Source: an uncultured Candidatus Saccharibacteria bacterium (GTDB lineage: Bacteria > Patescibacteriota > Dojkabacteria > SC72 > WJKH01). Taken from it: DNA of 64,000 nt. Positions 1 through 64,000 of the stretch are shown here, piece after piece; positions within the stretch are counted from its first letter, which is position 1; the number at the start of each line of letters is the position of its first letter. The translations under genes were made by a program, and so were the position numbers. A model generated the notes under the pieces. The model was not told the origin of the DNA. It did not search any database and saw nothing but the letters and a program-made list of their open reading frames with translations. The DNA is taken from contig CAZRRH010000003.1 in the NCBI GenBank assembly GCA_964602665.1, forward strand, positions 66,963 through 130,962. Reading direction: 5' to 3'.

Positions 1-1380
1 TTTCTTGCCTCGTTGTGTTTGTGGATCTAGTGTGATGCCTTTTTCTCTATAGGTCATAAGTAGTGCTCTATCAAGTACTGCAATCTCATTGCTGTTTAAC
101 TCTCCCATCATTAGTCTTAAAAAACTCTCCAGAGTGAGAATTTTAGATCTTAGCTCATCATCTTCTGGGTCTCCAAGTCCACTAATCTCAAAAGGGTTAA
201 TTTTGTCACTTTTGTCTTGTGAAAAAGATATGTATGTACCTCCTATTGCCTCGCATAATCGCTCATATTCATGCTCAGGATCTATAATTATGATCTGCGT
301 GCCAAACATAGCATTTCGCACAGCCTCAAGTTTAACGAAATAGCTCTTACCTGCACCAGATTTAGCAAAAACAGCTGTGTTTGCGTTTTCCATGTCAAAT
401 CTATCAAATATGACCATGCTATTATTGTGTTGATTTATGCCGTACATAACGCCGTGATCCATTGTGAGTTCAGATGTGACAAAAGGGAAAGTCGATGCAA
501 TTGAAGTAGTATCCATATTTCTTGTTATGTATAAATTGTCAAGACCAAGTGGTTGGCAACTTATAAGACCATCTTCTTGTTGTAGAGTCGCTGTCCTTGC
601 TGTCATATTCATTGCAGCAAGAGTTGATATAATGTTTTTAGATATTTTATCAAGGAGATCTTTTGATCTTGTTGCGACCATTATATACATGCCGTAGTAG
701 AAAAACTTTTCGGCGCCTTGTGCGATAGAATCCTGTAGTTGTTGCGCATCTGATAAGGCAATTTTTGTGCTTGGATCGATGGCTTGGCGTTTCTCCATCT
801 GTGTGTAAAGAGTGGCTTCAAGCTCTCCGATTTTTTTCTTTAGCTTATTTAAGATTGTTTTTGAGTCAATTGGATAATAAAAAGTACTTATTGTGATAGA
901 GTGCTCAAAGTTGATAATAGGGGATAACCAATTTGGACCGACAGATCTTGGATAGCCACTAACAAAAAATGTCCTATAGTACCTATCAGCAATTTGTACA
1001 TGATTGAAATCTACTTCCATATCTATTGGTGCAATAATATCTTGTAAACTTAATCCTTCAAAACGATCAGGCTGAATATATCCGCCTCTTGCTTTCTTCT
1101 CTTTTTCAAGCTGTTTTTCCCGGTCAGATAAGTTTTTGCTACGGGAGAAATTTTTACTTAGCAGACCTAAAATGTTTTGAAAAAGTCCCTTTTTCTTTTC
1201 TTTTTCAACCTCCTTTTCGTTGTAGCGTTCTTTGTCGGGTTTATTTGTATCATAAGCTGTTTTAAACTGCTCAATTTCATTTGTATCGAATTTGCGCCCA
1301 ATCTTTGCCCTTTCATCAAGTTTTTCTTGTAATGGAGATTTAAACGGATCCCTCTTTATCTTGTCTTTATCTGTTGCCAT
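1..1380 (-). CDS. VirB4/TraC/TrbE-like type IV secretion/conjugation ATPase (partial; C-terminus lies beyond window start)
   Basis: The minus-strand reading frame from an ATG at 1380 runs off the window edge and is not in the ORF track, which lists complete ORFs only. My translation contains a Walker A (AVFAKSGAGKSYFVKLEA), a downstream IIIIDPEHEY motif and overall VirB4-family architecture. A stop lies two codons upstream of the ATG. Confidence 0.55.
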   Translation of the reverse strand, partial: MATDKDKIKRDPFKSPLQEKLDERAKIGRKFDTNEIEQFKTAYDTNKPDKERYNEKEVEKEKKKGLFQNILGLLSKNFSRSKNLSDREKQLEKEKKARGGYIQPDRFEGLSLQDIIAPIDMEVDFNHVQIADRYYRTFFVSGYPRSVGPNWLSPIINFEHSITISTFYYPIDSKTILNKLKKKIGELEATLYTQMEKRQAIDPSTKIALSDAQQLQDSIAQGAEKFFYYGMYIMVATRSKDLLDKISKNIISTLAAMNMTARTATLQQEDGLISCQPLGLDNLYITRNMDTTSIASTFPFVTSELTMDHGVMYGINQHNNSMVIFDRFDMENANTAVFAKSGAGKSYFVKLEAVRNAMFGTQIIIIDPEHEYERLCEAIGGTYISFSQDKSDKINPFEISGLGDPEDDELRSKILTLESFLRLMMGELNSNEIAVLDRALLMTYREKGITLDPQTQRGKK

Positions 1381-1399
1381 TAATTTTTAATATTTTAAA

Positions 1400-2026
1400 T
1401 TACTCGACTTCATTATATACGCTATAAAAAAGCTCTATTAGCTCATCATTTTCTAGCTGATGTCCAATAAGGCCCATCCTCGCAATTTGTTTTAATAGGT
1501 GATCTCGTTTAGGATACAAATATATTTTCGCTTGCTCAACCAGTTTTTCAAGCTCTGTATCGCCAATGCCAGTACTTTCATCTTTTTTGGGTAATGGTAG
1601 AATAGATGATAGGCTAAGATTATACACCATATGGGGCACAACTATATAGAATTTCTTGTCTAACACATCATTTTGAACTACTAAATTCTGTACAAATGTT
1701 GTATAAACGCTCATTTGCTTCCTTAACCCCTCTGACATAGGTTTTTTAAGCTCATTTTGTAGGTAATTAATATAATTTGATATGTCAATTCGTTTTGTGC
1801 GGATAACAACCTGTACCGGAAAAGTCAGAGAATTTAGAAGGCCAGAGAAGGCTCCTATTTTATTGTCTTGTTCATATTCTGAGAGCAAATCGAAGTTTAC
1901 AGCAGACGTTTGAATTATTAAATTAGCTTTCCTTGATTTAGTAATGACGATATCGTCAATTATCTCATGTATTTGTAAATGTTCCTGCGTCGAATTTTTT
2001 ACTTTGACCCTTGTTGATGGCTTCAT
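1400..2026 (-). CDS. hypothetical protein, co-operonic with VirB4-like ATPase
   Basis: 208-aa ORF. Its stop is 20 bp before the VirB4-like start, and its start overlaps the upstream membrane-protein gene by 4 bp (ATGA). No recognisable motifs. Confidence 0.35.
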   Translation of the reverse strand: MKPSTRVKVKNSTQEHLQIHEIIDDIVITKSRKANLIIQTSAVNFDLLSEYEQDNKIGAFSGLLNSLTFPVQVVIRTKRIDISNYINYLQNELKKPMSEGLRKQMSVYTTFVQNLVVQNDVLDKKFYIVVPHMVYNLSLSSILPLPKKDESTGIGDTELEKLVEQAKIYLYPKRDHLLKQIARMGLIGHQLENDELIELFYSVYNEVE

Positions 2027-2931
2027 TTCTTTATACCTATTATTTTAATTGGTTCATCCGTTCCTGTGTTAAAAGCATAAATGACTCTTGGAAACAAGTA
2101 ATCTGTGCTCTGTAAATCGATTTTGTATACTCCATGTGGATATTCTCGCTCTGTAATAATTTCTCCTTTTGAATCTGATACCTTTACCTGTAATATTTTC
2201 TCGCTATTATCTTTTATCATAACTACAGCTTTAGGGATAGGATAATTTGATTGGTCTCTTATTGATATGTTAATAGAGTTAGGCGGAGGAGAAATCAGCG
2301 AGAAAGGGGCTTTAAAAATATCAATATTTGAATTGTTTATTAATATTTCTGGAGGTACTTTTATCTGTTGTGGTATAGAAGTGCTTGTTGTAGCTGTTGA
2401 TGCCACAGCAGTTTCTTTCTCTTTTACAATCGTGGCTCCTTGCGCGATTTTATTTAGCTCTAGTTTTTTTTGACTCTCTTCCATCTCAATTTTATCTTCA
2501 GCTTGCTCTTTTTGCTGTATGGTTTTAGTTGACGAGCCAATTATCTTAGGATCTTGTTTAACGGCTTGCTGATTTTTGGCGTCGGCAAGGGCAACTGTAG
2601 CGCTTGAGTCTTTAAAAATGCTGTGGTCTAGATAGTCACTTCTCCATACTCTCAAAGTAGGCGAGCTTACGGATTTAATGAAATTTTTAAGGTAGACATC
2701 AGCTTTTTGATCATTAATTGGTACCAAACCAAGAAATGCCCCTGTACCAGAAGACAATAAAAAAATTGGTATGGCAATCCATCCGGGAATTGTGCGGTTT
2801 GACATAAGATATAGGAAAATGACTCCAAAGCCTAGACCTATTGCGATATATGCAAACTCTCTTATCGTAAAATGGGAGAAGAGTTTGAACTCTATATCAA
2901 GTATATTTTGTGGTATAGGATGTTGCTTCAT
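2023..2931 (-). CDS. membrane protein with N-terminal two-TM hairpin (possible VirB3/TcpE/PrgI-like T4SS component)
   Basis: 302-aa ORF. Two hydrophobic helices near the N-terminus (FAYIAIGLGFGVIFLYLMS and IPGWIAIPIFLLSSGTGAFLGLV). First gene of a three-gene minus-strand operon ending in the VirB4-like ATPase. Confidence 0.35.
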   Translation of the reverse strand: MKQHPIPQNILDIEFKLFSHFTIREFAYIAIGLGFGVIFLYLMSNRTIPGWIAIPIFLLSSGTGAFLGLVPINDQKADVYLKNFIKSVSSPTLRVWRSDYLDHSIFKDSSATVALADAKNQQAVKQDPKIIGSSTKTIQQKEQAEDKIEMEESQKKLELNKIAQGATIVKEKETAVASTATTSTSIPQQIKVPPEILINNSNIDIFKAPFSLISPPPNSINISIRDQSNYPIPKAVVMIKDNSEKILQVKVSDSKGEIITEREYPHGVYKIDLQSTDYLFPRVIYAFNTGTDEPIKIIGIKK

Positions 2932-2951
2932 AATTTGTTATACTATTTTAT

Positions 2952-3587
2952 ATGAAAAAGAAAAGTTTTGCAAAGCAGTATAGTAATTTTAATAATATGA
3001 AGGAATTTAGAGCAAATGTTTTAAAAAGTTATAATAGGAAATTAGGAGATGTAAAAGATGGTGATTTTGATGCCTTATTTAAGTCGGGTTTACTCCCTTG
3101 TGACAGAAAAGAAGTTGATCGAAAGCTAGAAATCGCGAATAAAAATCTCTCTAAGATATTGCATCATAAATTTTGTACAAAAATAGCGATAAGCGGTTCT
3201 ACTGCCGTCGGATGTCCAAGAGTTGATGATGATATTGACATATTTGTGATTGTTAGAGATAACACTCTCTGGCTATATCGGATGTGGTTCAAACTTTTTG
3301 GTGGGAAAGCCGTAGCCAGGAGGCTTGACAATGTCCGCAAAGACAAATTTTGTGTCAATTTTATTGTGGAAGAAAGTGCCCTTGATAATGTTATTAACAA
3401 CAGTGTGTTTTATCAGCATGAGATGGCTTGCCTTATTACTTTATGGGAAGCAAGCGAGCCTACCAAACCCATTTCATCGGCGATTAAAGTAGCCAATTTA
3501 TTTGCCTATTGGTTGCAGATGCTTTCTAGGTTAGTTTTTGGTGGACATGTTGTACATGATATGCGAGTTGTGCAAGAGTGGAAGTGA
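2952..3587 (+). CDS. nucleotidyltransferase-fold protein (Pol-beta superfamily; minimal NTase/ANT-like)
   Basis: Motif ISGSTAVGCPRVDDDIDIFVIV fits hG[GS]x9-13Dh[DE]h of Pol-beta-type nucleotidyltransferases. 211 aa. The true start may be the internal Met at about 2997. Confidence 0.45.
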   Translation: MKKKSFAKQYSNFNNMKEFRANVLKSYNRKLGDVKDGDFDALFKSGLLPCDRKEVDRKLEIANKNLSKILHHKFCTKIAISGSTAVGCPRVDDDIDIFVIVRDNTLWLYRMWFKLFGGKAVARRLDNVRKDKFCVNFIVEESALDNVINNSVFYQHEMACLITLWEASEPTKPISSAIKVANLFAYWLQMLSRLVFGGHVVHDMRVVQEWK

Positions 3588-3595
3588 TTAGAGGA

Positions 3596-4144
3596 TTAGT
3601 CGAAAAGTGCTGTATCATAAGTAATATCTAACCAAGTATATGCGCGTGACAGTTGTATAGGGTCTTCACAAATAGCGGTAAAGCTTTTAAAAGTAAGTAC
3701 TGGAGAACTTGATACAAATCTTTTATCATCATAGTCTGAAACTTCGTCTGATTCTTCATAAGTGAGTTTTTTTGGATCTTCAAGATTCCAAGTTACGTCT
3801 AAAGTATGTCCTTCTAGACTATCCCGTACCTTTAGAGAACAAGGTACGCATACTAGCATATTGTCTTGATCTATTCCGACGGCGACATAATCAGTATTTT
3901 CATCTGCTCTATTCACTTGAACAACGAAATAAGCTCTTTTTTCAGTTATTTTAACACCTTTGGCTACGTCTATACCATCTTTTCCAGGATCTTCGAATAA
4001 AACACTATGAACAATTGCACTTAAGCCATTATAACGCGGTGTTTCCAAGACGGTTTGTATAGCTCTATCTGCGGCAGTAAGCAAATCTTTCTCTCTTTTG
4101 TCTCTTTCTCCTATACCAACTATATTTGTCAAATTCGGTGCCAT
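3596..4144 (-). CDS. hypothetical protein
   Basis: 182-aa ORF convergent with the NTase gene (9-bp gap). No recognisable motifs. Confidence 0.3.
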   Translation of the reverse strand: MAPNLTNIVGIGERDKREKDLLTAADRAIQTVLETPRYNGLSAIVHSVLFEDPGKDGIDVAKGVKITEKRAYFVVQVNRADENTDYVAVGIDQDNMLVCVPCSLKVRDSLEGHTLDVTWNLEDPKKLTYEESDEVSDYDDKRFVSSSPVLTFKSFTAICEDPIQLSRAYTWLDITYDTALFD

Positions 4145-4252
4145 AATAATTCAATTAAAATTTAGGTTATATAGTATAATTATATCACAGACAATGCCTG
4201 CGCGTCAATAGATAATTTTATGGCTAGATTATAAGATTAGATGACAATTAAA

Positions 4253-5323
4253 TCATGTTAAACTAATCTTATTAGCTTTTCTGATCTTAATCTCATCTCT
4301 TATGCCCGAGATAAAAACTTGCTGATTCTTTATAAACTTATTATTAAAAATCCGTCTAATTTTATTGTCGTCAAGCTCAGATTGTAAGTCGTCGAGTATT
4401 AAGATAGGGTACTGTCCAAGCATGTTCTTATAAAGCTCCTGTAAGCAGAAGATAAAAGAGCCGATAACAAAGCGTTTTTCTCCTCTAGAGCCGTATTTAT
4501 GGATATCTCGATCAAAGCCAAAAAGATGCCAATCATCTCGATGGGCACCGTATAGGGAGTATCCTATTGCGATTTCTCGCCTAATGTTTTTGCTATAAAT
4601 GTCGTTGTGCTTTTTTATGAGTGATTTCTTGTCCAGCATATCCTCGAAATCTCCTAATCCAAGTGATGATTTATACTCTATAAATCCATCTTTCTCTAAC
4701 ACAGAATTTATTTCTGTTATGAAGTTGCTTCTTTTAAAAATAATATCACTACTTATCTGAGCTAACTTTTGTGTCCATATTGATAAATCGACATTTTTTT
4801 CATCTACAGCACCTGTTTTATAGAAAATTTCGGCAAGTTTTTTAAGTTGTTTATTTCTTTGGCGAAGTGTTTTTGAAAAAGTGTTTAGTTCAAAAGCATA
4901 TTTATAATCAATATTACAGATTATATCGTCAAGAAATTTGCGTCGAGCAGAAGGAGATAGCATTAATATGTCGATTTGTTCTGGGGAGAAGAGATTTGAT
5001 TTAGTATATGAGCTAAACTTAGTAACGCCTTTTTTTTTGCCATTAATAAGATATTTGCAAGATGTTTTGTTGTAAATAATACTTTTGCAACTTTTATCGC
5101 TAAAAACAGCCTCTACCTTAAAGAAGTCATCCTCCCAATTTAATATATCACTTAAATCGTTGGTAAATGGAGATTTTCCGTTTGTTAGCAAACTAATCGC
5201 TTCGATACAGCTACTTTTACCACTTCCATTGTCTCCAATTAGGATATTGACACCGTCTGTGAAATCAAACTGGATATTTTTAAATTTGCGAAAATTTTGT
5301 AACTGTAGACTCTGCAAATACAT
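4253..5323 (-). CDS. recF: DNA replication and repair protein RecF
   Basis: N-terminal LQLQNFRKF...ILIGDNGSGKSS Walker A; SRGEKR signature-like motif; ILILDDLQSELD Walker B. Size (356 aa) typical. Confidence 0.8.
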   Translation of the reverse strand: MYLQSLQLQNFRKFKNIQFDFTDGVNILIGDNGSGKSSCIEAISLLTNGKSPFTNDLSDILNWEDDFFKVEAVFSDKSCKSIIYNKTSCKYLINGKKKGVTKFSSYTKSNLFSPEQIDILMLSPSARRKFLDDIICNIDYKYAFELNTFSKTLRQRNKQLKKLAEIFYKTGAVDEKNVDLSIWTQKLAQISSDIIFKRSNFITEINSVLEKDGFIEYKSSLGLGDFEDMLDKKSLIKKHNDIYSKNIRREIAIGYSLYGAHRDDWHLFGFDRDIHKYGSRGEKRFVIGSFIFCLQELYKNMLGQYPILILDDLQSELDDNKIRRIFNNKFIKNQQVFISGIRDEIKIRKANKISLT

Positions 5324-5326
5324 GAT

Positions 5327-7144
5327 TTATGTTTTAAGGATAGCTAAAAATGCTGCCTGCGGAATTGTAACACTTCCAATTTGTTTCATTCTCTTTTTAC
5401 CTTTCTTTTGCTTTTCTAATAGCTTTTTCTTGCGGGAGTAGTCACCACCATAAAGCTTGGCTGTAACATCTTTGCGAAAGGCTCTTATTGTCACTCGTGC
5501 AATTATTTTCGCGCCGATTGCGGCTTGTATTGGTACTTCAAATTGTTGTCTTGGTATGACTCCCTCCATTACCTCGAGTATTTTCATGGCTCTATCTCTG
5601 GCAAATTCGCGTGTCTCCAAAAAGCTTAGTACGCCAATCTCTTCTCGATTGACAAGTATTGATATTTTGACAACATCGACAGGAAAATAATCGATAAATT
5701 CGTACTCCATGGAGGCGTATCCGCTTGAGTATGTTTTGAGTAGATCAAAAAAGTTTGAAATAAGCGAAGCTAGGGGCATGTCATAATGTAGCGATACATA
5801 CTGTTTTGCAATATCACCCTCCTGATTGAGATATTTTGTGTTTACATATTGCCCTCGTTTTTGCTCACAAAGCTGCATTATTGAACCAATATATTCAGCT
5901 GGTGTCATTATATCTATACGCACCCACGGCTCTTGTATTTCTTTTATTTGAGATGGCTCCGGGAGCTCTTGTGCTGTTTGAATCATTAATTCAGTATTAT
6001 TTGTAAGAAAGACTTTATACTCAACTGTTGGTGCTGTTATAAGTAAATCAACATCAAACTCTCTTTCTAACCTTTCCTGCACTATTTCCATGTGTAGTAG
6101 CCCTAAAAAACCGCATCTAAATCCCGTACCAAGCAAATTGGATTTCTGGTAGGTATAGCTAAGTGATGAGTCATTAAGCAAAAGCTTGTCCATAGCTAAT
6201 TTAAGTTGCTCATAATCAGCCGTATCTGTTGGAAAAAATGTCGCAAAGACATTAGCTTTTGGTGGTTGATAGCCTGGCAGAGCAGATGTATCTAGCTTAT
6301 TGCTTACTGTATCACCAACTGTAAAATACTTTATATCTTTTAGTCCTGTAGCAATATATCCTACTTCACCAGTCTCAAGTTTTTCTACTTCCTGCATATC
6401 TGGGGTAAAAATACCAAACTCTATTGGATTAAAGGTTATCTTTTTTCTAAGTATGTAAAGCTGTGGAAATTGTGTTGCACCATAATTCTTCTTGGTTAAA
6501 TTTCCATTGAAAATTCTTACTGAAATCATAACTCCCTTGTGCTCATCGTAAAAAGAGTCAAATATTAGTGCTTGAAAAACATCTGCGGGCAGATTTGATT
6601 TCTTTGGATCGGGTGTATCTTGAACTATGCGATCAAGTAGTTTATCGACATTTTGTCCTGTTTTACCCGACACTTGTACAACGCTATCTCTATCAATCCC
6701 AAGAAGGATTTCTATCTCATCAAGTCTTCTTTCTATATTTACTCCCGGGACATCGATTTTGTTTAACGCGGGAATTATTACAAGGCCTTCGTTATGGGCT
6801 TTTTGTAGTGTCGAAATTGTTTGAGCCTGAACGCCTTGTGTAGCGTCTATTAATAATACTGCTGATTCGCAGGCATGTAATGATCTTGAGACCTCATATG
6901 AGAAGTCTACATGTCCTGGTGTGTCTATGATGTTTAATTCGTAGCCTTTCCAGTTTAGTTGCACGGGCTGTAACTTTATAGTTATGCCTTTTTCTTGCTC
7001 AAGCTCTAGCGTGTCAAGTATTCTCTCAGTGTGTGCCGATTTGCTTTTATGCTCTTGTGATGGGTTGCATAGCTCAATTATACGGTCTGCAAGAGTAGAT
7101 TTACCGTGATCTATATGTGCTATTATTGAGAAATTCCGTATCAT
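5327..7144 (-). CDS. lepA: elongation factor 4 (LepA)
   Basis: N-terminal IRNFSIIAHIDHGKSTLADR G1 motif, DTPGHVDF G3 motif, 605 aa with LepA-type C-terminal domain. Confidence 0.95.
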   Translation of the reverse strand: MIRNFSIIAHIDHGKSTLADRIIELCNPSQEHKSKSAHTERILDTLELEQEKGITIKLQPVQLNWKGYELNIIDTPGHVDFSYEVSRSLHACESAVLLIDATQGVQAQTISTLQKAHNEGLVIIPALNKIDVPGVNIERRLDEIEILLGIDRDSVVQVSGKTGQNVDKLLDRIVQDTPDPKKSNLPADVFQALIFDSFYDEHKGVMISVRIFNGNLTKKNYGATQFPQLYILRKKITFNPIEFGIFTPDMQEVEKLETGEVGYIATGLKDIKYFTVGDTVSNKLDTSALPGYQPPKANVFATFFPTDTADYEQLKLAMDKLLLNDSSLSYTYQKSNLLGTGFRCGFLGLLHMEIVQERLEREFDVDLLITAPTVEYKVFLTNNTELMIQTAQELPEPSQIKEIQEPWVRIDIMTPAEYIGSIMQLCEQKRGQYVNTKYLNQEGDIAKQYVSLHYDMPLASLISNFFDLLKTYSSGYASMEYEFIDYFPVDVVKISILVNREEIGVLSFLETREFARDRAMKILEVMEGVIPRQQFEVPIQAAIGAKIIARVTIRAFRKDVTAKLYGGDYSRKKKLLEKQKKGKKRMKQIGSVTIPQAAFLAILKT

Positions 7145-7234
7145 CTTGTTTAAATTTATATTTTAAATGCTAAATTTTTAATTTTATAAAATCACGCTTT
7201 GCGTTAACTCAATCTAAAATCTAAAATTTAGAAT

Positions 7235-7606
7235 TTAAAATTTAAAATTTGTCTTAGTCCTAATTTTATTCGCGTAAATCGTCATATCGTAAAAATAGTT
7301 ATTAAAAAATTGCTCATCAGAATTATACTGATTATCACCTTTATAAAAATCTAACCAGAACTCCTTAAGCCGACAAAGCTCCTGAAGATAGCCAAGCATT
7401 TTTTTATCTATTGCGTATTCAATTGATATGTAAAAGAGATCCATTGCTCTTAAATATGCTGAATTGGCGATCTCCTTATCTAGTTTCTTCCACTTCATTG
7501 CTCGAAATACTTCGCTCCCAATGTTTGCAAGTTGCTCTGCAGTATGCATTTGATACCATTTGTCCTTATCTACATGGGATTTATATTTATTTTGTGACTT
7601 TTTCAT
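7235..7606 (-). CDS. hypothetical protein
   Basis: 123-aa ORF, no motifs recognised. Confidence 0.3.
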   Translation of the reverse strand: MKKSQNKYKSHVDKDKWYQMHTAEQLANIGSEVFRAMKWKKLDKEIANSAYLRAMDLFYISIEYAIDKKMLGYLQELCRLKEFWLDFYKGDNQYNSDEQFFNNYFYDMTIYANKIRTKTNFKF

Positions 7607-7750
7607 ATGTTTTTTTTTATATACGCAATATAGCTATTATATCATATCTACATCTAAAAAGTCTGTGTAGCAAAGTGAAAACTTTTTCACTTGATTTATT
7701 AAATTAAGCAGGAATATAATATAGACAATATAATTTTTAAATATTAAAAA

Positions 7751-8056
7751 ATGGAGCAATTTCATATATATCAGAAACAGATACTAAAAAGCTTAATGTA
7801 TAAATCTTCATTAAGATTTAATGAACTAATGATTCCAGAATTGTCTTCTAAGCATTTTAATTATCATCTTAAGAAGCTTATCGAAGGTGGCTATGTGACA
7901 AATAAAAACAGGCAGTATGTTTTAACAGATGAGGGTAAAGAGCTTGTAAAACGAAAAGATCTATTTAATACATTTTCAGATAAACTAGAATTTGTAAGAA
8001 ATCCTCAAAAAGGAGTACAATTCAGGGAGATAATTACAGAGGCAGAGGGCTATTAG
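7751..8056 (+). CDS. small winged-helix-like DNA-binding protein (putative transcriptional regulator)
   Basis: 101 aa. Pattern LRFNELMIPELSSKHFNYHLKKLIEGGYV...YVLTDEGKELV resembles a wHTH recognition helix plus wing. Confidence 0.3.
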   Translation: MEQFHIYQKQILKSLMYKSSLRFNELMIPELSSKHFNYHLKKLIEGGYVTNKNRQYVLTDEGKELVKRKDLFNTFSDKLEFVRNPQKGVQFREIITEAEGY

Positions 8057-8140
8057 GAATACTTATAAAAACATGGAAGAATTACAAAGAGTTAAAACAT
8101 TTTTAGAATTTGATAAGTTACAAAATAAATATAGGCGTAA

Positions 8141-8169
8141 TTGACAAACTTCATCATTTATGTTAGTAT
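8141..8169 (+). promoter_or_regulatory. sigma70-like promoter upstream of DGR target gene (TTGACA-17-TAGTAT)
   Basis: TTGACA at 8141-8146, 17-nt spacer, TAGTAT at 8164-8169, about 30 bp upstream of the 8199 start. Confidence 0.3.
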
Positions 8170-8198
8170 CCAAGTAACTAAGTTTATTAATTCATGAT

Positions 8199-9227
8199 AT
8201 GAAGAAAAAATCTTTATTAATAAGTTACTTCTTTGTTTCGGGTCTGTTTCTAATGACCTGTCTTTTATTAGGAAGGAATTTTAAAGTATCAGCAACAAGT
8301 ACTCCCCCTATTACTGATCAGGTATCAATATTAGATCAGATATACACGAGATTAGTTACAAGCGGATTTGGTACGGAGTCATCAGGAGATCATGGTAATT
8401 TTGGTGTAAAATGGAATAGAATAGCAAGTAGTGCGTATTGGATACCAGATGGAGATGCAACTGCAGAAGATGTTGTAACGGGAAAAACCTTTTATGGAGG
8501 TAACAGAACAGAACAAACGGGAACATTGTCATTAACAGGAGATGCTACGGTTGATGATGTAGTTTCTGGAAAGACATTTTATTCAGATTCATTCACTAAA
8601 TTAACAGGTACAGCACCCGAACCAATAGATTTTTCTCTTATGCAATTTAATGAATATGATGATTATGAAGGATTAGCAACTGGTAGTATTGATCCAACAA
8701 ACCCGATAGATGATTACGAAGGAGATGAAGCTATATGGACAAATACATCGACAAATGTATGGAAGGATGAACGAACAGGTCTTTTCTGGAGTGCAGATGT
8801 AAGCACTTTGGGATTGGGACTTCCAGCAACATATTCTAATGCTTTTCCTAATCAAGTCCATACAACTTGCCCATTCTTTTCTTCCAATCCAAGAGCTAGC
8901 TATGATGGACTAACAGCCTCATGTGGTAACGCTATAAATGTATGTGGAACATTATCATATGATAGGGACAATGATGGAGAAGCAGAGACGGACTGGTATC
9001 TACCAACTCAAAAAGAATTAATGCAGGCCTACATAGATGGTATGTATAATCAAGCAGGAGCTAATCTAGAAGGCGCGGCGACATTTACCACTACAAACTT
9101 TTTCTGGTCCTCCTCGGAGGTGTCCTTCTATCCTACGAACGCATGGGGCGTTTCCCTGCTCGTCGGCAACACGAACCTCAACGCTAAGGCAAGTACTTTC
9201 GCTGTGCGTTGTGTTTCTCGGGACTGA
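8199..9227 (+). CDS. DGR target protein: N-terminally membrane-anchored surface protein with C-terminal DUF1566/C-type-lectin-fold-like variable domain
   Basis: N-terminal TM/signal (LLISYFFVSGLFLMTCLLLG). Internal GKTFY repeat motifs. C-terminal DWYLPTQKEL...FWSSSEVS...NAWGVSLLVGNTN...FAVRCVSRD matches the conserved DGR-target lectin-fold motif pattern. The last about 41 codons are the VR. Confidence 0.8.
   Translation: MKKKSLLISYFFVSGLFLMTCLLLGRNFKVSATSTPPITDQVSILDQIYTRLVTSGFGTESSGDHGNFGVKWNRIASSAYWIPDGDATAEDVVTGKTFYGGNRTEQTGTLSLTGDATVDDVVSGKTFYSDSFTKLTGTAPEPIDFSLMQFNEYDDYEGLATGSIDPTNPIDDYEGDEAIWTNTSTNVWKDERTGLFWSADVSTLGLGLPATYSNAFPNQVHTTCPFFSSNPRASYDGLTASCGNAINVCGTLSYDRDNDGEAETDWYLPTQKELMQAYIDGMYNQAGANLEGAATFTTTNFFWSSSEVSFYPTNAWGVSLLVGNTNLNAKASTFAVRCVSRD
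9102..9224 (+). repeat. DGR variable repeat (VR) at 3' end of target gene
   Basis: 123 nt aligning gap-free with 9532-9654. The 5' 24 nt and 3' 24 nt are identical. All 22 mismatches lie where the other copy has A. Locally GC-rich (A-depleted). Confidence 0.85.
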
Positions 9228-9531
9228 TATGATTAGAATTTGATAATTTTCAACTTAAAATTTCCCCGTGGGATATTTAGGGCTATTGACATATACCTTA
9301 TCAATTGGTATCTTACAACTGTGCGTGGATTCTACCATTTCAATCCCCAAGACGGGCAATGGATAGTAGAGAAGGCTTGATTATCAGTCCGTTCCACTAC
9401 ACCCTGTGAGACATTTTTGGTTTTTACAGGGTATTATTATTCAACAAACCTTTTCTGTCGCAATACAGATCAGTTTTGTGGTGTGTCAGATGATTTTCAT
9501 CTGAACAAAGTCAGTGGAAAACAATGTTGTG

Positions 9532-9654
9532 TTCTGGTCCTCCTCGGAGGTGTCCAACAATCCTACAAACGCATGGAACGTAAACCTGAACAACGGCAAC
9601 ACGAACAACAACAATAAGACAAATACAAACGCTGTGCGTTGTGTTTCTCGGGAC
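9532..9654 (+). repeat. DGR template repeat (TR)
   Basis: 123-nt copy of the VR that is rich in AAC/AAT codons. Every VR/TR difference is an A in this copy. Non-coding position between target gene and avd. Confidence 0.85.
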
Positions 9655-9666
9655 TTATTTTCAAGC

Positions 9667-10029
9667 CTATACGCTTTTTTGTTTCTGAGCCCATGTATAC
9701 CACCCGTAAAGCATTTTGGCGATCTCTTCGTTTTGAGACATTATGTAAGTGTATTGTTTATGAGTGATAAGTTTTAGTTCATGAGCCATACGCAGTCTTG
9801 ATTTCAGTTTGTCAAATGAAGCTGAGGTATTGCGAATGGTCTTAGTTTTCTCAATGTTTGACAGGACATTAGTTGAAATAATCCCATCGAGTACATCCCA
9901 TGTACATTTAAGAATATCTTGTCCAAGTGTGTACTTGTATTCCTTCCTGAAGTTTTTCACAAGTAGATACAAATATTTCAAAAGCTTGTACACGGCTATA
10001 TATAAGGGGAGTTCATCTAAATTGCTCAT
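9667..10029 (-). CDS. avd: DGR accessory variability determinant (Avd, four-helix-bundle protein)
   Basis: 120 aa. N-terminal LPLYIAVYKLLKYLYLLVKNFRKEYKYTLGQDI matches the Avd/four-helix-bundle consensus (LPVYK...KNFPKEEKY.L..QI). Overlaps the RT gene by 4 bp. Confidence 0.8.
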   Translation of the reverse strand: MSNLDELPLYIAVYKLLKYLYLLVKNFRKEYKYTLGQDILKCTWDVLDGIISTNVLSNIEKTKTIRNTSASFDKLKSRLRMAHELKLITHKQYTYIMSQNEEIAKMLYGWYTWAQKQKSV

Positions 10030-11228
10030 TTTTGTTTTTTAACTAAAATAAAATATGAAAAATTGTCATCTATTGGAACCAAGTAATTTTTCAAAGTTCC
10101 AAAATGATTTTCATACAGATCTCTACGAAGATTGAAGCAGTTTGCATGTTTAAAATGTCCGTAGTAAGAATTAACCATAGCTAACATCTTTTTAAGCTCC
10201 TTTTCTGTCGGAGGAGTAGATAATGGTAATGCCATCTGTTTTTGATTTTGGGAAACAAGTAGTTTTCCTTTATTGAAATAGTGAAGCTTTGTTTTGAGGT
10301 TTTGAACAACACGCTTTCGAGCAAGTGCATATTTAGGCTTAACTATATAACCAATGAAATCTATTCCCGAATAAACGGAGTTGTATTTATCTTTGTTCGG
10401 ATGAAGTGTCAGTTTTAGTCTTTTCTGCAAAAATGTGTCAATTTGGTCTCTCCATGATTTGATCTTATCAAGATCATTTGAAAGAATGATAAAATCATCG
10501 ACATATCGGACGTAATATTTGATTTTCAATTCACGTTTTATAAATTGATCGAGCTCATTCAAGTACACATTAGCAAAAAACTGAGAAGTAAGATTCCCTA
10601 TAGGAAGCCCCTTGTCTTTCCCAGCATTAAAAAGCGTTTTGTGGGGCGGTATCTGTTTTAAAAGTGCCTGATCGCCTTTAAAGTAGAAATTCTTAGTTGG
10701 ATTATGATTAATAATTATTTGGGTAAGCCAGATTAAATCAGCTTGTTTTTTGATAGGAAAATTTCTCATAATATATCTGATTATGATTTTTTTCAAAATA
10801 TCCTTGTCAATGCTTGCAAAAAAGCTTCTGATATCAAACTGACCGTAGTAAGCTGTGATCGTGTTGTTTTTAGTTGCAGAGCGGATCATTTTTTGAGTAT
10901 AGGTAATTGCTAATTGTAAGCCTTTCATTTTTCTACAGGCAAAAGAAGCATATATAAAACTTTTTTCAAAATATGGCTCTAGGGTAGAAACCAACAAGTG
11001 ATGAACAATCCGGTCTCTAAAGTCAGCTGCAAAAACTTCTCTCAATTTGGGGTATGTGACAACAAAACAAATAGATCTATCAGGTTTATATGTTCTATCT
11101 TGCAGTTCTTCAAAAAGCTTCAGTAAATTTGACTCGAATTTCATTTCGAACCTAAGGGCGTTGATAGTAGTTCTTTTATTCTTTCTGCATGAGTAATATG
11201 CTTTTAGTAAATTTTCGAGTGTAAACAT
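10026..11228 (-). CDS. DGR reverse transcriptase
   Basis: 400 aa. RT motifs including YVRYVDDFIIL (the YxDD box). Lies downstream of avd and adjacent to the TR/VR pair. Confidence 0.9.
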   Translation of the reverse strand: MFTLENLLKAYYSCRKNKRTTINALRFEMKFESNLLKLFEELQDRTYKPDRSICFVVTYPKLREVFAADFRDRIVHHLLVSTLEPYFEKSFIYASFACRKMKGLQLAITYTQKMIRSATKNNTITAYYGQFDIRSFFASIDKDILKKIIIRYIMRNFPIKKQADLIWLTQIIINHNPTKNFYFKGDQALLKQIPPHKTLFNAGKDKGLPIGNLTSQFFANVYLNELDQFIKRELKIKYYVRYVDDFIILSNDLDKIKSWRDQIDTFLQKRLKLTLHPNKDKYNSVYSGIDFIGYIVKPKYALARKRVVQNLKTKLHYFNKGKLLVSQNQKQMALPLSTPPTEKELKKMLAMVNSYYGHFKHANCFNLRRDLYENHFGTLKNYLVPIDDNFSYFILVKKQK

Positions 11229-11503
11229 AGAATAATCTTTGAATGATTATTTTTCTAATTGATATTACCATTAAACTGATTGTTATGAAATGGCTTTTTA
11301 TTATTTTGTTTTTGCACATCATGTTTTTATTATTGCGATAAGCCTGAAGATAAAAATAAAGAGATCGAGCATAACATATAATTACATAAAAAATCTTTAC
11401 CAAGTAGTTTAGATTTTCTTCATTTATATCTTTTTAGCAAGCAGAATCGGCAATATGTATAGTTCATAGACAAAGATTGACATAATTAAAAAAATTAGCT
11501 ACA

Positions 11504-12676
11504 ATGCTTAGTATGAAAAAATTAACAAAAATTTATCTTTTTCTTTTAATATTTTTATTACTTCCTCCAATTGCCTTCGCTTCTTCACCAACCTATCTTG
11601 GAGGAACAGCCAATGTTCCAAGTACGGCGGGTTCGTTATATCTAAATACGAACAATGCATCAGTATCTTTAGATACTGAAACTGGAAATCTTTCAGGTTA
11701 TGGATGGTCAGATGATATTGGCTGGATTGATTTTGATAATGCAGGTGAAATTGCAACTTCAGCAAAAATAAACATGACAACAGGTATATTTGAGGGAAAG
11801 GCTGTAGCAGTAAATACAGGTAAATATCTTGATTTCTCCAATTATGGTAGCAATGTAAAACTGAATTTTGGCTTGAAAGAAATCACAGGTTATGGTTGGT
11901 CTGAAGATATTGGCTGGATAGATTTTAATGGAGTAATACTATATAGTGCAGATAGTGCAATTAAACCAGTTATAACTCAAATAGGGCTTATAAAAAGCAT
12001 TCCTGACAAAGATAAGCTTTACTACTATTTTACAGCAAATAGGGTTCGTATATGGGGAACCAGTGAAAAATATAGTGAAATCTTCTTTGCACATTCAAAT
12101 GGAACAACATACAAAACTCAGGCAGATATTGATGGTAAATTTTATATAGTAATTGATCTATTGAATGGAGAGAATGAATTAACATATTACAGTATTAATC
12201 TCGCATCAAATCGTTCAATAAATAAGATTTTAATATTAAATATTGATCCAACATACGGTTTAAAAACAGGAAATAATGGAGAACTAATACCGGAAGTTCA
12301 AATTGTAGAAAGTTCTGAGATAGAGACGGAAACTGTAAAGGAAAATTCTGAGGAAGTTACTCCGCCAATAGAAGCAAAGAAAATAAGGGTTATTGATTTA
12401 GATGGTAATCCGATAATAAATAAGCTAATAACGATAGAGGGAATAGATTACATCACTGATTCTTTTGGATACATCTATATAAACGAAGAGATAGTAGGAG
12501 ATTTTGTTCTTTACGACGGAAAATCTTATCCTATTAAGCTATCAGGAGAGGATCTAATTTTGGATTTATCAAGTCAGAAAGGAAGTTTTAACTATCTGTA
12601 CTGCTTTTTCCCTTTGATAGCTTTACTACTTATCGTTTTGACAGTGGTTATTGTCCGTAGAAAAAAGATATCATAA
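11504..12676 (+). CDS. secreted/cell-surface repeat protein with C-terminal membrane anchor
   Basis: Signal peptide (LFLLIFLLLPPIAFASS). Two GYGWS(D/E)DIGWIDF(D/N) repeats. C-terminal hydrophobic helix plus RRKK tail. Confidence 0.45.
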   Translation: MLSMKKLTKIYLFLLIFLLLPPIAFASSPTYLGGTANVPSTAGSLYLNTNNASVSLDTETGNLSGYGWSDDIGWIDFDNAGEIATSAKINMTTGIFEGKAVAVNTGKYLDFSNYGSNVKLNFGLKEITGYGWSEDIGWIDFNGVILYSADSAIKPVITQIGLIKSIPDKDKLYYYFTANRVRIWGTSEKYSEIFFAHSNGTTYKTQADIDGKFYIVIDLLNGENELTYYSINLASNRSINKILILNIDPTYGLKTGNNGELIPEVQIVESSEIETETVKENSEEVTPPIEAKKIRVIDLDGNPIINKLITIEGIDYITDSFGYIYINEEIVGDFVLYDGKSYPIKLSGEDLILDLSSQKGSFNYLYCFFPLIALLLIVLTVVIVRRKKIS

Positions 12677-12749
12677 AAGATTTCACTTGCTTCTTGTAAG
12701 GTTAGATTTATTGTATAATTTACTCAATGTAATTTTTTTAAGGCCTAAT

Positions 12750-12857
12750 ATGCAAAATAAGCATTATTTAACGGCTGAAAAGATTAGAGAGATAAAGGCA
12801 GAGTTAACAATACTCAGAGTTAGTTTATCCAGTTTTTTATCCTGTGGGACAGGGTAG
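12750..12857 (+). pseudogene. possible greA N-terminal remnant
   Basis: A 35-codon frame, MQNKHYLTAEKIREIKAELTILRVSL..., resembles the N-terminal coiled-coil start of the two GreA paralogs in this window (YELTREKILQLRKELFIL). It stops after 35 codons. Confidence 0.25.
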
Positions 12858-12920
12858 GAGAAATTTACCTTGTGCAATTAATAGAATAAGAAAGATTATA
12901 GAATATTAGATTCTTAGAAA

Positions 12921-14540
12921 CTATTTTTTTAATATCAAATATGCCTTTTGGGAATCTAGTTTAAAATCATTACCTGTAAAACCGTTATCTCTTTTTAGAA
13001 AACAAGAGAACTTGTTGTTTTTTAAATCACAAATCGTCGCAATATCATTATTCTCACTCGAATTAATGAAATCTTTTGCTGTCTTGTATTCTGTTATTCC
13101 AATTAAATTCCATCCTTTTTTCGCTGTACTAGTATCAAAATTAGAGAAATTACCAATTAATGAAATTTCTTTATCTGTTTTACTTTTAATATATACTCCA
13201 AATCCATTTGGTATTTCTAAATTGTTTTTATTAGATAAAAAAATCCATTGTCCTGAATCTAATGAACTAACAATTAAATCTTTATCATTAATTAATTGCT
13301 CTAAGGAGTAGTTTGGTAAATTTATTAAATTACCACCCTTTTTAATAGATATTTTATTAATATTAAAATACGGATTTTTATAAGAAGTAAAATTTCCTTT
13401 GATTGTAAAAAAAAGTTCTTTTGATGTTGGCTCTAACTTTTCTTTATTTATATCAACCCAGCGTTCAAAAACGACCTCGTTTTTCTTAACGTAACCAACA
13501 ATCATTGTTGATCGAATATCTAATGCTTCCCCATTTGTGGGAATAATGGCTTTTCGTATTTCCTCTTCTGATTCCAATCCATCGTAAGGAAGACCAGTTT
13601 CAGTAAACAAAGGAATTCCATCAACTACTTCTTTTTTGTCAAAATGTGTATGTCCACTAAACATTGCGACAAATTTATCGGAGCAATTTAAGGCCTGTAC
13701 AATGTTCACATCTCTGTGACCATCATGATTGAGTAAAACAGTTGGAAGATTACCTGTGTAACCACACACTTCTGATTTTAATTCATTAAATTTGTGTGGG
13801 ACCTCTATATTATTTGTTATGTCCCATCCGAATATAACAAATCTTATGCCTCCGCGTTCAATTGAATATACAGAAGACATTTCTTTTTCACTGCAATATT
13901 GTGTATTAATAATATCTTGATTAAACTCTTTGTAACCTGTTTTTTTTAATGCTGTTTCGTAGTTTATACTTTTGTAATTCTCTCCAAAATGTAGATCAAA
14001 GAAATCATTTGGTTCTCCCCAGTAAGTGTGAGCTCCGTTACATATGTCATTTCTTGTTCCGTCTAATAGCGTATATATATTTTCATAAGTATCAACGCCG
14101 TTTAAAGTATAAGGCCTTTCTAAGACTTTTTGTACATCGTGATTGCCTGGCACAAAATGAATTTCAGTAAAAGGAATTGATTTATCCATGCCTAATTGTC
14201 TATATTGTAAATCTATCATTCCTTTTAGTGGTTGATATCGATAATCAGATATTTTATTAAGATGTTGATTCCAGCCTGCATCACCAAGGTGTAATATGAG
14301 ATTAGGATTTTCATTTGCAATCATTTGAAAATATGAATCAAAAAAATGCTGATCTTTTGCATGGGTATCATTTATTATTACAAATGTCCATGGAGTAAAA
14401 TTTTCGGTTGCATCTGATTTTTGTTCTGAAATGTTTATTGTTTTGTATAAGTAAAAGCTTAAGAGAAAAGAAGAAATCAGAAAAACAACCATTAGTATTA
14501 TTTTAGTTTTATTTTTATGTGTTGAAACAAATTTTTTCAT
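12921..14540 (-). CDS. membrane-anchored calcineurin-like metallophosphoesterase
   Basis: N-terminal TM. Phosphoesterase motifs INDTHAKD, LGDAGWNQ, FVPGNHD and FSGHTHFD. Confidence 0.6.
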   Translation of the reverse strand: MKKFVSTHKNKTKIILMVVFLISSFLLSFYLYKTINISEQKSDATENFTPWTFVIINDTHAKDQHFFDSYFQMIANENPNLILHLGDAGWNQHLNKISDYRYQPLKGMIDLQYRQLGMDKSIPFTEIHFVPGNHDVQKVLERPYTLNGVDTYENIYTLLDGTRNDICNGAHTYWGEPNDFFDLHFGENYKSINYETALKKTGYKEFNQDIINTQYCSEKEMSSVYSIERGGIRFVIFGWDITNNIEVPHKFNELKSEVCGYTGNLPTVLLNHDGHRDVNIVQALNCSDKFVAMFSGHTHFDKKEVVDGIPLFTETGLPYDGLESEEEIRKAIIPTNGEALDIRSTMIVGYVKKNEVVFERWVDINKEKLEPTSKELFFTIKGNFTSYKNPYFNINKISIKKGGNLINLPNYSLEQLINDKDLIVSSLDSGQWIFLSNKNNLEIPNGFGVYIKSKTDKEISLIGNFSNFDTSTAKKGWNLIGITEYKTAKDFINSSENNDIATICDLKNNKFSCFLKRDNGFTGNDFKLDSQKAYLILKK

Positions 14541-14556
14541 TGAGTTATTTTCTTAA

Positions 14557-15030
14557 TTAGTTGTTTTTTACTTGAGCCCAATTCTCTAAAAACTCTTGCA
14601 AAAAAACAGTCGCAGCGAGTGAATCAATCTTGGACTTGGAGCTTTTTTGGTTTTGACCCGAATCCTTTAAAAGTTCATAAGCGTTCTTCGTTGACATACT
14701 CTCATCATATTCAAAAACTGCAAGTCCAAAATGATCAGAAAGAGCCGATTTTAGAGATTCAAGCTCTTTTTTAAAAGAAACCTCTTTATTTGCTAGAGCA
14801 GAAGGATTACCAACTAAAAACGATTTAATTTGCCACTGATTCACATAGGGATCAAGGTGTGCGATCAAATTCTTGACACAGCTATCTTTTTTGATAGAAA
14901 TTACACCAACTGGGGTGGCTAATTTGCCGTTGAAATCAGAAACTGCAAGCCCAACTCTTTTTGTACCGTAATCGATTGCAAGAACAGGGAAGTCTAAGAT
15001 TTGTTTTTTTTTAGTTACTTTAATACTCAT
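14557..15030 (-). CDS. ruvX: putative pre-16S rRNA nuclease / Holliday-junction resolvase-like YqgF
   Basis: N-terminal LAIDYGTKRVGLAVSD motif (RNase H-like YqgF). 157 aa. Downstream of alaS, a conserved neighbourhood. Confidence 0.75.
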   Translation of the reverse strand: MSIKVTKKKQILDFPVLAIDYGTKRVGLAVSDFNGKLATPVGVISIKKDSCVKNLIAHLDPYVNQWQIKSFLVGNPSALANKEVSFKKELESLKSALSDHFGLAVFEYDESMSTKNAYELLKDSGQNQKSSKSKIDSLAATVFLQEFLENWAQVKNN

Positions 15031-15731
15031 TTTTTACCTGTTTCTAATTTCCTTTTAGTCTCTCTCAAAGCGATTTTAGGAAGAGAATTAATATTGGCAT
15101 CAAGATATTTTTTTACCTCTGCTTTATGATTCTTAATTAATCCGCGAAGTGCCCAAGAGACAGCTTTTGTGATCAAAACATCTTTTTCTAATTTGAGCTT
15201 ATCGATATTCGCAAATAGAGTGTCAGATAATCTTTTGTCTTCACTTCCTCTGACGGATTTAATTAAAAGAACAAGGGATGCTCTTCTTTTAGATATGTAC
15301 TTGCTCTTTACGAATTTATCAACTAATTTCTCCCATTCGCTCCATCTTGATAAAACCTCATCGTGCCCAAATGATGATTGGCATAAAGTGTCTATTTCGC
15401 ACCAGCCTTGTCTTTTCTCAAGCCATTTATCGAGCAGATTCACATCAATTTCCTTGCGATGACTTGGAAATGCAATTAAAAGAGATCCTACAAGCATTTT
15501 CTCCTCAAAAGATTCTCCATCATTTAGGCTGTTTAGTAATTCGTAAAAATCCTCTAAGGACATATCTTTATTGGCTTTTTTGAACTCTCGAATTAATAAT
15601 TTGCAAGAAGAGGAGGGGAGATTGTAGACTTTATTAGGTGTGCCAAGATATCTGTTAATATTTTTATATCCTGTTACGCTTTTGCTCGCTTTTTGAATCT
15701 TTTCTAATAACTCTTGATGTAATTTGTTCAT
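15027..15731 (-). CDS. DNA alkylation repair enzyme-like (AlkD/AlkC HEAT-repeat family) protein
   Basis: 234-aa all-helical protein with W/R-rich conserved positions (ITKAVSWALRGL). Family assignment is from memory only. Confidence 0.35.
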   Translation of the reverse strand: MNKLHQELLEKIQKASKSVTGYKNINRYLGTPNKVYNLPSSSCKLLIREFKKANKDMSLEDFYELLNSLNDGESFEEKMLVGSLLIAFPSHRKEIDVNLLDKWLEKRQGWCEIDTLCQSSFGHDEVLSRWSEWEKLVDKFVKSKYISKRRASLVLLIKSVRGSEDKRLSDTLFANIDKLKLEKDVLITKAVSWALRGLIKNHKAEVKKYLDANINSLPKIALRETKRKLETGKK

Positions 15732-15734
15732 ATT

Positions 15735-17546
15735 TTAAGCTAAAACTGCTTTTATCCTTTTAACTCCTGCGCCGACATTCTCCTGCTTAAGGATTTTAAT
15801 TCCGCCAATCTCGCTTGTATTATTAACATGAGGTCCATTGCAAAATTCTGCAGAGTAGGGATTTGTTGGATCACCGATAAAATATACTTTAACAATATCG
15901 CCGTATTTCTCGTCAAAAACAGCTGTTGGGACAATTTTGCGTCCCTCTTCTTTTGGCATCTCTTTAAATGAAACTGGAAGAGCATTTTTTATTTGCAAAT
16001 TAATTTCATCTTCAACTTCTTTTATCTGTTCATCTGTTAGCTTGTTCTCATTTGGGAAGTCAAATCTTAGTCTTTCTGTTGTTATATTACTTCCTTTTTG
16101 ATAAACATGATCACCTAATGTTTTTCTTAGAGCAGCTAGTAATAGGTGAGTAGTTGTGTGATATTTCTTTGATGTGTCACTTGTATCTGCCAGACCACCT
16201 TTAAATAAGCCTTTTGATGCAGTGCGAGATAATTCTTGGTGCTCGGATTGTTTCGCATTAAATTTTTGAGCGATTTTATCTTTATCAATAGATATGGAGG
16301 CGTTATTTAGCTCCTCTATAAACATTTCAAAAGGAATTCCGTAGCTTTCATATAATTTAAAAGCAGTTTCTCCTGCACTATTTTCAATTTCTGAAGGAGA
16401 ATTTGTTTTTATGTACTTTTCGATTATTTTCAAACCATCTCTTAAGGTGTTTCTAAATTTTTTCTCTTCATTAGATATTATTGAAATTATTTCGTTCTCT
16501 TTCTCTTTTAATTTCGGATATAAATCTTTAAATTGCTCAATACAGATTTTTGCAACATCTTCTGTAAAAGATTTCTCTATCCCTAAAATATTGCCATATC
16601 TTACTGCTCTTCTAATTAATCTTCTCAAGATGTATGATTGTTGCGTTCTTCCTGGCGTGACGCCGTCCATGCAAAGCCAGGTTGCGCTTTTTATATGATC
16701 TACAACAACTCTCTCTGCCTTTTGATTTTTTATAGATGAAATTGATTGGACATATTTTAGAATTGGCAAGTAAATATCTGTGTCATAAAAGGATTTAACA
16801 TTCTGTGAATAAATAGTTAATCTTTCTAATCCTCCTCCAAAATCGACATTATGCCTTCCTAATGGTAAATATTTGCCGTCTTTGAGCAAATATTCCATAA
16901 AGACATTGTTGCCAAGCTCAACATATTTTCCGCAATCGCAGTTAATATGACAATCTTTGCCACAAGGCTCTTTGCCTGTATCGTAAAAAAGCTCGCTTGT
17001 TGGGCCACAAGGACCACCAGTTGCTAATCCCCACCAATTTTTTTTCTTGTCATAAGCTCGAATTCGCTCTCCATCTCCTTCTTTTGCATCAATTCCGTAT
17101 GAAGAAAAAATATTTTTGAGTATGTCTACCGATTCTGTGTCTTTTGGAGCGTCTTTATCTCCTTGGAATACCGTTGCATAAAGATTTTTTATATCATAGC
17201 CCAGATGTTTGATTAGAAATTCAAACCAATTTTCCAAAGCGTCTTTTTTAAAATAATCATTTAAAGACCAAGAGCCAATCATTTCAAAAGCTGTGCAGTG
17301 CGAATCGTCACCGACCTCTTCAATATCATCAGTTCTTAAGCATCGCTGAACATTTGTTAATCTTGTCCCCAATGGATGAGTTTCGCCTAGTAAAAACGGT
17401 ACCAGCGGAAACATTCCTGCTGTAACATAAAGTACAGAAGGATCATTCTCTGGCAATAGTGATACATTCTCAATTTTTTTGTGGCCCTTTTCGATCATGA
17501 ATTGAGTGTATGAATCTCTGATTTCTTTGTAGCTTAGTTTTTTCAT
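15735..17546 (-). CDS. alaS: alanyl-tRNA synthetase, short form (catalytic plus editing HxxxH region, no C-terminal extension)
   Basis: N-terminal YVTAGMFPLVP, QRCLRTDD and HCTAFEMIGSWSLNDYFK class-II AlaRS motifs. HTTTHLL editing motif near C-terminus. Only 603 aa. Confidence 0.85.
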   Translation of the reverse strand: MKKLSYKEIRDSYTQFMIEKGHKKIENVSLLPENDPSVLYVTAGMFPLVPFLLGETHPLGTRLTNVQRCLRTDDIEEVGDDSHCTAFEMIGSWSLNDYFKKDALENWFEFLIKHLGYDIKNLYATVFQGDKDAPKDTESVDILKNIFSSYGIDAKEGDGERIRAYDKKKNWWGLATGGPCGPTSELFYDTGKEPCGKDCHINCDCGKYVELGNNVFMEYLLKDGKYLPLGRHNVDFGGGLERLTIYSQNVKSFYDTDIYLPILKYVQSISSIKNQKAERVVVDHIKSATWLCMDGVTPGRTQQSYILRRLIRRAVRYGNILGIEKSFTEDVAKICIEQFKDLYPKLKEKENEIISIISNEEKKFRNTLRDGLKIIEKYIKTNSPSEIENSAGETAFKLYESYGIPFEMFIEELNNASISIDKDKIAQKFNAKQSEHQELSRTASKGLFKGGLADTSDTSKKYHTTTHLLLAALRKTLGDHVYQKGSNITTERLRFDFPNENKLTDEQIKEVEDEINLQIKNALPVSFKEMPKEEGRKIVPTAVFDEKYGDIVKVYFIGDPTNPYSAEFCNGPHVNNTSEIGGIKILKQENVGAGVKRIKAVLA

Positions 17547-17616
17547 ATGTTTATTATACCATTGCTAAGAACAGAAAAAAAGGGTAGGAGAAAGGACTTG
17601 GATAGAAGATAAGAAA

Positions 17617-19989
17617 TTATTCTTCGACGATGTTTGGAGGTGGCGTTGGAGATGAGTCTTCTGTAGCAGAATTTGTAGCTGATTGCTCACTTTGCTCGTC
17701 GTCTGATTTATCAGTATCAAAAGCGTACTGATTTTTAGTTTCTTCTTGCTTATCTAATTTCTCTTTTAATTGTTGGAGATATTTAGCTTGTTCCTCATCA
17801 ATTATGGCTTCTTCACTTTCTTCTTCAGCTGGTGTACTATCGGCTTTTAGTGTAAAAGGATAATCAAGGGGTAAATCTTCTGCTGTTGTGGTCGTTGCTG
17901 CTGTAGTATCAGAGATTGTTTCATCTTTATTTGTTGTACTTTCAAGAATAGGTGAGGTTGTCTCTTTAGCGGTTGTCTTATAGAGGTTTGTGTAATAATC
18001 GTCATAGCTTTTTATTTCTTCTTGTGTTAGTTCGTCGCTTGGTTGTGGCGTTTGAGGAACAGTAGATTCTTGTGTAATTGGAGGCTTTTCCTCTTCTAAA
18101 GCTTCCTGCTTTTGTACAGGAGTCTCTACTTCTATTGCTACTTCTGATGCCTTGTTATCATCTGGAATAGTTGTTGCAACTTGTGTTGATAAAGGTTGTA
18201 CATAAGTTGTTTCTTCAGCAACTGTTTTATCTTCATCAGGTTTTTTTTCTACTTGAGTGTAAGTAAATGGATATTTATCTTCTACAAAATCATTTTGTGC
18301 GGTTGTGGTTTGGTATTTAGTCTCTTCTGATGGTGTAGGCGGTGTATAGTAATTATAGTTGTCATAATACTCCTGATTATCTTCGTTTCTATTACTAAAA
18401 ATTTTGTAAATCAGATAAGGGATCAGAATTGCCAAAAGCAACACAATTAAAGCTATAATTCCGCCAATAATTAGTATTCTTTTGGCGATCTTCTTGCCAA
18501 AAATGGTGATTTCATCTTCTGTGGCTGGCAGCTTTACAGTAAAAGATGATGAGGCTTCTGTCTTATCTGCATTGCTATCTTCAAAAGAGACGGTAAATTT
18601 ATTTTGAGAGTTATCTTCTAAGTCTTCCTCAACCTGATATGTTATATTGATTTGAGACTTTCCAGAAGCTTCTTTTTTGATCTTAGAAGTAATGTCTTTG
18701 TCGTTAAAAGTCATTTTAATCGAATCTTCTACGATTGAAATATCTGTCGCTGTACTAAGAGAGGCTTTAATTATTGGCTTTGCGTCTGTTACTTCTGTAC
18801 CATCTTTTGGGAAGAGGATTGTTATTTTGCTTTTTTCAACCTGTGGCCCATCACATTTGCCATCTTTACAAGGATCTTCCTCTATAGAGTCTTTAGTTAT
18901 ATTAAAGGGAGAAGAAACAGCTCTACCTATAGCAGGAGGAGATTGATTATCAACTGCCTCTATAATAAACTGATATTTACCCGCCTCTAGACTATCAGGA
19001 ATTGTATATTCGTAACTTGTGCTTTTATATGAGATGTTATCATCTATTGTTATCCAACTGCTTTCACTTGCGCCTTCTTTTGCTATGTACAAGACATATT
19101 TTACAATTTGATTTTGATCTGATCCTCTCCAGTTTATCTTTATTATATCTTGTGCGGAAAAAGAGCTTCCAATTAGATTTGTATTAAAGGATAGTTTGGG
19201 GGTATCGTTTTGTCTTGGGGATACACTTATTACCCATGTTTGTGATTTTGTATTGCCGTTATAACCGTCCCATATCATCACATTTGCAAGATAGCTAGCC
19301 GCTTTATCTGCCACGCCATCAAATTGGATCGTTAAATCAACACCCCCTGCATCATTGGTTGTTTTGGTTATAACAGGATTTTCAAGCCATGGCGCCTGAG
19401 GGGTAAACGAATAATGATATCCAAAACTGGACGGGCTATCAATATCATTGGCTTTAAGTGTGTGCTGATATCTATCTCCGACTTTAAGATCAGCATTATC
19501 TGCTACTGTTGTGAAATTAGGCGCTTGATTTTGCAAAATGACTTGAGCTGTTGCTGGAGATCCGCTTGCTAACATACATGGATAAACACTGTTATTTGTG
19601 GTTAGTGTCCCATAGATGCTATAAGTGCCAAGTGTTGTCGGCGTATAAATGACCTCTGTTGAGAAACTATCAGCTCCTTGAGGAAAATTTGATATATTAA
19701 TTGGTCTTTCTATTCCACTCTCATTTGAGAATATAGATAAGCTAACTGATTGCTCCCCCGGGGTGCTAGTGCTTATCTCCATGGTAACAGGCTTGTCAAC
19801 TTGTAATTTTGATGGGTCAACATACAAAAATTTAATCTGACATTTGATCGAGCTACTACTATCAAATGCATCTGTTCTGCTATCTGTATCCGCATCTGAT
19901 GAGAAAAGCGAGAAAACGACAAATGGTGTCATGATAAGGATTATTGCAAATAAGATAAGGATGTACTTTTTTTTGCTCAGCTTTTTCAT
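17617..19989 (-). CDS. large cell-surface protein with signal peptide, internal TM anchor and acidic Thr/Pro/Glu-rich C-terminal tail
   Basis: 790 aa. N-terminal hydrophobic segment, an internal TM (ILIIGGIIALIVLLLAILIPYLIY), low-complexity T/E/P-rich C-terminal third. Confidence 0.4.
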   Translation of the reverse strand: MKKLSKKKYILILFAIILIMTPFVVFSLFSSDADTDSRTDAFDSSSSIKCQIKFLYVDPSKLQVDKPVTMEISTSTPGEQSVSLSIFSNESGIERPINISNFPQGADSFSTEVIYTPTTLGTYSIYGTLTTNNSVYPCMLASGSPATAQVILQNQAPNFTTVADNADLKVGDRYQHTLKANDIDSPSSFGYHYSFTPQAPWLENPVITKTTNDAGGVDLTIQFDGVADKAASYLANVMIWDGYNGNTKSQTWVISVSPRQNDTPKLSFNTNLIGSSFSAQDIIKINWRGSDQNQIVKYVLYIAKEGASESSWITIDDNISYKSTSYEYTIPDSLEAGKYQFIIEAVDNQSPPAIGRAVSSPFNITKDSIEEDPCKDGKCDGPQVEKSKITILFPKDGTEVTDAKPIIKASLSTATDISIVEDSIKMTFNDKDITSKIKKEASGKSQINITYQVEEDLEDNSQNKFTVSFEDSNADKTEASSSFTVKLPATEDEITIFGKKIAKRILIIGGIIALIVLLLAILIPYLIYKIFSNRNEDNQEYYDNYNYYTPPTPSEETKYQTTTAQNDFVEDKYPFTYTQVEKKPDEDKTVAEETTYVQPLSTQVATTIPDDNKASEVAIEVETPVQKQEALEEEKPPITQESTVPQTPQPSDELTQEEIKSYDDYYTNLYKTTAKETTSPILESTTNKDETISDTTAATTTTAEDLPLDYPFTLKADSTPAEEESEEAIIDEEQAKYLQQLKEKLDKQEETKNQYAFDTDKSDDEQSEQSATNSATEDSSPTPPPNIVEE

Positions 19990-20009
19990 ATATTTTATTC
20001 TACACTAAA

Positions 20010-21374
20010 TTAGTCAAAATATGTAGAGTATTTTGAATTAATATTTGTCTTTGCTTCATCAAGTGCAACGGAAGGTGCTTTGCTACCATTTGTCACAGAA
20101 GAAATTGCTTTGTTTAGCTCAGATTCTACATATGCCTGATCTCCCATTTGCCATATCTTCATTGTGGGGGCTGATTCCATTACGGGTTTAACATAAGGAT
20201 GACTTGTTAACTCCTCTGCGATGTCTGGTCTAGAGTAAGGTTGTCCAAAAGAGCGTATTTTAGCACCGTTTTCATATTGTTTGCGCATTTGTTCTTTTTC
20301 GCTTAGCCATTTAATAAATTTCCAAGCTTCAAGCTGATTTTGGCTTTTATTGGGTACGGCATCGCCCCAGAACATAGCATAATCAGCTCTTGGATTATTA
20401 GGAAGTTGTGGTACGGAGGTTATGCCAAAATCTAGTTGCGCAGATGCGTTAATTATATCAAATGCCCGCCAACTAGGGCCAAAAAACATAGCTACCTTTC
20501 CTGCGTAAAATTCGTCTAGATCATAGCCTAAATCTGCTGACCAGACATTATAAACTTTTGAATAATCAGTGTAGTATTTTAGCGCATTTGAGGCTTTAGT
20601 GCCTTCAAGAGAAACTGATTTGCCATCACTACTTAATATTTGAGCTCCATTTTGAAAAAATAGCAAATTTAATATATCAGCAGAGTGTTTTACATTGCTT
20701 GAAGTTCCCATCCCAACGCCTGCTTGCGTAATTGTGCCGTTTTGATCTGTTTTTGTTAGTTTAATAGCTAGTTCAAGGAAACTATTCCAATCTGCTGGTG
20801 GTGTTGCAACCCCAGCTTGTGCCAACAGGCTTTTATTATAAAAAAGAACTAATCCGTCTATTGATTGTGGAATTGCGTAAATTTGGCCGTTTAGTCCTGT
20901 AAAAGCGTCTTGTGCAACTGGGTAAAATGCGCTTTTATAATCACTGGAAGACATTACAGAGGCAGGTATAGAAGCTAGATACGGTTGAAATTTAGGAAGC
21001 CATGTGGCATTGATTTTAATAATATCAGGAACGGGTTCGTTGGTTGTTGAACCTTGAACAAGTCTGGTGTATGTATTTAACTCGTATTGAGTAATTGATT
21101 TATTGACATACTCGATCTCAATGCTGTTGTTTAACGCCTCGTATTCGTCGATTAAAGGCTGTATTGTTGAGCTAGGCTCCCATAAGTTATAGTAAACCAG
21201 CCTGGTTTTATTTGCATTGTTGGTATTTGTCGTATCTTCATCGTCTCCGTTATTATCAGTATTCCCTTTTGGCTTTGTAAGAGAAATGATTAAAAAGGCT
21301 ATTATAATGAAAAAAACAAGTAAAATAACTCCAAAAATAATCATTTTTTTATTCATATCTTTCTGCAATAACAA
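20010..21374 (-). CDS. ABC transporter solute-binding protein (family 1, sugar-type), N-terminally membrane-anchored
   Basis: N-terminal TM. SBP-like composition with W/Y-rich ligand-pocket regions. 454 aa. Confidence 0.5.
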   Translation of the reverse strand: MLLQKDMNKKMIIFGVILLVFFIIIAFLIISLTKPKGNTDNNGDDEDTTNTNNANKTRLVYYNLWEPSSTIQPLIDEYEALNNSIEIEYVNKSITQYELNTYTRLVQGSTTNEPVPDIIKINATWLPKFQPYLASIPASVMSSSDYKSAFYPVAQDAFTGLNGQIYAIPQSIDGLVLFYNKSLLAQAGVATPPADWNSFLELAIKLTKTDQNGTITQAGVGMGTSSNVKHSADILNLLFFQNGAQILSSDGKSVSLEGTKASNALKYYTDYSKVYNVWSADLGYDLDEFYAGKVAMFFGPSWRAFDIINASAQLDFGITSVPQLPNNPRADYAMFWGDAVPNKSQNQLEAWKFIKWLSEKEQMRKQYENGAKIRSFGQPYSRPDIAEELTSHPYVKPVMESAPTMKIWQMGDQAYVESELNKAISSVTNGSKAPSVALDEAKTNINSKYSTYFD

Positions 21375-22131
21375 TTAATCTTTCAGAACCGATTCCTAAT
21401 GGCCAACAAGTCATCAAGGTGACGGTCTCTTTATTCTGTGATTCTAACACAGAGAAATCATTGGCAGGAACCTTTTTAATCTGCTTAACGGTATAAATAA
21501 AAGTGTTTCCATCTTTCTCGATGCTAAATGTATCACCAAATTTTACTTTCTCAAGCTTTGTAAAAGCTATTTCAGGGCTGTTTTTATTTGATGAAAAGAA
21601 ACTTTCAACAGTACTGTGTCCATAAATAAATGAATTCCCACCATCGCCTGGAAGAGGCGTTCCTTTGAAATGCCCTGCACCTTTTTTAAGACTTTCGTTA
21701 TAAACTACCTCATCGTAGCTATTAACATTTGGTGTTATATGAAGATCCGCTATTTGTACAGAAGGGATAGAGATTTTCATTGGTTTGCTGTAACCCTCAT
21801 CTATATGCACTTTTTTAATCGTTTTAGAAGAAACATCGTAAAAGGTATTACCTTCCTGAGTTGAAAGACCCGATTTCTCAAGAAAATTTTGAAAATAGCT
21901 TTTACCTGGGTCATAATAAGACTGCTCTATAAGCACTTGTTTTTGTGATTGAGAGATTGGCATAACAAGGGCAGAGGCTTTGCGCTCAATTATATAACCC
22001 TTGGTATAAGAAATTGCAAGCGGAATAAGCTGAGAGAGCAATATTATAAGGCCTAGTGAGCCAAATATTGCTGACATAGTGTACCTGACTTTTTTAACGG
22101 TATTTTCTTGCTCTTGATACATGTCTTCCAT
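21349..22131 (-). CDS. sortase-family transpeptidase
   Basis: N-terminal TM. FIYGHS and TLMTCWP catalytic His/Cys motifs of sortases. Confidence 0.7.
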   Translation of the reverse strand: MEDMYQEQENTVKKVRYTMSAIFGSLGLIILLSQLIPLAISYTKGYIIERKASALVMPISQSQKQVLIEQSYYDPGKSYFQNFLEKSGLSTQEGNTFYDVSSKTIKKVHIDEGYSKPMKISIPSVQIADLHITPNVNSYDEVVYNESLKKGAGHFKGTPLPGDGGNSFIYGHSTVESFFSSNKNSPEIAFTKLEKVKFGDTFSIEKDGNTFIYTVKQIKKVPANDFSVLESQNKETVTLMTCWPLGIGSERLIVIAERYE

Positions 22132-22162
22132 ATTGTACTAAATTTATCACATTTTTATTGAC

Positions 22163-22191
22163 TTGACAACAGGGAACAGATTTGGTATAAT
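22163..22191 (+). promoter_or_regulatory. consensus sigma70-like promoter (TTGACA-17-TATAAT) with about 180-nt leader upstream of rny
   Basis: Perfect -35 and -10 hexamers with a 17-nt spacer. The downstream leader contains a small hairpin (AGACGG...TCGTCT) and a 20-codon mini-ORF. Confidence 0.35.
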
Positions 22192-22369
22192 ATAAAATGA
22201 TTTTATAGCTTGGGTTAAATACGAAATTAATACAGAATAAATATATGAAAAGTGAAATATTAACTAAGATATTCAATACTTTAGCAGTATTTAAAAAGAC
22301 GGATTAAAAACTTCTCGTCTGATTTCGCATAACTCATAAAAGCTAAGTTAATTTTAGTGATTTTTTGTT

Positions 22370-23884
22370 ATGGAAATAATAGGAATAATAGCCTTAATAA
22401 TAGGGCTTGGATCGATAGGAGGTGCTGCCTATATAGTCACGAGCGGTAAGAAAAAGCTTATCTCTGACGAGCAAGCAATTGAGCTTGCAAGCACAAAAGC
22501 TAAACAGATAATTGAGAAAGCACAGCTAGAGGGTGACCAAATAGTTGAAAAAGCCGAAGAGATGGCCTCAAAGACTCGTAGAACAGTCGCCGAGCAAGAG
22601 AATTTAATGAACGAGAGGGAAAAAGCTCTTGATAATAGAGCAAAACTTCTTGATAAAAGGGCTGGCGATATAGAGTTAAATGTTTCTAAAATAAAAAGAG
22701 CAAAGAAAATTCTTGACGAGGGCAGAGACAAGCTCAAATTTGAGCTTGAGAAGATATCTCAAATGACTAGAGATGAAGCTCAGAAAAAGCTTATGGAAGA
22801 GGTCGAAGAAGATCTCAAAGATCATAAAGCAAAAAGAATTAGAGAGGTCGAGAAAGAAGCGGAAATAGAGGCTAGTACAAGAGCCAAAAATGTCCTTGTT
22901 GAAGCAATGCAAAGTGTTGCAACTGATTATGTAGGTGAAACGACGACAACGACTTTTAAAATTGACGATGAAAAGATTAAAGGCCGGGTTATTGGTAAAG
23001 ATGGTAGAAATATCCGCTCATTTGAGAAAGCAACAGGAGTTGATTTAATAATTGATGAAGCTCCAAATGAGATAGGTATATCATCATTTGATCCTATAAG
23101 AAGGGAAATTGCAAAAATTGCAATGGGTAAGCTTGTTAAAGATGGTAGAATTCATCCGGGCACAATCGAAGATGAAGTCAGAAAAGCTAAAAACGAGCTT
23201 GCAGAAGAGATTAGAAAAAACGGTCAAGTTCTTGCGGAAGAAGCTGGATGGCCAGGTATTGATCCCGATTTACTTAAAATAGTAGGTAAGATGAAATATC
23301 GTACAAGCTATGGTCAAAGTCTTATGGCTCATACAATCGAAGTTATTCGTATTGGAGCAATATTAGCCGCCGAAGTTGGAGCGGATGTTGATCTTGTAAA
23401 AAAAGCGTGCTTGTTGCACGACATGGGTAAGGTATTTACGCATAAAATTGAAGGAGCGCATCATCATATATCGGGTCAAATCGCGAGAAAGTATGGATTG
23501 CCTGAAAAGTTGGTAAACGCTATAGAGGCACATCATCTTGACATTGACACACAAAGCATAGAAGCTGTTATTGTTTATATAGCTGACGCGATATCTGGAT
23601 CTCGACCTGGTGCAAGGAAAGATAGCTATGAAGATTATATCAAAAGAGTTGAGTCAATAGAGAAAGCCGCAATGGAAGTTGGAGGAGACAAAGTTGACGA
23701 AGTATTTGCAATTCATGCAGGCAGAGAGGTCAGAGTGATTGTTAAGCCAAACGGCACAGATGACGAAGATATTCCTATACTTGCTAAGAGCATTGCAGAA
23801 AGAATCGAGAAAGATCAAACAAGTCATGGCACGGTTAAAGTCACTGTTGTAAGAGAATACAGGGTAGAGGAGAATGCAAATTAA
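22370..23884 (+). CDS. rny: ribonuclease Y
   Basis: N-terminal TM, coiled-coil, KH domain (GRVIGKDGRNIRSFE), HD domain (LLHDMGK...HH). Confidence 0.9.
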   Translation: MEIIGIIALIIGLGSIGGAAYIVTSGKKKLISDEQAIELASTKAKQIIEKAQLEGDQIVEKAEEMASKTRRTVAEQENLMNEREKALDNRAKLLDKRAGDIELNVSKIKRAKKILDEGRDKLKFELEKISQMTRDEAQKKLMEEVEEDLKDHKAKRIREVEKEAEIEASTRAKNVLVEAMQSVATDYVGETTTTTFKIDDEKIKGRVIGKDGRNIRSFEKATGVDLIIDEAPNEIGISSFDPIRREIAKIAMGKLVKDGRIHPGTIEDEVRKAKNELAEEIRKNGQVLAEEAGWPGIDPDLLKIVGKMKYRTSYGQSLMAHTIEVIRIGAILAAEVGADVDLVKKACLLHDMGKVFTHKIEGAHHHISGQIARKYGLPEKLVNAIEAHHLDIDTQSIEAVIVYIADAISGSRPGARKDSYEDYIKRVESIEKAAMEVGGDKVDEVFAIHAGREVRVIVKPNGTDDEDIPILAKSIAERIEKDQTSHGTVKVTVVREYRVEENAN

Positions 23885-24680
23885 TACTATTATGAAAATA
23901 CTTTTTATTGGAGATGTGTGCGGAAAACCGGGAAGAGAGATGATAAGGGATATTTTGCCAAATTTGCGTAAGAAAGAGCAAATAGGCCTTGTGGTCGCAA
24001 ACATTGATAATTTGGCTCACGGAATTGGTGCTTCGCCGGAGACGGTGCGTGAAATAATGTCTTATGGCGTTGACGCAATGACAAGCGGTCAACACATATG
24101 GCGTAAGCAAGAGTCAAGAGAAGTTCTTAGTGGCGAATTTCCTGTCGCTAGGCCTGCTAATTACCCAGATTTTGTAGAAGGCAAGGGCATGATAGAAGTC
24201 GATATGGGAAGCAAAGGTACTGTTTTGATAATCCATTTACTTGGTTGGGTTTTTATGAATGATCGTAACGTTTTGGAGCCACTTAACTATGCGAGTAAAA
24301 TGATTGAAGGGATCGATTATGACAAATATGTAGCAATAATAGTCGATTTCCACGCGGAAGCTACCTCTGAGAAGTTATCAATGAGTTATTTGCTTGATGG
24401 TAAAGTTAGTGCTTTAGTTGGCTCGCATACACATATTCCAACAGCTGACGAACGAATTTTGCCAAAAGGAACTGCTTATATTACAGACATGGGGATGGTC
24501 GGTCCATATAATTCCACTCTCTGGGTTAAAAATGACATCATATTGCAACAAAACATGCTGCCATATCCAGTCAAATATGAGATAGAAGAAGATGGTGAAA
24601 GAGTGTTTAATGCCGTTTTAATAGAAGCTAATAGTCCTAAAAACGCTTTTGGGATAAAGAGAATTGAGGTTATCAAATAA
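23874..24680 (+). CDS. ymdB: YmdB-like metallophosphoesterase (2',3'-cyclic-nucleotide phosphodiesterase family)
   Basis: KILFIGDVCGKPGRE N-terminus, GSHTHIPTAD motif. Conserved position immediately after rny. Confidence 0.75.
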   Translation: MQINTIMKILFIGDVCGKPGREMIRDILPNLRKKEQIGLVVANIDNLAHGIGASPETVREIMSYGVDAMTSGQHIWRKQESREVLSGEFPVARPANYPDFVEGKGMIEVDMGSKGTVLIIHLLGWVFMNDRNVLEPLNYASKMIEGIDYDKYVAIIVDFHAEATSEKLSMSYLLDGKVSALVGSHTHIPTADERILPKGTAYITDMGMVGPYNSTLWVKNDIILQQNMLPYPVKYEIEEDGERVFNAVLIEANSPKNAFGIKRIEVIK

Positions 24681-24791
24681 ATATCCTTTTGTGTATTGAC
24701 ATTTTCTTCAAATTGGATTATTGTATATGGTAGAAAGCTAATTTTTAATTAAGCGTTTCTATCTTAAAGGCGAAAGGAGGATAAGTCAAGT

Positions 24792-25064
24792 ATGTTAAAG
24801 AAAGATTTAGTCGAGAAAGTCGCTATGAAAGCTGGCATCACTAAAAAAGATGCAACAACAGCAGTCGATACAATGCTTACAAGCATCAAAGATGCATTAA
24901 GCAAAGGCGACACAGTTCTTCTTACCGGATTTGGTAAATTCGAAGTAAGAAAACGATCTGCAAGAGCGGGTATAAACCCACAGACATTGCAGAAGATTAC
25001 TTTGCCTGCATCTAAGGTTCCTGCATTTAAAGCTGGAAAGGCCTTAAAAGCAGTTGTAAAGTAA
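24792..25064 (+). CDS. hup: DNA-binding protein HU
   Basis: 90 aa. LTGFGKFEVRKRSARAGINPQT beta-arm motif of HU/IHF. Confidence 0.9.
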   Translation: MLKKDLVEKVAMKAGITKKDATTAVDTMLTSIKDALSKGDTVLLTGFGKFEVRKRSARAGINPQTLQKITLPASKVPAFKAGKALKAVVK

Positions 25065-25089
25065 GTAATAAGGTAATGCTTTGTATATG

Positions 25090-25161
25090 ACGCCCCCGCC
25101 ATTAGGATCCTGCCATTGGGAAATTAAATTTCCTAATGGCAGGGCCTATTGGCGGGGGCGT
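25090..25161 (+). terminator. long imperfect GC-rich hairpin downstream of hup (putative terminator or structured element)
   Basis: About 31-bp arms (ACGCCCCCGCCATTAGGATCCTGCCATTGGG / TCCTAATGGCAGGGCCTATTGGCGGGGGCGT) with 4 mismatches and a 10-nt AT loop. Starts 25 bp after the hup stop. No clean U-tract. Confidence 0.45.
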
Positions 25162-25217
25162 TCTCTTAGGAATTTTCTTCACTTGAAATTATAATGGTTA
25201 AATGTTATAAGTAAATA

Positions 25218-26591
25218 ATGATCAAGCAGTTCTTTGTTCCCCAAAAAAAAAATAAGTTTGAACCTTATGTTATAAGACCAATTGCCCTTTTGTTTTACAC
25301 AATATTTTTGGTCAGTGTAAATCTATATCTTGTTCCAAGAGATAAAGTTGTTGCCAGTAGCATAACTTCTCAAAGCTTAATAGAGTTAACAAATGAAGAA
25401 AGACTCAAGTATGGTCTTAACGAGCTTTCTGCGGATATTAATCTTACTAGTGCTGCTTATGCTAAGGCAAATGATATTCTTACAAATCAATATTGGGATC
25501 ATTACGGGCCAAGTGGTCAAACACCATGGTCTTTTATGATTAGCGCAGGATATAATTACTATTATGCGGGGGAGAATTTGGCTAAGGGTTTTAGCTCTAG
25601 TGAGGGTGTTCATCAAGCTCTTATGAATAGCCCAACCCATAGAGAAAATATCTTGGGAACAAATTATCAAGATATTGGTATCGCCGTCGTAGAGGGCGAT
25701 TTACTTGGAGAGAAGGTTAATCTCGTTGTCCAGATGTTTGGAAGTAAAAATGGTGATAATAATGTCCCTACAAATTCAACAGAGGTCAAAGGTGAGAGTA
25801 ATATTGATTCTTCAAGCATAAAGAGTATTAAGATAACTTATCCTAATGAGTTGGATTATATTTCTACAAATAAGATAAAGGTTACTGGTGAAGCATCTCC
25901 TGTGGATGTTAATTCAAAAGGGGCAATTTCGCTTGATCAAGAGGTCCTTGGCGAGTTTGATATTAATAATGGAAGCTGGGTATATGAGATTGGTAAGACT
26001 TTGACTCAAGGAGAACATGCTATTGTTGGTAGTGCTGATTTGGCTCGTGATAGTCGTACATTTTTTATTGATACTTTGTCTCCTATTCTTTTTGTTGATA
26101 AGATGACTTATGAGCAGAATGTGCTTGATATTTATTTGTCTGCAAATGAGCCTGACTTGGTGGTGCAAGCTGTTATAGGCTCAGACATTAAAAGTGCGGC
26201 TTTAAACGAATTTGCATTATATGAGGTCAGTATTGAGAATTATAATAATGAAAATGTTAAGATAATAGCTAAAGATAAGGCCGGCAATGTCCAAGAGGTT
26301 GATTTATCAGAACAAATAGAGAAGTTAGTTAAAAAGAATGTTCAAGGAGATGATTTTAATATTAGATCTTTAATCAGTAGTATTGACTTAAGTAGCAGAG
26401 ACATGTTTAACGGAGGTTTTATTCTTTTTGTTATGATAATAATAATTATTGAACTTATACTTTTGTATAGACAAAGACTTCTTGCATCAAAAGGATATCT
26501 CGTCACGATGCTTTTTGTCTGGTCTGTGGTGATTGTTTTAAGTTACATCATTGGTTTGGATGGCTCTTTAGGTGGAAGCATTAATGTATGA
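25218..26591 (+). CDS. CAP/SCP/PR1-like domain protein, membrane anchored at both ends
   Basis: CAP-domain motifs (HYGPSGQTPW, GENLAKGF, HQALMNSPTHRENIL) after an N-terminal TM. C-terminal double TM. Confidence 0.6.
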   Translation: MIKQFFVPQKKNKFEPYVIRPIALLFYTIFLVSVNLYLVPRDKVVASSITSQSLIELTNEERLKYGLNELSADINLTSAAYAKANDILTNQYWDHYGPSGQTPWSFMISAGYNYYYAGENLAKGFSSSEGVHQALMNSPTHRENILGTNYQDIGIAVVEGDLLGEKVNLVVQMFGSKNGDNNVPTNSTEVKGESNIDSSSIKSIKITYPNELDYISTNKIKVTGEASPVDVNSKGAISLDQEVLGEFDINNGSWVYEIGKTLTQGEHAIVGSADLARDSRTFFIDTLSPILFVDKMTYEQNVLDIYLSANEPDLVVQAVIGSDIKSAALNEFALYEVSIENYNNENVKIIAKDKAGNVQEVDLSEQIEKLVKKNVQGDDFNIRSLISSIDLSSRDMFNGGFILFVMIIIIIELILLYRQRLLASKGYLVTMLFVWSVVIVLSYIIGLDGSLGGSINV

Positions 26592-27340
26592 AGACGATTT
26601 TGTACAGTTTAACAATAAGCTTTTGCTGGATTATGATCGCTATTGCTAATCGCTGGGTTCATATGCTTGGATTTAGTTGGTTAGGAGCGACGATATTGAT
26701 TTCTTGGGTTGTTATTGGTGTTTTAAATGCGCGAGAAAAAGAGGTTAGCAAATATTCCAAGGTTCTTATTAAGATGAGATTAAAAGAGCGAATTTTTTAT
26801 TATATTACTATTCCAATTATCTTTTTTCTATCCGTGTCGGGTTATGTTTTCTTTTTGTCTCATGAGATTATGTCTTATACCATTATTGTTATTTCCTCAA
26901 TTGTTTTGTATGTTTATATGCGGGGAATTGATTCTACTTATCAGAGATATTTTTATATTACGCCGTTTAACAGGGTCTTGTTTACGCTTATGAATACGGC
27001 TGTTTTTTACCTGTTTTTATCTCTTGTTTATGCGATTCTGCCTGGCAATGTCTTTACAGGAGCGCTATCGATATTCTTTGTTTCTTTTGGGTTATTGTTT
27101 TTCGATATTATCATGAGAAAGATTGCTTCTTGGCAAGCGATTGTTGTTGCTGCTATTTCTTCATTGTTGATGACTTTTATTGTGTTTTTAAACGGCTGGC
27201 TTTTTATTATTGTTGGCGTTTTATACTTCTTTATGATAATATCCTATTGGCAAATTTATTTATCGGGAGCTAGAAAAATTGAGTATTATCTACCTCCTTT
27301 AATGTTTATAATTATGGCTTTGTTTATTATTTTGCTATGA
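26588..27340 (+). CDS. polytopic integral membrane protein, unknown function
   Basis: 250 aa, about 7 hydrophobic helices. Confidence 0.35.
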   Translation: MKTILYSLTISFCWIMIAIANRWVHMLGFSWLGATILISWVVIGVLNAREKEVSKYSKVLIKMRLKERIFYYITIPIIFFLSVSGYVFFLSHEIMSYTIIVISSIVLYVYMRGIDSTYQRYFYITPFNRVLFTLMNTAVFYLFLSLVYAILPGNVFTGALSIFFVSFGLLFFDIIMRKIASWQAIVVAAISSLLMTFIVFLNGWLFIIVGVLYFFMIISYWQIYLSGARKIEYYLPPLMFIIMALFIILL

Positions 27341-28056
27341 AAAAGAAAATTGTGTTAAAAATAGGTGGATCATTGCTTTATGACGATAATCTTGCATTGA
27401 ACACGCTTTTTTTAGCAAAGTTTAAAAAATGGCTTGATCAAAGCAAAGATATTTACAGCAAGATTGTTGTTATTGTTGGTGGAGGGAAGCTATCTAGACA
27501 GATGCAACAGAAAACACAAGGTCTAGTACAGACTGATGATGATATCCATGGTATAGCTATGCAGGTTACGATGTTAAATGCTCAGATTTTAAAAGAGATT
27601 ATGGACAGTAATGATAAAAGTATTGTCGTTCCGAGAAGCTTGGGAGAGCTTTTTGAACTTGCAACGGAAAACGATGATGCTAAAGTAGTTTTTTCTGGCG
27701 GATTGCGTAAGGGCTGGAGCACAGATATGGATGCCGCTGTTTGTGCTAATGCTATAGGGATAAATAGAGTTTATAAGCTATCAAAAACGGACGGAATTTA
27801 TGACAGCGATCCCGAGCAGAATAAAGATGCCAAGTATATAAAAGAGATTAAATGGCCAGACTATTTCGAGCTTTTTGGAGTGAATATTAAGGATAATTTG
27901 ACTCATATTCCTAATAAAAGCCTCCCGATTGATCTCGTTTGTGCTAAATACTGCGCTGATAGGACAATTGATTTTTTTGTCAGTGGGGGTAAAGATATAG
28001 AAAAGTACAGTTTATTAGCTGAAGTACTTGAAGAGGGAAGTTTTGTCCACAATTAA
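27337..28056 (+). CDS. pyrH: UMP kinase (amino-acid-kinase family)
   Basis: KIVLKIGGSLL N-terminus, VIVGGGKLSRQ, and TDGIYDSDPEQNKDAKYIKEI matching the PyrH DGVY.ADP motif. Confidence 0.55.
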   Translation: MKKKIVLKIGGSLLYDDNLALNTLFLAKFKKWLDQSKDIYSKIVVIVGGGKLSRQMQQKTQGLVQTDDDIHGIAMQVTMLNAQILKEIMDSNDKSIVVPRSLGELFELATENDDAKVVFSGGLRKGWSTDMDAAVCANAIGINRVYKLSKTDGIYDSDPEQNKDAKYIKEIKWPDYFELFGVNIKDNLTHIPNKSLPIDLVCAKYCADRTIDFFVSGGKDIEKYSLLAEVLEEGSFVHN

Positions 28057-28070
28057 AGAATTGTTCTTGA

Positions 28071-28529
28071 TTATTTGACTATTTTATACTGTTTTGTGCC
28101 GTTTGGAGTATTCACTGTAATTTCATCGCCAATTTTTTTCCCAAGGACAGCAATTCCTATTGGAGAATGTTGGGAAACTTTCTTCTGTAGTGGGTCAACT
28201 TCGTTTTCATTGACTACGGTGTATTCTGAAATCTCCTTTGTTTCTACTGATTGTAGACGAACTGTCGACCCAAGGCATACCGTCTTGTTTTTGCATTCTG
28301 AAACAACTTTAGCATTTTTTATTATTTCTTCAAGCTCCAGTATTCTTGTCTCGTTATCTTGAAATTGATCAAGTGCTAATTTATATCCTTCATTTTCACT
28401 TAAATCTCCATCTGACCTTAATTCATCTAGTGTGTTTACAAGCGTTTTCCTTATAGGACCGCTTTTAAGTGCATGTTCGTCTTTCATTTTGGCTAAACCT
28501 TCTGCTGTTAGCTCTATTGACTTTTTCAT
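28071..28529 (-). CDS. greA: transcription elongation factor GreA
   Basis: 152 aa. C-terminal SPIGIAVLGKKIGDEITV FKBP-like motif and N-terminal coiled-coil. Confidence 0.8.
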   Translation of the reverse strand: MKKSIELTAEGLAKMKDEHALKSGPIRKTLVNTLDELRSDGDLSENEGYKLALDQFQDNETRILELEEIIKNAKVVSECKNKTVCLGSTVRLQSVETKEISEYTVVNENEVDPLQKKVSQHSPIGIAVLGKKIGDEITVNTPNGTKQYKIVK

Positions 28530-28575
28530 TGATTTAATGGTACAATTATATTAGGTGACATATAATATCATAAAA

Positions 28576-28651
28576 TGCCGCCATCGTCTAGTGGTTAGGA
28601 CGGAAGATTCTCAATCTTTCAACCAGGGTTCGATTCCCTGTGGCGGTACCA
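28576..28651 (+). tRNA. tRNA-Glu (anticodon CUC) with encoded CCA
   Basis: Hand-folded cloverleaf. Acceptor GCCGCCA/TGGCGGT, D-arm GTCT..GACG, anticodon stem GAAGA/TCTTT with loop TTCTCAA (U33-CUC-A37), T-arm CAGGG-TTCGATT-CCCTG, discriminator A, then CCA. Confidence 0.75.
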
Positions 28652-28695
28652 AGTTTTAATTTTAAATTTAGAGTTTATAGCTCAAAATTTTCAAA

Positions 28696-29337
28696 GTGAA
28701 TTTCCATATTATTACAATATTTCCCAACCAATTATCAGAGTTTATCAAAGAAGGTATTCTTCGTATTGCACAAGAGAAAAAAGCTGTTAATATAAGAATA
28801 TACGATTTACGAAAATGGGGAATTGGTAAACACAAAAGAGTTGACGACAGGCCGTTTGGTGGAGGCGCGGGGATGTTGCTAATGCCTGAGCCTGTTTTTA
28901 ACGCTGTTGAAGAAATCAAGAAGAGTATTGGTAATAAAGTTAAAGTCTGGGCTATGACGCCAAGTGGAGTTAAGTTTACACAAAAGAAAGCTGCTGATGT
29001 GGTTAATAGCGATATAACTGATTATATTATTTTGTGTGGTCATTATGAAGGTTTTGATCAAAGAATTATTGATGGGCTTGTTGATGAGCAAGTCTCAATT
29101 GGTGATTTTGTGCTTTCTGGCGGTGAATTACCTGCTCTTATCTTAATTGACGCAATTTCAAGGCTTATTCCTGGGGTGCTTGGCAATGAGAGTTCTTTAG
29201 ACTCTGAAACTCATAATGAAGATGGATATAAGGATTTTCCAAATTGGACTAGACCTGAAGATTTCCGCGGAATGAAAGTGCCAAAAGTCTTACTTGAAGG
29301 TAATCACAGAAAGATAGCAGAATTTAGAAAAAAATAG
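28696..29337 (+). CDS. trmD: tRNA (guanine37-N1)-methyltransferase
   Basis: MNFHIITIFP...RPFGGGAGML...GHYEGFDQR motifs typical of the TrmD SPOUT fold. Confidence 0.9.
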   Translation: MNFHIITIFPNQLSEFIKEGILRIAQEKKAVNIRIYDLRKWGIGKHKRVDDRPFGGGAGMLLMPEPVFNAVEEIKKSIGNKVKVWAMTPSGVKFTQKKAADVVNSDITDYIILCGHYEGFDQRIIDGLVDEQVSIGDFVLSGGELPALILIDAISRLIPGVLGNESSLDSETHNEDGYKDFPNWTRPEDFRGMKVPKVLLEGNHRKIAEFRKK

Positions 29338-29391
29338 CACTTGCAGTTTTTATCTCAAGTAAGTATAATATACTAATAAGTTGTTAGCTTA

Positions 29392-29853
29392 ATGCAAATG
29401 CAAAGCTACGAACTAACTAGAGAAAAAATCCTCCAGTTGCGAAAGGAGTTATTTATCCTTAAGGGTAAGAAACTTACGGAGATAGCTTCCAGATTGCTAT
29501 TGGCCAGAGAGGACAATCTAGGTGAAGGGGACGACCCTTTTCACGAAATCTCCGTTGAGAAGCAAAATATTGAAGAAAGAATCTCCCAAATTGAAACCGT
29601 CTTAAAAAATGCGAAACAAATTAAGAAAAAAAGCAAAGATACTGTTGAATTAGGCTCTGTTGTTAAGGTTGAGACAGAAGGAGTTTGTGATTTATTCCAG
29701 ATTGTAAGCTCAATTGAGGCTCAGCCTTTTGAAAGAAAGGTCTCAAATATTTCTCCTATCGGAGAGGCTCTGATTGGCAAAAAAGTAGGGGATGTTATTG
29801 TCGTAAAATTAAAAAACCTAACAAAGGAATATAAAATACTCTCAATAGAGTAG
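29392..29853 (+). CDS. GreA/GreB-family transcription elongation factor (second paralog)
   Basis: 153 aa. C-terminal SPIGEALIGKKVGDVIVV motif. Confidence 0.7.
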   Translation: MQMQSYELTREKILQLRKELFILKGKKLTEIASRLLLAREDNLGEGDDPFHEISVEKQNIEERISQIETVLKNAKQIKKKSKDTVELGSVVKVETEGVCDLFQIVSSIEAQPFERKVSNISPIGEALIGKKVGDVIVVKLKNLTKEYKILSIE

Positions 29854-29891
29854 TATTATTAATATTTAACTTTTTTACAAAAACTTTATCT

Positions 29892-31130
29892 ATGCTTACT
29901 GACGAAAAAAAATTGCTTCTAAAAAATCTTTATGATATATCTGAATTTGTTGATGAGATATGGAAGAAGCAATTTGATCAGGAAAGTTCCTCTTTAACTG
30001 TTTATCCCGAAGATTTTAAAGAGAGTGATTTTGGTAATAATCCAGAGCTTTTGTCTCCTTATACTGTCATTAAAAAAAGTGGCAAAAAATATGTTGCAGT
30101 TCCCTATGGAGTTGAGTATAAAGATGAACTTGATAAGATATATAAAGCACTTGGTGAATGTGAAAAAACTGCTAAGGGGATTGATAAAAAGCTGTCGACT
30201 TATCTTGGCAGAATAAAGAGCTATTTGATAAAGGAGGATTATGAGGCTATTGATAAAGAGTATGTGTTGTACGATGGGTGGACCAGCATAAATCTTGGGC
30301 CATTTGAGACTTATGAAGATACTCACTTTGGTATTAAGAAAAGCTATCAATTTGCACTCACTCACAAATACACCGGTGCTGCAGCTACTTATACAAAAGA
30401 TCTACAAAAGCTTGCTGAAAATGCTGCGGTAATACTTCCTGCTGGCGTCGATGCAAAAAGGAAAATCAAAATAGAGTTTGTCAATGTCGCGACTCTCGGA
30501 GGGAGGTTTTCTGCTTATCCCGTGAGCACAATATGTCTTCCTAACAGTAAATTAATTGCAGATAAATACGGAAGTAAGATCCAGATTTTTATGAATAGTA
30601 TCGCTAATCGTGTAACCTCATTATTATTGCTTGGTAAGAAGTATCTTGTTAATACTAGTAATATTGAGATGGAGAAGCTCATGCGAGGGTTTCTACTTAT
30701 GGCTGTGATGCATCAGGTTTTTGATATTACAGTTAGATTTGATGACGCTCAGAAAAGATTGGGTAAATATTATGATATGGTAAGAGAAATTAGCTCATTT
30801 ATGCTTACAATCCAGACAGGGCTAAATTATGTTGCTAAGGGATGGATTTCCTCTGATGAACTTGCAAGCATGATTGATTCTATTATGCTTTTTGGTGTTG
30901 ATTCTATTAGAAAACAGGATAAATCTAACACTTATGCACAATATGCTAAGGGATTTGAAATTTACTTCGATTTTATGATTAAGAAAGGGCTAATAAAGAA
31001 AGTAGGTGATAAATATGATTACCAATGTAATGGAGATTTATGTGGTTTGAACAGTTTCTTGCCTGTTATTATGGATATTTATTCAAAAGGGACTGTAAAA
31101 GATATGCAGAAGCTTACGAATATAAGCTAA
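29892..31130 (+). CDS. hypothetical protein
   Basis: 412-aa ORF, no TM, no motifs recognised. Confidence 0.3.
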   Translation: MLTDEKKLLLKNLYDISEFVDEIWKKQFDQESSSLTVYPEDFKESDFGNNPELLSPYTVIKKSGKKYVAVPYGVEYKDELDKIYKALGECEKTAKGIDKKLSTYLGRIKSYLIKEDYEAIDKEYVLYDGWTSINLGPFETYEDTHFGIKKSYQFALTHKYTGAAATYTKDLQKLAENAAVILPAGVDAKRKIKIEFVNVATLGGRFSAYPVSTICLPNSKLIADKYGSKIQIFMNSIANRVTSLLLLGKKYLVNTSNIEMEKLMRGFLLMAVMHQVFDITVRFDDAQKRLGKYYDMVREISSFMLTIQTGLNYVAKGWISSDELASMIDSIMLFGVDSIRKQDKSNTYAQYAKGFEIYFDFMIKKGLIKKVGDKYDYQCNGDLCGLNSFLPVIMDIYSKGTVKDMQKLTNIS

Positions 31131-31174
31131 TTTGAGATGTTAGGTTGCAATTTAATTGCAGGAGAAATCCCCTC

Positions 31175-32530
31175 TTATTCTATCGATTTTACCCTTCTTT
31201 GTTCCATGCTATCTCGATCTCTTATTGTAAATGTTCCATCTTCTAAGGTCTGATAATCTACGGTTATACAATTAGGTGTACCAATTTCATCCTGTCTTCT
31301 GTAGTTTTTACCAATATTGCCTGTGTTGTCGTAAATTACCATTCCGTTAGTTTTTTGTCTTAGTCTGGAGTATAGTTTCTTTGCAAATTCTTCAAGTTTT
31401 GGATCTTTTTGGAGAGGGAAAATGGCGTATTTGACTGGCGCAATGTTTGGGGAAAGCTTCAAGTAAGTTCTAACTCCATCTTTTACCTTTTCCTCTTTGT
31501 AAGCATCCGTAAGTATTGTTGTAACAAGTCTTGACAGACCGAATGTAGGCTCTATTACATGTGGGCGGGTCCTCTTGCCATCTGGTGATATGAATTCCAT
31601 GTTTACGCCACTGTTTTTCTCGTGATTGCTTAGGTCAAAGTTTGTGCGATAAGCAAGCCCAAAGATTTCTTTGTAACCAGATTCGAATTTATATTCTATG
31701 TCTTCTGTTCGCTTTGAATAGTGAGAAAGCTCATGTTCCTCATGCCTTCGCCATCTTAACTTGCTTGGATCAAGCCCAACTAATTGAGTAAAATTCCACA
31801 TTTGCTCTCTCCAATATTCAAATAAGTCTTCCCATTTTTGTTCATTTGCATCAAAGAAATATTCAAACTCCATTAAGTCAAATTCTAATGTCCTAAATGT
31901 TAATTGTCCTTTTGTTATCTCGTTTCGAAATGCTTTTCCAGCTTGGCCTATTCCAAAAGGGAGTTTAGGACGCATGGAATCAAGTATGTTTTTAAAATTA
32001 AGAAAAAGTCCTTGTGCGATCTCGCCTCTAAGATAAGCGAGGCTTTTGCTCTCTTCTACTATTCCTATTTTTGTTTCAAATAGAGTGCTAAACTTTCTTG
32101 CCTTGCTAAGCTCATTGCCCTTTGGGCTTTTTATTCCTTCTTTGATAATTATTTTGTTTAGCTCTTCTGCGGTTTTTCCTTCAACCTTGATGCTTTCGCC
32201 TTTTTGGCTGTAATAGTCTTCGATTATGTGATCTGCCCGATATCTTTCGTGGGTTTTAAGATCTTCGATCATTATGTCAGCAAAATTCTGAACATGTCCG
32301 CTGGCTTCCCAGACTTTTGGGTTTAGTATTATGCTTGAATCAACGCCGTAAATGTCGTCTCTGTCTTGAATAAAAGTTTTCCACCATAATTTTCGGATAT
32401 TTTCCTTGAGCTCTGTTCCATATGGGCCAAAATCGTAGCTATTTGCCATTCCTCCATATATTTCACAACTAGGGTATATAAAACCACGTCTTTTTGCAAG
32501 TGCTGTTACTTTACTTATTAGATCTTCCAT
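31175..32530 (-). CDS. glyQS: glycyl-tRNA synthetase (dimeric archaeal/eukaryote-type GlyQS)
   Basis: N-terminal RRGFIYPSCEIYGGMANSYDFGPYG. 451 aa, class II motifs. Confidence 0.85.
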   Translation of the reverse strand: MEDLISKVTALAKRRGFIYPSCEIYGGMANSYDFGPYGTELKENIRKLWWKTFIQDRDDIYGVDSSIILNPKVWEASGHVQNFADIMIEDLKTHERYRADHIIEDYYSQKGESIKVEGKTAEELNKIIIKEGIKSPKGNELSKARKFSTLFETKIGIVEESKSLAYLRGEIAQGLFLNFKNILDSMRPKLPFGIGQAGKAFRNEITKGQLTFRTLEFDLMEFEYFFDANEQKWEDLFEYWREQMWNFTQLVGLDPSKLRWRRHEEHELSHYSKRTEDIEYKFESGYKEIFGLAYRTNFDLSNHEKNSGVNMEFISPDGKRTRPHVIEPTFGLSRLVTTILTDAYKEEKVKDGVRTYLKLSPNIAPVKYAIFPLQKDPKLEEFAKKLYSRLRQKTNGMVIYDNTGNIGKNYRRQDEIGTPNCITVDYQTLEDGTFTIRDRDSMEQRRVKSIE

Positions 32531-32558
32531 TTTTGTTGTTTCAAGATGAGAAATTAAT

Positions 32559-32753
32559 TTATTTTGATTTTTTTATTGCATTTACTGGGCATACTTGGGT
32601 TATTTCCGTTACTTCGGCTTCGTCAACAGATGCTTTTGTGTCGTCGATTTCGCCACTGTCTTTTATAAAGAAGTATTTATCATAAAGCATTGCGCATGTG
32701 CCACATTGTATACATATTTTTTTGTCTATTGTTAACTTGACTTTTTTACTCAT
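32559..32753 (-). CDS. small single-cluster ferredoxin
   Basis: 64 aa with CIQCGTC...CP cysteine pattern. Confidence 0.65.
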   Translation of the reverse strand: MSKKVKLTIDKKICIQCGTCAMLYDKYFFIKDSGEIDDTKASVDEAEVTEITQVCPVNAIKKSK

Positions 32754-32757
32754 TTCT

Positions 32758-33798
32758 TTATTCGTTATTATTTATTGTTTCATCGTTTTGCTCATCATCG
32801 TCTTTATCTTCCTCGTTTTCCTGAAGCTTTTTTTGAGTTATAATTTTGTTGACTTCTTTGTTCTTATGGACTATTAATGCAATAAAGATATATAATATTA
32901 AAGCAGTTATTGAGAAAGCAAATGATAATAGTATGCCGTCTTTGCTCATGCTTGACAATATATCTCCAATGCCCTGATTTAATGAACGCTCGATGGCGTA
33001 ATCTGTCGTGTTAAATGCGAATTTAATTGGGTTGGTACTTTTAAATATGTATGGTATGCCCCCCCATAATGTCAGTGCCCAAATATTACTGACGCCAAGT
33101 GCGACTACCAATTTTCTTGCAAATGTGAGATCAGGAATTGTTGTGGCATATCCGATAATGGCTAGTACAGTAATCAATACAAGCATCGCTTCTGGTCCGT
33201 ATTTAAGCAGCCTATAGATTAAGTTTACTTTTCCTATATTTTGCTCGTTTATGCCTAATGTGCTGTTTATCGAAAAGTCTAAATCTGATGTGATGTCTTC
33301 TGCACTTTCATTGTCAGTAGAATCTTTCTTTGTTATAGAACTTAGAAATTTACATACTCCATTTGAGCTGTCTTCTGCACAGTTGATTCCGCTTACAAAA
33401 TTATTGAAAAGATCTTCAATGTTATCGCCAAGCCCTTTAATCCCTTTCTGGATTTTGGAGAGCGGACTCTCAATCTCAAATGATACTGATGGAACTTGCT
33501 TGTTCTCTATCGATGTAAGAAAGTTTTCGACATTGGTAATTCGTTGTTTTTTTAGCGCCTCCTCGCTAATCAGCTCTTTGCTTATTTGATCAACAGTGCT
33601 TTTATCTAGCTGAGCTGATAATTGATTTGATAAAATTGACGTATAAATGGAGAGAAAAACCTTTTCGAAATTGATAGCGTCAAAAAGATTGTTAAGTCCA
33701 TTGGCGTTAGTTACGGTCTTCCCAATCGGGTATAGCACGACATTTAGCATCGCAAGGAGTATTATGACAGTGCGAATTAACGGTCTGCTCTTGAACAT
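32758..33798 (-). CDS. membrane protein with acidic C-terminal tail, unknown function
   Basis: N-terminal TM, several C-terminal hydrophobic helices, terminal E/D-rich tail. Confidence 0.3.
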   Translation of the reverse strand: MFKSRPLIRTVIILLAMLNVVLYPIGKTVTNANGLNNLFDAINFEKVFLSIYTSILSNQLSAQLDKSTVDQISKELISEEALKKQRITNVENFLTSIENKQVPSVSFEIESPLSKIQKGIKGLGDNIEDLFNNFVSGINCAEDSSNGVCKFLSSITKKDSTDNESAEDITSDLDFSINSTLGINEQNIGKVNLIYRLLKYGPEAMLVLITVLAIIGYATTIPDLTFARKLVVALGVSNIWALTLWGGIPYIFKSTNPIKFAFNTTDYAIERSLNQGIGDILSSMSKDGILLSFAFSITALILYIFIALIVHKNKEVNKIITQKKLQENEEDKDDDEQNDETINNNE

Positions 33799-33854
33799 AT
33801 TTGCAAAAAGCTATATAATATTACTGTTTTTATTATAGACTAATTTTAGTTGAT

Positions 33855-35429
33855 TTGCAAGGCATGGAGGAGAGATTAACATCATGGATATGGCAAGAAG
33901 CAAGGAAAATAGACGCAAAAACCAAGGATAAAGAAGTTGTACTTTTTCAGACAGGCTATGGACCATCAGGTCTTCCTCATATTGGCACATTCCAAGAAAT
34001 TGTTAGAACTGTTATGGTAATGAGGGCTTTTAAAGAGCTTACAGGCAAAAAGACAAGGCTTATTTCTTTTTCGGATGATCTTGATGCACTAAGAAAGATT
34101 CCTTCAAATATTCCTAACTCAGAAAAAATGCAAGAATTCCTAGGTGTATCTCTTTGCGCGATTCCTAATCCTTTTGACACTGAGTATAAAAGTTATGCAG
34201 AGCATAATATTGCATCTTTAAAGAAGTTCTTAGGAGAAGTTGGAGTAGAATGTGAATTCTTAATTGCTAGTGAAGCTTATAAAAGCGGCACGTTTAACGA
34301 GGCGCTAAAAGAATTTGGCAAAAAAGCTAAAGAGATTAAAGAGATAGTTACAAAAGAATACGGAATTACAGGAAGTGATCGTAAAGACACATATTGTCCT
34401 TTTATTCCAATTGACCCAAAGACAAATAAACATACAATGTTTGTAGAATCAGATTGGTATATAGATGATGACAAGCTTTTTTACAGAGAAAAAGGCACTG
34501 ATAAAATTAAAAGCACAAGTATACTTGACGGTAATGTAAAATGTCAGTGGAAAGTTGATTGGCCACTTAGGTGGAATGCGCTTGATATTGACTATGAAAT
34601 GCACGGCAAAGATCTTATGAGCTCAGTTCAATCAGGTAAAGAAATATTAAAACTATTAAACAAGCCCCTTCCAATTACTTACAAATTCGAGATGTATCTT
34701 GACGAAGAAGGTAAGAAAATTTCTAAATCAAAGGGAAATGGTCTGTCTTTTGAAGAGTGGATTAAGTATGCTCCTATCGATAGTTTGATGTGGTTTGTAT
34801 ATCAAGAGCCTAATAAAGCTAGGAAACTTTTTTGGGGTGTAATACCTATGGCTACGGATAGTCTAATTAAAGAATTAGAATCTCCTGATGATAAAAACAA
34901 GGCCTGCTGGGCGATTTGGCAGGGCAAATATCCAACATTTCCACCACTTTCTTATCAAATGCTCCTAAATCTTGTGAATATTGCAAATACAGACAATGAA
35001 AATGTACTTTGGAGATATATAAAAAATTACAAGCCAGATATTAATAGAGAAAACGAGTATTTACTTGATAAAATGGTCAAAGGTGCTATTAATTATTATA
35101 ACGATAAAATCGCTCCTAACAAAAAGTATGTTGTTCCTACAAAGGAACAGAAAATTATCATTAATGAGCTTGCAAACAGGTTAGAGAGTGACTATAAAGA
35201 AGCTGATAAATCGTTGGAAGGAGGTGATTTGGCAGACTATCTTATGGGCGGGGTTTATGAAATTGGTAAAAACCATTTTAGCAATGATAAAGATGCACTT
35301 AGAGATAAGTACTTTAAGATGCTTTATCAAGTAATTATGGGGCAAGATACAGGACCAAGATTTGCACAATTTGTTGTTGCTTACGGCGTTGAAAACAGCA
35401 TAAAATTACTTAGGGAGAAAGCCAAATGA
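33855..35429 (+). CDS. lysK: class I lysyl-tRNA synthetase
   Basis: PSGLPHIGTFQE (HIGH-like) and KISKSKGNG (KMSKS-like) motifs. 524 aa, typical of LysRS-I. Confidence 0.7.
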   Translation: MQGMEERLTSWIWQEARKIDAKTKDKEVVLFQTGYGPSGLPHIGTFQEIVRTVMVMRAFKELTGKKTRLISFSDDLDALRKIPSNIPNSEKMQEFLGVSLCAIPNPFDTEYKSYAEHNIASLKKFLGEVGVECEFLIASEAYKSGTFNEALKEFGKKAKEIKEIVTKEYGITGSDRKDTYCPFIPIDPKTNKHTMFVESDWYIDDDKLFYREKGTDKIKSTSILDGNVKCQWKVDWPLRWNALDIDYEMHGKDLMSSVQSGKEILKLLNKPLPITYKFEMYLDEEGKKISKSKGNGLSFEEWIKYAPIDSLMWFVYQEPNKARKLFWGVIPMATDSLIKELESPDDKNKACWAIWQGKYPTFPPLSYQMLLNLVNIANTDNENVLWRYIKNYKPDINRENEYLLDKMVKGAINYYNDKIAPNKKYVVPTKEQKIIINELANRLESDYKEADKSLEGGDLADYLMGGVYEIGKNHFSNDKDALRDKYFKMLYQVIMGQDTGPRFAQFVVAYGVENSIKLLREKAK

Positions 35430-36004
35430 GTGAAATAAACTTAGATCAAGCAAATAAAATCTTGTCATCATATATGGACAATAAAAACTTGATCAAACAT
35501 TCAAAAGCTGTCGCCGAGGCAATGCGAGTTTATGCTGTAAAATTTGGGGAAGATGAGCAGAAATGGCAAATTACAGGACTTCTACACGATGCCGATTGGC
35601 AGAAATATCCTGATAAACATCCTTTGCAGTTGATAGCGGATTTAGAGAGTCAGCAAATTGACCCTGAAATTATACATGCAATCAAAGCTCACGGCTGGGG
35701 TTGCGGAGTTGCTAATGAACAAGAACGATTTGAAGAACCTAAGACTACTATGGCAAAAGCTCTTCGTGCAGTAGATGAATTAACAGGGTTTATAGTCGCT
35801 GTCGCACTGATGAATCCTAAACAATTATCAGGGATATCTGTTGACTCCGTAAAAAAGAAAATGAAGGACAAAGGCTTTGCACGAAATGTCAATAGAGAAA
35901 TAATAGCACAAGGCGCAAAAGATTTAGGTGTTGAGCTAGAAGATCACATACAGACGGTTTTAGAAGCAATGCTAAATATAAAAGAAGTTCTCGATTTAAA
36001 ATAA
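35426..36004 (+). CDS. HD-domain phosphohydrolase-like protein
   Basis: H...LLHDADW motif. 192 aa. Confidence 0.45.
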   Translation: MSEINLDQANKILSSYMDNKNLIKHSKAVAEAMRVYAVKFGEDEQKWQITGLLHDADWQKYPDKHPLQLIADLESQQIDPEIIHAIKAHGWGCGVANEQERFEEPKTTMAKALRAVDELTGFIVAVALMNPKQLSGISVDSVKKKMKDKGFARNVNREIIAQGAKDLGVELEDHIQTVLEAMLNIKEVLDLK

Positions 36005-36017
36005 TTTTATATAAAAT

Positions 36018-39000
36018 ATGGATAGAAAGAAAAAAAATGTCTTGCTAGGTATAATCTTTTTCTTGATAGTTGCTTTATTTGTTTCTCTTTTCTTTGGATA
36101 TAAAGAGGTGGAAAAGAGGAATGAAGAAAACAACTTGTCTGTGTATAATTTGGAAAGTACGGCATTTGTGCTTGTCTCAAATGCTAATCATGATTTGTAT
36201 ATAGAGAATGGAAAGATAGAAGAATGTCCACAAAACGATCCGACTAGTATAACTTGCGTAAAGTACAAATATAATGCTGACGCGTTTTCTTATTATGAGA
36301 TAGTAAATGTAAATCCGCAGACTTCTTATGAAATAAAAAGTTATAAAAACTCTTTGTATAAATTTCTTGACATGAAAAGTGGTAATATATTATTTCAAAC
36401 AAAACAGATTGATGAGAATCCAGAGTTTCCTGACTCAATGTTTGGTAAAGTGCTTTATGGAGATGGGGAAGGAGCTGCAAATGCACTTGTAATAGTAACC
36501 TCAAATGAAGATGATGATTTCCCTCCTGTCGCAACACTGACAAATGATAATGGTGGATATTCAGTAAGTTTTAAACAGTTAAATAAGAATTATTTGCTTA
36601 AAGTATCTTTAGTGACTGTTAGTGGTTATAAAAGTGATAGATTAGTAGCCTCATATGATAATAAACCTGTATATGACATTGTTTTGGAAACTCAAAATGA
36701 TATGTCTTTAAGTAGTGCTAATTACGCTTCTAAGCAGAGCAAATCTTTAATAAGTAAAGTTTATGCCGATGGTAATTCTTGTTTTGATTCTGGCGCTTTG
36801 GGTGGTATAAGTGTACAATGTTCGGAATCAGTACACTGGTTTAGAGGATTAAATCCTAATGAATGTCCTGCAAGTTCAGCGGGTAGTTTTAGAGTTGGCT
36901 TGGTTGAGCACACTCACTACACACATCTTTTTGTTCCATCAGAGGGCAAAGTTTCATTGTATTTAAACGAGCTTGATTCAAGCGGTAAGGTGGTAAACAG
37001 CTCGCAAAATATTGATAACGGTCAGAAAATAAATGCATCTGTTTTAAAAGATAAAGTATCATATGAGTTAAAGGCAAGAATTGTAGATGGTAGTGGAAAT
37101 ATAATAAAAGAGTGTCAAGATATAGACAGAGGTGGTCCGATAATTATTAAAAAAGACACTCCAAAGACGACACATGGCGAGAAAGAGATAGAAAATCTAA
37201 ATAAAACAGTTGAAGTTTGCCCTAAGTTTGGAGAGAATTTTGCTGTAATTCCTGGTGAGGTTAGGACGGAGGATATGATTAAGGCAACAAATCGATTAGG
37301 TATGAACTGGGGCGAAGTTATAGCAGTAGATTTGGAAGGAGTCGATCATTATAGAGATATCGTGGAAAGAGCATCTGTTGTAAACATGAGAATAATTCTT
37401 CGGCTTTGTTATCGAGATAAATGTGAGCTTACAAATGGCTCAACATACGGTCAAAAAGTTGTTGAAACGTATAAAAAGCTTGTTTCTAGCGGCAAGGCTA
37501 AAAACGGAATTTATGTACATGTCGGACATAATGAGGTAAATGTCACAGAGTATCGTCTTCCAGCACAAGAAGCAAAATTTATGAATGACGCAATAGAGGT
37601 TATTGCTGCATCTGGGAATCTTGCAATGCAATCTGATGGCCCTGGTATACATCTTTTAGGACCTAATCTTGATTTGTTTTTTGAAGGTGGCGGTAAGCCG
37701 GAGTATAAAAAAGCAAATGAATATGTAGATGCTCTCCTTTCCAGCGGTTTGTCTTTAGATAACGCGAAAAAAATACAATATTGGACAGGCAATGTATACA
37801 TAAAAGATGGTAAAAACGATTATACTGCCAAAGTTTTTGATCATATAAAGTATCTTAGGGGTAAAGGATTAAATGGCAAATTTATAGTTACAGAAACAGG
37901 TAAAATTAATGGGGGATCATGGGAGGCGCTTGGTGATAATATTGGGACATTAATAAAAAGCGATGATGTCGCCGGTGTACTTATTTTCAACAGCTTTGGT
38001 TTAAATCCCGGATTAAGTGGAGATGCAAGCTCTATTGATTATTTTGCCTATCATAAAGAGCTTTGGGACGATTATAAGAGTGATAAATTAACATTGCACA
38101 ACAGTATCCTTGATAGAGCAGGTTGTACTCAAAGAGTTAAAGTTGAAATAATAGAGCCGGGTGCTCCTATAGATATTGTTTTGAAGGGAATAGGAGGTCC
38201 AGTTGGTGAAGCACAAGAAGATCCACCAACAAGTGACCCTATACCTGTATCGTCTGATGGAGTTTTAGGAGTCAGTACAACAAAAGATGTCTTGGGAGCT
38301 GCTACGATGAGATTACCTGAAATAGGAGAGTTCCTTATCACTTCAAGCAAATATAAGATTTTAAGGCCTTATGTCTCTAGATTTAGTAAAGAAGATCGTG
38401 ATGTCTCAGCCTTTTTTGATACCAACAAAAATTTGATCAAAGATGAGGGAGAGGAGTTTTTAACTAGTATGGCTGACTTTGAGTATAAAAAGGTCGGTTA
38501 TGTAAATAAATTTGATCTTGCCAAAGGACATAATGTTATTTCAATATCTTTGTACCCTTATGATGTGCTTTCCGCAGAGACATTATTAAATGTTATTAAT
38601 AATCAAGGAGGAAATGCTACAGCGATAGGGTATATAGAAAATGGCAGCTGGAAAATATTTAATAGAGTTAACGGAGTTTCTTATTCAAAGAATTTTGATA
38701 TAAAATCTGGAATGGGATTATATATAAAATCTGAAACTGATAGTACATTTACACTAAGAGGAGATGAATACTCTCAGCCTGTTGGTGTATACCTTTACAA
38801 AGGATGGAATTTAGTTGGTATACATGGCAGCGATAAGGATTACACATTTAAAAGTACGCTTGAAAACATAGCAAAAAATGAACTGTTGGAGGTCGAGTCG
38901 CTTGCTGTGTGGGATAAGCAGAGCAACAAATATAAAATGTTTATTTATGATGGTAGTAGTGCCTATGGAGATGAAGATCTTCCTGTGACAGAAAACACAG

Positions 39001-39050
39001 GAGTATTTGTAAAAACTAAAGCAGGAGGAGAGTATTGGAAACCAGAATAA
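36018..39050 (+). CDS. large (1010 aa) N-terminally anchored extracellular protein, unknown function
   Basis: Single N-terminal TM/signal (LLGIIFFLIVALFVSLFFG), then a long soluble region with multiple Cys. Confidence 0.4.
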   Translation: MDRKKKNVLLGIIFFLIVALFVSLFFGYKEVEKRNEENNLSVYNLESTAFVLVSNANHDLYIENGKIEECPQNDPTSITCVKYKYNADAFSYYEIVNVNPQTSYEIKSYKNSLYKFLDMKSGNILFQTKQIDENPEFPDSMFGKVLYGDGEGAANALVIVTSNEDDDFPPVATLTNDNGGYSVSFKQLNKNYLLKVSLVTVSGYKSDRLVASYDNKPVYDIVLETQNDMSLSSANYASKQSKSLISKVYADGNSCFDSGALGGISVQCSESVHWFRGLNPNECPASSAGSFRVGLVEHTHYTHLFVPSEGKVSLYLNELDSSGKVVNSSQNIDNGQKINASVLKDKVSYELKARIVDGSGNIIKECQDIDRGGPIIIKKDTPKTTHGEKEIENLNKTVEVCPKFGENFAVIPGEVRTEDMIKATNRLGMNWGEVIAVDLEGVDHYRDIVERASVVNMRIILRLCYRDKCELTNGSTYGQKVVETYKKLVSSGKAKNGIYVHVGHNEVNVTEYRLPAQEAKFMNDAIEVIAASGNLAMQSDGPGIHLLGPNLDLFFEGGGKPEYKKANEYVDALLSSGLSLDNAKKIQYWTGNVYIKDGKNDYTAKVFDHIKYLRGKGLNGKFIVTETGKINGGSWEALGDNIGTLIKSDDVAGVLIFNSFGLNPGLSGDASSIDYFAYHKELWDDYKSDKLTLHNSILDRAGCTQRVKVEIIEPGAPIDIVLKGIGGPVGEAQEDPPTSDPIPVSSDGVLGVSTTKDVLGAATMRLPEIGEFLITSSKYKILRPYVSRFSKEDRDVSAFFDTNKNLIKDEGEEFLTSMADFEYKKVGYVNKFDLAKGHNVISISLYPYDVLSAETLLNVINNQGGNATAIGYIENGSWKIFNRVNGVSYSKNFDIKSGMGLYIKSETDSTFTLRGDEYSQPVGVYLYKGWNLVGIHGSDKDYTFKSTLENIAKNELLEVESLAVWDKQSNKYKMFIYDGSSAYGDEDLPVTENTGVFVKTKAGGEYWKPE

Positions 39051-39051
39051 T

Positions 39052-39348
39052 ATGGAAGATTTAAAGGATATTATAAAGAGAGAGAAAGATAACATAGCGC
39101 AAAAGGCAAAATATGTTACCAAGGAGTATCAAGACTATGGATATCGCCTCGCTGTAAAGCTTGAAGATAAAAAACGTGTAGCTATGTATATAAAGCTTGC
39201 AAAAGAGCGGCCTAGAGTGGAACTTGAAAAGGCATACTCTTTTGCGATAGATTATCCAAACGCCAAAAATAAATCAAAACTATTTATGTGGAAATTAAAG
39301 GAAATGCACAAAGAATATAAGGAAAACGATAAAAAATCCGAATCTTAA
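39052..39348 (+). CDS. small basic hypothetical protein
   Basis: 98-aa K/E-rich ORF starting 2 bp after the preceding stop. Confidence 0.25.
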   Translation: MEDLKDIIKREKDNIAQKAKYVTKEYQDYGYRLAVKLEDKKRVAMYIKLAKERPRVELEKAYSFAIDYPNAKNKSKLFMWKLKEMHKEYKENDKKSES

Positions 39349-39370
39349 TTAAAATTTAAAATTTAAAAAA

Positions 39371-40675
39371 ATGTTGGACATAAAAAAGATAAGAGAGAAT
39401 CCGCAACTTGTTAAGGATGTATGCAAATGGAAAAATATTGAGCTTGATATTGATAAAATTATAGAATTAGATAAAAAACTAGGCTTTGTTAAAACACAGC
39501 TTGATCAAACTCGTGCTGAAAGAAATAATAACACGGATGCGATTAAAGCATCGGGATCAAAGCCAACAGAGGATGCCATAAAAAAAGGAAAAGAGCTAAA
39601 AGAAAAAATTGCAAAAACGGAGGCAGAGGTAGGCGCTTTAGAAGGTGAATTTTTTGCGTTAATGGCTAGGACACCTCAAATACCAGTAGAAGATACGCCA
39701 AAAGGCAAAGATGATTCTGAAAATGTTGAAGTTTATAAAAAAGGAGTAATTCCACAGTTTTCTTTTAAACCAAAGAATCATATTGAGCTTGCGAGAATGC
39801 ACGATTTGATAGATTTTGACCGAGGGACAAAAGTGGCAGGTTTTAGGGGGTATTTTCTCAAAAACGAAGCTGTTCTAATGCATGTTGGCCTTATGATGGA
39901 AGGGCTAAAAAGAATGGTAGCAAATGGCTATACAGTAGTTGTGCCTCCAACCGTTGTTCGAGAATTTAACTTGTTTGGGACGGGTCATTTTCCCTTTGCG
40001 CAGACAGATGTTTATCGTATAGAAAATAATAGCGAGGATGAGAGCGGAAAGATAGATAAAGAGAAGTATTATCTTGCAGGAACTGCAGAGGTTGGCATCG
40101 CTGGTATGTACTCAAATGAGACAATCGAGAGTGATAAATTACCTCTTAAAATATGTGGATTCTCACCTTGTTATCGCAGTGAGATTGGTAGCCATGGTCG
40201 CGACATGAAAGGTGTTTATCGCATACACGAGTTTTTAAAAATTGAGCAGTTTATTATTTGCGAAAATGATTATGAGATTTCTGAGAAATATCATCAAGAA
40301 CTTCTTGGACATTCTGAAAAATTCCTTGAAGATTTAGGATTACCATATCGAGTTATAAGACAGTGTACTGGTGATATGGGCGCAGGTAAATATAAAATGT
40401 TTGACATTGAGACATATATGCCTTGCCAAGAGAGTAGGAATTATTATGGCGAAACGCATTCAGCTTCTAATTTGGGTGATTGGCAGGCGCGACGACTTAG
40501 TATAAAATATGTTGGAAAGGATGGTAAGAAGCAATTTGTGCATACACTTAATAATACGATGGTTGCTTCTCCTAGGATTTTAATTGCGATATTGGAGAAT
40601 TATCAAAATGAGGATGGAAGTATAACGGTGCCTGATTTGCTTGTTCCTTATGTAGGAAAGAAAAGAATAGGGTAG
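39371..40675 (+). CDS. serS: seryl-tRNA synthetase
   Basis: N-terminal coiled-coil arm, class II motifs (FRGYFLKNEA, CYRSEIGSHGRD, GETHSASN). 434 aa. Confidence 0.9.
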   Translation: MLDIKKIRENPQLVKDVCKWKNIELDIDKIIELDKKLGFVKTQLDQTRAERNNNTDAIKASGSKPTEDAIKKGKELKEKIAKTEAEVGALEGEFFALMARTPQIPVEDTPKGKDDSENVEVYKKGVIPQFSFKPKNHIELARMHDLIDFDRGTKVAGFRGYFLKNEAVLMHVGLMMEGLKRMVANGYTVVVPPTVVREFNLFGTGHFPFAQTDVYRIENNSEDESGKIDKEKYYLAGTAEVGIAGMYSNETIESDKLPLKICGFSPCYRSEIGSHGRDMKGVYRIHEFLKIEQFIICENDYEISEKYHQELLGHSEKFLEDLGLPYRVIRQCTGDMGAGKYKMFDIETYMPCQESRNYYGETHSASNLGDWQARRLSIKYVGKDGKKQFVHTLNNTMVASPRILIAILENYQNEDGSITVPDLLVPYVGKKRIG

Positions 40676-40699
40676 TAATTGGGTGTTCTGAAAATTTTA

Positions 40700-41560
40700 T
40701 TAAACCTCAATAAAGAAGTATTGATCCGACTTTACCTTTTTAAACCAGGTAAGCTGTCTTTTAACATATTTGCAGGTATTAAGAAAAATTTGTTCTTTAA
40801 TCTCGCTTGTAGTTAGTAATCCTTGTTCAAACTCTGCAAAACCAATCGTTTTTGAAGGGAACATTTGTCTACCGGTATCTTTGATCATCTGTTTAACGTT
40901 TTTGTACTCGTTCTCAAGCCCTTGCTCAAACATAATATCTATGCGCAAGCGGATTCTTTCATATAACCAAGGAAGAGATTTTGGAATTAAGATAATATAA
41001 GCGTGATCAAGAGATTTGCCTTTATTATACTTCATACCAGTCCGCGACAGTAGCCTTGATAGACGATGTGGGTTATTTCGATCACTATTATTTAGAAGAG
41101 CAAGGTTATTGCCAAGCATTTTTTGCATTTCTTCTATCGACAAATTAGTAAAATTATTTTTTAGAGCCTCTTTTCGCAATTTGTAGTTTAAAAGCACACT
41201 ATCAATATATAATCCTGTTCCTCCGACAAAAATTGCTTTTTGTCCAATCTTCTGATTCATTAATCTAAAAGCGTCTTTTTGATAATCATATAAAGTATAG
41301 TTGTCAAAGATTGATTTATGCCCGTAAAGCCAGTGCTCAACTCCACTTATTACCCAGTGATCATTTTCTATCTTGTCGGCAATGGGCATAGCAGTTGCGA
41401 TGGGCAATTCTTTATAAACTTGTCTTGAGTCTGCATTGACAACATAAGCATTTAGTTTTGCTGCTAAATCGAGGGCTAAGTCGTTTTTGCCTATTGCGGT
41501 GGGGCCAGCAATTGCGATCACGGGTTTACCTAAAATTTCTTGATTAATCTTTTCTAGCAT
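40700..41560 (-). CDS. miaA: tRNA dimethylallyltransferase
   Basis: P-loop IAIAGPTAIGKND, ADSRQVYKELPI motif. Confidence 0.85.
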   Translation of the reverse strand: MLEKINQEILGKPVIAIAGPTAIGKNDLALDLAAKLNAYVVNADSRQVYKELPIATAMPIADKIENDHWVISGVEHWLYGHKSIFDNYTLYDYQKDAFRLMNQKIGQKAIFVGGTGLYIDSVLLNYKLRKEALKNNFTNLSIEEMQKMLGNNLALLNNSDRNNPHRLSRLLSRTGMKYNKGKSLDHAYIILIPKSLPWLYERIRLRIDIMFEQGLENEYKNVKQMIKDTGRQMFPSKTIGFAEFEQGLLTTSEIKEQIFLNTCKYVKRQLTWFKKVKSDQYFFIEV

Positions 41561-42803
41561 TGAGGTAAATTGTTAAATTCTGCAGGTATAACTTGAAAAA
41601 CTCCAAAATCACCTCAGATAAGAGAATTACCCATATCAATTTATTAGCAATTATATCTACAAAACCAACCCCTGTAATAAAAAGCGGTACTAATAATGGA
41701 GCTAATATCGTGATAGCTATTATCGCAAGTAGCTTTATAACTCTTGCGTCAATTGATTTAATGAGTGAGGATGCGAAATTATTGATAATTATAACTACTC
41801 CGCAGGCTATTATTGTAAAAAGATCGATTGCTGAATTTGTTATTTTTAAATATGCAAGCCAAACGGATAATGTCAAAATTGTACTAAAAAGCATTATAAG
41901 AGAAACCCTGTATTTGTTTTTGTTAAGGACACCAAGAATTATTGCCACAAGAACAGTTAGTAGGGCAAAAGCAGCTGTTAGGTTACTGTAATTATTGTTT
42001 ATAAACTCAAAAAAGCCATAAGGTTGTACATTACTTTGTGTTTCTTCTGATGTTGTTGTGATTTTTGTACCAATTGGTTTAGTGTTAAATATTGCACTGC
42101 TTAGAAGCTTGTCTTTTTCATCTGAGCCTACTCCGACAACAAGATCTGGCCCGTTAACCTGATAAGGCGTGACATATCCAAAGATATTAATGCCGATCTG
42201 TTTTCCTTGGTTATTTGTTATAAAGGCTTCAATCTCGTCTTGTTTATCAATGGTGGGCTTAAAAACCAAGAAGTATGCTAATCCTCCTTGCGAAGTGGGA
42301 GATTGCCTTACTATAATTCTTCTAAAATAGTCCCTGTTAATATCTGTCTTGTCATAACTATCTTCTATGTATGCGGCGATAATATTGTTTTCATCATTAA
42401 GATCAATTTCCTCTTTTAATGTAAGAACACTTATCGAGCCATCAGTTGATAATAATGATTGGATCATATATTGATCCTTTGTGCTCCAAGTCATGACTTC
42501 TATTGATTCATCGTCTTTTTTTTCGATATTAAATCTCTCTATTTCTGCTTGCGTAAGTCTTGATTTAACGATGGAGATATAATTATCTGATTGTCCTTTG
42601 TCTTCTAATTCTATTTTAAATCGCTCATATGAGTATAGCTGAGATTTCAGACTAAGATTATATGTATACTGTGCAATATAGTTCTCTGTAAACGGGATTG
42701 ATATAAAAAATATTGTTATAAAGATTGCTGTTAATATCGAAAGTGCTGATAAAATGCCGATACTTTTTAGCTGTTTTAATACCTTATCTTTATTGAGTTT
42801 CAT
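41544..42803 (-). CDS. integral membrane protein (N-terminal TM, large extracytoplasmic domain, C-terminal multi-TM bundle; SecD/F-like topology)
   Basis: Topology only. No signature motifs recognised. Confidence 0.3.
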   Translation of the reverse strand: MKLNKDKVLKQLKSIGILSALSILTAIFITIFFISIPFTENYIAQYTYNLSLKSQLYSYERFKIELEDKGQSDNYISIVKSRLTQAEIERFNIEKKDDESIEVMTWSTKDQYMIQSLLSTDGSISVLTLKEEIDLNDENNIIAAYIEDSYDKTDINRDYFRRIIVRQSPTSQGGLAYFLVFKPTIDKQDEIEAFITNNQGKQIGINIFGYVTPYQVNGPDLVVGVGSDEKDKLLSSAIFNTKPIGTKITTTSEETQSNVQPYGFFEFINNNYSNLTAAFALLTVLVAIILGVLNKNKYRVSLIMLFSTILTLSVWLAYLKITNSAIDLFTIIACGVVIIINNFASSLIKSIDARVIKLLAIIAITILAPLLVPLFITGVGFVDIIANKLIWVILLSEVILEFFKLYLQNLTIYLNARKD

Positions 42804-42805
42804 AA

Positions 42806-43378
42806 TTATAGTAGGTCGCTATCTTTGCCTATTAAGATTAATTTATCTGTCCTTATTGTATTGTAAACAATATCTTCTTTGCTCTTCTTGCGGAAATCGA
42901 ACTCCTCTGGTTTAAAAAGGGCAACTCTTATTGTCCTGCCAAGATCCTGCTCTAAACCTTCAATATGGCGATTAAGCGTATTTACCTCTGGCAGACCGAC
43001 TATTAATAAATCGACATCTTTATCACTGCTGTATTTTTGTGAGAAAAAGTGTCCTGACAGAATCGCAATTTTTATGTTTTCTATTTTTGTAATGGCTTTA
43101 TGGATTGCAAGAACGCTAGGGTCTGATTTGCGAAGCATAGATTTAAGTTCTGACAATATTGGGCATTGTTCATTTAGTGAATAAACTACTTTATTCCCTT
43201 CTTTAACTGCTTTTAATATTCCGGCCTTTTCTAAGTTTACCAGCTCTCGTCTAATCGCATTTATTTCTTCGTTTAGTTCTCTTACGACTCCTCTTACATG
43301 ATTTTTGTGGTCATTGGACAAGAGAAATAATCGCAAGATCTTAATTCTTACTTTTGATATAAATATTTTATCTAGCAT
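42806..43378 (-). CDS. winged-HTH plus nucleotidyltransferase-domain fusion protein
   Basis: N-terminal ArsR-like wHTH (RIKILRLFL...VRGVVREL). C-terminal NTase-like SDKDVDLLIVG motif. Confidence 0.4.
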   Translation of the reverse strand: MLDKIFISKVRIKILRLFLLSNDHKNHVRGVVRELNEEINAIRRELVNLEKAGILKAVKEGNKVVYSLNEQCPILSELKSMLRKSDPSVLAIHKAITKIENIKIAILSGHFFSQKYSSDKDVDLLIVGLPEVNTLNRHIEGLEQDLGRTIRVALFKPEEFDFRKKSKEDIVYNTIRTDKLILIGKDSDLL

Positions 43379-43399
43379 AAAACCGTTATTAAAAATTAA

Positions 43400-44650
43400 T
43401 TATTGCTTTATTATCGTAAAACTCCCTCTGCTTGAAGGTATTATTTGTATCCAAATTTGTCCTCTATTGAATACAAACTCGCTACCATCTTCTGCATAAA
43501 AAAGTGTTCTTTCAGTGCGAGATTCTTTTTTCCATGTTGCAGAATAAATCTTGCCATCTTGCAAAATTTTTGCATTCCCTTCATCAATAACTTCCATGAT
43601 TATCCTGCCTGACGGGTCGGGAGGTGTTAAATATCCTGCTTCTTGTACGATTACGACCTTTGGTTCTTGTTGCAATTTAGTTTTTTGGTCAATATCTTTT
43701 TTGCCACCAATCTCTCTTAAATACTTATTTGTGGCACTATTATAAATCCAAAGAGCGCTATACTGATTTACGCCTCCTCCATCTGGTGTAAAGGAAACAC
43801 GGACTTCTGTTTGTTTACCTCTTTCGTCAACGTCAGCATCTTTTTTAAAAAGCCAGCTCCTTGTCGGGCCAAAGCCTGTCCATCCATCCTTACTTTTTGC
43901 ATACTCCCAAACCTTCACAGGAGACATGTATTCATTGTGGGGAGCGTATCTTACGCCATCATTCCATCGCCATGCGCCATAAGTTCTTGCTGTCTTAACA
44001 CCATATTTCGAGAGGTTGCCGAGCGCGTCCAGTCGTGGATCATCTGAATATGCTTGACCATCATGAGATAAAATAGCGTCGTATTCTCCAACTATTTCTA
44101 AATAATAATTTCTTACGCTTCTTATTGGACCTACCTCTTCTACTTTATTTGACCAAAAAATCGGCATATATCTTGTAATTCCTGATTCGACAAGCGTTTC
44201 ATACACGATATCTGCTTGTGATAAATTAGACTGTGGACGCGAAAAAGCTAGATTATTAACCATAACGGCAAGAGGTCTTCTTTGCATCATTTCCTCCATT
44301 TGAGTTTTGGTGAATAGTACGCCATTAAGAGGACTTGGTTCTGTCCTTGGCATGCCAATTTGCAACTGTGTTGAATAATTTATATCAGGAGCTGTTGTTG
44401 TACTATTTACATATACATAATTATCATAGAAATTAATAACAGAAGATGCTTTTGGTGTGTAGTCAAAAATCTCGATTTGTAGGTAAACGATAGCGGCAAT
44501 TCCAACGACAATACCTATTCCGTACAGTATTCTAATAGCAATTGATTTTTTAGAAATAGTTTTCTTCTCTTCTGTGATCAAGGTTTGTGCAAGGTCTGGT
44601 GTTTCTTTTATCTCGGGGGTAGCCAAAGCATTTAAGTCAATTTGTTTCAT
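43400..44650 (-). CDS. DUF3048-family (YerB-like) membrane-anchored protein
   Basis: N-terminal TM. LAVMVNNLAFSRPQSNLSQADIVYE matches the DUF3048 N-terminal domain signature. Confidence 0.5.
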   Translation of the reverse strand: MKQIDLNALATPEIKETPDLAQTLITEEKKTISKKSIAIRILYGIGIVVGIAAIVYLQIEIFDYTPKASSVINFYDNYVYVNSTTTAPDINYSTQLQIGMPRTEPSPLNGVLFTKTQMEEMMQRRPLAVMVNNLAFSRPQSNLSQADIVYETLVESGITRYMPIFWSNKVEEVGPIRSVRNYYLEIVGEYDAILSHDGQAYSDDPRLDALGNLSKYGVKTARTYGAWRWNDGVRYAPHNEYMSPVKVWEYAKSKDGWTGFGPTRSWLFKKDADVDERGKQTEVRVSFTPDGGGVNQYSALWIYNSATNKYLREIGGKKDIDQKTKLQQEPKVVIVQEAGYLTPPDPSGRIIMEVIDEGNAKILQDGKIYSATWKKESRTERTLFYAEDGSEFVFNRGQIWIQIIPSSRGSFTIIKQ

Positions 44651-44712
44651 AGCTTGATTTTAGCATAAAATTTAACTTTTTAAAACATCCCATATATGAT
44701 AGAATAGAGCGA

Positions 44713-46002
44713 ATGAAATACTATGTCAAGACTTACGGTTGCGCGATGAATTATGCCGATAGTAATAACATTAGAAATATTCTAAATCAGTGCGGTTTAA
44801 TTGAAACAAAAAACCTCCAAGACGCTAATTATCTTATAATAAATTCTTGTTCCATAAGAAAGCAGGCAGAAGATAAAGTTGAAGGTTGGAAAATGAAATT
44901 AAAAAAGAAAGGAATTAAGCCTGATAAGATCATCCTTACAGGCTGTATGGCATCAAGATATAATCGTCAGACAAATGAAATAGAAAAAAAATATTCTCAA
45001 AATTTAAAAAAAAGATTTCCTTGGATTGATGAAATAATACCAATAGAAGAAATTGACAAGATATCATCCGCCCTAAAAAAGGAATGTTATGACGTAGAAT
45101 ACAAATCGTTTTGTAATGATCCTGTAACAGATGGATTTAACGCTATGGTTCCGATATCCTCAGGATGTGATAACTTTTGCTCTTACTGCATAGTTCCTTA
45201 TACAAGGGGTAGACAAGCTAACCTTGATTGTGGTATAATTATAGACAGAGTTAAGCTTGCTGTAAGCAAAGGTTACAGACTGATAACATTGCTAGGCCAA
45301 AATGTTAATAGTTGGCAAAATGTAACAAAAGAAAGCGGCCTTGACTTTGCGGATCTTTTAAAAAAAGTTTGTGCTGTTGATGGAGATTTTTGGGTTAACT
45401 TTTTATCGTCAAATCCTATGGATTGGACTGATAAATTAACAGAAACTTTAGTTTCTGAATCCAAAATAATGAAATGGTGTAATATTGCAGTACAATCGGG
45501 TTCGGATAAGATACTTAAGAAGATGAATCGTAAATATTCGGTTAAAAGATTTATTGAAATTGTAAATAGCCTCAAAAAGCGTGATGCTGATTTTCGCGTT
45601 TTCACAGATCTAATTGTAGGTTTTAGTGGTGAAAGCGAGCAAGATTGGCAAAACTCCCTTGATTTAATAAGTAAAATGGACATAGAGATGGTTTACTCTG
45701 GTAAATACTCTGTTAGAGAGGGTACTTCTGCTAGTAAATATTGTGATGATGATGTTAAGTTGTCCAAGAAGGTTGAGCGTGAAAAACAGCTTGCGAAGCT
45801 TGTCAATGAGAACCGATTAAGGTCGCATAGTATGTGGGCTGGTAAAAAGATGAAAGTTTTGATACAATATAACAACAGAGGGGTTTCATACTACAACCAC
45901 GATGTCATTTTTGATAGTGTTGACGATGGTTTGTTAGGTAGCTTTTGTGAGGTTGTTGTAACAGATGCTAATGTTAAAGGGTTGATGGTTAAATTGATAT
46001 AG
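44713..46002 (+). CDS. MiaB/RimO-family radical-SAM methylthiotransferase
   Basis: MTTase N-domain cysteines (YGCAMN, NSCSIR, TGCMA). Radical-SAM CDNFCSYC. C-terminal TRAM-like region. Confidence 0.7.
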   Translation: MKYYVKTYGCAMNYADSNNIRNILNQCGLIETKNLQDANYLIINSCSIRKQAEDKVEGWKMKLKKKGIKPDKIILTGCMASRYNRQTNEIEKKYSQNLKKRFPWIDEIIPIEEIDKISSALKKECYDVEYKSFCNDPVTDGFNAMVPISSGCDNFCSYCIVPYTRGRQANLDCGIIIDRVKLAVSKGYRLITLLGQNVNSWQNVTKESGLDFADLLKKVCAVDGDFWVNFLSSNPMDWTDKLTETLVSESKIMKWCNIAVQSGSDKILKKMNRKYSVKRFIEIVNSLKKRDADFRVFTDLIVGFSGESEQDWQNSLDLISKMDIEMVYSGKYSVREGTSASKYCDDDVKLSKKVEREKQLAKLVNENRLRSHSMWAGKKMKVLIQYNNRGVSYYNHDVIFDSVDDGLLGSFCEVVVTDANVKGLMVKLI

Positions 46003-46012
46003 GAAAAAAGTT

Positions 46013-47500
46013 ATGATTGATAAAATAGTTAGAAAACTAAAAAGATTCATATTAAAAAATTCTGTTATTGGCATATTCGTTTTTAGAAACATTCCTGCCA
46101 ATGTTTTAAAAAACATTAGCTACTTTTACGCTAAGAAAACATTTAAAAGGGCTTTAAATATTAATGCTTATAGAGATTTTATAGAAAAGGTTGAAGGAGT
46201 AAGCAAAAACATGCTTGTTAAAGATTTCAATAAAATTCCAATAATAGATAAAGATTCTTATATTAAGAAATACAGCATATTTGATAGATCTTACCCTGTT
46301 AATCCTGCGTTCTTTTACAGAAGCTCCGGATATTCGGGCGAACCAATTTTTTGGTCTCAGTCAAAAGATGAAATATTAGATTTCTTTCATTATGTTGATT
46401 TTAATATGCAAAGCATATTTCAGATAAACAGAAAAAAAACTCTGATAATATCTCTTTTTGCCTTAAGTAGCTGGGTTACAGGCCAGGAAGTATTATCTGC
46501 ATTGAATTACATAGCATTAAGAAATAAACATGTCACATATTTTGCATCTAACATGGATTATAAGGAAGGAATAGAAATGGTTGAGAAAGTTGGAAAAGAT
46601 TTTGAACAAATCATCGTTATGTCTTACCCTATAACTTTAAAGACCTTTGTCGAAGATTTGAAAGAACGTACTGAAGAATCGATATTGAAAAAGATAAGAA
46701 TTGTTGTTGGTGCAGAGGGGGTAACATATGAATGGTGTAAATACATAGAAAATCTTTTAGGAAAAGAAAAATCATTAGGGCATGTGGTTTATTCTGCATT
46801 TGGGGCGGCTGATATTGGAATAGGATTCGGTGCTGAACAAGATTTTTCTTTATACTTAAAAGATCGATTGTATGAGAATAAAGAATTGAGGAAAAGCTTG
46901 CTAGGTAGCTTGGAAATGCCTCTACATATTTTTCAATATGATCCAACTAGTGTCTATGTGGAGAATGTTAATGGCGATTTCGTTGTAACTATAGATAAAC
47001 AGGTCCCTCTTGTAAGGTATAATTTACATGATTCAATAAAATCTTTTACTTTTGAAGAAATAAAAAAGAAAATGAAAGCGTTAGGAATTAACATTAAACA
47101 AGAGACTAGAGGTATGAATATAATGAAATTACCTTTTCTTGCTGTATACGGCCGATCTGATGATACAATAATACTTAATGGAGCAAATATATATGTTAAT
47201 TCTTTTAAAGAAGCGCTTCAAAAAGAAGAAATTGTTAAGTATCATACTGGGAAATTTAGAGTTCATGTTGTGGAAGATGAAAAGTTGTTTCAGAATTTTA
47301 AAGTTGAAATAGAGCTTAGAGATAATATAAAGGAAAGTCCGGAACTAAAAGTAAAAATAAGGGAACATATAGTTTCTTTTTTGCTGAATCATGATAAAGG
47401 ATATAAAGATGCTTATCATAATCCGTACGCATCAGATAGAGCATGTATCATAGAATTTGTTAAATTCAATGAAACCTCTATAAAGCATAAATATGTTTAA
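46013..47500 (+). CDS. putative adenylate-forming enzyme (PaaK/F390-synthetase-like)
   Basis: YRSSGYSGEP resembles the SSGTTG(K/E)P AMP-binding motif. 495 aa. Confidence 0.3.
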   Translation: MIDKIVRKLKRFILKNSVIGIFVFRNIPANVLKNISYFYAKKTFKRALNINAYRDFIEKVEGVSKNMLVKDFNKIPIIDKDSYIKKYSIFDRSYPVNPAFFYRSSGYSGEPIFWSQSKDEILDFFHYVDFNMQSIFQINRKKTLIISLFALSSWVTGQEVLSALNYIALRNKHVTYFASNMDYKEGIEMVEKVGKDFEQIIVMSYPITLKTFVEDLKERTEESILKKIRIVVGAEGVTYEWCKYIENLLGKEKSLGHVVYSAFGAADIGIGFGAEQDFSLYLKDRLYENKELRKSLLGSLEMPLHIFQYDPTSVYVENVNGDFVVTIDKQVPLVRYNLHDSIKSFTFEEIKKKMKALGINIKQETRGMNIMKLPFLAVYGRSDDTIILNGANIYVNSFKEALQKEEIVKYHTGKFRVHVVEDEKLFQNFKVEIELRDNIKESPELKVKIREHIVSFLLNHDKGYKDAYHNPYASDRACIIEFVKFNETSIKHKYV

Positions 47501-48209
47501 AAAGGGAGATATTTGGAATAAATATTCTTATGACTATGATAACCTAAATAGTCTTCTTGCTTATAAGGAACTTTTAGAAAAAATTATAAGTATAATTAAT
47601 AAATATTGTAACCAAGACAAAAGATGTAAAATTGTAGATCTTGGCTGTGGAACAGGTAGTTTATCAATCTCTCTTTCCAATCGATTTAAAAAATCACAAA
47701 TTATATCTATAGACAATAGTGATTCGATGCTAGCAGTTTTAAAAAGAAAGATTGATTTTAATAAGATTGAAAATATTGATGTTTTAAAAGCAGATATTAA
47801 AAAATTGACTAGCTATAAAAATCTTACCGATGCAGATGTGTATATCATGAACAATGTCCTTTATACTATAGGAGAAAAAGAAAAATTCCTTGAAAATCTT
47901 TCTAAATTACTTCGTAAAAAGTCCATTCTTATAATATCAGATCCAAAGCCGGTTATGGAATATAAATATGTTTCAATTATAAAAAAGCAATTCTCTTCGA
48001 TTAAGATCTTTTGGCAATCTTTAAGGTTGATTCCCTCATTTATAAGAATATACGTAAGTAATAAGGAAATAGATAAAAAATATGTCAGATATAGTAAAAA
48101 TAAGTATATAGAAATTTTTCATAAATCAGGGTATGATATATTGCACAGTGAGTACACCTATGCTGATCAAGCTAATTTATTTGTTTTGAAAAAGAATGAA
48201 TATTGTTGA
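47493..48209 (+). CDS. class I SAM-dependent methyltransferase
   Basis: VDLGCGTGSLS motif I. Start overlaps the preceding gene. Confidence 0.6.
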   Translation: MFKKGDIWNKYSYDYDNLNSLLAYKELLEKIISIINKYCNQDKRCKIVDLGCGTGSLSISLSNRFKKSQIISIDNSDSMLAVLKRKIDFNKIENIDVLKADIKKLTSYKNLTDADVYIMNNVLYTIGEKEKFLENLSKLLRKKSILIISDPKPVMEYKYVSIIKKQFSSIKIFWQSLRLIPSFIRIYVSNKEIDKKYVRYSKNKYIEIFHKSGYDILHSEYTYADQANLFVLKKNEYC

Positions 48210-50511
48210 TATATTGATCTTCGTTTCTAGTTTGGCAAATTTTGTTATTGCTATTTCAGTTATCCCAAAATCGAAAACAAATAAGTACATAATAGCTTTT
48301 TTTCTGTCTGTTCTCGGCACATCATTTTGGGGATTATCAACTCTTGTATTGAATTATTATACTAACATGTTTTGGGAAAGATTCCTCTTTACTAGTTCTA
48401 TTTTGGCAGTCTTTTTTATTGCGACATATTCTTTTTATTATTCCAAAATAAATATTAGGATAATAAATATAGTTAGAGGAACGTATTTAACGATTACTTT
48501 GATCTTATTATGGTCTACAAACTTGTTTATAGAATATGTTGCTAAATATGACAATTCGAGCGGAATAGAGGTAGGTCTTGGGAAGCTTTTCTCAGTGATA
48601 ATTTTTGTAATAATAATAGAATTAATCATCTTGTTTTTTAACCTGTTTACGGGTTTATCTCGAAGTAAAGCAATCGAAAGGCAAAGATTAAAATATTTTA
48701 TTTTTGGAATAATATTCTTTGTAGTTCCAACTTTAATTACCAACTTATTGCTACCAGTGTTAAAAGTCTATTCCTTTAATAACCTGGGAATTGTTTTTTC
48801 TTTGTTTTTCACAACGATGACTATGATTTCTATAGTTAGATTTAGGCTCTTTTCAATTGAAACTGTTATAGCAAAGATATTGTCAAGCTTCACGCTAGGC
48901 TTGGTCTTCTGGGCCATTGTTCTTATACTGAGAATTATCAAATTTTATGTTCTTGGATATAATCAATTTGATATACAGGCAATATTTATAGACTTAATTT
49001 TTTCAATAATTGTAGCTTCTTTGGTTGGAAGATTATCAAATTTTTTGCAGTATGGATACTCATCATTCCTTAAATCGGAGATTTTATCTCTTGAAAAAAT
49101 GTTCACAAAAATTTTTGAGGAAGTTAAAAACAAAGTTCAAATAGACGAATTAATAGTAAGCCTTACGAAAATAATTGAGAATGGAATGGAGAATGTATCA
49201 GCCAAGTTTTACGATATATATGATTATGAGAATACTGGAGGGAGAAGAGAATATGAATGGTTGGAAAAATTGAGAATGAACAGTGATATTATTATTTTGC
49301 AGGAGGAGAAAGATAAACAGTTGGTCGAAATTATGCGAAGCAAAAATATTGATATAATTGCAAAATTATCAGAATATACCTTTCTAACATTATCTTCTGT
49401 AAATGATAGAGATTCTTTTACAAAAATAGAAATAGAAATGGTTGAAGAAATAACTAGTTTGCTTAAGCCAATTTTTCTTAGAATAGATAACGAAAGAATG
49501 ATTGTGGATTTAAATACTTCTTTGCAAAAAAGAGTTGACGAAGCAACCTCTAAAATTCAAAAACAATTAACGCAATTAAAAGACGCTCGTGAAAAAGAAA
49601 GAAACATGATAGACATAATGGGACATGAACTGAGAACACCTGCAACAATCGCAAACCTAAATGCCGATTTATTAGCAAAATATTGGAGAGAGCTCCTTCC
49701 GTACATTAAACATCCACAAAAAACAGCAGAAGAAATAGAAGACAGATACATAAAATACATGGCAAGATTAAAAGAAGGAATAGTGCGAGAAATAAAGCTC
49801 ATAAATGTCTTATTGGCGTCAGCAAAAATTGATGGAGGTAAAATAGTGCTAAATAAAGAAGCTGTAGACATATCAAATGTAATACAGACAAGCATACATG
49901 CTCATGAAAGAGATGCTAAGATAAAAGGTCTATCATTAAGATATGCAAATGCTGAAGATGAGAGCAACATTGAAAAAGAAATAGATGCACAAGACCTTGA
50001 TATAATCGGAGATTTTGGAATACCTAAAATCTACGCCGACAAAACAAGAATATTTGAAGTAGTCGACAACCTAATAACAAATGCAATTAAATATACTGAA
50101 GAAGGTGAAGTCACTGTTAGTGTGGAAAGCGATGAAGAAAAAGTAGAAGTGACAGTAAAAGATACTGGAGTCGGGATCTCTGAAGCAGATTTAAAGAAAA
50201 TAGGACAAAAATTTTACCGAGTAGGGCAGTATACAGATAATGGAGATGATGAGGATACAGACACTGTTTCTGCACAAAAAGGTAATGGCAAGTATAAATT
50301 GGTAAGGCCGGGTGGAACAGGACTTGGGCTGTATGTTGCTTTTGGACTTGTAAAAGAGCACGGTGGACAGGTTAAAATCAAGAGCAAGCTTGGTGTCGGG
50401 AGTGAATTCTCTTTTAGTATCGGCATTTACAAACGAGAATATAAAAGAGCAGGTTCGGGCGATAATGGAAGCAAAGATATGTTTAAAAAGTTTGGCTTAG
50501 GCAAGAAATAA
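48196..50511 (+). CDS. multi-TM sensor histidine kinase (orphan; no response regulator adjacent)
   Basis: About 8 N-terminal TM helices. H-box MGHELRTPAT, N-box NLITNAIKYT, G-boxes DTGVGIS and GTGLGL. Confidence 0.75.
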   Translation: MNIVDILIFVSSLANFVIAISVIPKSKTNKYIIAFFLSVLGTSFWGLSTLVLNYYTNMFWERFLFTSSILAVFFIATYSFYYSKINIRIINIVRGTYLTITLILLWSTNLFIEYVAKYDNSSGIEVGLGKLFSVIIFVIIIELIILFFNLFTGLSRSKAIERQRLKYFIFGIIFFVVPTLITNLLLPVLKVYSFNNLGIVFSLFFTTMTMISIVRFRLFSIETVIAKILSSFTLGLVFWAIVLILRIIKFYVLGYNQFDIQAIFIDLIFSIIVASLVGRLSNFLQYGYSSFLKSEILSLEKMFTKIFEEVKNKVQIDELIVSLTKIIENGMENVSAKFYDIYDYENTGGRREYEWLEKLRMNSDIIILQEEKDKQLVEIMRSKNIDIIAKLSEYTFLTLSSVNDRDSFTKIEIEMVEEITSLLKPIFLRIDNERMIVDLNTSLQKRVDEATSKIQKQLTQLKDAREKERNMIDIMGHELRTPATIANLNADLLAKYWRELLPYIKHPQKTAEEIEDRYIKYMARLKEGIVREIKLINVLLASAKIDGGKIVLNKEAVDISNVIQTSIHAHERDAKIKGLSLRYANAEDESNIEKEIDAQDLDIIGDFGIPKIYADKTRIFEVVDNLITNAIKYTEEGEVTVSVESDEEKVEVTVKDTGVGISEADLKKIGQKFYRVGQYTDNGDDEDTDTVSAQKGNGKYKLVRPGGTGLGLYVAFGLVKEHGGQVKIKSKLGVGSEFSFSIGIYKREYKRAGSGDNGSKDMFKKFGLGKK

Positions 50512-50529
50512 ACGCCTTGATTTCTCCTG

Positions 50530-50558
50530 TTGACAATATTCTCACAATAACATACAAT
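50530..50558 (+). promoter_or_regulatory. sigma70-like promoter (TTGACA-17-TACAAT) upstream of lipoprotein gene
   Basis: Hexamers at 50530-50535 and 50553-50558. Confidence 0.3.
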
Positions 50559-50588
50559 AAAATGTAATTAAATTTATCAAATAAGCTT

Positions 50589-51623
50589 ATGAAAAACAGA
50601 AAACTGCTAAGTGTTGCGGTTCTTTTATTCGCATCGCTTGCCCTTATAGGATGTACCAAAAAAGACACACCTGATGTCTTACCAGATGAAGATACTGATA
50701 TTGATGTCGTCGTTGATGATGTAGATACAGATGAGGAGGAAATTGTTGAAGAGGAGGAGGAAACTACAGATGAGGAAGATATAAATGACACTGTTTTGGA
50801 AGGGTTTAGTAGTACAAAACAGACAGCAGGAGTTGACTCTGATGCAGAGTATACACTCAAGCCAATTGATTTAGATGCTTTAACTGATTATTACAGAATT
50901 ACACTTTTGTTTGAGACTGTGACGGAGGATTATACGGCGAGCAAGCTTCCATACATAACTGCGGAATATAGTAGCTCGAAAAACGCTGTTGTGCTGAGAA
51001 TTGACGGTCTTGATAAGGACGAATCTGGTATAGCGACAATGAAATCTATTGATATAAACAAGCAAGGCCTTACAAAGATTTATCATGCAGTATCTGGAAC
51101 TGCGGGAATTGCTGTTTATGAGATAGGAAGCAGTAGTAAACCAGAATTTAAACTTAGTGTCGATAGTGTAAATGCAGCAAAAGTTTACCTGGATGTCAAA
51201 TATCCTACATTGACAGAAGAAGTTGTAAATCCAACAGGGCGAAATGAGGACTTTACCTTAACTAAACAGATAATTGTGGGAGGTAAGAGCGCAAACGGCT
51301 CTGGAATAACAAGATTGAGTTGGCTATCAAGTGGTGGAATATTAAATATCGTTTTCGAAGTTAAGGGTGATGAAACACAGCCTGTTCCTGATTGTTATGC
51401 TGAATATGTTGATGGAAAATTGAATTTGGTCTTTACAGATCTAAAATATTCTACATCCAAGACTACTCAAACATATACACTCCCAACAGTTGGAAGTGTT
51501 AGACTTGTTCCTATGGAGAATGGAGAATACAGATATGTTTTTGATTCTGTAACGGACAAAATGTTTAGACTAAATAAAAATCTTAGTCCTAACCAAATAC
51601 AATTTGAGATAAAACTAAGATAG
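50589..51623 (+). CDS. acidic lipoprotein, unknown function
   Basis: Signal peptide with lipobox LIGC. D/E-rich linker. Confidence 0.45.
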   Translation: MKNRKLLSVAVLLFASLALIGCTKKDTPDVLPDEDTDIDVVVDDVDTDEEEIVEEEEETTDEEDINDTVLEGFSSTKQTAGVDSDAEYTLKPIDLDALTDYYRITLLFETVTEDYTASKLPYITAEYSSSKNAVVLRIDGLDKDESGIATMKSIDINKQGLTKIYHAVSGTAGIAVYEIGSSSKPEFKLSVDSVNAAKVYLDVKYPTLTEEVVNPTGRNEDFTLTKQIIVGGKSANGSGITRLSWLSSGGILNIVFEVKGDETQPVPDCYAEYVDGKLNLVFTDLKYSTSKTTQTYTLPTVGSVRLVPMENGEYRYVFDSVTDKMFRLNKNLSPNQIQFEIKLR

Positions 51624-51636
51624 TAAAATTTCTCAT

Positions 51637-52890
51637 ATGAAAATAAAAAAAGTTTACGCAAGAGAGATTCTTGATTCAAGAGGGAATCCAACGGTTGAAG
51701 CCACAATCGAGCTTGAAAACGGCATAAAAGCAAAAGCTATGGTGCCTTCAGGAGCATCCACAGGAACTCATGAAGTAATAGAGCTAAGAGATGGTGATCA
51801 GAAGCGATATGGCGGGAAAGGGGTCCTAAAAGCTGTCGCAAATGTAAATGGTGAAATTAATGCAAAATTATCAGGCATGGAAGTTACAAATCAGCAGGAA
51901 ATTGATAATGAAATAATCAAGCTTGATGGAACAGTAAATAAAGGCCGTCTCGGTGGCAATGCAATACTTGCCGTCTCAATGGCGGTATCTCGTGCGGGTG
52001 CCTTATCAACAGATACAAAACTTTATAAATACATTCACTCTTTATGTTGTGAAAATAGCGAAATGATAATGCCTCGTCCAATGATAAATGTGCTAAATGG
52101 AGGTAAGCATGCAATAAGCGGTGTTGACATGCAAGAATTTATGATTGTCCCTATTAATCAGCCAACAATAGCAGAAAGAGTAAGGGTAGGATCAGAAGTG
52201 TTCATGCAACTTGGTAAAAATCTTCGAAGAGATGGATTTATAACAACAGTCGGTGATGAAGGAGGGTACGCACCTTCTTTTTCCAAAAATGAAGACGCTC
52301 TAAAAACTATCGTCGAAGCAATAAAAGATGCGGGATATAATCCTGGGGTTGATGTCTCAATTGCCCTAGATCCTGCCGCATCGGAATTTTATGAGAATGG
52401 GAGATATAATTTAAAAGCTGACGGATTATCATTATCATCTGATGAGCTTTTAAATATTTATAATGAGTGGGTTAACAAGTATCCTATAATTTCAATAGAA
52501 GATCCGTTTGCGGAAGATGACTGGGAGGCTTTTACTAAAACGACGAATCTCTTAGGAAATAAAATTCAAATAGTAGGTGATGATCTGCTTGTTACAAATG
52601 TGCAAAGATTATCTAAAGCAATAGAACTTAAATCTTGTAATAGCATTCTTATAAAACTAAATCAAATTGGAACTGTAAGTGAGGCCATAGATGCTGTTAA
52701 GAAAGCCAAATCTGTTGGTATGAAGACGATAATTTCGCATAGGTCTGGCGAGACTGAAGATACATTTATTGCTGACTTTGCTGTTGGAACAGTTGCTGCT
52801 CAAATAAAGACAGGATCAATGAGTAGAAGTGAAAGAGTTGCAAAATACAACAGATTAATGGAGATCGAGATTGAATTACAATCTGTGTAA
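51637..52890 (+). CDS. eno: enolase
   Basis: Full-length enolase signature (SRGNPTVE, SGASTG, IEDPF, SHRSGETED). Confidence 0.95.
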   Translation: MKIKKVYAREILDSRGNPTVEATIELENGIKAKAMVPSGASTGTHEVIELRDGDQKRYGGKGVLKAVANVNGEINAKLSGMEVTNQQEIDNEIIKLDGTVNKGRLGGNAILAVSMAVSRAGALSTDTKLYKYIHSLCCENSEMIMPRPMINVLNGGKHAISGVDMQEFMIVPINQPTIAERVRVGSEVFMQLGKNLRRDGFITTVGDEGGYAPSFSKNEDALKTIVEAIKDAGYNPGVDVSIALDPAASEFYENGRYNLKADGLSLSSDELLNIYNEWVNKYPIISIEDPFAEDDWEAFTKTTNLLGNKIQIVGDDLLVTNVQRLSKAIELKSCNSILIKLNQIGTVSEAIDAVKKAKSVGMKTIISHRSGETEDTFIADFAVGTVAAQIKTGSMSRSERVAKYNRLMEIEIELQSV

Positions 52891-52892
52891 TT

Positions 52893-53708
52893 CTACGCGG
52901 ATCTGTATAGTCGCCAGCTATAAAGCAAAATTGCGCATGAAACACTCACATTGAGGGAGTCGTTTTTGCCTAGCATTGGTATTTTTACTGTTAAATCGTT
53001 ATTTTTACTCCAGAACTCTGATAAACCATGATGCTCGTTTCCTAAAATAAATGCTGATTTAGAGGGTAAAGAAATTTTGCTATTTCCAAGAAGGTTTTTG
53101 CTAAAAGGGTCTGCAGTGATAATATTAAAACCATTTTCTTTGCAAAAAGCAAGAGCTTCGTTTTCGGTCATTATTTGCCATTTTGTTGTGAAAAATGTCC
53201 CAACGCTACTTCGGATTGCGCTTTGAGAATAAATATCTGTACTTTGATTTGTAAGAACAACGCCATCTATACCTGCACCATCAGCACTTCTTAGCATTGC
53301 GCCAATATTTCCAGGTTTTTGTATGTTATCAAGAATTAAAATACAACTCTCTTCTTCTTTCTTAAGTTCTGTTGAAATTTTTGTTAAAGAGTCATTGCTA
53401 ATTTTATTACATATTCCGATTATCCCTTCTGATAAATTCCTATATTTTACCCTTTCGTATAATGCCTCTGGGATAATATAAATATCTGCTTGCACAGATT
53501 TAATAGCTAAATTCTGCAAAATTTTATCCGATTTTTGTGAGCAAATCCATATCGAGGTAAATTTATACTCTGCATTAATCGCAAATTCTATTTCTTTTAA
53601 CCCCTCAATGATAAAAAGATTCGTTTTGTCTCTTTCACGCTTTTTGGTTAGTTTAAGGAGCTGTTTATATTTAGCATTATCCTTACTGCTTATAAATGAG
53701 GGTTGCAT
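52893..53708 (-). CDS. SpoU/TrmH-family RNA 2'-O-methyltransferase
   Basis: LILDNIQKPGNIGAMLRSADGAGI and SPOUT C-terminal motifs. Confidence 0.7.
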   Translation of the reverse strand: MQPSFISSKDNAKYKQLLKLTKKRERDKTNLFIIEGLKEIEFAINAEYKFTSIWICSQKSDKILQNLAIKSVQADIYIIPEALYERVKYRNLSEGIIGICNKISNDSLTKISTELKKEEESCILILDNIQKPGNIGAMLRSADGAGIDGVVLTNQSTDIYSQSAIRSSVGTFFTTKWQIMTENEALAFCKENGFNIITADPFSKNLLGNSKISLPSKSAFILGNEHHGLSEFWSKNNDLTVKIPMLGKNDSLNVSVSCAILLYSWRLYRSA

Positions 53709-53814
53709 ATATTAAGATTATATCATACCCAAATCAGGATTTACATAGGGATGAGTTAATTTCTTTGAAATAAGTTCCAAAAGGATCCCGCCTAAGTTAT
53801 GATGCAATAAGATG

Positions 53815-53843
53815 TTGACAAAAAGAAATATTCGTGGTAAAAT
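53815..53843 (+). promoter_or_regulatory. sigma70-like promoter (TTGACA-17-TAAAAT)
   Basis: Hexamers at 53815-53820 and 53838-53843, 35 bp upstream of the 53879 start. Confidence 0.3.
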
Positions 53844-53878
53844 AATTATATATAGCAGATAAACCCTAATAAGAAATT

Positions 53879-54517
53879 ATGGGCAATTTGATAGAAGCAT
53901 ATAATAGAGGAGGAGAAAATCTTCATATAATTAAAAGATTTTTAGAAGGGATCCAAGCAATAAGCGGAAAGATGATTGGTATTGATCCTGCTTTTAATAA
54001 TGGAGCATTTTTAGGCTGTGATGTTGATCTTTCTCATGGAGGATTTGGAATTTGCTTAAGAAGAAGAGAAGATTTAATTCCTGCCATTATTACAAGATGT
54101 TATCTTCATGGTAATCTAAGAGGAGAGCTAATATTTCCTGAAAGTAATGGCCATGCAATATATCCTTATGGCGGCTTGACAAGGGCTACTGCATTGTTGA
54201 TGCCCGGAGCAAGTGAAAACGGAGGTCAATCATTATTAATCTCTCTTACCCCCGAATTTTTTTTAACTGGTGATATTACTGCTCATCCATCAGAGATTGC
54301 GGCTGAAATATTGGTTAGGCAAAAAACTCAAAAGATTTTAAATCTTCTTTCCTCAGGTTCGGCTAGTTCATTAATGATTAATGTCCCTGATTATGCCTTC
54401 CCGATGTTAACCGAATTCTCTTTTCCTGCTTCAACGGAAGCTTCGTCAATTCTTCAAGATTTAGAAAAAGATGAAAATGGTAGAATTGCAATGACAGATT
54501 TGTCAGTTTTTAGCTAA
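53879..54517 (+). CDS. hypothetical protein
   Basis: 212-aa Gly-rich ORF, no motif recognised. Confidence 0.3.
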   Translation: MGNLIEAYNRGGENLHIIKRFLEGIQAISGKMIGIDPAFNNGAFLGCDVDLSHGGFGICLRRREDLIPAIITRCYLHGNLRGELIFPESNGHAIYPYGGLTRATALLMPGASENGGQSLLISLTPEFFLTGDITAHPSEIAAEILVRQKTQKILNLLSSGSASSLMINVPDYAFPMLTEFSFPASTEASSILQDLEKDENGRIAMTDLSVFS

Positions 54518-54522
54518 GAAAA

Positions 54523-55437
54523 TTATAATCTCTTGAAAATATTGTAAACTGCGATAGCACCTTCACTACAGGCTGTGATCACTTGTGCAAAACCGCTTGA
54601 GCCTGATGAAATATCTCCACAAGCATATAGACCTTTAATGCTAGTTTGTTGCGTATTATCAACCTCGACTAGGCCTCCCTTGGTTAATGAGACATTGAGA
54701 GCTTCAATAATAGAAGTTTCTGGGACAGCACCTATTTCAACAAAAGTGCCATCTACATCGTAAGTTTCTTCTTTATCAGTGTTGAGATTCTTGACAATAA
54801 TCTTCTTTAATTTTTCGTCTCCAATAAAATCGGCAACTTTAGTCTGATAATGGATAGTTATATTTTTTCTCTCAAGAACTTGTTCTATCCACATAACTTC
54901 TCCATGAAGCTTATCTTCAATCAAGAAAAGGTGGACTTGTTTTGCAACATCAGATAAATATAAAGCCGCTGTTGTTGCACTATCTCCTCCACCAATTACT
55001 GCGACATTTTTATCCCTGTAAAAAAACGCATCACAAGTTGCACAATATGAAATTCCTTTCCCAAGAAGCCTGTTTTCTGAATCTATTCCAAGTCGTCGTC
55101 TTTTTGTTCCAGTTGCTAATATAACATTTTTTGCATAGAAAGTTTGACCATCTTCAAGTTGTACTACAAAATTATTATTTTCTAAACTGATTTTTTCTAC
55201 GCGTTTATTTATCTCTGTTGCGCCGTATCTTTTTGCATGATCCTTCATCTTGTGCCCAAGTTCAAATCCACTTATCTCTGGAAATCCGGGGAAATTACAT
55301 ACTTTATGAGACTCTGTTATTGTGCCTCCAGCAAGTTGTCCGATGGTAACATGCTCAATCTTATATCTACTGGCGTAAATACTCGCAGTATAGCCTGCGG
55401 GACCTGTTCCTATTATTATTAATGGGTATATTTTCAT
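54523..55437 (-). CDS. trxB: thioredoxin reductase
   Basis: FAD motif IIGTGPAGYTA, redox CATC, NADPH motif VIGGGDSA. Confidence 0.85.
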   Translation of the reverse strand: MKIYPLIIIGTGPAGYTASIYASRYKIEHVTIGQLAGGTITESHKVCNFPGFPEISGFELGHKMKDHAKRYGATEINKRVEKISLENNNFVVQLEDGQTFYAKNVILATGTKRRRLGIDSENRLLGKGISYCATCDAFFYRDKNVAVIGGGDSATTAALYLSDVAKQVHLFLIEDKLHGEVMWIEQVLERKNITIHYQTKVADFIGDEKLKKIIVKNLNTDKEETYDVDGTFVEIGAVPETSIIEALNVSLTKGGLVEVDNTQQTSIKGLYACGDISSGSSGFAQVITACSEGAIAVYNIFKRL

Positions 55438-55481
55438 AGCCGATTATATCATAAAGCGTGTTTTTATGGTAGAATGTTGTT

Positions 55482-56369
55482 ATGGAAAACAATCAGCCGA
55501 TAGCATCTTTGCCGGCGGGTAAGACAATTCTTAGTAAAGAATTCAAAGATTGTACTCAATCAAAAAACAGATATAAAAGAAGTCGTATTGCTAATCTATT
55601 TTGTCGCATAAAATCGAGGATAGATAAAGAAATAATTAAAAAGATTGTTAAGTCGATTTTTGTTATCCTTTTAATCGCTGGGTTTTTGATTGTTTTACCA
55701 AGATTGCCTTTTTTAAAGGTTCAATTGATAGAGGTAGAGAATGTCGCAAACAATGATTTTGTTAATATATCAAAGGAGCAGATAATAAGCAGTATACAAG
55801 AAGCTAAACAAGAGAATTACTTTTCATTATCAACAAGAGAATATGAACAGAAAATTCTCGAATCTGATACAAAAGTAAAAGCTGTATATATTGAGAAAGT
55901 TTTTCCAAATAAAATAACTGTGACAATTGAGGAAAGAATTCCTATTTTATCGATATACTCAAGAGGAAGTTGTGCTCTAATTGCAGATGATAGCTTTGTT
56001 CTTTCCGTATTGGAGGGCGATTGTACTGAGCAGATTGGCAGATATCTTACCGATTACGCAGAAGTTGTTGATAATAAAGCGAAATTTGAGACAGGTTCAA
56101 AAAACAATTCGTATTTAATTGCAGGATTGATGACGATAAGGAGTAAAGCAGATAAATACGGATTCTCTATTGAAAGGGTATTGATTAAAGATACTATTGC
56201 CTATATAATACTAAGAGGTGATGTTGTACTTAATCTTGTTGTTGATTTTGACAAGTCGGTAGAAGAACAAATGGCGCGATTCTCGGTGATTATGGATTAT
56301 ACTCCGACAGTAGTTAGGCAGTACTCATCGATAGATCTTAGATTTGAGAAGCCTGTTTTACTTGAATAG
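55482..56369 (+). CDS. ftsQ: FtsQ/DivIB-like cell-division protein (POTRA)
   Basis: Single TM followed by an extracytoplasmic domain. Immediately upstream of ftsA-ftsZ. Confidence 0.5.
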   Translation: MENNQPIASLPAGKTILSKEFKDCTQSKNRYKRSRIANLFCRIKSRIDKEIIKKIVKSIFVILLIAGFLIVLPRLPFLKVQLIEVENVANNDFVNISKEQIISSIQEAKQENYFSLSTREYEQKILESDTKVKAVYIEKVFPNKITVTIEERIPILSIYSRGSCALIADDSFVLSVLEGDCTEQIGRYLTDYAEVVDNKAKFETGSKNNSYLIAGLMTIRSKADKYGFSIERVLIKDTIAYIILRGDVVLNLVVDFDKSVEEQMARFSVIMDYTPTVVRQYSSIDLRFEKPVLLE

Positions 56370-56414
56370 ATAATCAAAAGGCTTTTATTTATTTTAAATA
56401 AAGCCAGATTTCTA

Positions 56415-56443
56415 TTGACATATTGGTGATAAATATATATATT
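56415..56443 (+). promoter_or_regulatory. sigma70-like promoter (TTGACA-17-TATATT) upstream of ftsA
   Basis: Hexamers at 56415-56420 and 56438-56443. Confidence 0.3.
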
Positions 56444-56473
56444 ATTTAGTAACTAAAATTAAATATTACAATT

Positions 56474-57784
56474 ATGGGAAGAAGAATTATAACCGCTATT
56501 GATGTTGGATCAAGTAAAATCGCTACCGTCGTGGCTTATGTTGATGACAACGAGAAAAGACCTGTTGTTATAGGGGTACATACTCCTCCAAGTAGAGGTG
56601 TACGTAAAGGATCTATTGTAAACATTGAGGAAGCAACAGATGCGATCTCTGAGAGTATTACAGCTGCAGAAAAAATGGCGGGAACAAGCGTTGTTGATGT
56701 ATATGTTTCTATAAACGGCGAGCAGATAACCAGTATAAATAATAAGGGCGTTGTTGCTGTTTCAGCGGGCAATGAGATAACAGTTGAGGATACTTTTAGA
56801 GCCATTGAGAACGCAAAAACTCTTACTCTTCCACAAAATGTTAATCCAATCCACATTATTCCAAGAAATTTTGTCGTTGATAACCAGGGTGGAATAAAAT
56901 ATCCAATTGGGATGAGCGGTATGAGACTTGAGGTCGATACTCATATTATTACAGCACCAATGTCTTCGTGGCAGAATTTATATAAGTGCATACAGATGCT
57001 TGGATATACTGTACAGGACCTTGTTTTTACGGGGTGGGCGTCTTCACAATCTGTAATCACTGAGACAGAGAAAGAGCTTGGTGTGACAGTCTTGGACATC
57101 GGCGCTGGAACTACTACAATTACCGTTTTTGAAGAAGGATCAGTAGTTTATAGTGGATGTATCGCCCTTGGTGGCATGAATGTCACAAGTGATATCGCAA
57201 TTGGTTTGCAGGTTTCTCTGGAAGATGCAGAGAAGATTAAAATAAACATGGAAAAAATCTTAAACGATAATGTTAAAGTATCCGCAAGAGATAATAGGCC
57301 ATCTTTGCTTGTAAAGAAAGATGAACCTCAAAAAAGCAGTAAGCAAAACGGTGATATGGCTAACGTCACAGGACTTGGAGTACAATCCAAAGACGAAATT
57401 TCAAAAGTCATGCTTAAGAAAATTGTAGAAGCAAGATTGGAAGAGATTTTTGACATTGCAAAAGACTCTGTTTCAAAAGCTGGATACAATATAAATACTC
57501 CTGCTGGCGTGGTAATTACAGGTGGTAGTTCAAGATTAATTGGAATTGAGAAAGTTGCTCAATCAAGCTTTGGAGTTCCCGCAAGAAAAGGTTTTCCATC
57601 AGGTCTTGGCGGTATGACAGAAGAAATCTCGGGACCGGAATTTAGTGTAGCACAAGGTCTTATAAAATATGCTGCAGAAGATGAAGCTGATCATAGCAAG
57701 GCTAGAACACACGGACTTGCTTCTGGTGGTAGTGGAATATTTGGAAAGGTTAAGGATTTATTTAAAAATATAATTAAATTTTGA
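56474..57784 (+). CDS. ftsA: cell division protein FtsA
   Basis: Actin-fold motifs (IDVGSSKI, DIGAGTTT, GGSS), C-terminal amphipathic tail. Confidence 0.9.
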   Translation: MGRRIITAIDVGSSKIATVVAYVDDNEKRPVVIGVHTPPSRGVRKGSIVNIEEATDAISESITAAEKMAGTSVVDVYVSINGEQITSINNKGVVAVSAGNEITVEDTFRAIENAKTLTLPQNVNPIHIIPRNFVVDNQGGIKYPIGMSGMRLEVDTHIITAPMSSWQNLYKCIQMLGYTVQDLVFTGWASSQSVITETEKELGVTVLDIGAGTTTITVFEEGSVVYSGCIALGGMNVTSDIAIGLQVSLEDAEKIKINMEKILNDNVKVSARDNRPSLLVKKDEPQKSSKQNGDMANVTGLGVQSKDEISKVMLKKIVEARLEEIFDIAKDSVSKAGYNINTPAGVVITGGSSRLIGIEKVAQSSFGVPARKGFPSGLGGMTEEISGPEFSVAQGLIKYAAEDEADHSKARTHGLASGGSGIFGKVKDLFKNIIKF

Positions 57785-57795
57785 AGTAATAAAAT

Positions 57796-58950
57796 ATGTT
57801 AGTTACTCCTCAATCAAATTCTGTCGCAAAGATTAAGGTCGTTGGGCTTGGTGGTGCTGGTGGCAACGCTGTAAATACAATGATCTCGGATTTTAATATA
57901 GAAGGTGTCGATTTTATGGCTTTTAATACTGATCAGCAGGCACTTAAAAATTCCCTTGCTCCAATAACTTTGCAACTTGGGAGTCAATTAACAAGAGGAC
58001 TTGGTGTTGGTGGTGATCACATGCTTGGTGCTCAATCAGCTGAGGAGAGTATTGATGAGGTACATGAGCATCTTGCAGGGGCTGATATGGTGTTTTTAAC
58101 TGCTGGAATGGGTGGTGGTACTGGTACTGGTTCTATTCCTGTTGTTGCCGGGGTCGCTAAAAACATGGGAGCATTAACAGTTGCTGTTGTTACAAAGCCA
58201 TTTGCATTTGAAGGCAAAAAAAGAGCCGAAGTTGCCGAAGAGGGTATTGCAGCACTTAAAGATAAAGTAGACACATTGATTGTCGTGCCAAATCAGCGAT
58301 TACTCGATATTATTGATGAGGACATTTCCTTTTTTGAGGCGATGAAAAAGGTTGATAATGTACTCGCAGAGGGCGTCAAAAGTATTACAAGTTTGGTTAC
58401 GCAGACCGGATATATTAATGTTGACTTTGCTGATGTTAAGACAATAATGCAAAATGCTGGAACAGCGATAATGGGTATTGGTAAAGCAAAAGGCGAGAAT
58501 AGGGCAGAAGAAGCTGCAAGAATGGCCACTACAAGTCCGCTTCTTGACATGTCTATTGAGGGCGCGAAGGGAGTTCTTTTCAATGTCATTGGTGGTTTAA
58601 ATATGACAATGAAAGAAATCGACCATGCTGCTCAACTTATTGAAGAAGCTGTAGATCCAAGCGCAAACATAATATTTGGAGCTAGTATTGATGAGAATCT
58701 CGGTGATGAAATTGTTATTACGATTGTTGCTACTGGATTTAGTGAGGATAATAAAGCTGCTCCACTTACAAGTAAAAAAGCTGAAGAAAAGTCCTCTGAT
58801 AGTTCAAAAATTAATAGCAACTTAGGCTCATTATCTATAAACGATTTTGACCTTGATGATGAAGTTGCCGATAAGAAAATCAAATCTGCTAGCGACGAAA
58901 AAGGTGGTGACCTTGAAGTTCCTGCTTTTATGAGAAGAAAATCAAACTAA
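57796..58950 (+). CDS. ftsZ: cell division protein FtsZ
   Basis: GGGTGTG tubulin signature, NTDQQAL, C-terminal conserved peptide DLEVPAFMRRK. Confidence 0.95.
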   Translation: MLVTPQSNSVAKIKVVGLGGAGGNAVNTMISDFNIEGVDFMAFNTDQQALKNSLAPITLQLGSQLTRGLGVGGDHMLGAQSAEESIDEVHEHLAGADMVFLTAGMGGGTGTGSIPVVAGVAKNMGALTVAVVTKPFAFEGKKRAEVAEEGIAALKDKVDTLIVVPNQRLLDIIDEDISFFEAMKKVDNVLAEGVKSITSLVTQTGYINVDFADVKTIMQNAGTAIMGIGKAKGENRAEEAARMATTSPLLDMSIEGAKGVLFNVIGGLNMTMKEIDHAAQLIEEAVDPSANIIFGASIDENLGDEIVITIVATGFSEDNKAAPLTSKKAEEKSSDSSKINSNLGSLSINDFDLDDEVADKKIKSASDEKGGDLEVPAFMRRKSN

Positions 58951-59184
58951 TTGGTAATGAACGAAATAAAAACAATCGAAAAAAAGTACAATATTAAATG
59001 GGGTAGAGTTGGAATTTGGCTTATCGTCGTTTTATATCTTGTTTTTCCAATAGATTTTTTGCCTGAGGCGATTTTTGGTCCGATTGCTTTCTCTGATGAT
59101 GCTCTTGTTTTAGTCCTCAAAATCATCGAGGAGATTGTTAATGCGAGAAAAGCGAAGAAAGTTGATTCTTCAATAATCAATTAA
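58951..59184 (+). CDS. DUF1232/YkvA-family small membrane protein
   Basis: PIDFLPEAIFGPIAFSDD motif. 77 aa. Confidence 0.45.
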   Translation: MVMNEIKTIEKKYNIKWGRVGIWLIVVLYLVFPIDFLPEAIFGPIAFSDDALVLVLKIIEEIVNARKAKKVDSSIIN

Positions 59185-59201
59185 GATAGTAATTATTTTG
59201 T

Positions 59202-59771
59202 ATGGTTGATCTTTATCAAAAGTCAAAAGAGGCTTTTTTGGATAGGGTTAAAAAATTTGGTCAAGACCCATATGCTTTACTTCATCATGTCCCCGAAATG
59301 GAAAAGTGGGCAAGGTTTATGCTTAATAAACATCCTTCATTAGACAAAGATGTTGTTTTATCTTCTGTTTGGCTACATGATATTGGCCATTATCCTATAC
59401 CGACTGATATAGATCATGCGGTCAGAAGCGAGGAGATCTCCAGAGAGCTCTTAAAATCTTGGAACTATGATAAAGAGAAGATAACCCAGATTTTGCATTG
59501 TATAAGAGCTCACAGATGTAAAGATGTCATTCCAGAAAGCGATGAGGCCAAGGTTATTGCAGTGATCGATTCTGCAAGTCATATGAGTGATATGGTTTAC
59601 TTGAAGATGATGAAGGAAGGAGAGTTTTCAGCACTTGAGAAAATAGAAAGAGATTTTAGAGATATTAGTCGTTTTTCAGAATTTAACTTGCAAAATGATT
59701 TACAAGAAATTTATGAGGCTTGGAGAGTACTCTTAAAAAGATACGAGAAAGTGCATAAGCTGATTAATTGA
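59202..59771 (+). CDS. HD-domain protein
   Basis: WLHDIGHYP HD motif. 189 aa. Confidence 0.45.
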   Translation: MVDLYQKSKEAFLDRVKKFGQDPYALLHHVPEMEKWARFMLNKHPSLDKDVVLSSVWLHDIGHYPIPTDIDHAVRSEEISRELLKSWNYDKEKITQILHCIRAHRCKDVIPESDEAKVIAVIDSASHMSDMVYLKMMKEGEFSALEKIERDFRDISRFSEFNLQNDLQEIYEAWRVLLKRYEKVHKLIN

Positions 59772-59834
59772 CCTGTTACTTTTATAAAGTTTTTTCGTTA
59801 ATTATATTAGAGTTAAATTTTTTATTAAACTTTT

Positions 59835-60845
59835 ATGAAAAAGCTTTTGCTTTATATTCTGATAGCTCTGATATTTATATATTCTGCTGTTTTAACAGTG
59901 TTTTTGATTTTAAATTGGGACAAAGTTACAAATAAGGATTCGAAACAAATAGAAGATACCTCAGAAGTAATAAATAATTCTCTTTGGGATAATATAAAAG
60001 AAACTACATGGTGGAAAAACAATGAATCATGTGGTGAGACGATTGTTTTCTATGAGGATTATGAGGGAAATCCAAAATGTATATTTATGGAAAATGGTAG
60101 TGGAGTAAACATTGTTTCTAGGCGATGGTGTGAATTTGATTTAATAGATGAGGAGAATGTAAAAATTGATGGCGTTTCTTATAAATTGAATAGGGATTTG
60201 AACGCAAATGATTACGAAGATAAAACACAAATATTTCTTTTTACGCAGAAAGCATTGGTGTACAACCATGTCGGTCTTGCAGATATGGATTTTGTAAGAA
60301 GTAAAAATTTTATTGTAGAAGATATTAATTTACAAGAAGACAAAATAAAAACTGAATCAATATCAGCAGAAATTAAAGCGTTTATCGGAGTTGATGAAAA
60401 TGGTCAAGGGATTTTTCACACGATTAAATTGACCACAAATGCTCCTATAGGGACAGAGGTAATAGAAGATAAAGATCATCCACTTAAAGTATTTGAACCA
60501 AAGTGTTTTGTTAATAAAGACTCAAAACTATGTGTAGTTGCCCCCTACGAAGCTTTTCCTGCTGATTTTGCCAAGTACGAGCAAATGGGAAATAATAGCC
60601 AATTTGGTACCTTATACAAAGTCTATGTAAAAAACAATTATGATTGGTTTTATTATACAAATAGCGTCCCTAAAACGGGCAGAGGAGATTGTTCTAATGA
60701 AGCTGGTTTTACAACAACTCCTCCTTGCGGAGAAACTGTTGTTAAAATTGCAGATGATGATAATTATTTTCAAGCAGAGTGTTATTATGGAGAGGCTTTT
60801 TGTGACGCACTTATGAAAGATATGAGCGTAGAAACAAGTAATTAA
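59835..60845 (+). CDS. secreted Cys-rich hypothetical protein
   Basis: N-terminal TM/signal, about 12 Cys, 336 aa. Confidence 0.35.
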   Translation: MKKLLLYILIALIFIYSAVLTVFLILNWDKVTNKDSKQIEDTSEVINNSLWDNIKETTWWKNNESCGETIVFYEDYEGNPKCIFMENGSGVNIVSRRWCEFDLIDEENVKIDGVSYKLNRDLNANDYEDKTQIFLFTQKALVYNHVGLADMDFVRSKNFIVEDINLQEDKIKTESISAEIKAFIGVDENGQGIFHTIKLTTNAPIGTEVIEDKDHPLKVFEPKCFVNKDSKLCVVAPYEAFPADFAKYEQMGNNSQFGTLYKVYVKNNYDWFYYTNSVPKTGRGDCSNEAGFTTTPPCGETVVKIADDDNYFQAECYYGEAFCDALMKDMSVETSN

Positions 60846-60861
60846 ATTCTAAGTTAATTAT

Positions 60862-61623
60862 ATGAAAAAGCAGCTTTTAATAACAGCTTTTGTGGTATCA
60901 GGTTTGGTCATTCTGACTATAATATTCTTTGTTGTATCTAATTGGGATAAAATATTCACAGAAAGGAATGAAACGGGTAATACTGTTTTAGAAGAGATTA
61001 CAAATGTCTTTAATAGTCTAAAAGTCGATGATAATGCAGATACAGAAATTGCAAATGAAAGTGGTGAAAACTCTATTGAAACAGAAGAAGATACAGCAGA
61101 AAAAGATAATGATTTAGGGCTAGGATATAAAACTCACAAAGAAGATAATATTGAAATAACTTATCCAGACAGTTGGAATTTGATCACTGACTATAACAAG
61201 GTTGTAGATTTGGGAATGTTTCGATTAGAGAATAATAAATATAAAGTAAGTTATACTGAGAGAAGTGATGTCCCTTATATATGCTTATTTAGTGACACGA
61301 CCGAAGAGCAGAAAAATGCTTTTATTGAATATTTTAAAGAATTTGGTGCTAGTCAAATGGAGATAGACTATTTAGCAGGAAACATAAATGAAGGTGCATT
61401 CAAGCAATTTAATTTGAAAAACGGTGAAGGAACCCTTAGGTTATATAAATCAGAAAATCCTGAAGTAGATGACAATATTTGGAGCTCATGTTATAAGTCA
61501 AAAAATAGAACATACTTCCAAGACTTCCCACTTAGTGTAAGTTTTGAAAGTGATAGTACGGTTGATTCTGAACTTAAATTCGTTTTAGAGTCAATTGTTG
61601 TCGGATATGGTGCTATTTATTAA
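60862..61623 (+). CDS. secreted hypothetical protein
   Basis: N-terminal TM/signal, 253 aa. Confidence 0.35.
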   Translation: MKKQLLITAFVVSGLVILTIIFFVVSNWDKIFTERNETGNTVLEEITNVFNSLKVDDNADTEIANESGENSIETEEDTAEKDNDLGLGYKTHKEDNIEITYPDSWNLITDYNKVVDLGMFRLENNKYKVSYTERSDVPYICLFSDTTEEQKNAFIEYFKEFGASQMEIDYLAGNINEGAFKQFNLKNGEGTLRLYKSENPEVDDNIWSSCYKSKNRTYFQDFPLSVSFESDSTVDSELKFVLESIVVGYGAIY

Positions 61624-61741
61624 GAAAATATGAGCAGATAATAAAAGTGTGATATAATTTGCTTAATGCCTAATATTGAAGTATCAAATAACCCTGTTTT
61701 TAATAGCAACTACACCTTAATTATATCATAAACGCTTTTAA

Positions 61742-62860
61742 ATGTCAATATCAAAAAAAATTGTAATACCAGTAATATTGATAAACCTACTCTCTCTAAC
61801 CGCTCTTTTATCGACGAGCATTGATAGTGTCGGGAATATAAATATTCAAGATACATTTACTAAACAAATAGCGTTTATAATTATTGGGTGGATATTATAT
61901 TTTTTAATTGCTAGAATTGATTTAGATTACATAAAATTTCCTCAGATAAGTATAATAATCTTTATCAGCTTACTTATTTTGTTAATTCTAACGAGCTTAT
62001 TTGGACCGACGATAAATTATGCTAAAAGGTGGCTAATATTGGCAGGTGTCCAGATACAGCCTTCTGAGTTTGTAAAGATAGCCGTAATAATCTACACAGC
62101 AGTATTTATGCTAAATTCTGGTTTATCAAAATGGAAGGCAATAGTAATTACTTCTATCGCTACAATAATATTTGCTGTGATAGTATTTATGCAACCACAT
62201 GGAAGTATGGCACTTATAATTATGGCATTGTGGTTTCTTACTGTTATTACAATATTGCCAAAGCAGCTTATTAATATATCTGTTGTTGCCGTAATACTCA
62301 TGGCTTTAGCTTCACTGCTCTATTTTGATGTGAAAAATGACTGGGGATTAATTGACAAAATCCCTCTTTTCTCGCACCAGAAGAATCGTATAACAGCATT
62401 TATTAGTCCTGACAAAACAGCGGATAAGGAGTATTTTAATGTAGATCAGGCAAGAGTTGCAATCGGGTCAGGAGGTTTACTAGGCAAGGGGTTTGGTCAA
62501 GGGTCTCAAAGTAGGTTAAGATTTTTACCGGAATATAAGACAGATTTTTTGTTTGCGGCTTTTTGTGAAGAGTTTGGGCTAATTGGTGGAGGGCTACTAC
62601 TTGTATTATATTGCTTTTTGATTTATAATATAATGATAGAAGCGATGGCGATCCCTGATCAGACATTGAGCGTAATAGTGTTTTTATTTGGGGTAAAGAT
62701 ACTATTAGAGATGTTTATAAATATTGGTACAAATACAGGGCTTATACCAGCAACTGGGATTCCTCTGCCACTTTTTAGTGCGGGAGGAAGTGTTGTTATT
62801 GCAACATTTGTGACCCTTGGTATAGTGCAAAATGCCATTAATCGTAAACAGTTAATTTAA
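61742..62860 (+). CDS. SEDS-family peptidoglycan glycosyltransferase (RodA/FtsW)
   Basis: About 10 TM. Conserved PSEFVKIAVIIY and TGIPLPLFSAGGS motifs. Confidence 0.8.
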   Translation: MSISKKIVIPVILINLLSLTALLSTSIDSVGNINIQDTFTKQIAFIIIGWILYFLIARIDLDYIKFPQISIIIFISLLILLILTSLFGPTINYAKRWLILAGVQIQPSEFVKIAVIIYTAVFMLNSGLSKWKAIVITSIATIIFAVIVFMQPHGSMALIIMALWFLTVITILPKQLINISVVAVILMALASLLYFDVKNDWGLIDKIPLFSHQKNRITAFISPDKTADKEYFNVDQARVAIGSGGLLGKGFGQGSQSRLRFLPEYKTDFLFAAFCEEFGLIGGGLLLVLYCFLIYNIMIEAMAIPDQTLSVIVFLFGVKILLEMFINIGTNTGLIPATGIPLPLFSAGGSVVIATFVTLGIVQNAINRKQLI

Positions 62861-62872
62861 ACAAAAACAAAT

Positions 62873-63403
62873 ATGGAAAAGAAAGTTACTAAAAAGAAAC
62901 CAGTAGCAACCAAGAAAAAGGCAGTAGTTAAAAGTAAAAAAGTTGTCACAACGAAAAAAGTTGTCACGGTAAAAGCTAAAGTTACCGCTCCTAAAAAGGC
63001 TCTAGTTGCAAAAACTAAAATTGTCGCTAAAAATAAAGTGACTGTAAAAAAGAGTATTCCTGCAGTAAAATCAAATGAGTCAATTGATAAAAATTTTTTT
63101 GCAGTACTTAGAATCAAAGGTGAGCAGATAAAGCTTTACAAAAATGAAGAAGTTGAGGTTAACCATATAAAAGGTAAGGTTGGTGAGAAAATTGAAATAG
63201 TTGATGTATTATTAGTCAGTGATGGCGACAAAGTTGAAATTGGTAAACCAATTGTTAAAGATGCAACTGCACTTATCGAGATTATCGAGCAAAAAAAAGG
63301 ACCAAAATTAAAAACAATCTTCTTTAAAGCAAAATCAAGATACAGAAAGCATTATGGCGCGAGGCAGTTTATAACTGTTGTCAGGTTTCTTGGCTTAAAA
63401 TAG
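62873..63403 (+). CDS. rplU: 50S ribosomal protein L21 with lysine-rich N-terminal extension
   Basis: C-terminal about 100 aa is canonical L21 (FAVLRIKGEQIKL...KKGPKLK...RYRKHYGARQ). It is preceded by an about 65-aa K/V/T-rich histone-H1-like extension. Confidence 0.8.
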   Translation: MEKKVTKKKPVATKKKAVVKSKKVVTTKKVVTVKAKVTAPKKALVAKTKIVAKNKVTVKKSIPAVKSNESIDKNFFAVLRIKGEQIKLYKNEEVEVNHIKGKVGEKIEIVDVLLVSDGDKVEIGKPIVKDATALIEIIEQKKGPKLKTIFFKAKSRYRKHYGARQFITVVRFLGLK

Positions 63404-63423
63404 CTAAAAATTAGGTAATATAA

Positions 63424-64000
63424 ATGCAATATTTTTTTCAATTGGGTGGACAATATGATTTGTGTTATGCCGAGCTAACTACTTGCTTGGAGGCCAATTT
63501 TTCATGCAAATTTAAGATTTATCGTCCGCTTGAGAATATTGTAATAATTGAGCCCGATGGTGATAAAGATTTAACAGCTGAATTAAAACAGCTTTTCTTA
63601 TTTCTTGGTGGGGCTGTAAGATTTGGTGTGATGATTGATGACAGTGAGGATTTTCTTGATAAATTTAGTGGTAGAATAACTTTTGGAGTTAACTCTTTTG
63701 GAGTGCTTGCTGACCTTAAGGCCGTTGATAAATTTGCTAAGAAAATAAAAGAGAGATATTCTGATGCTGGTTTTTCTGCAAGATTTTTGCTTCCTAAGTC
63801 AGAAAATTATAAAGAAATAACGCTAAATTCAGCACAAGTTAGCAAAAACAAATTAATCGAAAAAGGTTTTGAGCTAAATCTTATAAAATGCGAAGATGAT
63901 GTACGAATGGGACAGACATTAGCAGTACAGGATTATGAGCAATTCAGCATTATTGATTTCGAGAAACCAAGATCTGATAAGAAAATGGGTATGTTGCCAC
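63424..64000 (+). CDS. hypothetical protein (partial; continues past window end)
   Basis: Open frame from the ATG at 63424 to the window end. Not in the ORF track because no stop falls inside the window. Confidence 0.3.
   Translation, partial: MQYFFQLGGQYDLCYAELTTCLEANFSCKFKIYRPLENIVIIEPDGDKDLTAELKQLFLFLGGAVRFGVMIDDSEDFLDKFSGRITFGVNSFGVLADLKAVDKFAKKIKERYSDAGFSARFLLPKSENYKEITLNSAQVSKNKLIEKGFELNLIKCEDDVRMGQTLAVQDYEQFSIIDFEKPRSDKKMGMLP

What the first reader, a model, noticed from the sequence alone, without database searches (positions are those of the whole stretch)
9102..9654. VR/TR pair: 22 of 22 mismatches at template adenines, with identical GC-rich ends
In the gap-free 123-nt alignment every difference is TR-A to VR-N. 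For example TR AACAAT becomes VR TTCTAT, AAC becomes GGC, AACAAC becomes CTCGTC and AAT becomes GCT. Most are in AAC/AAT codons, which is the DGR hallmark for sampling chemically diverse residues. The first 24 nt and the last 24 nt (GCTGTGCGTTGTGTTTCTCGGGAC) are identical between the copies. The 3' block is markedly GC-rich relative to its AT-rich surroundings, as expected of an IMH-like homing boundary. Because so many template adenines differ in VR, the system has probably been active on this sequence.
Basis: seen in the sequence. Interest (0 to 1): 0.8.

Follow-up and report, generated by a model that had tools for sequence, protein, structure and literature searches.

The report
Active diversity-generating retroelement, upstream RNA scaffold
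This is a working diversity-generating retroelement in an uncultured ultra-small (CPR/Patescibacteria) bacterium that keeps rewriting the tip of a surface protein; its template RNA carries its folded helper segment in front of the template, not behind it as in the textbook Bordetella phage system.

Summary
VR (9102-9225) and TR (9532-9655) align without gaps, and all 22 mismatches sit at TR adenines (p about 4e-14). VR ends a DUF1566/Lcl_C surface-protein gene, and an Avd gene and a DGR-type reverse transcriptase lie next door on the opposite strand. Four further alleles from other metagenomes have an identical TR but different VRs, with 147 of 148 mismatches at TR adenines, so the element is active.

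The DGR itself is ordinary for CPR bacteria. Opposite-strand TR and RT are already documented. The cis RNA is less ordinary. There is no room for a Bordetella-type 3' spacer. Instead a ~210-nt structured leader with its own promoter precedes TR (9320-9531). Its helices covary strongly, and one leader strand pairs with the 3' end of TR plus the short trailer. A covariance model finds the element directly 5' of TR in about 80 of 161 related loci, across gene orders and phyla. It finds nothing in phage BPP-1, and Rfam has no match.

The order of elements matches the Bordetella spacer with the chain broken elsewhere, so I read it as a circular permutation with a retron-like topology. That reading is inferred, not shown. 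I also found an 8-nt-periodic TTTGR array just downstream of VRs.

The parts
8199..9227 (+). Target gene (342 aa): N-terminal hydrophobic signal/anchor with a lipobox-like LMTC, two ~29-aa repeats, and a C-terminal Lcl_C/DUF1566 domain that holds VR
   Evidence: ORF and translation; Pfam PF07603 3.1e-13 over residues 188-339; 286 homologues, named ones annotated as DUF1566 proteins of Patescibacteria/Dojkabacteria. The signal/lipobox reading is by eye.
9102..9225 (+). Variable repeat (VR), codons 302-342 of the target, ending at the stop codon
   Evidence: 22/22 mismatches to TR at TR adenines. Five different alleles in public assemblies, all differing from TR at A positions apart from one G>T.
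9235..9250 (+). AGAATTTGATAATTTT: the window's copy of the TTTGR motif that follows VRs in this DGR clade. Candidate target-site mark; function inferred.
   Evidence: Found once per locus, always just 3' of VR, in L006, L008, L085, L088 and all alleles. The clade-wide 8-nt periodic array is enriched after VR and not after TR.
9263..9273 (+). Small hairpin TCCC-CGT-GGGA followed by T-rich sequence: a weak terminator-like end of the target transcript
   Evidence: Read from sequence. Relatives have stronger GC hairpins at the same place. It did not pass the simple terminator scan.
9286..9314 (+). Promoter-like site for the TR RNA: TTGACA, 17 nt, TATCTT with TG before the -10
   Evidence: Scan hit with 10 of 12 matches. 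A -35/-10 pair sits at the same distance from the conserved leader start in L085, L006, L088 and L008.
9320..9531 (+). Structured leader of the DGR RNA. P1/P2 9330-9371; strand X 9373-9380; candidate primer strand ATCAGTCC 9383-9390 plus G9391; P4 5' strand 9392-9398; hairpin P5 9401-9432; A/U-rich single strand 9433-9443; long stem P6 9444-9479 with inner hairpin 9454-9469; variable hairpin P7 9486-9504; P4 3' strand 9513-9519.
   Evidence: MAFFT alignment of 11 leaders: 92.7% of cells paired against about 42% in slid controls, 25/33 pairs with compensatory changes, 0/500 shuffles. Model-fitted alignment of 33 distinct sequences: 95.2%, 22/22 pairs. CM hit at window 9372-9522 +, 96 bits. Single-sequence MFE reproduces the helices, z = -4.64. 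0 differences in 306 nt in an allele whose target gene differs at 29 of 903 nt. Coordinates.
9532..9655 (+). Template repeat (TR), non-coding and invariant. 42 adenines in the 127 aligned nt (124-nt TR plus 3 flanking). Rich in AAC/AAT.
   Evidence: Identical in all five alleles.
9650..9668 (+). 3' end of TR plus trailer. G9650 is the candidate first templated base. GGACTTAT 9651-9658 pairs with leader 9383-9390. TCAAGCCT 9661-9668 (X') pairs with leader X 9373-9380. A T-run follows at 9675-9680.
   Evidence: Duplex of -22.7 kcal/mol in the window. Cognate leader/trailer pairs average -20.6 against -12.6 kcal/mol for non-cognate pairs, 0/20000 permutations. Compensatory forms seen: AGTCC:GGACT, AGTTT:AAACT, AATCC:GGATT, TGTCC:GGACA.
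9667..10029 (-). avd (120 aa), accessory variability determinant. Its stop codon lies 11 nt from the end of TR, on the opposite strand.
   Evidence: PF22296 bAvd 3.6e-17. NF033474 DivGenRetAVD 4e-19, 68.9 bits, below the curated cut-off of 80.
10026..11228 (-). DGR reverse transcriptase (400 aa), overlapping avd by 4 nt
   Evidence: RVT_1 9.2e-16. IGNLTSQFFAN and YVDD are invariant among 30 relatives. Best PDB match is bRT 8ub7_A at 8.4e-35. Thousands of homologues, the closest named ones from Patescibacteria.

Best explanation
This is an active chromosomal diversity-generating retroelement (DGR) of a CPR/Patescibacteria bacterium.

Proposed mechanism:
1. A promoter at 9286-9314 drives a ~350-nt non-coding RNA made of leader, TR and a short trailer.
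2. The RT-Avd complex is encoded convergently on the other strand. It copies TR into cDNA and misincorporates opposite adenines.
3. The cDNA replaces VR. This rewrites up to 21 codons at the C-terminal ligand-binding face of a DUF1566/C-type-lectin-like surface protein.

What is shown: the A-only mismatch pattern, all protein components, ongoing diversification in natural populations with TR unchanged, and a conserved, covarying leader RNA whose one strand pairs with the 3' end of TR and the trailer.

What is inferred: the leader is the cis-acting scaffold that in phage BPP-1 lies 3' of TR as the spacer (Sp). The order of elements matches Sp as follows:
- primer strand (9383-9390)
- one-nucleotide linker (G9391, opposite TR G9650)
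- 'stop' duplex strand (P4)
- short hairpin (P5)
- A/U-rich single strand
- long stem-loop (P6)
- second P4 strand 12 nt before TR

The chain is broken at a different place, so it reads as a circular permutation. By this analogy cDNA synthesis would be cis-primed from the 2'-OH of C9390 or G9391, start at G9650, and stop at P4. The topology (5' strand, priming nucleotide, structured RNA, template, 3' strand pairing back) is also that of retron msr-msd RNA.

My probabilities: active DGR 0.97; leader is the DGR's cis-acting RNA 0.8; permutation and priming-site model correct in outline 0.55.
For: - VR/TR: 22/22 mismatches at TR adenines, no indels, p about 4e-14; unique pair in the window.
- Components: Lcl_C target, bAvd, RVT_1; DivGenRetAVD; IGxxxSQ motif invariant; best PDB hit bRT.
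- Activity: 12 protein alleles vary at 17 of 21 A-bearing VR codons against 1 of 20 others. Four further DNA alleles show 147 A>N and 1 G>T, with TR and the 306-nt intergenic region at 0 differences.
- Leader structure: covariation in an unfitted MAFFT alignment (92.7% paired against about 42% slid, 25/33 compensatory, 0/500 shuffles) and in 33 distinct sequences. The MFE fold reproduces it, z = -4.64.
- Leader to TR-end/trailer pairing is locus-specific: -20.6 against -12.6 kcal/mol, 0/20000 permutations.
- Position: of 58 CM hits in loci with an independent TR call, 52 end within -8 to +23 nt of the TR 5' end on the same strand, whatever the gene order.
- No room for a 3' spacer: the avd stop lies 11 nt after TR on the other strand. 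In 49 classical-order relatives the avd-to-TR gap has a median of 162 nt and the TR-to-RT gap 17 nt, against 0 and 144 in BPP-1.
- Bordetella element order and the G57:G117 apposition come from Handa et al., bioRxiv 10.1101/2023.10.23.563531, checked on the BPP-1 sequence.
Against: - No transcript, cDNA or biochemical data exist for this element. RNA ends rest on a consensus promoter and a weak T-run only.
- The correspondence to Bordetella Sp is by order, size and pairing partners, not by sequence homology. The CM does not hit BPP-1, and I could not search a permuted BPP-1 construct.
- The candidate priming nucleotide would be C or G, not A as in BPP-1.
- In three close relatives the linker is T and pairs with TR. 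In the second subgroup the primer-strand end is less clear.
- The CM misses 43 of 102 TR-called loci.
- The 5'-3' terminal helix is only weakly supported (p about 0.008).
- The 33-sequence alignment is fitted to the model and so leans towards the structure.
- The Avd score is below NCBIfam's curated cut-off.
Confidence: 0.88

Rival explanations
1. It is a canonical DGR, but the conserved upstream RNA is not its reverse-transcription scaffold. It would be an independent small RNA, a regulatory 5' leader controlling TR RNA level, or the 3' UTR or terminator region of the target gene. The true cis elements would be short flanks or lie 3' of TR, antisense to avd, as in Bordetella.
For: No experimental link exists between the leader and cDNA synthesis. 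The Handa et al. survey reports Sp-like elements downstream of TR in 207 of 278 DGRs, including CPR members. The CM misses 43 of 102 TR-called relatives.
Against: - The leader travels with TR, not with VR or the target gene: in L085 VR is more than 4 kb away on the other side of RT-avd.
- It is directly 5' of TR in five different gene orders.
- Its strand pairs with the 3' end of TR in a locus-specific, compensating way.
- What lies 3' of TR differs from one architecture to the next: antisense avd, sense avd, antisense RT or sense RT. No common 3' element is therefore possible.
- That survey looked at only 40 nt upstream of TR.
Confidence: 0.1
2. It is a relic DGR. The A-biased differences were written long ago and the element no longer works.
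For: A single genome cannot distinguish past from present activity. The Avd score is below the curated cut-off.
Against: Five VR alleles occur among assemblies whose surrounding DNA is nearly identical (1-4 differences in 903 nt, 0 in leader and TR). They differ from each other at 11-28 VR positions, all at TR adenines apart from one G>T. RT and avd ORFs are intact, and the RT is identical or 99% identical in other samples.
Confidence: 0.02
3. It is not a DGR at all. It would be an ordinary tandem duplication or gene-conversion tract with a chance or compositional bias, or an assembly artefact.
For: The region is AT-rich (window GC 34.5%), so substitutions involving A are common in general.
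Against: Placement of all 22 changes on one base of one copy has p about 4e-14. The changes go from A to all three other bases. RT and Avd are adjacent. The locus is reproduced in independent ENA and Logan assemblies.
Confidence: 0.005

Closest known systems
Bordetella phage BPP-1 DGR (mtd-avd-TR-Sp-brt), the only DGR with a solved RT-Avd-RNA structure
   Same: - Adenine-specific TR-to-VR information transfer.
- RT of the same clade (best PDB hit, 8e-35) with the IGxxxSQ motif, and an Avd partner.
- VR at the C-terminus of a lectin-like ligand-binding domain, with A-poor repeat ends.
- A cis RNA in which one strand pairs with the 3' end of TR and, after a 1-2-nt linker, with a segment just upstream of TR. 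A short hairpin, a single-stranded stretch and a long stem-loop follow.
- A G opposite the first templated G.
   Different: - Chromosomal rather than phage-borne.
- RT and avd are on the opposite strand and convergent with TR.
- The structured RNA is 5' of TR with its own promoter, instead of a 140-nt spacer 3' of TR. The RNA ends lie where BPP-1 has the Avd-binding stem-loop.
- Only an 8-13-nt trailer follows TR.
- There is no sequence or CM similarity to Sp.
- No IMH/IMH* difference lies inside the repeat, and there is no GC cruciform next to VR. A TTTGR motif follows VR instead.
CPR/DPANN DGRs and the architecture classes of Wu et al. 2018 (NAR 46:11; PMC5758913), including Legionella-type DUF1566/CLec2 targets
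   Same: - Host lineage.
- Avd-containing cassette.
- Target of category 'd' (DUF1566/CLec2).
- Components on different strands. [quoted passage not shown]
   Different: - That work classifies gene order only. It describes no TR-flanking RNA structure or VR-downstream motif in the passages I could read.
- In the window both avd and RT are reversed relative to TR. I could not check the exact subtype because the supplementary figure is not held.
Retron msr-msd non-coding RNA
   Same: Topology. A 5' strand pairs with the 3' end of the RNA, and a conserved nucleotide (G9391 here, the branching G in retrons) lies right after that duplex. Structured RNA follows, then the template, read from its 3' end. 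Priming from a 2'-OH of the same RNA is established for retrons and for BPP-1 (retron a1/a2 details are from my own knowledge).
   Different: - The RT belongs to the DGR clade. The retron family score is far below its cut-off (51 against 235 bits).
- Avd is present.
- The cDNA is not an end product but replaces a homologous gene segment.
- Mutagenesis is adenine-specific.
- No msDNA is known here.

Membership tests
Diversity-generating retroelement (DGR) | A TR/VR near-repeat pair whose differences are confined to adenines of the non-coding copy | tested here: met
   22/22 at TR-A, no indels, p about 4e-14. 147 of 148 in four further alleles.
Diversity-generating retroelement (DGR) | Adjacent reverse transcriptase of the DGR clade (motif 4 IGxxxSQ, YxDD) | tested here: met
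   RVT_1. IGNLTSQ and YVDD are invariant in 30 relatives. The nearest solved structure is bRT 8ub7 at 8.4e-35, far ahead of retron and group II RTs at about 1e-9.
Diversity-generating retroelement (DGR) | Accessory protein Avd (present in most DGRs) | tested here: met
   PF22296 at 63.3 bits, above its cut-off of 40. NF033474 at 68.9 bits, below its cut-off of 80.
Diversity-generating retroelement (DGR) | VR at the 3' end of a target ORF, in a C-type-lectin-like or Ig-like variable domain | tested here: met
   VR is codons 302-342 of a 342-aa ORF, inside the Lcl_C/DUF1566 match at residues 188-339. DUF1566 is target category d / CLec2 in Wu et al.. The fold itself was not modelled.
Diversity-generating retroelement (DGR) | Ongoing A-directed diversification of VR with an invariant TR | tested here: met
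Diversity-generating retroelement (DGR) | A-mutagenic, cis-primed cDNA synthesis by RT-Avd on the TR RNA | not testable with these tools
   Needs biochemistry or sequencing of RNA-cDNA junctions.
Bordetella-type DGR RNA (avd 3' end - TR - 140-nt 3' spacer) | A non-coding spacer of about 140 nt immediately 3' of TR carrying the Avd-binding stem-loop, primer strand, stop strand, Thumb Ring and bRT-binding stem | tested here: not met
   TR is followed after 11 nt by the avd stop codon on the opposite strand. In classical-order relatives the TR-to-RT gap has a median of 17 nt. The structured RNA is 5' of TR.
Bordetella-type DGR RNA (avd 3' end - TR - 140-nt 3' spacer) | One RNA strand pairs with the TR 3' end. 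After a 1-2-nt linker it pairs with a segment a few nt upstream of TR, so that TR is looped out. | tested here: met
   9383-9390 pairs with 9651-9658, the linker is G9391, and 9392-9398 pairs with 9513-9519, which lies 12 nt before TR. All 7 P4 pairs covary.
Bordetella-type target site (IMH plus downstream GC hairpin/cruciform) | GC-rich IMH at the VR 3' end that differs from IMH* in TR, and an inverted repeat a few nt downstream of VR | tested here: inconclusive
   The A-free 23-nt block 9630-9652 (its VR counterpart is 9200-9222) is identical in VR and TR. The copies diverge only after GGGACT. The only hairpin is a 4-bp one starting 37 nt downstream of VR (9263-9273). A TTTGR motif follows VR instead.
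Retron | Retron-clade RT with an msr-msd RNA producing msDNA | tested here: not met
   Retron St85 RT model scores 51 bits against a cut-off of 235. No Rfam retron or RT-associated motif matches at E<=10. Only the topology of the RNA resembles msr-msd.
Group II intron | Intron RNA domains flanking an RT/maturase | tested here: not met
   TIGR04416 scores 108 bits against a cut-off of 300. No group II intron RNA is found in the Rfam scans.
Any Rfam 15 family | A match of the leader to a curated covariance model | tested here: not met
   In window 9150-9800 at E<=10, only two chance-level hits on the wrong strand. No hit at E<=1 in seven related loci.

The most novel reading that the evidence does not exclude
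A large, multi-phylum clade of DGRs, including most CPR elements, uses a circularly permuted DGR RNA. The RT/Avd-binding and priming scaffold precedes the template, and the RNA closes on itself by pairing a leader strand with the 3' end of TR plus a short trailer, as in retron msr-msd. cDNA synthesis would then be primed from a leader nucleotide (C9390 or G9391 in the window). In the same clade a tandem 8-nt (T/G)NATTTGR array just 3' of each VR, absent after TR, would be the mark that directs the cDNA to VR rather than back to TR. Neither feature appears in Rfam or in the papers I could search.
Probability: 0.4. Interest if true: 0.78.

Novelty: new variant of a known kind. Interest (0 to 1): 0.6.

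Why it matters
The DGR itself is one more member of a well-known system, and DGRs are already known to abound in CPR genomes.

The mechanistic picture of DGR reverse transcription rests on a single phage element, BPP-1. The one comparative survey I could read inspected only 40 nt upstream and 100 nt downstream of TR. Here a covariation-backed RNA model places the whole scaffold upstream of TR. It holds across five gene orders and many phyla. If right, it has several consequences:
- It would explain why TR can sit on either strand and at various positions relative to RT and avd: the RNA is a self-contained unit with its own promoter.
- It may account for some DGRs in which no Sp-like element was found.
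- It gives concrete, testable nucleotides for priming and termination.
- It links DGR and retron RNA topologies.

The TTTGR array offers a candidate for target-site choice in retrohoming, which is poorly understood. Both features would also sharpen DGR annotation in metagenomes and could help design compact DGR-based mutagenesis tools.

Tried and rejected
- **More VRs.** I looked for further VRs or targets in the window with an A-masked TR pattern allowing 3 mismatches. There are none.
- **RNAalifold.** On the MAFFT alignment of 18 leaders it recovered only P6. The two leader subgroups are misaligned by 1-3 columns in P2, P4 and P5, so I restricted the hand-drawn structure to the 11 closest sequences.
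- **First covariance model.** I trimmed it to the X-to-P4 core.
- **Terminal helix.** A 5'-3' terminal helix closing the whole RNA appears in the MFE fold, but cognate-versus-non-cognate support is weak (p about 0.008). I do not count it as established.
- **Leader 5' end.** I considered that CTGTGCG near the leader start, which repeats CTGTGCG in the TR tail, might matter. It is not conserved in relatives, so I dropped it.
- **PDB by sequence.** Searches for the target and for Avd found nothing.
- **Rfam.** Nothing relevant.
- **Literature.** Searches for a permuted or upstream DGR RNA, or for covariance models of DGR RNA, found nothing. Paul et al. 2017 is not held.
- **BPP-1 fetch.** The first fetch took the wrong region and was repeated.
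- **Not attempted.** I did not build a column-wise alignment of the leader:TR-end and X:X' helices because the strands are too variable for MAFFT. I used duplex energies with permutation instead.
- **Not modelled.** I did not model the target's fold.
Full report
**1. The observation**

I read 8700-10200 and aligned the two copies exactly.
- VR 9102-9225 and TR 9532-9655 align without gaps at an offset of 430 nt.
- All 22 differences are TR-A to VR-N (11 T, 7 G, 4 C). No TR C, G or T position differs.
- The first non-A difference (9226/9656) lies just past the repeat, where VR has its TGA stop.
- With 42 adenines among 127 aligned positions, the chance of 22 of the 23 differences all landing on A is about 4e-14.
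- The repeat finder reports the same pair as its top family.
- A pattern with N at every TR adenine finds only these two sites in 64 kb, with none in shuffles.
- Eighteen of the 22 changes are in AAC/AAT codons (my count on the alignment).
- The first 24 and last 26 nt are identical. This is largely because they hold one adenine each, and 9630-9652 holds none.

**2. The components**

- VR is the last 41 codons of a 342-aa ORF (8199-9227, +). The ORF has an N-terminal hydrophobic segment and a C-terminal Lcl_C/DUF1566 domain.
- On the minus strand lie avd (9667-10029; PF22296 3.6e-17; NF033474 4e-19) and a 400-aa reverse transcriptase (10026-11228; RVT_1). The RT has IGNLTSQFFAN and YVDD motifs.
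- Those motif residues are invariant in 30 relatives.
- The nearest solved structure is the Bordetella bRT of the RT-Avd-RNA cryo-EM series (8ub7, 8.4e-35). Retron and group II RTs are far behind.
- The context is chromosomal: LepA, an alanyl-tRNA synthetase-family gene (PF01411/PF07973), RuvX and one tRNA.
- The window is 34.5% GC.
- The closest named relatives of the RT and of the target are from Patescibacteria MAGs: Dojkabacteria, Saccharibacteria and Woesebacteria.

**3. Activity**

The window is identical to a Logan contig of SRR12133403. The target protein's 90% cluster has 12 members at 92-98% identity.
- Among them, 17 of the 21 VR codons whose TR codon has A at position 1 or 2 vary, with up to nine residues per site. 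Only 1 of 20 codons without such an A varies.
- Outside VR, 24 of 301 columns vary.

I fetched the DNA of four further distinct alleles from other assemblies.
- TR is identical in all of them.
- The 306 nt between VR and TR are identical in all of them. This holds even in an allele whose target gene differs at 29 of the first 903 nt.
- The VRs differ from the window's at 11-28 positions.
- Against TR they show 147 A>N changes and a single G>T.

The element is a DGR and is active in nature.

**4. Layout, and what is already known about it**

RT and avd are on the strand opposite to VR and TR. The adenines are on the plus strand, so the template RNA must be a plus-strand transcript that converges on the avd-RT operon.

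I fetched 160 related loci, all oriented by the RT. I located their TR/VR pairs with a self-BLAST filter for A-biased mismatches, and their avd genes with jackhmmer. This one RT clade holds several gene orders:
- the classical VR-avd-TR-RT on one strand
- VR>avd>TR> <RT
- VR>TR>avd> <RT
- the window's VR>TR> <avd<RT
- VR>TR>avd>RT
- RT>TR>avd

Such variation is documented. Wu et al. [quoted passage not shown] They also state that architecture B3, TR-(avd)-RT, makes up 90% of their CPR set, and that DUF1566 targets are their category d / CLec2. The DGR and its gene order are therefore not new.

**5. A conserved structured leader 5' of TR**

When I lined up the flanks on the TR strand, the ~210 nt upstream of TR were recognisably conserved among loci whose RTs are only 50-77% identical. 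Iterated nhmmer found this region in 23 loci.

In a plain MAFFT alignment of the 11 closest leaders I drew six helices:
- 92.7% of cells pair, against 38-45% when partners are slid by 1-3 columns.
- 25 of 33 pairs have compensatory double changes.
- No shuffle out of 500 reaches the observed values.
- All seven pairs of the long-range helix P4 covary. In the window P4 is TTCCACT 9392-9398 with AGTGGAA 9513-9519.

Further support:
- The minimum-energy fold of the window's 361-nt transcript alone reproduces P1, P2, P4, P5, P6 and P7, with z = -4.64.
- A sigma-70-like promoter (TTGACA-17-TATCTT, 9286-9314) sits just before the conserved start. It recurs at the same distance in relatives.
- Rfam 15 has no match in the window or in seven relatives.

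**6. The leader pairs with the end of TR**

The leader stretch 9373-9390 (AGGCTTGA-TT-ATCAGTCC) is complementary to the 3' end of TR plus the trailer (GGACTTAT-TT-TCAAGCCT, 9651-9668).

Across 16 loci the sequences differ but the complementarity is kept. Examples are GAGCCCAAACATA / TATGTTTGGGCTC and GAGGCATAATAT / ATATTATGCCTC. At the TR end the forms are AGTCC:GGACT, AGTTT:AAACT, AATCC:GGATT and TGTCC:GGACA.

Cognate duplexes average -20.6 kcal/mol against -12.6 for non-cognate pairings, with 0 of 20,000 permutations as low.

In the window and most close relatives the duplex ends with a leader G (9391) facing the first G of the TR motif GGGA (9650).

**7. How widespread it is**

A covariance model of the X-to-P4 core scores 96 bits in the window (9372-9522, +). 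It also finds weaker hits in classical-order loci from Leptospiraceae, Nitrospinota, Desulfobacterota, Omnitrophota and others.
- The 33 distinct matches pair at 95.2%, with all 22 pairs compensated. This alignment is model-fitted.
- A second model built from them gives 82 hits in about 80 of 161 loci, and none in phage BPP-1.
- Of 58 hits in loci with an independent TR call, 52 end within -8 to +23 nt of the TR 5' end on the same strand. The model holds no TR sequence, so this is an independent check.
- In 49 classical-order relatives the avd-stop-to-TR gap has a median of 162 nt and the TR-to-RT gap 17 nt. In BPP-1 these are 0 and 144.

In this clade the non-coding RNA therefore sits in front of TR. 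In the window nothing else is possible, because the avd stop codon lies 11 nt after TR on the other strand.

**8. Comparison with the Bordetella DGR RNA**

Handa et al. (bioRxiv 10.1101/2023.10.23.563531) show that the BPP-1 spacer holds the following elements, in order:
- an Avd-binding stem-loop
- a primer strand (Sp47-56) paired with TR117-129, priming from the 2'-OH of A56
- a 2-nt linker whose G57 can face TR G117
- a strand (Sp59-70) paired with the last codons of avd just upstream of TR, which forms the cDNA stop
- a short stem-loop
- unpaired adenosines
- a single-stranded Thumb Ring
- a long bRT-binding stem-loop

I verified these segments on the BPP-1 sequence.

The window has the same series in the same order:

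| Element | Window coordinates |
|---|---|
| Primer strand | 9383-9390 |
| Linker G | 9391 |
| P4 5' strand | 9392-9398 |
| Short hairpin P5 (only 3-4 bp in many relatives) | 9401-9432 |
| A/U-rich single strand | 9433-9443 |
| Long stem P6 | 9444-9479 |
| Second P4 strand, 12 nt before TR | 9513-9519 |

The difference is in connectivity.
- In BPP-1 the chain runs from the TR end, through the Avd-binding hairpin, to the primer strand. It ends after the long stem.
- In the window the long stem is joined to the strand upstream of TR. The chain is open where BPP-1 has the Avd-binding hairpin: X:X' closes it, and P1/P2 and the RNA ends hang there.

I therefore propose a circular permutation. The resulting topology is also that of retron msr-msd RNA.

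This step is inference. It rests on order, sizes and pairing partners, not on sequence homology or experiment. That paper's own survey used only 40 nt upstream and 100 nt downstream of TR, so it would not have seen this arrangement. Four further literature searches found no description of it.

**9. Proposed mechanism**

1. The plus-strand RNA (about 9320-9680) folds.
2. RT-Avd, translated from the convergent operon, binds it.
3. cDNA synthesis is primed in cis at C9390 or G9391. It begins at G9650, runs through TR with misincorporation opposite adenines, and stops at P4.
4. The cDNA ends are copies of the A-poor blocks 9532-9555 and 9630-9650. These are error-free and identical to VR, and they guide replacement of VR.
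5. The result is a new C-terminal surface on a secreted or anchored DUF1566 protein.

Steps 1 and 2 are supported by conservation only. Steps 3 and 4 rest on analogy with BPP-1. Step 5 is shown by the population alleles.

**10. A second feature seen on the way**

Immediately 3' of VR the window has AGAATTTGATAATTTT (9235-9250). This 16-mer pattern occurs once per locus, always just after VR, in distant relatives.

Across 106 VRs of this clade:
- TTTG[GA] occurs 1.9 times in the 70 nt after VR, against 0.42 after TR and 0.28 in the background.
- The spacing peaks sharply at 8 nt.
- Of 101 distinct VR-downstream regions, 47 have two or more units spaced 7-9 nt, and up to five such units occur in a row.
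- The unit consensus is (T/G)NATTTGR.

The array marks VR and not TR, and it stays with VR when VR is far from TR (L085). It is a candidate target-site signal. I did not test this further.

**11. Verdict**

As a DGR this is a new member of a known kind, in a lineage where DGRs are common. What raises it above routine is the cis RNA: a well-supported upstream scaffold that looks like a permuted version of the Bordetella spacer and is shared by a large DGR clade. The VR-adjacent repeat array adds to this. Both need experiments.

Noticed in passing
window 9235-9250; relatives e.g. L060, L017, L041, L044, L036 just 3' of each VR: Tandem 8-nt units (T/G)NATTTGR start 0-10 nt after VR in this DGR clade, with up to five correctly spaced units in a row. 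They are enriched about 7-fold over background, absent after TR, and their spacing peaks at 8 nt. They may be a target-site mark for retrohoming.
   Followed up: partly
window 8103-8129 and 9233-9259: TTAGAATTTGATAA occurs both upstream of the target gene's promoter-like site and just downstream of VR, so it brackets the target gene as a direct repeat 1130 nt apart (family D5). Its meaning is unknown. It could be a regulator-binding site.
   Followed up: no
window 7751-8056 (+): A small winged-helix protein (HTH_45/DUF7347, weak Sso10a-family match) sits directly upstream of the target gene in every allele. It is fused to a NUDIX domain in L171. It may regulate the target.
   Followed up: no
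window 11504-12676 (+); L170 1192-2364: A 390-aa ORF has no family match and carries internal repeats (44-nt units 192 nt apart, family D3). It lies divergently next to the RT in the window but upstream of the wHTH-target pair in L170. The neighbourhood therefore rearranges between strains.
   Followed up: no
L020 about 7522-7536 and L022 about 7526-7540 (TR strand): In relatives where avd follows TR on the same strand, the trailer strand that pairs with the leader (..ATATGCCTC..) contains the avd start codon. Folding of the DGR RNA could therefore mask avd translation.
   Followed up: no
L085 (VR 141-267, RT 2807-4030, avd 3994-4389, TR 4401-4527, leader 4537-4687): In this 77%-identical relative the VR found lies more than 4 kb from TR, on the far side of RT-avd. 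The leader stays with TR and the AGAATTTGATAATTTT motif stays with VR.
   Followed up: partly
L002, L003 (1927-nt contigs from ERR4515096 and ERR4519277): Independent assemblies carrying the same or 99%-identical RT end inside TR. I read these as assembly breaks at the TR/VR repeat (my inference). DGR loci of this kind may therefore often be fragmented in metagenome assemblies.
   Followed up: no
L171 VR (window-equivalent position 9146): This is the single non-adenine difference among 148 VR-TR mismatches: G>T, which turns the conserved Trp316 into Cys. It is either an ordinary point mutation or a rare non-A error.
   Followed up: no
window 9323-9328 with about 9670-9700: The MFE fold pairs the 5' end of the leader with sequence just after the trailer, closing the whole RNA before a T-run. 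Support across relatives is weak (p about 0.008).
   Followed up: partly

Follow-up and report, generated by a model that had tools for sequence, protein, structure and literature searches.

A likely surface-displayed or secreted DUF1566 protein as the probable target of a chromosomal DGR in a Patescibacterium

The window, i.e. the whole stretch of 64,000 nucleotides that was analysed, harbours a gene for a 342-aa protein that ends in a variable repeat (VR); a template repeat (TR), an avd accessory gene and a reverse transcriptase (RT) gene lie downstream of it. Four parts make up the protein: a hydrophobic export segment at the N-terminus, a short region of helices, two GKTFY repeats and a C-terminal DUF1566/Lcl_C domain. 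The region comprises the following features:

8141..8169, + strand: promoter-like site upstream of the target gene, TTGACA-17-TAGTAT with a TG extension (consensus scan)
8199..9227, + strand: probable target (variable protein) gene of a diversity-generating retroelement (DGR), an ORF of 342 aa
8199..8294, + strand: predicted N-terminal export signal, aa 1-32, with KKK, a hydrophobic stretch (aa 5-25) and then V-S-A↓T
8316..8438, + strand: conserved helical N-terminal region, aa 40-80 (AlphaFold2 helices aa 40-55 and 66-79)
8451..8537, + strand: GKTFY repeat 1, aa 85-113, with GKTFY at aa 95
8538..8624, + strand: GKTFY repeat 2, aa 114-142, with GKTFY at aa 124
8625..9224, + strand: acidic linker and DUF1566/Lcl_C C-type-lectin-like head, aa 143-342 (Pfam match aa 188-339)
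9102..9225, + strand: VR, codons 302-342, reaching into the stop codon by one base
9258..9278, + strand: hairpin AAAT.TCCC-CGT-GGGA.ATTT downstream of the VR, a candidate DGR target-recognition hairpin and/or terminator
9286..9314, + strand: promoter-like site upstream of the TR RNA, TTGACA-17-TATCTT with TG (consensus scan)
9317..9483, + strand: conserved structured RNA 5' of the TR with five helices (RNAalifold)
9532..9655, + strand: TR, 124 nt with 41 adenines and 14 AAY codons
9667..10029, - strand: avd accessory gene, 120 aa (Pfam bAvd, 3.6e-17)
10026..11228, - strand: DGR reverse transcriptase gene, 400 aa (Pfam RVT_1, 9.2e-16)

The RT translation carries the motifs IGNLTSQ and YVDD; the pattern (I/L/V)GxxxSQ is a hallmark of DGR-type reverse transcriptases. 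Against the NCBIfam model DivGenRetAVD the Avd protein reaches 68.9 bits (4e-19), which is below the 80-bit equivalog cut-off. The promoter-like sites of the region do not exceed the shuffled expectation in total, and the one in front of the target gene is a positional fit only. A protein identical to the 342-aa target is already present in public data, along with 318 homologues at E<=1e-3; among the named homologues, the closest come from Patescibacteria and Dojkabacteria. PF07603 was found in 120 of the 120 homologues listed, and residues Y49, L52 and W81 are conserved across the family. The arrangement recurs as well. In about 24 related loci, RT orthologues adjoin homologous targets within 5 kb, and 17 of 51 related genome loci possess VR/TR pairs in which at least 80% of the mismatches, and mostly all of them, are located at TR adenines. 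In a related genome, a second paralogue (L014) gave no match of at least 70% identity to the genome's own TR (L006) and is not its trans target; some members of the target family therefore appear to be outside a DGR or to be served by other TRs.

A comparison of the VR with the TR revealed 22 mismatches in 124 nt, and all 22 are at TR adenines, so that 22 of the 41 TR adenines are substituted. The original prediction of a C-terminus varied by a DGR is borne out by this adenine-only pattern and by the adjacent Avd and RT genes. Its "22 variable codon positions", in contrast, are 22 nucleotide positions, which fall in 14 codons and cause 11 amino-acid changes, three codons being changed synonymously. 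The TR contains 21 codons with an adenine at codon position 1 or 2, of which 17 vary among natural variants. Likewise, the differences among 12 proteins of the 90%-identity cluster are almost confined to codons 310-334, where all residues are NNY- or NCR-encoded and K, E, Q, M and W never appear. With 14 AAY codons (15 amino acids each, no stops) and four ACR codons (four amino acids each), the potential repertoire amounts to about 7x10^18 tips. The last 25 nt of the VR (9201-9225) are GC-rich, identical to the TR and IMH-like, with no IMH/IMH* difference visible within them. Throughout the 64-kb window there is neither a further copy of the 24-nt GC-rich VR/TR 3' end (0 expected) nor a second VR for the TR. 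Judged from the sequences, the adenine-specific relation of TR and VR is exactly what copying by the neighbouring RT/Avd pair would be expected to leave behind. The pair would produce cDNA from the TR RNA, placing random nucleotides opposite adenines, and the mutagenised cDNA would then take the place of the VR; the chemistry of this retrohoming is inferred.

The VR overlaps a Pfam PF07603 (Lcl_C) domain on aa 188-339, which scores 50.5 bits against a cut-off of 34.9 (3.1e-13). AlphaFold2 yields a confident model of the head (pLDDT 86, pTM 0.83), and the Foldseek matches of this model in the PDB are almost all C-type-lectin-like domains. Therefore, the proposed C-type-lectin-like fold at the C-terminus is supported. 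The only significant PDB match is Lcl's C-terminal domain (Lcl-CTD, 8q4e; E 1.6e-4, probability 1.00). Weaker matches (E 0.1-1, TM about 0.5) comprise snake-venom CTLs, langerin, CD94/NKG2A and intimin, and the invasin InvE was a weak match in a full-length search. In the BFVD, the head matches phage DUF1566 and tail-fibre proteins. Chain 8q4e_A bears the molecule name "HbP1", for which the literature gave a human transcription factor only; it was Foldseek that identified 8q4e as Lcl-CTD.

Among the families to which the original prediction had pointed, DUF1566 was thus recovered but FGE-sulfatase was not. Neither a Pfam FGE-sulfatase nor an Mtd match was obtained at E<=1, and we therefore rejected an assignment to the FGE-sulfatase-type CLec proteins (the TvpA/Mtd class) and assign the head to the DUF1566 subtype (CLec2-type); Mtd and TvpA are also absent among the best 50 Foldseek PDB matches. 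A canonical Ca2+ lectin, for which we had required Lectin_C together with the EPN/QPD and WND carbohydrate/Ca2+ motifs, was rejected likewise: Pfam Lectin_C gave no match at E<=1, and the structural similarity is weak, with 6-13% identity. The kinship to canonical Ca2+-dependent C-type lectins is one of fold level only. The principle is nevertheless the one familiar from Mtd and TvpA, in which a C-type-lectin-type fold tolerates massive C-terminal variation of a solvent-exposed site through AAY codons. Mtd (Bordetella phage BPP-1) and TvpA (Treponema denticola) are of the CLec1/FGE-sulfatase type, whereas the target belongs to a different CLec subtype.

The Legionella collagen-like adhesin Lcl (PDB 8q4e; Rehman et al. 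2024), which has the only solved DUF1566 head, is the best match of the target both in sequence and in structure. In both proteins, a helix at the N-terminus is followed by a stalk whose repeat number varies and by a DUF1566 head. Unlike the target, Lcl is not diversified by a DGR, and its stalk is a collagen triple helix instead of GKTFY repeats; the target translation contains no collagen-like GXY repeats. Lcl-CTD has no disulfides, whereas the target family has four invariant cysteines in the head (C224, C242, C249 and C338). The Lcl interface residues Arg342 and Phe343 align with Q271 and K272 of the target. The Lcl equivalog (NCBIfam NF046116) was rejected as an annotation, with 21.6 bits versus a cut-off of 500, as the head alone matches.

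In a pairwise alignment that is weak (phmmer E 0.027) and is backed by Pfam co-membership and Foldseek, Lys380, Lys385 and Lys391 of Lcl align with the variable residues 321, 326 and 332. These lysines are experimentally required for glycosaminoglycan (GAG) binding (PMC11162425), and three of the four GAG-binding lysines of Lcl thereby coincide with DGR-variable residues. Glu368 and Lys389 align with the invariant E307 and K330. Further invariant VR positions are of core type (W303, A315, W316, V318, L320, G323, V336 and C338); in the strand 314-320, the variable residues 314, 317 and 319 are interspersed among the invariant A315, W316, V318 and L320. Because the GAG-binding lysines align with them, the varied residues are placed on a homologous ligand-binding face, which lends the earlier suggestion of a variable binding surface support by homology, at the level that this weak alignment allows. 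As shown by the alignment, the diversified residues, which reside on two beta-strands and loops, would be the counterpart of the GAG-binding upper surface of the Lcl head, and they are probably solvent-exposed.

The head is preceded by the GKTFY repeats, which the original prediction had described correctly: two tandem 29-aa copies share 16 of 29 amino acids and 53 of 87 nucleotides. This repetition is not due to chance, because the same unit recurs one to six times in 70 homologues, mostly with a 29-aa period and with 222 units in total. Their consensus is G-D-A-x-x-x-D-V-L-x-G-K-T-F-Y-S-N-S-x-T-L-L-T-G-T. In the AlphaFold2 model, each unit forms a short helix and a beta-hairpin, with a low pLDDT of about 60. 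The helical N-terminal part and the two repeats would carry the head, giving a stalk-and-head build. No Pfam family and no credible PDB sequence match were found for the GKTFY region; matches to cyclophilins in the PDB were discarded as noise (E about 0.4-1), and literature searches for GKTFY, GKKFY and GKTFYS returned unrelated results only. A phmmer search with the 58-aa region retrieved 613 cluster representatives at E<=1e-3.

The GKTFY repeat is, in addition, an unannotated stalk module that is common to phage tail-fibre-like proteins. It is found in a protein at a prophage locus (L053), between tail genes (Gp10_C) and endolysin/holin genes, and on a phage-like contig, and it matches phrog_30220. 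Other GKTFY proteins (e.g. P0133, P0148, P0200, P0220, P0225 and P0279) resemble the target in that a GDAxxxDV.xGKTFY....x.TGT repeat is N-terminal to a variable C-terminal head. Their heads differ from that of the target, being of the Gly_rich_2 type, BspA-type LRRs or of unknown type, though some are DUF1566, and many of these proteins lack a signal peptide and are located within prophage tail modules.

At the other end of the protein, a stretch of 21 hydrophobic residues (aa 5-25; Kyte-Doolittle 19-aa mean 2.32) would direct export. This N-terminal segment is kept in 66 of 70 homologues, and the four family-invariant cysteines fit a predicted extracytoplasmic location. The hydrophobic segment of the supposed N-terminal membrane anchor is hence well supported, whereas anchoring is not established, as a signal-peptidase-like V-S-A↓T site follows the stretch. 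From its sequence, the signal may be a Sec signal peptide that is cleaved off or a signal anchor that stays in place. In the former case, the mature protein would begin at about T33 and be either set free or kept on the wall or a pilus by non-covalent contacts. The V-S-A↓T site lies seven residues past the hydrophobic stretch, and at the equivalent place the closest sub-family conserves V-[FL]-A↓E-Q, the classical -3/-1 pattern of signal peptidase I. There is also a precedent for release in Lcl, which is secreted and then re-associates with the surface (PMC11162425). On the other hand, the stretch is long and is modelled by AlphaFold2 as one continuous helix (aa 2-25), and a Dojkabacteria-type sub-family (FLFFKPNKEV...) is without an AXA-like motif, which suggests an uncleaved anchor in that sub-family. 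On balance, we consider cleavage a serious alternative with somewhat less than even odds. A lipoprotein anchor was rejected: when the pattern [LVI][ASTVI][GAS]C was sought at the signal-peptide end, the sole candidate was L-M-T-C21, which is non-canonical at -1. Moreover, C21 is replaced by G in one close variant and is missing from the family consensus.

From these results, it is reasonable to propose that a chromosomal DGR of a Patescibacteria (CPR) bacterium has the gene's product as its variable protein and that this product is likely a surface or secreted diversified binding protein; we put the probability of this reading at about 0.85. As to its role, a cell-surface or secreted binding protein that serves as an adhesin or in ligand capture is most likely. 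The DGR would continually re-draw its specificity, plausibly for the attachment of a small, probably host-dependent cell, and plausible targets would be the changing surface glycans or proteins of host cells. It is important to note that surface display is not a settled generality for CPR, because the DGR targets of these bacteria are typically without recognisable TM or other conserved domains (Roux et al., PMC8144416).

Alternatively, the protein could be a diversified surface receptor or decoy for evading phages or predators, or a sensor of foreign molecules in defence. DGR-diversified putative antigen sensors have been described in multicellular bacteria (PMC10907252), and phage tail-fibre-like proteins have both the head fold and the stalk repeat in common with the target. 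Yet Pfam revealed no signalling or effector domain in the protein, nor was any seen in the neighbours examined; the predicted architecture is plainly export signal, stalk and lectin head, and the diversified face appears to coincide with the ligand-binding face of Lcl. We thus deem a role in decoy or defence unlikely. Even less probable is a phage or tailocin receptor-binding tail fibre left by a prophage, with the DGR switching tropism as in BPP-1. The occurrences of the repeat in the L053 tail module, on the phage-like contig and in phrog_30220, as well as the BFVD matches of the head, speak for such an origin. However, the flanking genes are chromosomal housekeeping genes (RecF, LepA, RuvX and AlaRS), a synteny that is kept in other assemblies, and Pfam detected no phage structural gene among 11 ORFs at about 2.0-20 kb. 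Furthermore, a Sec-type signal, a feature foreign to tail fibres, is present at the N-terminus of the protein, and the window protein itself has no PHROG match. We rejected the tail fibre accordingly, as the target has no more than the repeat module and the head fold in common with phage proteins.

The reading as a DGR-diversified protein gains weight from a comparison of populations. Three further metagenome assemblies contain the same locus with a TR identical at 124 of 124 positions but with a VR that deviates at 18, 11 and 11 nt, in every case at a TR adenine. Outside the VR, the 905 nt of the gene show only 4, 1 and 1 differences, i.e. a VR divergence of about 9-15% stands against 0.1-0.4% in the remainder of the gene. 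A constant TR with adenine-only VR changes among assemblies implies that the element has been active recently. That the VR/TR pair is a mere relic of a DGR no longer working is hardly credible, given that the RT and Avd ORFs are intact, the TR is identical in four assemblies and the VRs differ only at adenine-templated sites.

With respect to known systems, DUF1566/CLec2 proteins make up category 'd' of DGR targets (DUF1566/DUF823/Fib_succ_major), exemplified by LdtA of Legionella pneumophila, and about half of the category 'd' targets have N-terminal extensions (Wu et al. 2018, PMC5758913). The target shares with them a C-terminal VR in a DUF1566 domain, adenine-specific mismatches, Avd and RT, and the character of an exported surface-directed protein. 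It departs from the LdtA type in its Patescibacterium host, in a TR whose strand is opposite to that of avd and RT, and in an N-terminal extension that is a GKTFY repeat; LdtA is a lipoprotein, whereas the target lacks a canonical lipobox and its C21 is not conserved. The target is therefore a further instance of an already known class that is common in Patescibacteria, just as DGRs in general are enriched in CPR bacteria (PMC8144416). As a textbook DGR target whose identical counterpart is already public, it changes little conceptually. It is, though, a clean CPR target whose export signal and head can both be recognised, with direct evidence of activity from populations, whereas a large survey found CPR targets to be usually devoid of a TM or any other conserved domain that could be recognised (PMC8144416). 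In addition, it offers a residue-level link from DGR-variable positions to the ligand-binding face that experiments have defined in the one solved DUF1566 domain. The protein is also a tractable candidate for learning what Patescibacteria bind with diversified proteins. The stalk repeat family and the TR-proximal RNA are modest but concrete leads.

The latter is a covarying structured RNA directly 5' of the TR that is conserved among related loci. A covariance model locates it in 19 of 52 sources, and in each of these it stands between the target gene and the TR; 92.5% of the cells are paired, and compensatory changes occur at 19 of 26 pairs. Rfam has no family for it, either at the gathering threshold over the whole window or at E<=10 within 9200-10100. 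Related loci, when aligned, also keep a TTGA-type hexamer in the promoter-like site that precedes the TR RNA. More speculatively, and with a rather low likelihood, the target may form a trimeric 'lollipop' fibre in which a GKTFY stalk replaces collagen, a phage-fibre-type module domesticated by Patescibacteria to attach to hosts; a structured RNA 5' (not 3') of the TR, along with a TR RNA antisense to avd, may also be needed in this DGR clade. If true, such a fibre would present a DGR-reprogrammable DUF1566 head, analogous to Lcl, and the 5' RNA together with the antisense TR RNA would mean a priming or assembly arrangement unlike the BPP-1 paradigm. The hairpin downstream of the VR is weak and not significant in the window alone (z = -0.31). 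At its position, related loci have longer GC-rich stems of different sequence in which the complementarity is kept, i.e. the stems covary.

The target gene, a plus-strand ORF at 8199-9227, encodes a 342-aa protein in which four parts are visible in the sequence. All features named in the original prediction, i.e. ORF, repeats, hydrophobic N-terminus and variable C-terminus, were found where it had placed them. Protein and cassette of the diversity-generating retroelement (DGR) are laid out as follows.

Target protein and DGR cassette
N-terminus: MKKK, then a 21-residue uncharged hydrophobic stretch (aa 5-25; Kyte-Doolittle 19-residue mean 2.32), then GRNFKVSA/TS
aa 40-55 and 66-79: helical region, two helices in the AlphaFold2 prediction
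8451-8537, plus strand: first GKTFY repeat, GDATAEDVVTGKTFYGGNRTEQTGTLSLT
8538-8624, plus strand: second GKTFY repeat, GDATVDDVVSGKTFYSDSFTKLTGTAPEP, an adjacent 29-aa unit
aa 188-339: C-terminal head behind an acidic linker, Pfam PF07603 (Lcl_C, formerly DUF1566; E 3.1e-13, 50.5 bits against a cut-off of 34.9)
9102-9225, plus strand: variable repeat (VR), the last 124 nt of the gene
9532-9655, plus strand: template repeat (TR)
9667-10029, minus strand: avd, downstream of the target (bAvd, 3.6e-17)
10026-11228, minus strand: DGR reverse transcriptase (RT; RVT_1, 9.2e-16), with IGNLTSQ and YVDD in the translation

The alignment of VR and TR is gap-free, and its 22 mismatches are all (22/22) located at TR adenines. 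Thereby 22 of the 41 TR adenines are replaced in the VR of the window, by T (11 times), G (seven) or C (four). Since these 22 differences sit in 14 codons, the "22 variable codon positions" counted initially are really nucleotide positions; they cause 11 amino-acid changes and three synonymous third-position changes. With 14 AAY (Asn) and four ACR (Thr) codons in the TR, the potential repertoire amounts to ~15^14 x 4^4, roughly 7x10^18 stop-free peptides. The VR for this TR is present as a single copy in the 64-kb window. As the flanks consist of housekeeping genes (RecF, LepA, RuvX, AlaRS), the DGR is chromosomal and cellular.

An identical protein is already in public data, and its 90%-identity cluster comprises 12 members. 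These vary almost exclusively at codons 310, 311, 313, 314, 317, 319, 321, 322, 324-329, 331, 332 and 334; the TR has 21 codons whose first or second base is an adenine, and 17 of them are affected, with up to nine different residues per variable position. Every variant residue in the 12 members can be encoded by an NNY or NCR codon, and none is K, E, Q, M or W. On the DNA level, the window served as reference for the syntenic loci of three further assemblies (L056, L057 and L058). The TR is identical in each (124/124), whereas the VRs show 18, 11 and 11 differences, respectively, all at TR adenines, against 4, 1 and 1 in the other 905 nt of the gene. At the sequence level, a constant TR with adenine-only VR differences is what mutagenic retrohoming leaves behind when it is ongoing or very recent. 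A relic (dead) DGR is ruled out by the constant TR and the differences at TR adenines in these three loci.

The TR contains one AAG codon (9616-9618; VR 9186-9188, K330), both adenines of which are never substituted in the window or the 12 variants. Since about half of the TR adenines change per VR, strong selection on K330 is implied. An A-to-T change at its first base would yield a TAG stop; the residue is invariant in all 70 homologues and aligned with Lys389 of the Legionella collagen-like adhesin Lcl. E307 (GAG), T333 (ACA, first base) and D342 (GAC) behave in the same way. The only non-adenine change inside the VR among the 12 variants is W316C in the cluster member P0128, at a TR position without adenine (TGG). 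Ordinary mutation, an error in the assembly or rare mutagenesis at a non-adenine site could each account for it.

The head had been predicted to adopt a lectin fold, and structure prediction supports this. In the full-length AlphaFold2 model (mean pLDDT 76.5) the last ~160 residues exceed 90, and a model of aa 143-342 alone reached a pLDDT of 86.1 and a pTM of 0.83. The single significant Foldseek match in the PDB is the C-terminal domain of Legionella pneumophila Lcl (8q4e), with E 1.6e-4, probability 1.00 and TM 0.54 (normalised to the target) for the domain model, and with 85 aligned columns, 34% identity and 3.1 A rmsd in the full-length run. Nearly all other PDB entries in the list are C-type-lectin-like domains with E values of 0.1-1, among them snake-venom CTLs, langerin, CD94/NKG2A and intimin; the full-length run adds invasin InvE. 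No Pfam match of the target protein to FGE-sulfatase, Mtd or Lectin_C was found. Judging from these models and matches, the domain is a C-type-lectin fold of the DUF1566 subtype. Such a head corresponds to the DGR target "category d / CLec2", exemplified by Legionella LdtA (PMC5758913).

To place the variable residues we used the phmmer alignment to 8q4e. Lcl numbering equals chain index + 236, an offset verified on Arg338, Glu344, Glu368, Lys369, Lys380, Lys385, Asp386 and Lys391, which are named in the Lcl paper (PMC11162425).

Lcl residues, with roles according to PMC11162425, and their counterparts in the target protein
Lys380, glycosaminoglycan (GAG)-binding: L321, DGR-variable
Lys385, GAG-binding: N326, DGR-variable
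Lys391, GAG-binding: S332, DGR-variable
Lys369, GAG-binding: V308, adjoining the variable pair 310/311, an insertion relative to Lcl
Asp386, surface: L327, DGR-variable
Glu368, cavity: E307, invariant

In the predicted strand 314-320, variable positions 314, 317 and 319 alternate with the invariant core-type residues A315, W316, V318 and L320, and in the next hairpin (321-329) all positions except G323 are variable. Alignment and interleaving together support, albeit indirectly, a location of the diversified residues outside the core, on the face with which the one DUF1566 domain characterised so far binds its ligand, as had been anticipated.

The two GKTFY units share 16/29 amino acids and 53/87 nt. 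Members of the target family have 1-6 copies of the unit, which repeats every 29 aa (every 34 or 37 aa in one sub-family) and has the consensus G-D-A-x-x-x-D-V-L-x-G-K-T-F-Y-S-N-S-x-T-L-L-T-G-T. It matched no Pfam family and, by sequence, no solved structure; it does match phrog_30220, a family of unknown function. When the 58-aa repeat region (8451-8624, plus strand) was searched against all 1.84 billion representatives, 613 proteins of 119-1666 aa were hit at E<=1e-3, with up to 16 matched stretches. Among the repeat-bearing proteins P0132-P0334, the repeat is followed by DUF1566 (P0279), a BspA-type LRR (P0220), Gly_rich_2 (P0225, P0200, P0204) or no known domain. In a prophage, the carrier P0133 is encoded with Gp10_C tail genes on one side and the endolysin/holin on the other, where a tail fibre is usually found. 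In this arrangement, N-terminal to differing heads, the repeat behaves like a modular stalk presenting a binding head. AlphaFold2 gives a short helix and a beta-hairpin per unit at low confidence, which would be compatible, speculatively, with a need for oligomerisation. A noteworthy parallel may be drawn to Lcl, described in PMC11162425 as having a helix at the N-terminus, a collagen stalk whose repeat number varies and a DUF1566 head that forms a trimer.

The hydrophobic segment is present in 66/70 homologues, and the remaining four look truncated. The nearest relatives of the window protein form a sub-family in which a conserved V-[FL]-A/E-Q comes after this segment (V-S-A/T in the window protein itself), a pattern that reads as signal-peptidase-I-like; among the 70 homologues, the Dojkabacteria-type sub-family lacks such a motif. 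A canonical lipobox is absent from the N-terminus of the target protein. Four head cysteines (C224, C242, C249 and C338) are invariant in the 70 sequences and would fit an extracytoplasmic, disulfide-bonded domain. Export is thus well supported, while the "membrane anchor" proposed originally is just one of two possibilities in view of the signal-peptidase-I-like pattern. Taken together, the data support an exported, DGR-diversified binding protein built of stalk and head, with a C-type-lectin-like DUF1566 domain at its tip. It belongs to a known kind and is ordinary for DGR biology, yet its natural variants document it unusually well.

The 300-nt VR-TR spacer is conserved among related loci and contains three elements.

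Elements of the VR-TR spacer
9258-9278, plus strand: hairpin 30-50 nt past the VR/stop codon, with an equivalent site in related loci L003-L006, L011, L022 and L035
9286-9314, plus strand: promoter-like TTGACA-17-TATCTT
9317-9483, plus strand: conserved structured RNA of ~165 nt directly 5' of the TR, five helices with 26 pairs

The hairpin has a weak stem in the window; the stems of its relatives are long and GC-rich, differing in sequence between loci yet complementary, and T-runs come after some of them. The hairpin could serve in DGR target recognition, as a terminator, or both. For the RNA element, RNAalifold on eight loci gave the 26 pairs, 16 of them with compensatory changes. A covariance model recovered it in 19/52 sources (window plus L003-L006, L009, L011, L013, L015-L017, L022-L025, L031, L032, L035 and L040) at E 1e-9 to 1e-30, including 11 loci unused in model building, and in all 19 it occupies the interval from target gene to TR, on the strand of the target. 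In the alignment fitted to the model, 92.5% of cells are paired versus 74.4% in shuffles (0/500 reach it), double changes occur at 19/26 pairs, and the covariation score is 0.574 compared with 0.238 in shuffles and no more than 0.153 with slid partners. No Rfam family matches 9317-9483. Weinberg et al. described the RT-10 motif, which in BPP-1 is located between TR and RT, and raised the speculation that other RT motifs are DGR-linked as well (PMC5737381). In contrast to RT-10, the element described here flanks the TR on its other side, and the TR RNA must be transcribed antisense to avd. For this Patescibacteria clade, the element is a candidate for a functional component of the DGR RNA. Because the TR and the avd/RT pair are on opposite strands, and the TR ends 11 nt short of the avd stop codon, its transcript must run antisense into the avd 3' end. 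It needs its own promoter, for which 9286-9314 is a candidate.

This opposite-strand layout recurs in most related loci having an RT. A species-representative genome scan yielded 51 loci, the majority in MAGs labelled as Patescibacteria-type (Dojkabacteria, Woesebacteria, Saccharibacteria-labelled and others). An RT lies within 5 kb at ~24 of them, usually in the order target (+), TR (+), avd (-), RT (-), and 17/51 have a VR/TR pair with at least 80% of the mismatches (mostly all) at TR adenines. Some paralogues are without a nearby DGR and are not trans targets, as tested for L014 against the TR of the same genome (L006). The target protein has 318 homologues at E<=1e-3, the named ones being from Patescibacteria and Candidatus Dojkabacteria. 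Both an enrichment of DGRs in CPR bacteria and a DGR clade confined to CPR have already been described (PMC8144416).

Directly beside the DGR, in a synteny conserved in other assemblies, ORF 11504-12676 (plus strand, 390 aa) encodes a protein with an N-terminal signal, two copies of a GYGWS(D/E)DIGWIDF motif, weak Ig-like matches and a C-terminal hydrophobic tail (...LIALLLIVLTVVIVRRKK), probably another surface protein. ORF 7751-8056 (plus strand), directly upstream of the target gene and in the same place in other assemblies, encodes a small winged-helix protein (DUF7347/HTH_45), a possible regulator of target or DGR. About 5 kb upstream of the DGR, ORF 2023-2931 (minus strand) encodes a PrgI-family domain (type IV secretion/conjugation-associated membrane protein).

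Follow-up and report, generated by a model that had tools for sequence, protein, structure and literature searches.

Diversity-generating retroelements (DGRs) reach their greatest abundance in ultra-small bacteria that have not been cultivated. What is known of their mechanism comes, to our knowledge, from one phage element, in which the essential RNA scaffold is located downstream of the template. In the DGR of Bordetella phage BPP-1, the template repeat (TR) comes directly after avd and is 144 nt from the reverse transcriptase gene brt, and a single sense transcript covers avd-TR-brt. The BPP-1 DGR RNA comprises the final 20 nt of avd together with TR and a 140-nt spacer (Sp) 3' of TR that contains all of the RNA elements. 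It is listed in Rfam as RF03022 (Phage_DGR), which is the RT-10 motif of Weinberg et al. 2017. The CPR DGRs of Wu et al. 2018 (PMC5758913) and DGR clade 2 of Roux et al. 2021 likely come from the same host group as the locus described here, and they are alike in having Avd, a C-type-lectin-type target and components on different strands. Wu et al. already noted that TR and RT can be on different strands, and assigned 90% of their CPR set to Architecture B3. In the portions of the two surveys that we draw on, gene order is the subject, with no promoter, RNA structure or 5' scaffold described.

We analyzed a stretch of 64,000 nt (the window), which contains one TR/VR pair. A complete DGR with target gene, variable repeat (VR), TR, RT and avd surrounds this pair, and its features are as follows.

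8141-8169, plus strand: target-gene promoter-like site, TTGACA-17-TAGTAT with TG (consensus scan only)
8199-9227, plus strand: DGR target gene, 342 aa, hydrophobic N-terminus and C-terminal Lcl_C domain carrying VR (ORF and Pfam)
9102-9225, plus strand: VR, formed by the final 41 codons of the target gene, a 124-nt repeat of TR
9226-9263, plus strand: non-coding element directly after VR, GATATGATTAGAATTTGATAATTTT...AAAATTT, kept in all window-type loci
9286-9314, plus strand: predicted sigma-70-type promoter of the DGR RNA, TTGACA-17 nt-TGgTATCTT (consensus and conservation)
9323-9531, plus strand: structured leader of the DGR RNA (covariation and folding)
9330-9342/9360-9371, plus strand: leader helix P1, with P1b at 9344-9346/9354-9356
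9372-9390, plus strand: leader strand that pairs with the TR 3' edge and tail, candidate primer strand (covariation and complementarity)
9392-9400/9510-9519, plus strand: long-range leader helix P2, closing just upstream of TR
9401-9407/9426-9432, plus strand: leader helix P3
9444-9451/9472-9479, plus strand: leader helix P4, with 9454-9458/9465-9469
9486-9493/9497-9504, plus strand: leader helix P5
9532-9655, plus strand: TR, a 124-nt repeat with adenine-confined differences from VR
9657-9669, plus strand: 3' tail of the DGR RNA, ATTTTCAAGCCTA, 13 nt, pairing back to the leader
9667-10029, minus strand: avd, 120 aa, downstream of RT in the RT-avd operon (Pfam bAvd)
10026-11228, minus strand: DGR reverse transcriptase, 400 aa (RVT_1, E = 9e-16)
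11262-11290, minus strand: possible weak RT-avd promoter, TTCATA-17-TGgTAATAT (read from sequence)

The locus carries the hallmarks of a DGR, beginning with template and variable repeats that differ at template adenines only. TR and VR align without gaps in a 430-nt register, and all 22 mismatches fall on plus-strand adenines of TR. Adenines make up 41 of the 124 nt, and the chance of this outcome with random placement is ~0.33^22, or ~1e-11 by our own arithmetic. Codon position 1 or 2 of the target frame is altered by 19 of the 22 mismatches. The final diversified adenine is 9629, and TR has no adenine between 9630 and 9652. As is also typical of DGRs, VR occupies the 3' end of its target gene, within a C-type-lectin-like Lcl_C domain (Pfam PF07603, E = 3e-13, residues 188-339); Lcl_C targets occupy the same position in relatives.

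The accessory protein Avd is present, with a Pfam bAvd match of 63.3 bits (E = 3.6e-17, cut-off 40); the best NCBIfam match is DivGenRetAVD, at 68.9 bits (E = 4e-19) and below its cut-off of 80. An [I/L/V]GxxxSQ sequence in RT motif 4 is diagnostic of DGR RTs. The window RT has PIGNLTSQ (residues 209-216) together with the YxDD sequence YVDD (242-245), and both motifs are invariant or nearly invariant across 35 homologues, V243 not being among the residues listed. NCBIfam holds no DGR-RT model, and there the RT matches only group II, retron and Drt models, none of which reaches its cut-off. Homologues of the RT number in the thousands, and Patescibacteria are the source of most of those named.

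RT and avd overlap in an ATGA and lie on the minus strand (ORFs and domain matches at 9667-11228), and 11 nt separate the avd stop codon from the 3' end of TR. The initial annotation was thus right to take the plus strand as the sense strand of TR, with avd and RT converging on it. We consider it fairly probable that this chromosomal DGR, whose host is probably a member of the Patescibacteria (CPR), consists of two convergent transcription units, a minus-strand RT-avd operon and a plus-strand DGR RNA gene. Plus-strand transcripts would continue into avd and RT as antisense RNA, and TR may in turn be crossed in antisense by the RT-avd mRNA. The operon appears to supply both proteins, possibly from the site at 11262-11290, which has 8/12 consensus matches, lies under the scan threshold and is partly kept, in the nearest relatives alone. 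A clear RT-avd promoter was dropped as a candidate because only this weak TTCATA-17-TAATAT was found.

A promoter for the DGR RNA had been proposed at 9286-9314, where TTGACA-17-TATCTT is indeed found. Taken alone, this site is not above chance, as the region contains 24 promoter-like sites compared with 21.9 in shuffles. Its significance comes from conservation among relatives and not from the single-sequence score. We examined 12 scorable loci that have the gene arrangement of the window (window-type loci, the window included). In 11 of them, the -35 hexamer, a TAnnnT -10 and the 17-nt spacing are kept in place while the spacer sequence varies, and 7-9 nt separate the end of the -10 from the conserved RNA. 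Per locus, a fraction of 0.00-0.06 of the background windows reached the score of the promoter. This pattern argues for the proposed promoter, which would set the transcription start of the DGR RNA.

The leader, which the initial annotation had placed at about 9320-9531 as a possible structured non-coding part of the RNA, shows covariation in alignments of 12, 20 and 33 sequences. RNAalifold predicted 42 pairs from 12 sequences, with compensatory changes in 20 of them. In a consensus structure from 20 sequences, 89.6% of cells are paired, compared with 35-46% in slid controls, and compensatory changes on both sides occur at 48 of the 58 pairs; the value for 33 CM-aligned sequences is 94.9% paired. 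Helices P1-P5 are all recovered by the single-sequence MFE of the window (z = -3.95). On the plus strand, G-U cells outnumber A-C cells by 77 to 18, and by 156 to 22 in a larger alignment, which assigns the RNA to the plus strand. P2 is a long-range helix: its 3' strand (9510-9519) lies 12 nt upstream of the TR 5' edge, and its 5' strand (9392-9400) comes after the pairing strand 9372-9390 with one G between and is followed by stem-loops P3, P4 and P5.

This pairing strand connects the leader to the far side of TR. Its first part, AAGGCTTGATTAT (9372-9384), forms a helix with 9657-9669, and AGTCC (9386-9390) forms a second with GGACT (9651-9655) at the TR edge, which is 88% paired. Double changes occur at 12 of the 13 pairs of the tail helix, and variants include GGCTTGA/TCAAGCC, GGCCCGA/TCGGGCT, GGCTCGA/TCGAGCT and AGCCCAA/TTGGGCT. 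The functional RNA extends beyond TR, into this 13-nt tail. On the opposite strand, positions 9667-9669 of the tail are the avd stop codon, and the tail sequence is missing downstream of VR. A hairpin within TR, AACGC-TGT-GCGTT (9628-9640), was rejected as a weak candidate for a terminator because the RNA must pass it to form the tail helix. Pairing of leader GAGAA with TR TTCTC was also ruled out, there being no covariation among relatives.

The TR-edge helix is short, at 5 bp in the window with an invariant core of 3 bp, and it hardly varies in the closest relatives, so its support comes mostly from comparisons between families. Across 13 families, the complementarity between leader and TR edge is specific to cognate pairs and always found 1-11 nt before P2. 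The longest Watson-Crick run was 6.4 nt, compared with 4.5 nt when pairs were permuted, and 0/20000 permutations gave a value as high. This test was used in place of RNAduplex, which performed well with a 24-nt leader segment for Patescibacteria-type loci but returned other pairings for canonical loci, where the duplex is 7 nt. In a swap test, cognate duplexes had a mean of -18.7 kcal/mol, versus -12.8 for non-cognate duplexes. Compensatory cases include AGTTT/AAACT (locus L089), TGTCC/GGACA (L064) and AAATCC/GGATTT (L003), and perfect 7-nt matches are found in L036, L028, L033, L040 and L045.

The architecture had initially been called atypical, a description that fits when the Bordetella phage model is the standard but fails among relatives. 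All 13 of the closest loci with a detectable TR share the layout of RT-avd followed by antisense TR, and among 111 related DGR loci, 45 have TR antisense to RT. Our covariance model, for which E-values are rough and distant loci match weakly (16-45 bits), places the leader motif immediately 5' of TR, and on its strand, in five gene arrangements. One of these is the canonical order avd-motif-TR-RT, with a TR-RT gap of 9-27 nt in six of seven tabulated loci; the gap is 52 nt in the seventh (L127) and 273 nt in a further one (L030). For RT-(TR)-(avd) loci, weak matches with filters off were found at the expected place in 6/14. The motif goes with TR and not with VR. The 3' flank of TR differs with architecture, being antisense avd, the start of avd, the start of RT or antisense RT, so no common element is possible there; the 5' motif is common to all. 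Judged from these sequences, the whole DGR clade has its RNA scaffold 5' of TR whatever the gene order, unlike the characterized system, in which it is 3'. A second motif copy at 53278-53400 of the window scored 12 bits (E ~1) and was taken as noise.

The window DGR has in common with BPP-1 a DGR-type RT, Avd and adenine-specific transfer from TR to VR. In both RNAs, TR is enclosed by a short duplex at its 3' edge and an adjacent long-range duplex that reaches just upstream of it, and in the window the edge duplex 9386-9390/9651-9655 adjoins P2 as in the phage type. The order of elements is also shared, namely primer duplex, stop duplex, stem-loop and further stem-loops (for the phage RNA, Handa et al., bioRxiv 10.1101/2023.10.23.563531). 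However, the elements that lie 3' of TR in the phage Sp are 5' of TR in the window, including the strand shared by the two duplexes. Only the 13-nt tail follows TR, and the 11 nt between TR and the avd stop codon hold no phage-type structured spacer of ~140 nt such as separates TR from RT in the phage. Nor do the genes form a single avd-TR-RT operon (Architecture B1 of Wu et al.), RT and avd being on the minus strand and TR on the plus strand. Because the element order is shared with the phage but lies upstream of TR, we read the DGR RNA as a circular permutation of the phage design. Rfam searches of window positions 7000-12000 and ten related loci, at E up to 1, gave no match to RF03022 and no relevant family; as a control, RF03022 matched the phage spacer 3' of TR at 105 bits. 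Conversely, our covariance model had no match in the Bordetella phage. No upstream or permuted DGR RNA turned up in literature searches, which is not proof of absence.

The topology is also like that of retron msr-msd, with a structured primer-bearing RNA 5', the template 3', and base pairing between a 5' strand and the template 3' end. In retrons, an internal 2'-OH primes reverse transcription back towards the scaffold (summarized in PMC8867640, and established knowledge). This resemblance would be one of arrangement only. Unlike a retron, this element has an RT that is not of the retron kind, a TR/VR pair, Avd and adenine mutagenesis, and whereas the retron product persists as msDNA, the DGR product is meant to replace a gene segment.

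We considered whether TR is instead transcribed mainly by read-through from the target promoter at 8141-8169 (10/12 consensus matches, 30 nt upstream of the target ATG), giving a long RNA of target, VR, leader and TR. TTGACA-17-TATCTT would then be a chance or minor promoter, with the leader still an RNA scaffold, and the abundance of similar sites in shuffles of this AT-rich region agrees with such a view. Moreover, a scan between the target gene or VR and the leader found no intrinsic terminator, so read-through from the target promoter may contribute too. An inverted repeat after the target gene lacks a T-run in relatives and is degenerate in the window. Against read-through as the main source, the hexamers and their 17-nt spacing are kept where the spacer is not, at a near-constant distance from the RNA. 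In loci L086-L088, promoter, leader and TR remain intact despite an IS-like insertion between target and leader, and the promoter is missing exactly in those relatives whose leader follows avd in an operon. Taking both sides together, we regard predominant read-through as unlikely.

The leader could also be a structured, TR-linked RNA that is not a permuted spacer and has no role in priming, which we think improbable. Such a leader might recruit RT-Avd, stabilize or process the RNA, or block run-on of reverse transcription, with priming from a 3' segment in antisense avd, from the 3'-OH of a nicked RNA, or de novo. The ~5 bp of the TR-edge helix in the window are compatible with this idea, as is the priming from a nicked template RNA proposed by Naorem et al. 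2017 (PMC5703328); for many DGRs, those of CPR among them, Handa et al. predicted stem-loops that bind Avd immediately 3' of TR. The cognate-specific complementarity before P2 in 13 families, the phage-like element order, and a 5' motif common to architectures with different TR 3' flanks all favor the permuted spacer. Additional RNA elements may nevertheless lie in the antisense avd sequence. It is very improbable indeed that the conserved region acts as DNA (for instance in recombination, in target recognition or as a cruciform) or encodes a small protein. In single-sequence prediction, the minus strand folds no worse than the plus strand, small ORFs (9240-9380 and 9417-9617) overlap the region, and the Bordetella DGR uses a DNA cruciform beside VR (Wu et al. 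2018). Yet the excess of G-U over A-C cells is expected only for plus-strand RNA, and the element goes with TR and not with VR. We dropped the small ORFs because they are not kept in relatives, where the lengths of hairpin loops change in steps not divisible by three.

Under the permuted-spacer reading, the promoter at 9286-9314 would produce a plus-strand DGR RNA of ~350 nt, comprising the leader, TR and the tail. Its fold would loop TR out between two helices, one formed by the TR edge and tail with 9372-9390 and the other being P2. RT-Avd would bind the leader in trans, and cDNA synthesis would begin at about G9650, primed from the leader strand 9372-9390. The cDNA would then copy TR with errors at adenines, halt at P2 and take the place of VR. 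The tail, which follows TR but not VR, would mark TR as the sole template.

We see about an even chance that this reading extends to a large clade of cellular DGRs with a circularly permuted DGR RNA, in which a scaffold of ~200 nt sits 5' of TR in retron-like order. The clade would include Patescibacteria and relatives in Desulfobacterota, Nitrospinota, Leptospiraceae and others, and the scaffold would comprise a primer strand, a stop duplex and protein-binding stem-loops. If so, scaffold and TR form a self-contained module, sometimes with its own promoter, that acts in trans with RT-Avd, and such a module would explain the free gene order and strand in these elements. The template cassette would then be autonomous, on either strand relative to the enzyme genes. 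The motif would also represent a new RNA family, absent from Rfam 15, and would correct the assumption that the RNA elements of CPR DGRs sit downstream of TR. The covariation-backed consensus structure would thereby describe a different and very large DGR clade, with its scaffold upstream of the template. This model predicts an RNA of ~350 nt with defined ends, a cDNA start site, a stop helix and a tail that distinguishes TR from VR. For annotation, the motif could fix the strand and boundaries of TR with no need for VR, and it could help in engineering compact DGR mutagenesis systems supplied in trans.

The DNA directly downstream of VR is also conserved. In locus L086, where the IS-like insertion parts VR from the leader, an element of the 9226-9263 type remains with VR. 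We suggest that 9226-9263 is a candidate target-site (IMH-flank) DNA element.

This region of the window holds a complete diversity-generating retroelement (DGR) with the following parts:

8199-9227, plus strand: target gene, an ORF of 342 aa with a C-terminal Lcl_C (C-type-lectin-like) domain
9102-9225, plus strand: variable repeat (VR), the last 124 nt of the target, recurring as the template repeat
9532-9655, plus strand: template repeat (TR), the copy of VR, 430 nt downstream
9667-10029, minus strand: accessory gene avd, Pfam bAvd match, 63 bits
10026-11228, minus strand: reverse transcriptase (RT) gene, RVT_1 domain with motifs PIGNLTSQ and YVDD

TR and VR form the only such pair in the whole window. 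They differ at 22 positions, 19 of which are codon positions 1 or 2, and all 22 fall at adenines of the plus-strand TR, which identifies the plus strand as the template sense strand. RT and avd overlap by ATGA in one operon that converges on the template; TR ends 11 nt short of the avd stop codon. The initial annotation had assigned TR the same sense as the target and described minus-strand avd and RT as convergent on TR, and both claims are borne out. Self-comparison of the window also returned a 72-nt near-perfect palindrome (25090-25161) and two inverted 91-nt repeats (28077-28167 with 29751-29841, ~66% identical); window G+C content is 34.5%.

RT homologues number in the thousands, and most named ones come from Patescibacteria. 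We compared 170 loci, scoring RT, Avd and adenine-biased repeat pairs in each. Loci with RTs more than 60% identical to that of the window but without a scored TR include L001, whose contig ends too early, and L081, L087, L088 and L167, in which this scoring found no TR/VR pair. Among 111 TR-bearing loci, TR is sense and upstream of RT in 62, antisense and downstream in 45 (among which avd takes three different positions), and sense and downstream in four. The order RT-avd, antisense TR, target is found in 13 of 13 window-type loci, whose RTs are 62-82% identical to that of the window, with one exception at 50%. The window arrangement is therefore the norm for its own lineage and is frequent across the wider clade. 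MyDGR rates such a strand arrangement as rare, and different strands for TR and RT are already on record (Wu et al. 2018, PMC5758913). The architecture by itself is therefore a known kind of variation: TR does lie opposite avd-RT, as first noted, but the arrangement is atypical only against the Bordetella phage model.

Several neighboring features were also recorded. The lepA gene adjoins the DGR in the window and in the syntenic relative L081. Together with the names carried by homologous RTs and the G+C content, this synteny points to a probable patescibacterial host. In two close relatives (L082 7226-9203 and L084 4542-5926), HTH_3, Phage_rep_O and serine-recombinase genes adjoin the DGR, which suggests location on a mobile element or prophage. 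The 515-aa RT homologue P0099 contains RVT_1 and bAvd domains together and appears to be an RT-Avd fusion. A Nitrospinota contig (L028 6111-6209) carries the 5' portion of one group II intron ~1 kb downstream of the DGR RT (Rfam group-II-D1D4-6, 43 bits, under the gathering score).

The interval 9323-9531, or leader, is conserved far above the surrounding non-coding DNA. RNAalifold analysis of 12 sequences gave 42 pairs, 20 with compensatory double changes and almost none broken. A covariance model built from these 12 leaders detected the motif in ~45 loci, always on the TR strand and ending at the TR start. For 33 model-aligned sequences, 94.9% of cells were paired and 41 of 42 pairs had changed on both sides, in an alignment that is fitted to the structure and hence biased towards it. 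As an independent check, we drew a 58-pair structure on a MAFFT alignment of 20 full RNAs. Here, 89.6% of cells were paired, compared to 35-46% when partners were slid by 1-3 columns, and 48 of the 58 pairs showed changes on both sides. The covariation score was 0.54 versus 0.09-0.17 for the slid versions, and none of 500 shuffles reached the observed value. Single-sequence minimum free energy folding of 9323-9672 recovered every helix (z = -3.95). The reverse strand folds equally well; the excess of G-U over A-C cells (77 versus 18, and 156 versus 22 in a larger set) identifies the TR-sense strand as the folded molecule. Together, these comparisons indicate that the leader is a structured RNA of that strand, in agreement with the non-coding leader proposed at ~9320-9531.

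Leader helices (5' strand; 3' strand)
P1: 9330-9342; 9360-9371
P1b: 9344-9346; 9354-9356
P2: 9392-9400; 9510-9519
P3: 9401-9407; 9426-9432
P4: 9444-9451; 9472-9479
P4b: 9454-9458; 9465-9469
P5: 9486-9493; 9497-9504

The leader model also gave a partial match at 53278-53400 on the plus strand (12 bits, E ~1, model positions 55-182), which is probably noise because no RT or TR is nearby.

The initial annotation had placed a promoter-like element immediately before the leader, and the site TTGACA-17-(TG)gTATCTT is present at 9286-9314 on the plus strand. A single match is no more than chance, as the 5-kb region contains 24 promoter-like sites versus 21.9 in shuffles. Comparison with relatives alters this view. 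In the VR-to-TR interval aligned from 15 loci (13 non-redundant), TTGACA stands at -35 in 11 of 15 rows (9 when only the 13 non-redundant loci are counted) and TAnnnT at -10, frequently with a TG in front, and the 17-nt spacing is conserved while the spacer and surroundings vary. Twelve window-type loci had sufficient upstream sequence for scoring; the best match was 9-10 of 12 in ten of them and 8 in L007, and 7-9 nt separate the -10 from the first conserved leader nucleotide in 11. In the exception, L002, the best site matches at just 7 of 12 positions and lies 15 nt before the leader. Background windows scored equally high at a fraction of 0.00-0.06 per locus in the ten best loci. Loci ordered target-leader-TR-avd have weaker hexamers at an equal distance from the leader. 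Of the loci scored in which the leader follows avd on one strand, most lack a convincing promoter (4-7 of 12), and L063 retains the 7-nt distance with a 7-of-12 match. In L086-L088, an IS200/IS605-like insertion between target and leader leaves promoter, leader and TR intact. TR RNA could instead arise by read-through from the target promoter, since we found no terminator between the target gene and leader, but we regard this as unlikely. The comparative conservation of the site makes it likely that the RNA is transcribed separately, from a plus-strand unit that begins at ~9321-9323.

The RNA also closes around TR. Leader 9372-9384 (AAGGCTTGATTAT) pairs with a tail at 9657-9669 (ATTTTCAAGCCTA), the 13 nt right after TR, which overlap the avd stop codon on the opposite strand. 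Changes on both sides affect 12 of the 13 pairs (GGCTTGA/TCAAGCC, GGCCCGA/TCGGGCT, GGCTCGA/TCGAGCT, AGCCCAA/TTGGGCT). Directly after this helix, AGTCC (9386-9390) pairs with GGACT (9651-9655), the final nucleotides common to TR and VR. The TR-edge helix is near-invariant in the closest relatives, with compensatory changes in L089 (AGTTT/AAACT), L064 (TGTCC/GGACA) and L003 (AAATCC/GGATTT). Canonical loci, ordered avd-motif-TR-RT, have a perfect 7-nt complement at the equivalent place.

TR-edge complements in canonical loci
L036: AATCATT/AATGATT
L028: GATCACT/AGTGATC
L033: AAACATT/AATGTTT
L040: AAACACT/AGTGTTT
L045: TGCTACG/CGTAGCA

Duplex energy was -18.7 kcal/mol for cognate and -12.8 kcal/mol for non-cognate partners. 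In 13 sequence families, the TR edge was compared with the 16 nt preceding P2, and the longest Watson-Crick run was 6.4 nt versus 4.5 nt when permuted; none of 20000 permutations reached the observed run, which always lay at the homology boundary. A single unpaired G (9391) separates the TR-edge strand from P2, whose 3' strand is 12 nt upstream of the TR start. The tail sequence was not found after VR, and thus the tail could mark TR, rather than target mRNA, as the template. In L012 (5505-5530) and similarly in L011, L093 and L102, all ordered target-leader-TR-avd with RT convergent, an apparent avd start codon lies inside the leader-pairing tail (ATATTATGCCTC), so RNA folding could mask avd translation.

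In the Bordetella phage DGR, cDNA synthesis requires TR flanked by 20 nt of avd on one side and, downstream, by a 140-nt spacer (Sp). TR118-121 is paired with Sp53-56, and the 2'-OH of Sp A56 is the primer; two nt on, Sp59-70 forms a second duplex ("cPRT Stop") with avd sequence immediately upstream of TR. Beyond it lie a stem-loop, adenosines and then a stem-loop that binds Avd (Handa et al., bioRxiv 10.1101/2023.10.23.563531). The window RNA shows this series in unchanged order, with a TR-edge duplex, a 1-nt linker and a duplex that involves sequence directly 5' of TR, continuing with a stem-loop, an A/U-rich linker and more stem-loops. Unlike in the phage, the strand common to both duplexes lies 5' of TR. 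By analogy, the window RNA may be read as a circularly permuted form of the phage design, an order that would match that of retron RNA. In such a molecule, cDNA would be primed from 9386-9391, start at ~G9650 and stop at P2, consistent with the confinement of diversified adenines to 9556-9629 and the absence of A from TR 9630-9652. Gene spacing agrees with a scaffold 5' of TR.

Gene gaps in three DGR settings
Bordetella phage: avd-to-TR 0 nt; TR-to-RT 144 nt
Motif-positive canonical relatives: avd-to-TR 183-269 nt; TR-to-RT 9-27 nt in 6 of 7 tabulated (exception L127, 52 nt; further exception L030, 273 nt)
Window: avd-to-TR not applicable; TR to avd stop codon 11 nt

Depending on the arrangement, the 3' flank of TR is antisense avd, avd start, RT start or antisense RT, so no common element is possible there. 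Rfam Phage_DGR (RF03022) matched the phage spacer as a control (105 bits) and had no match in the window or ten related loci; our leader model had no match in the phage.

The observation in the initial annotation is confirmed in full, and its interpretation is supported by these comparisons. The deeper result is a DGR RNA organization with the scaffold 5' of TR, which represents a new variant. Weinberg et al. 2017 located the RT-10 motif between TR and brt and supposed that DGRs of other kinds have different motifs, and the single-sequence folding of Handa et al. was limited to 40 nt on the upstream side of TR and 100 nt on the downstream side. In the papers available to our search, no 5' scaffold or permuted DGR RNA was described.

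All window-type loci conserve the ~38 nt just after the target stop codon (9226-9263, GATATGATTAGAATTTGATAATTTT...AAAATTT), and in L086 this segment remains beside VR. It may act as a DNA element in target-site recognition, with the IMH flank in phage as a candidate parallel. After the target gene and ahead of the DGR-RNA promoter, L081, L082, L084 and L086 contain a perfect inverted repeat (ATCATCCGATCTTTAGATCGGATGAT), which in the window has decayed to CCCCGTGGGATATTTAGGG (9262-9283). If the repeat aids retrohoming or ends target transcription, the window element may act differently. The IS200/IS605-like element of L086 (1-300 and 4735-5003; also in L087 and L088, all 77%-identical relatives) is inserted after the VR-flanking element and before the leader, and shows a transposase C-terminus and CCCCGGCCTTCAGGC(C/T)GAGGGA hairpins. 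The hairpin is found at both ends of the 5-kb L086 contig, so this DGR looks to be flanked by IS copies, or else the contig is circularly permuted.
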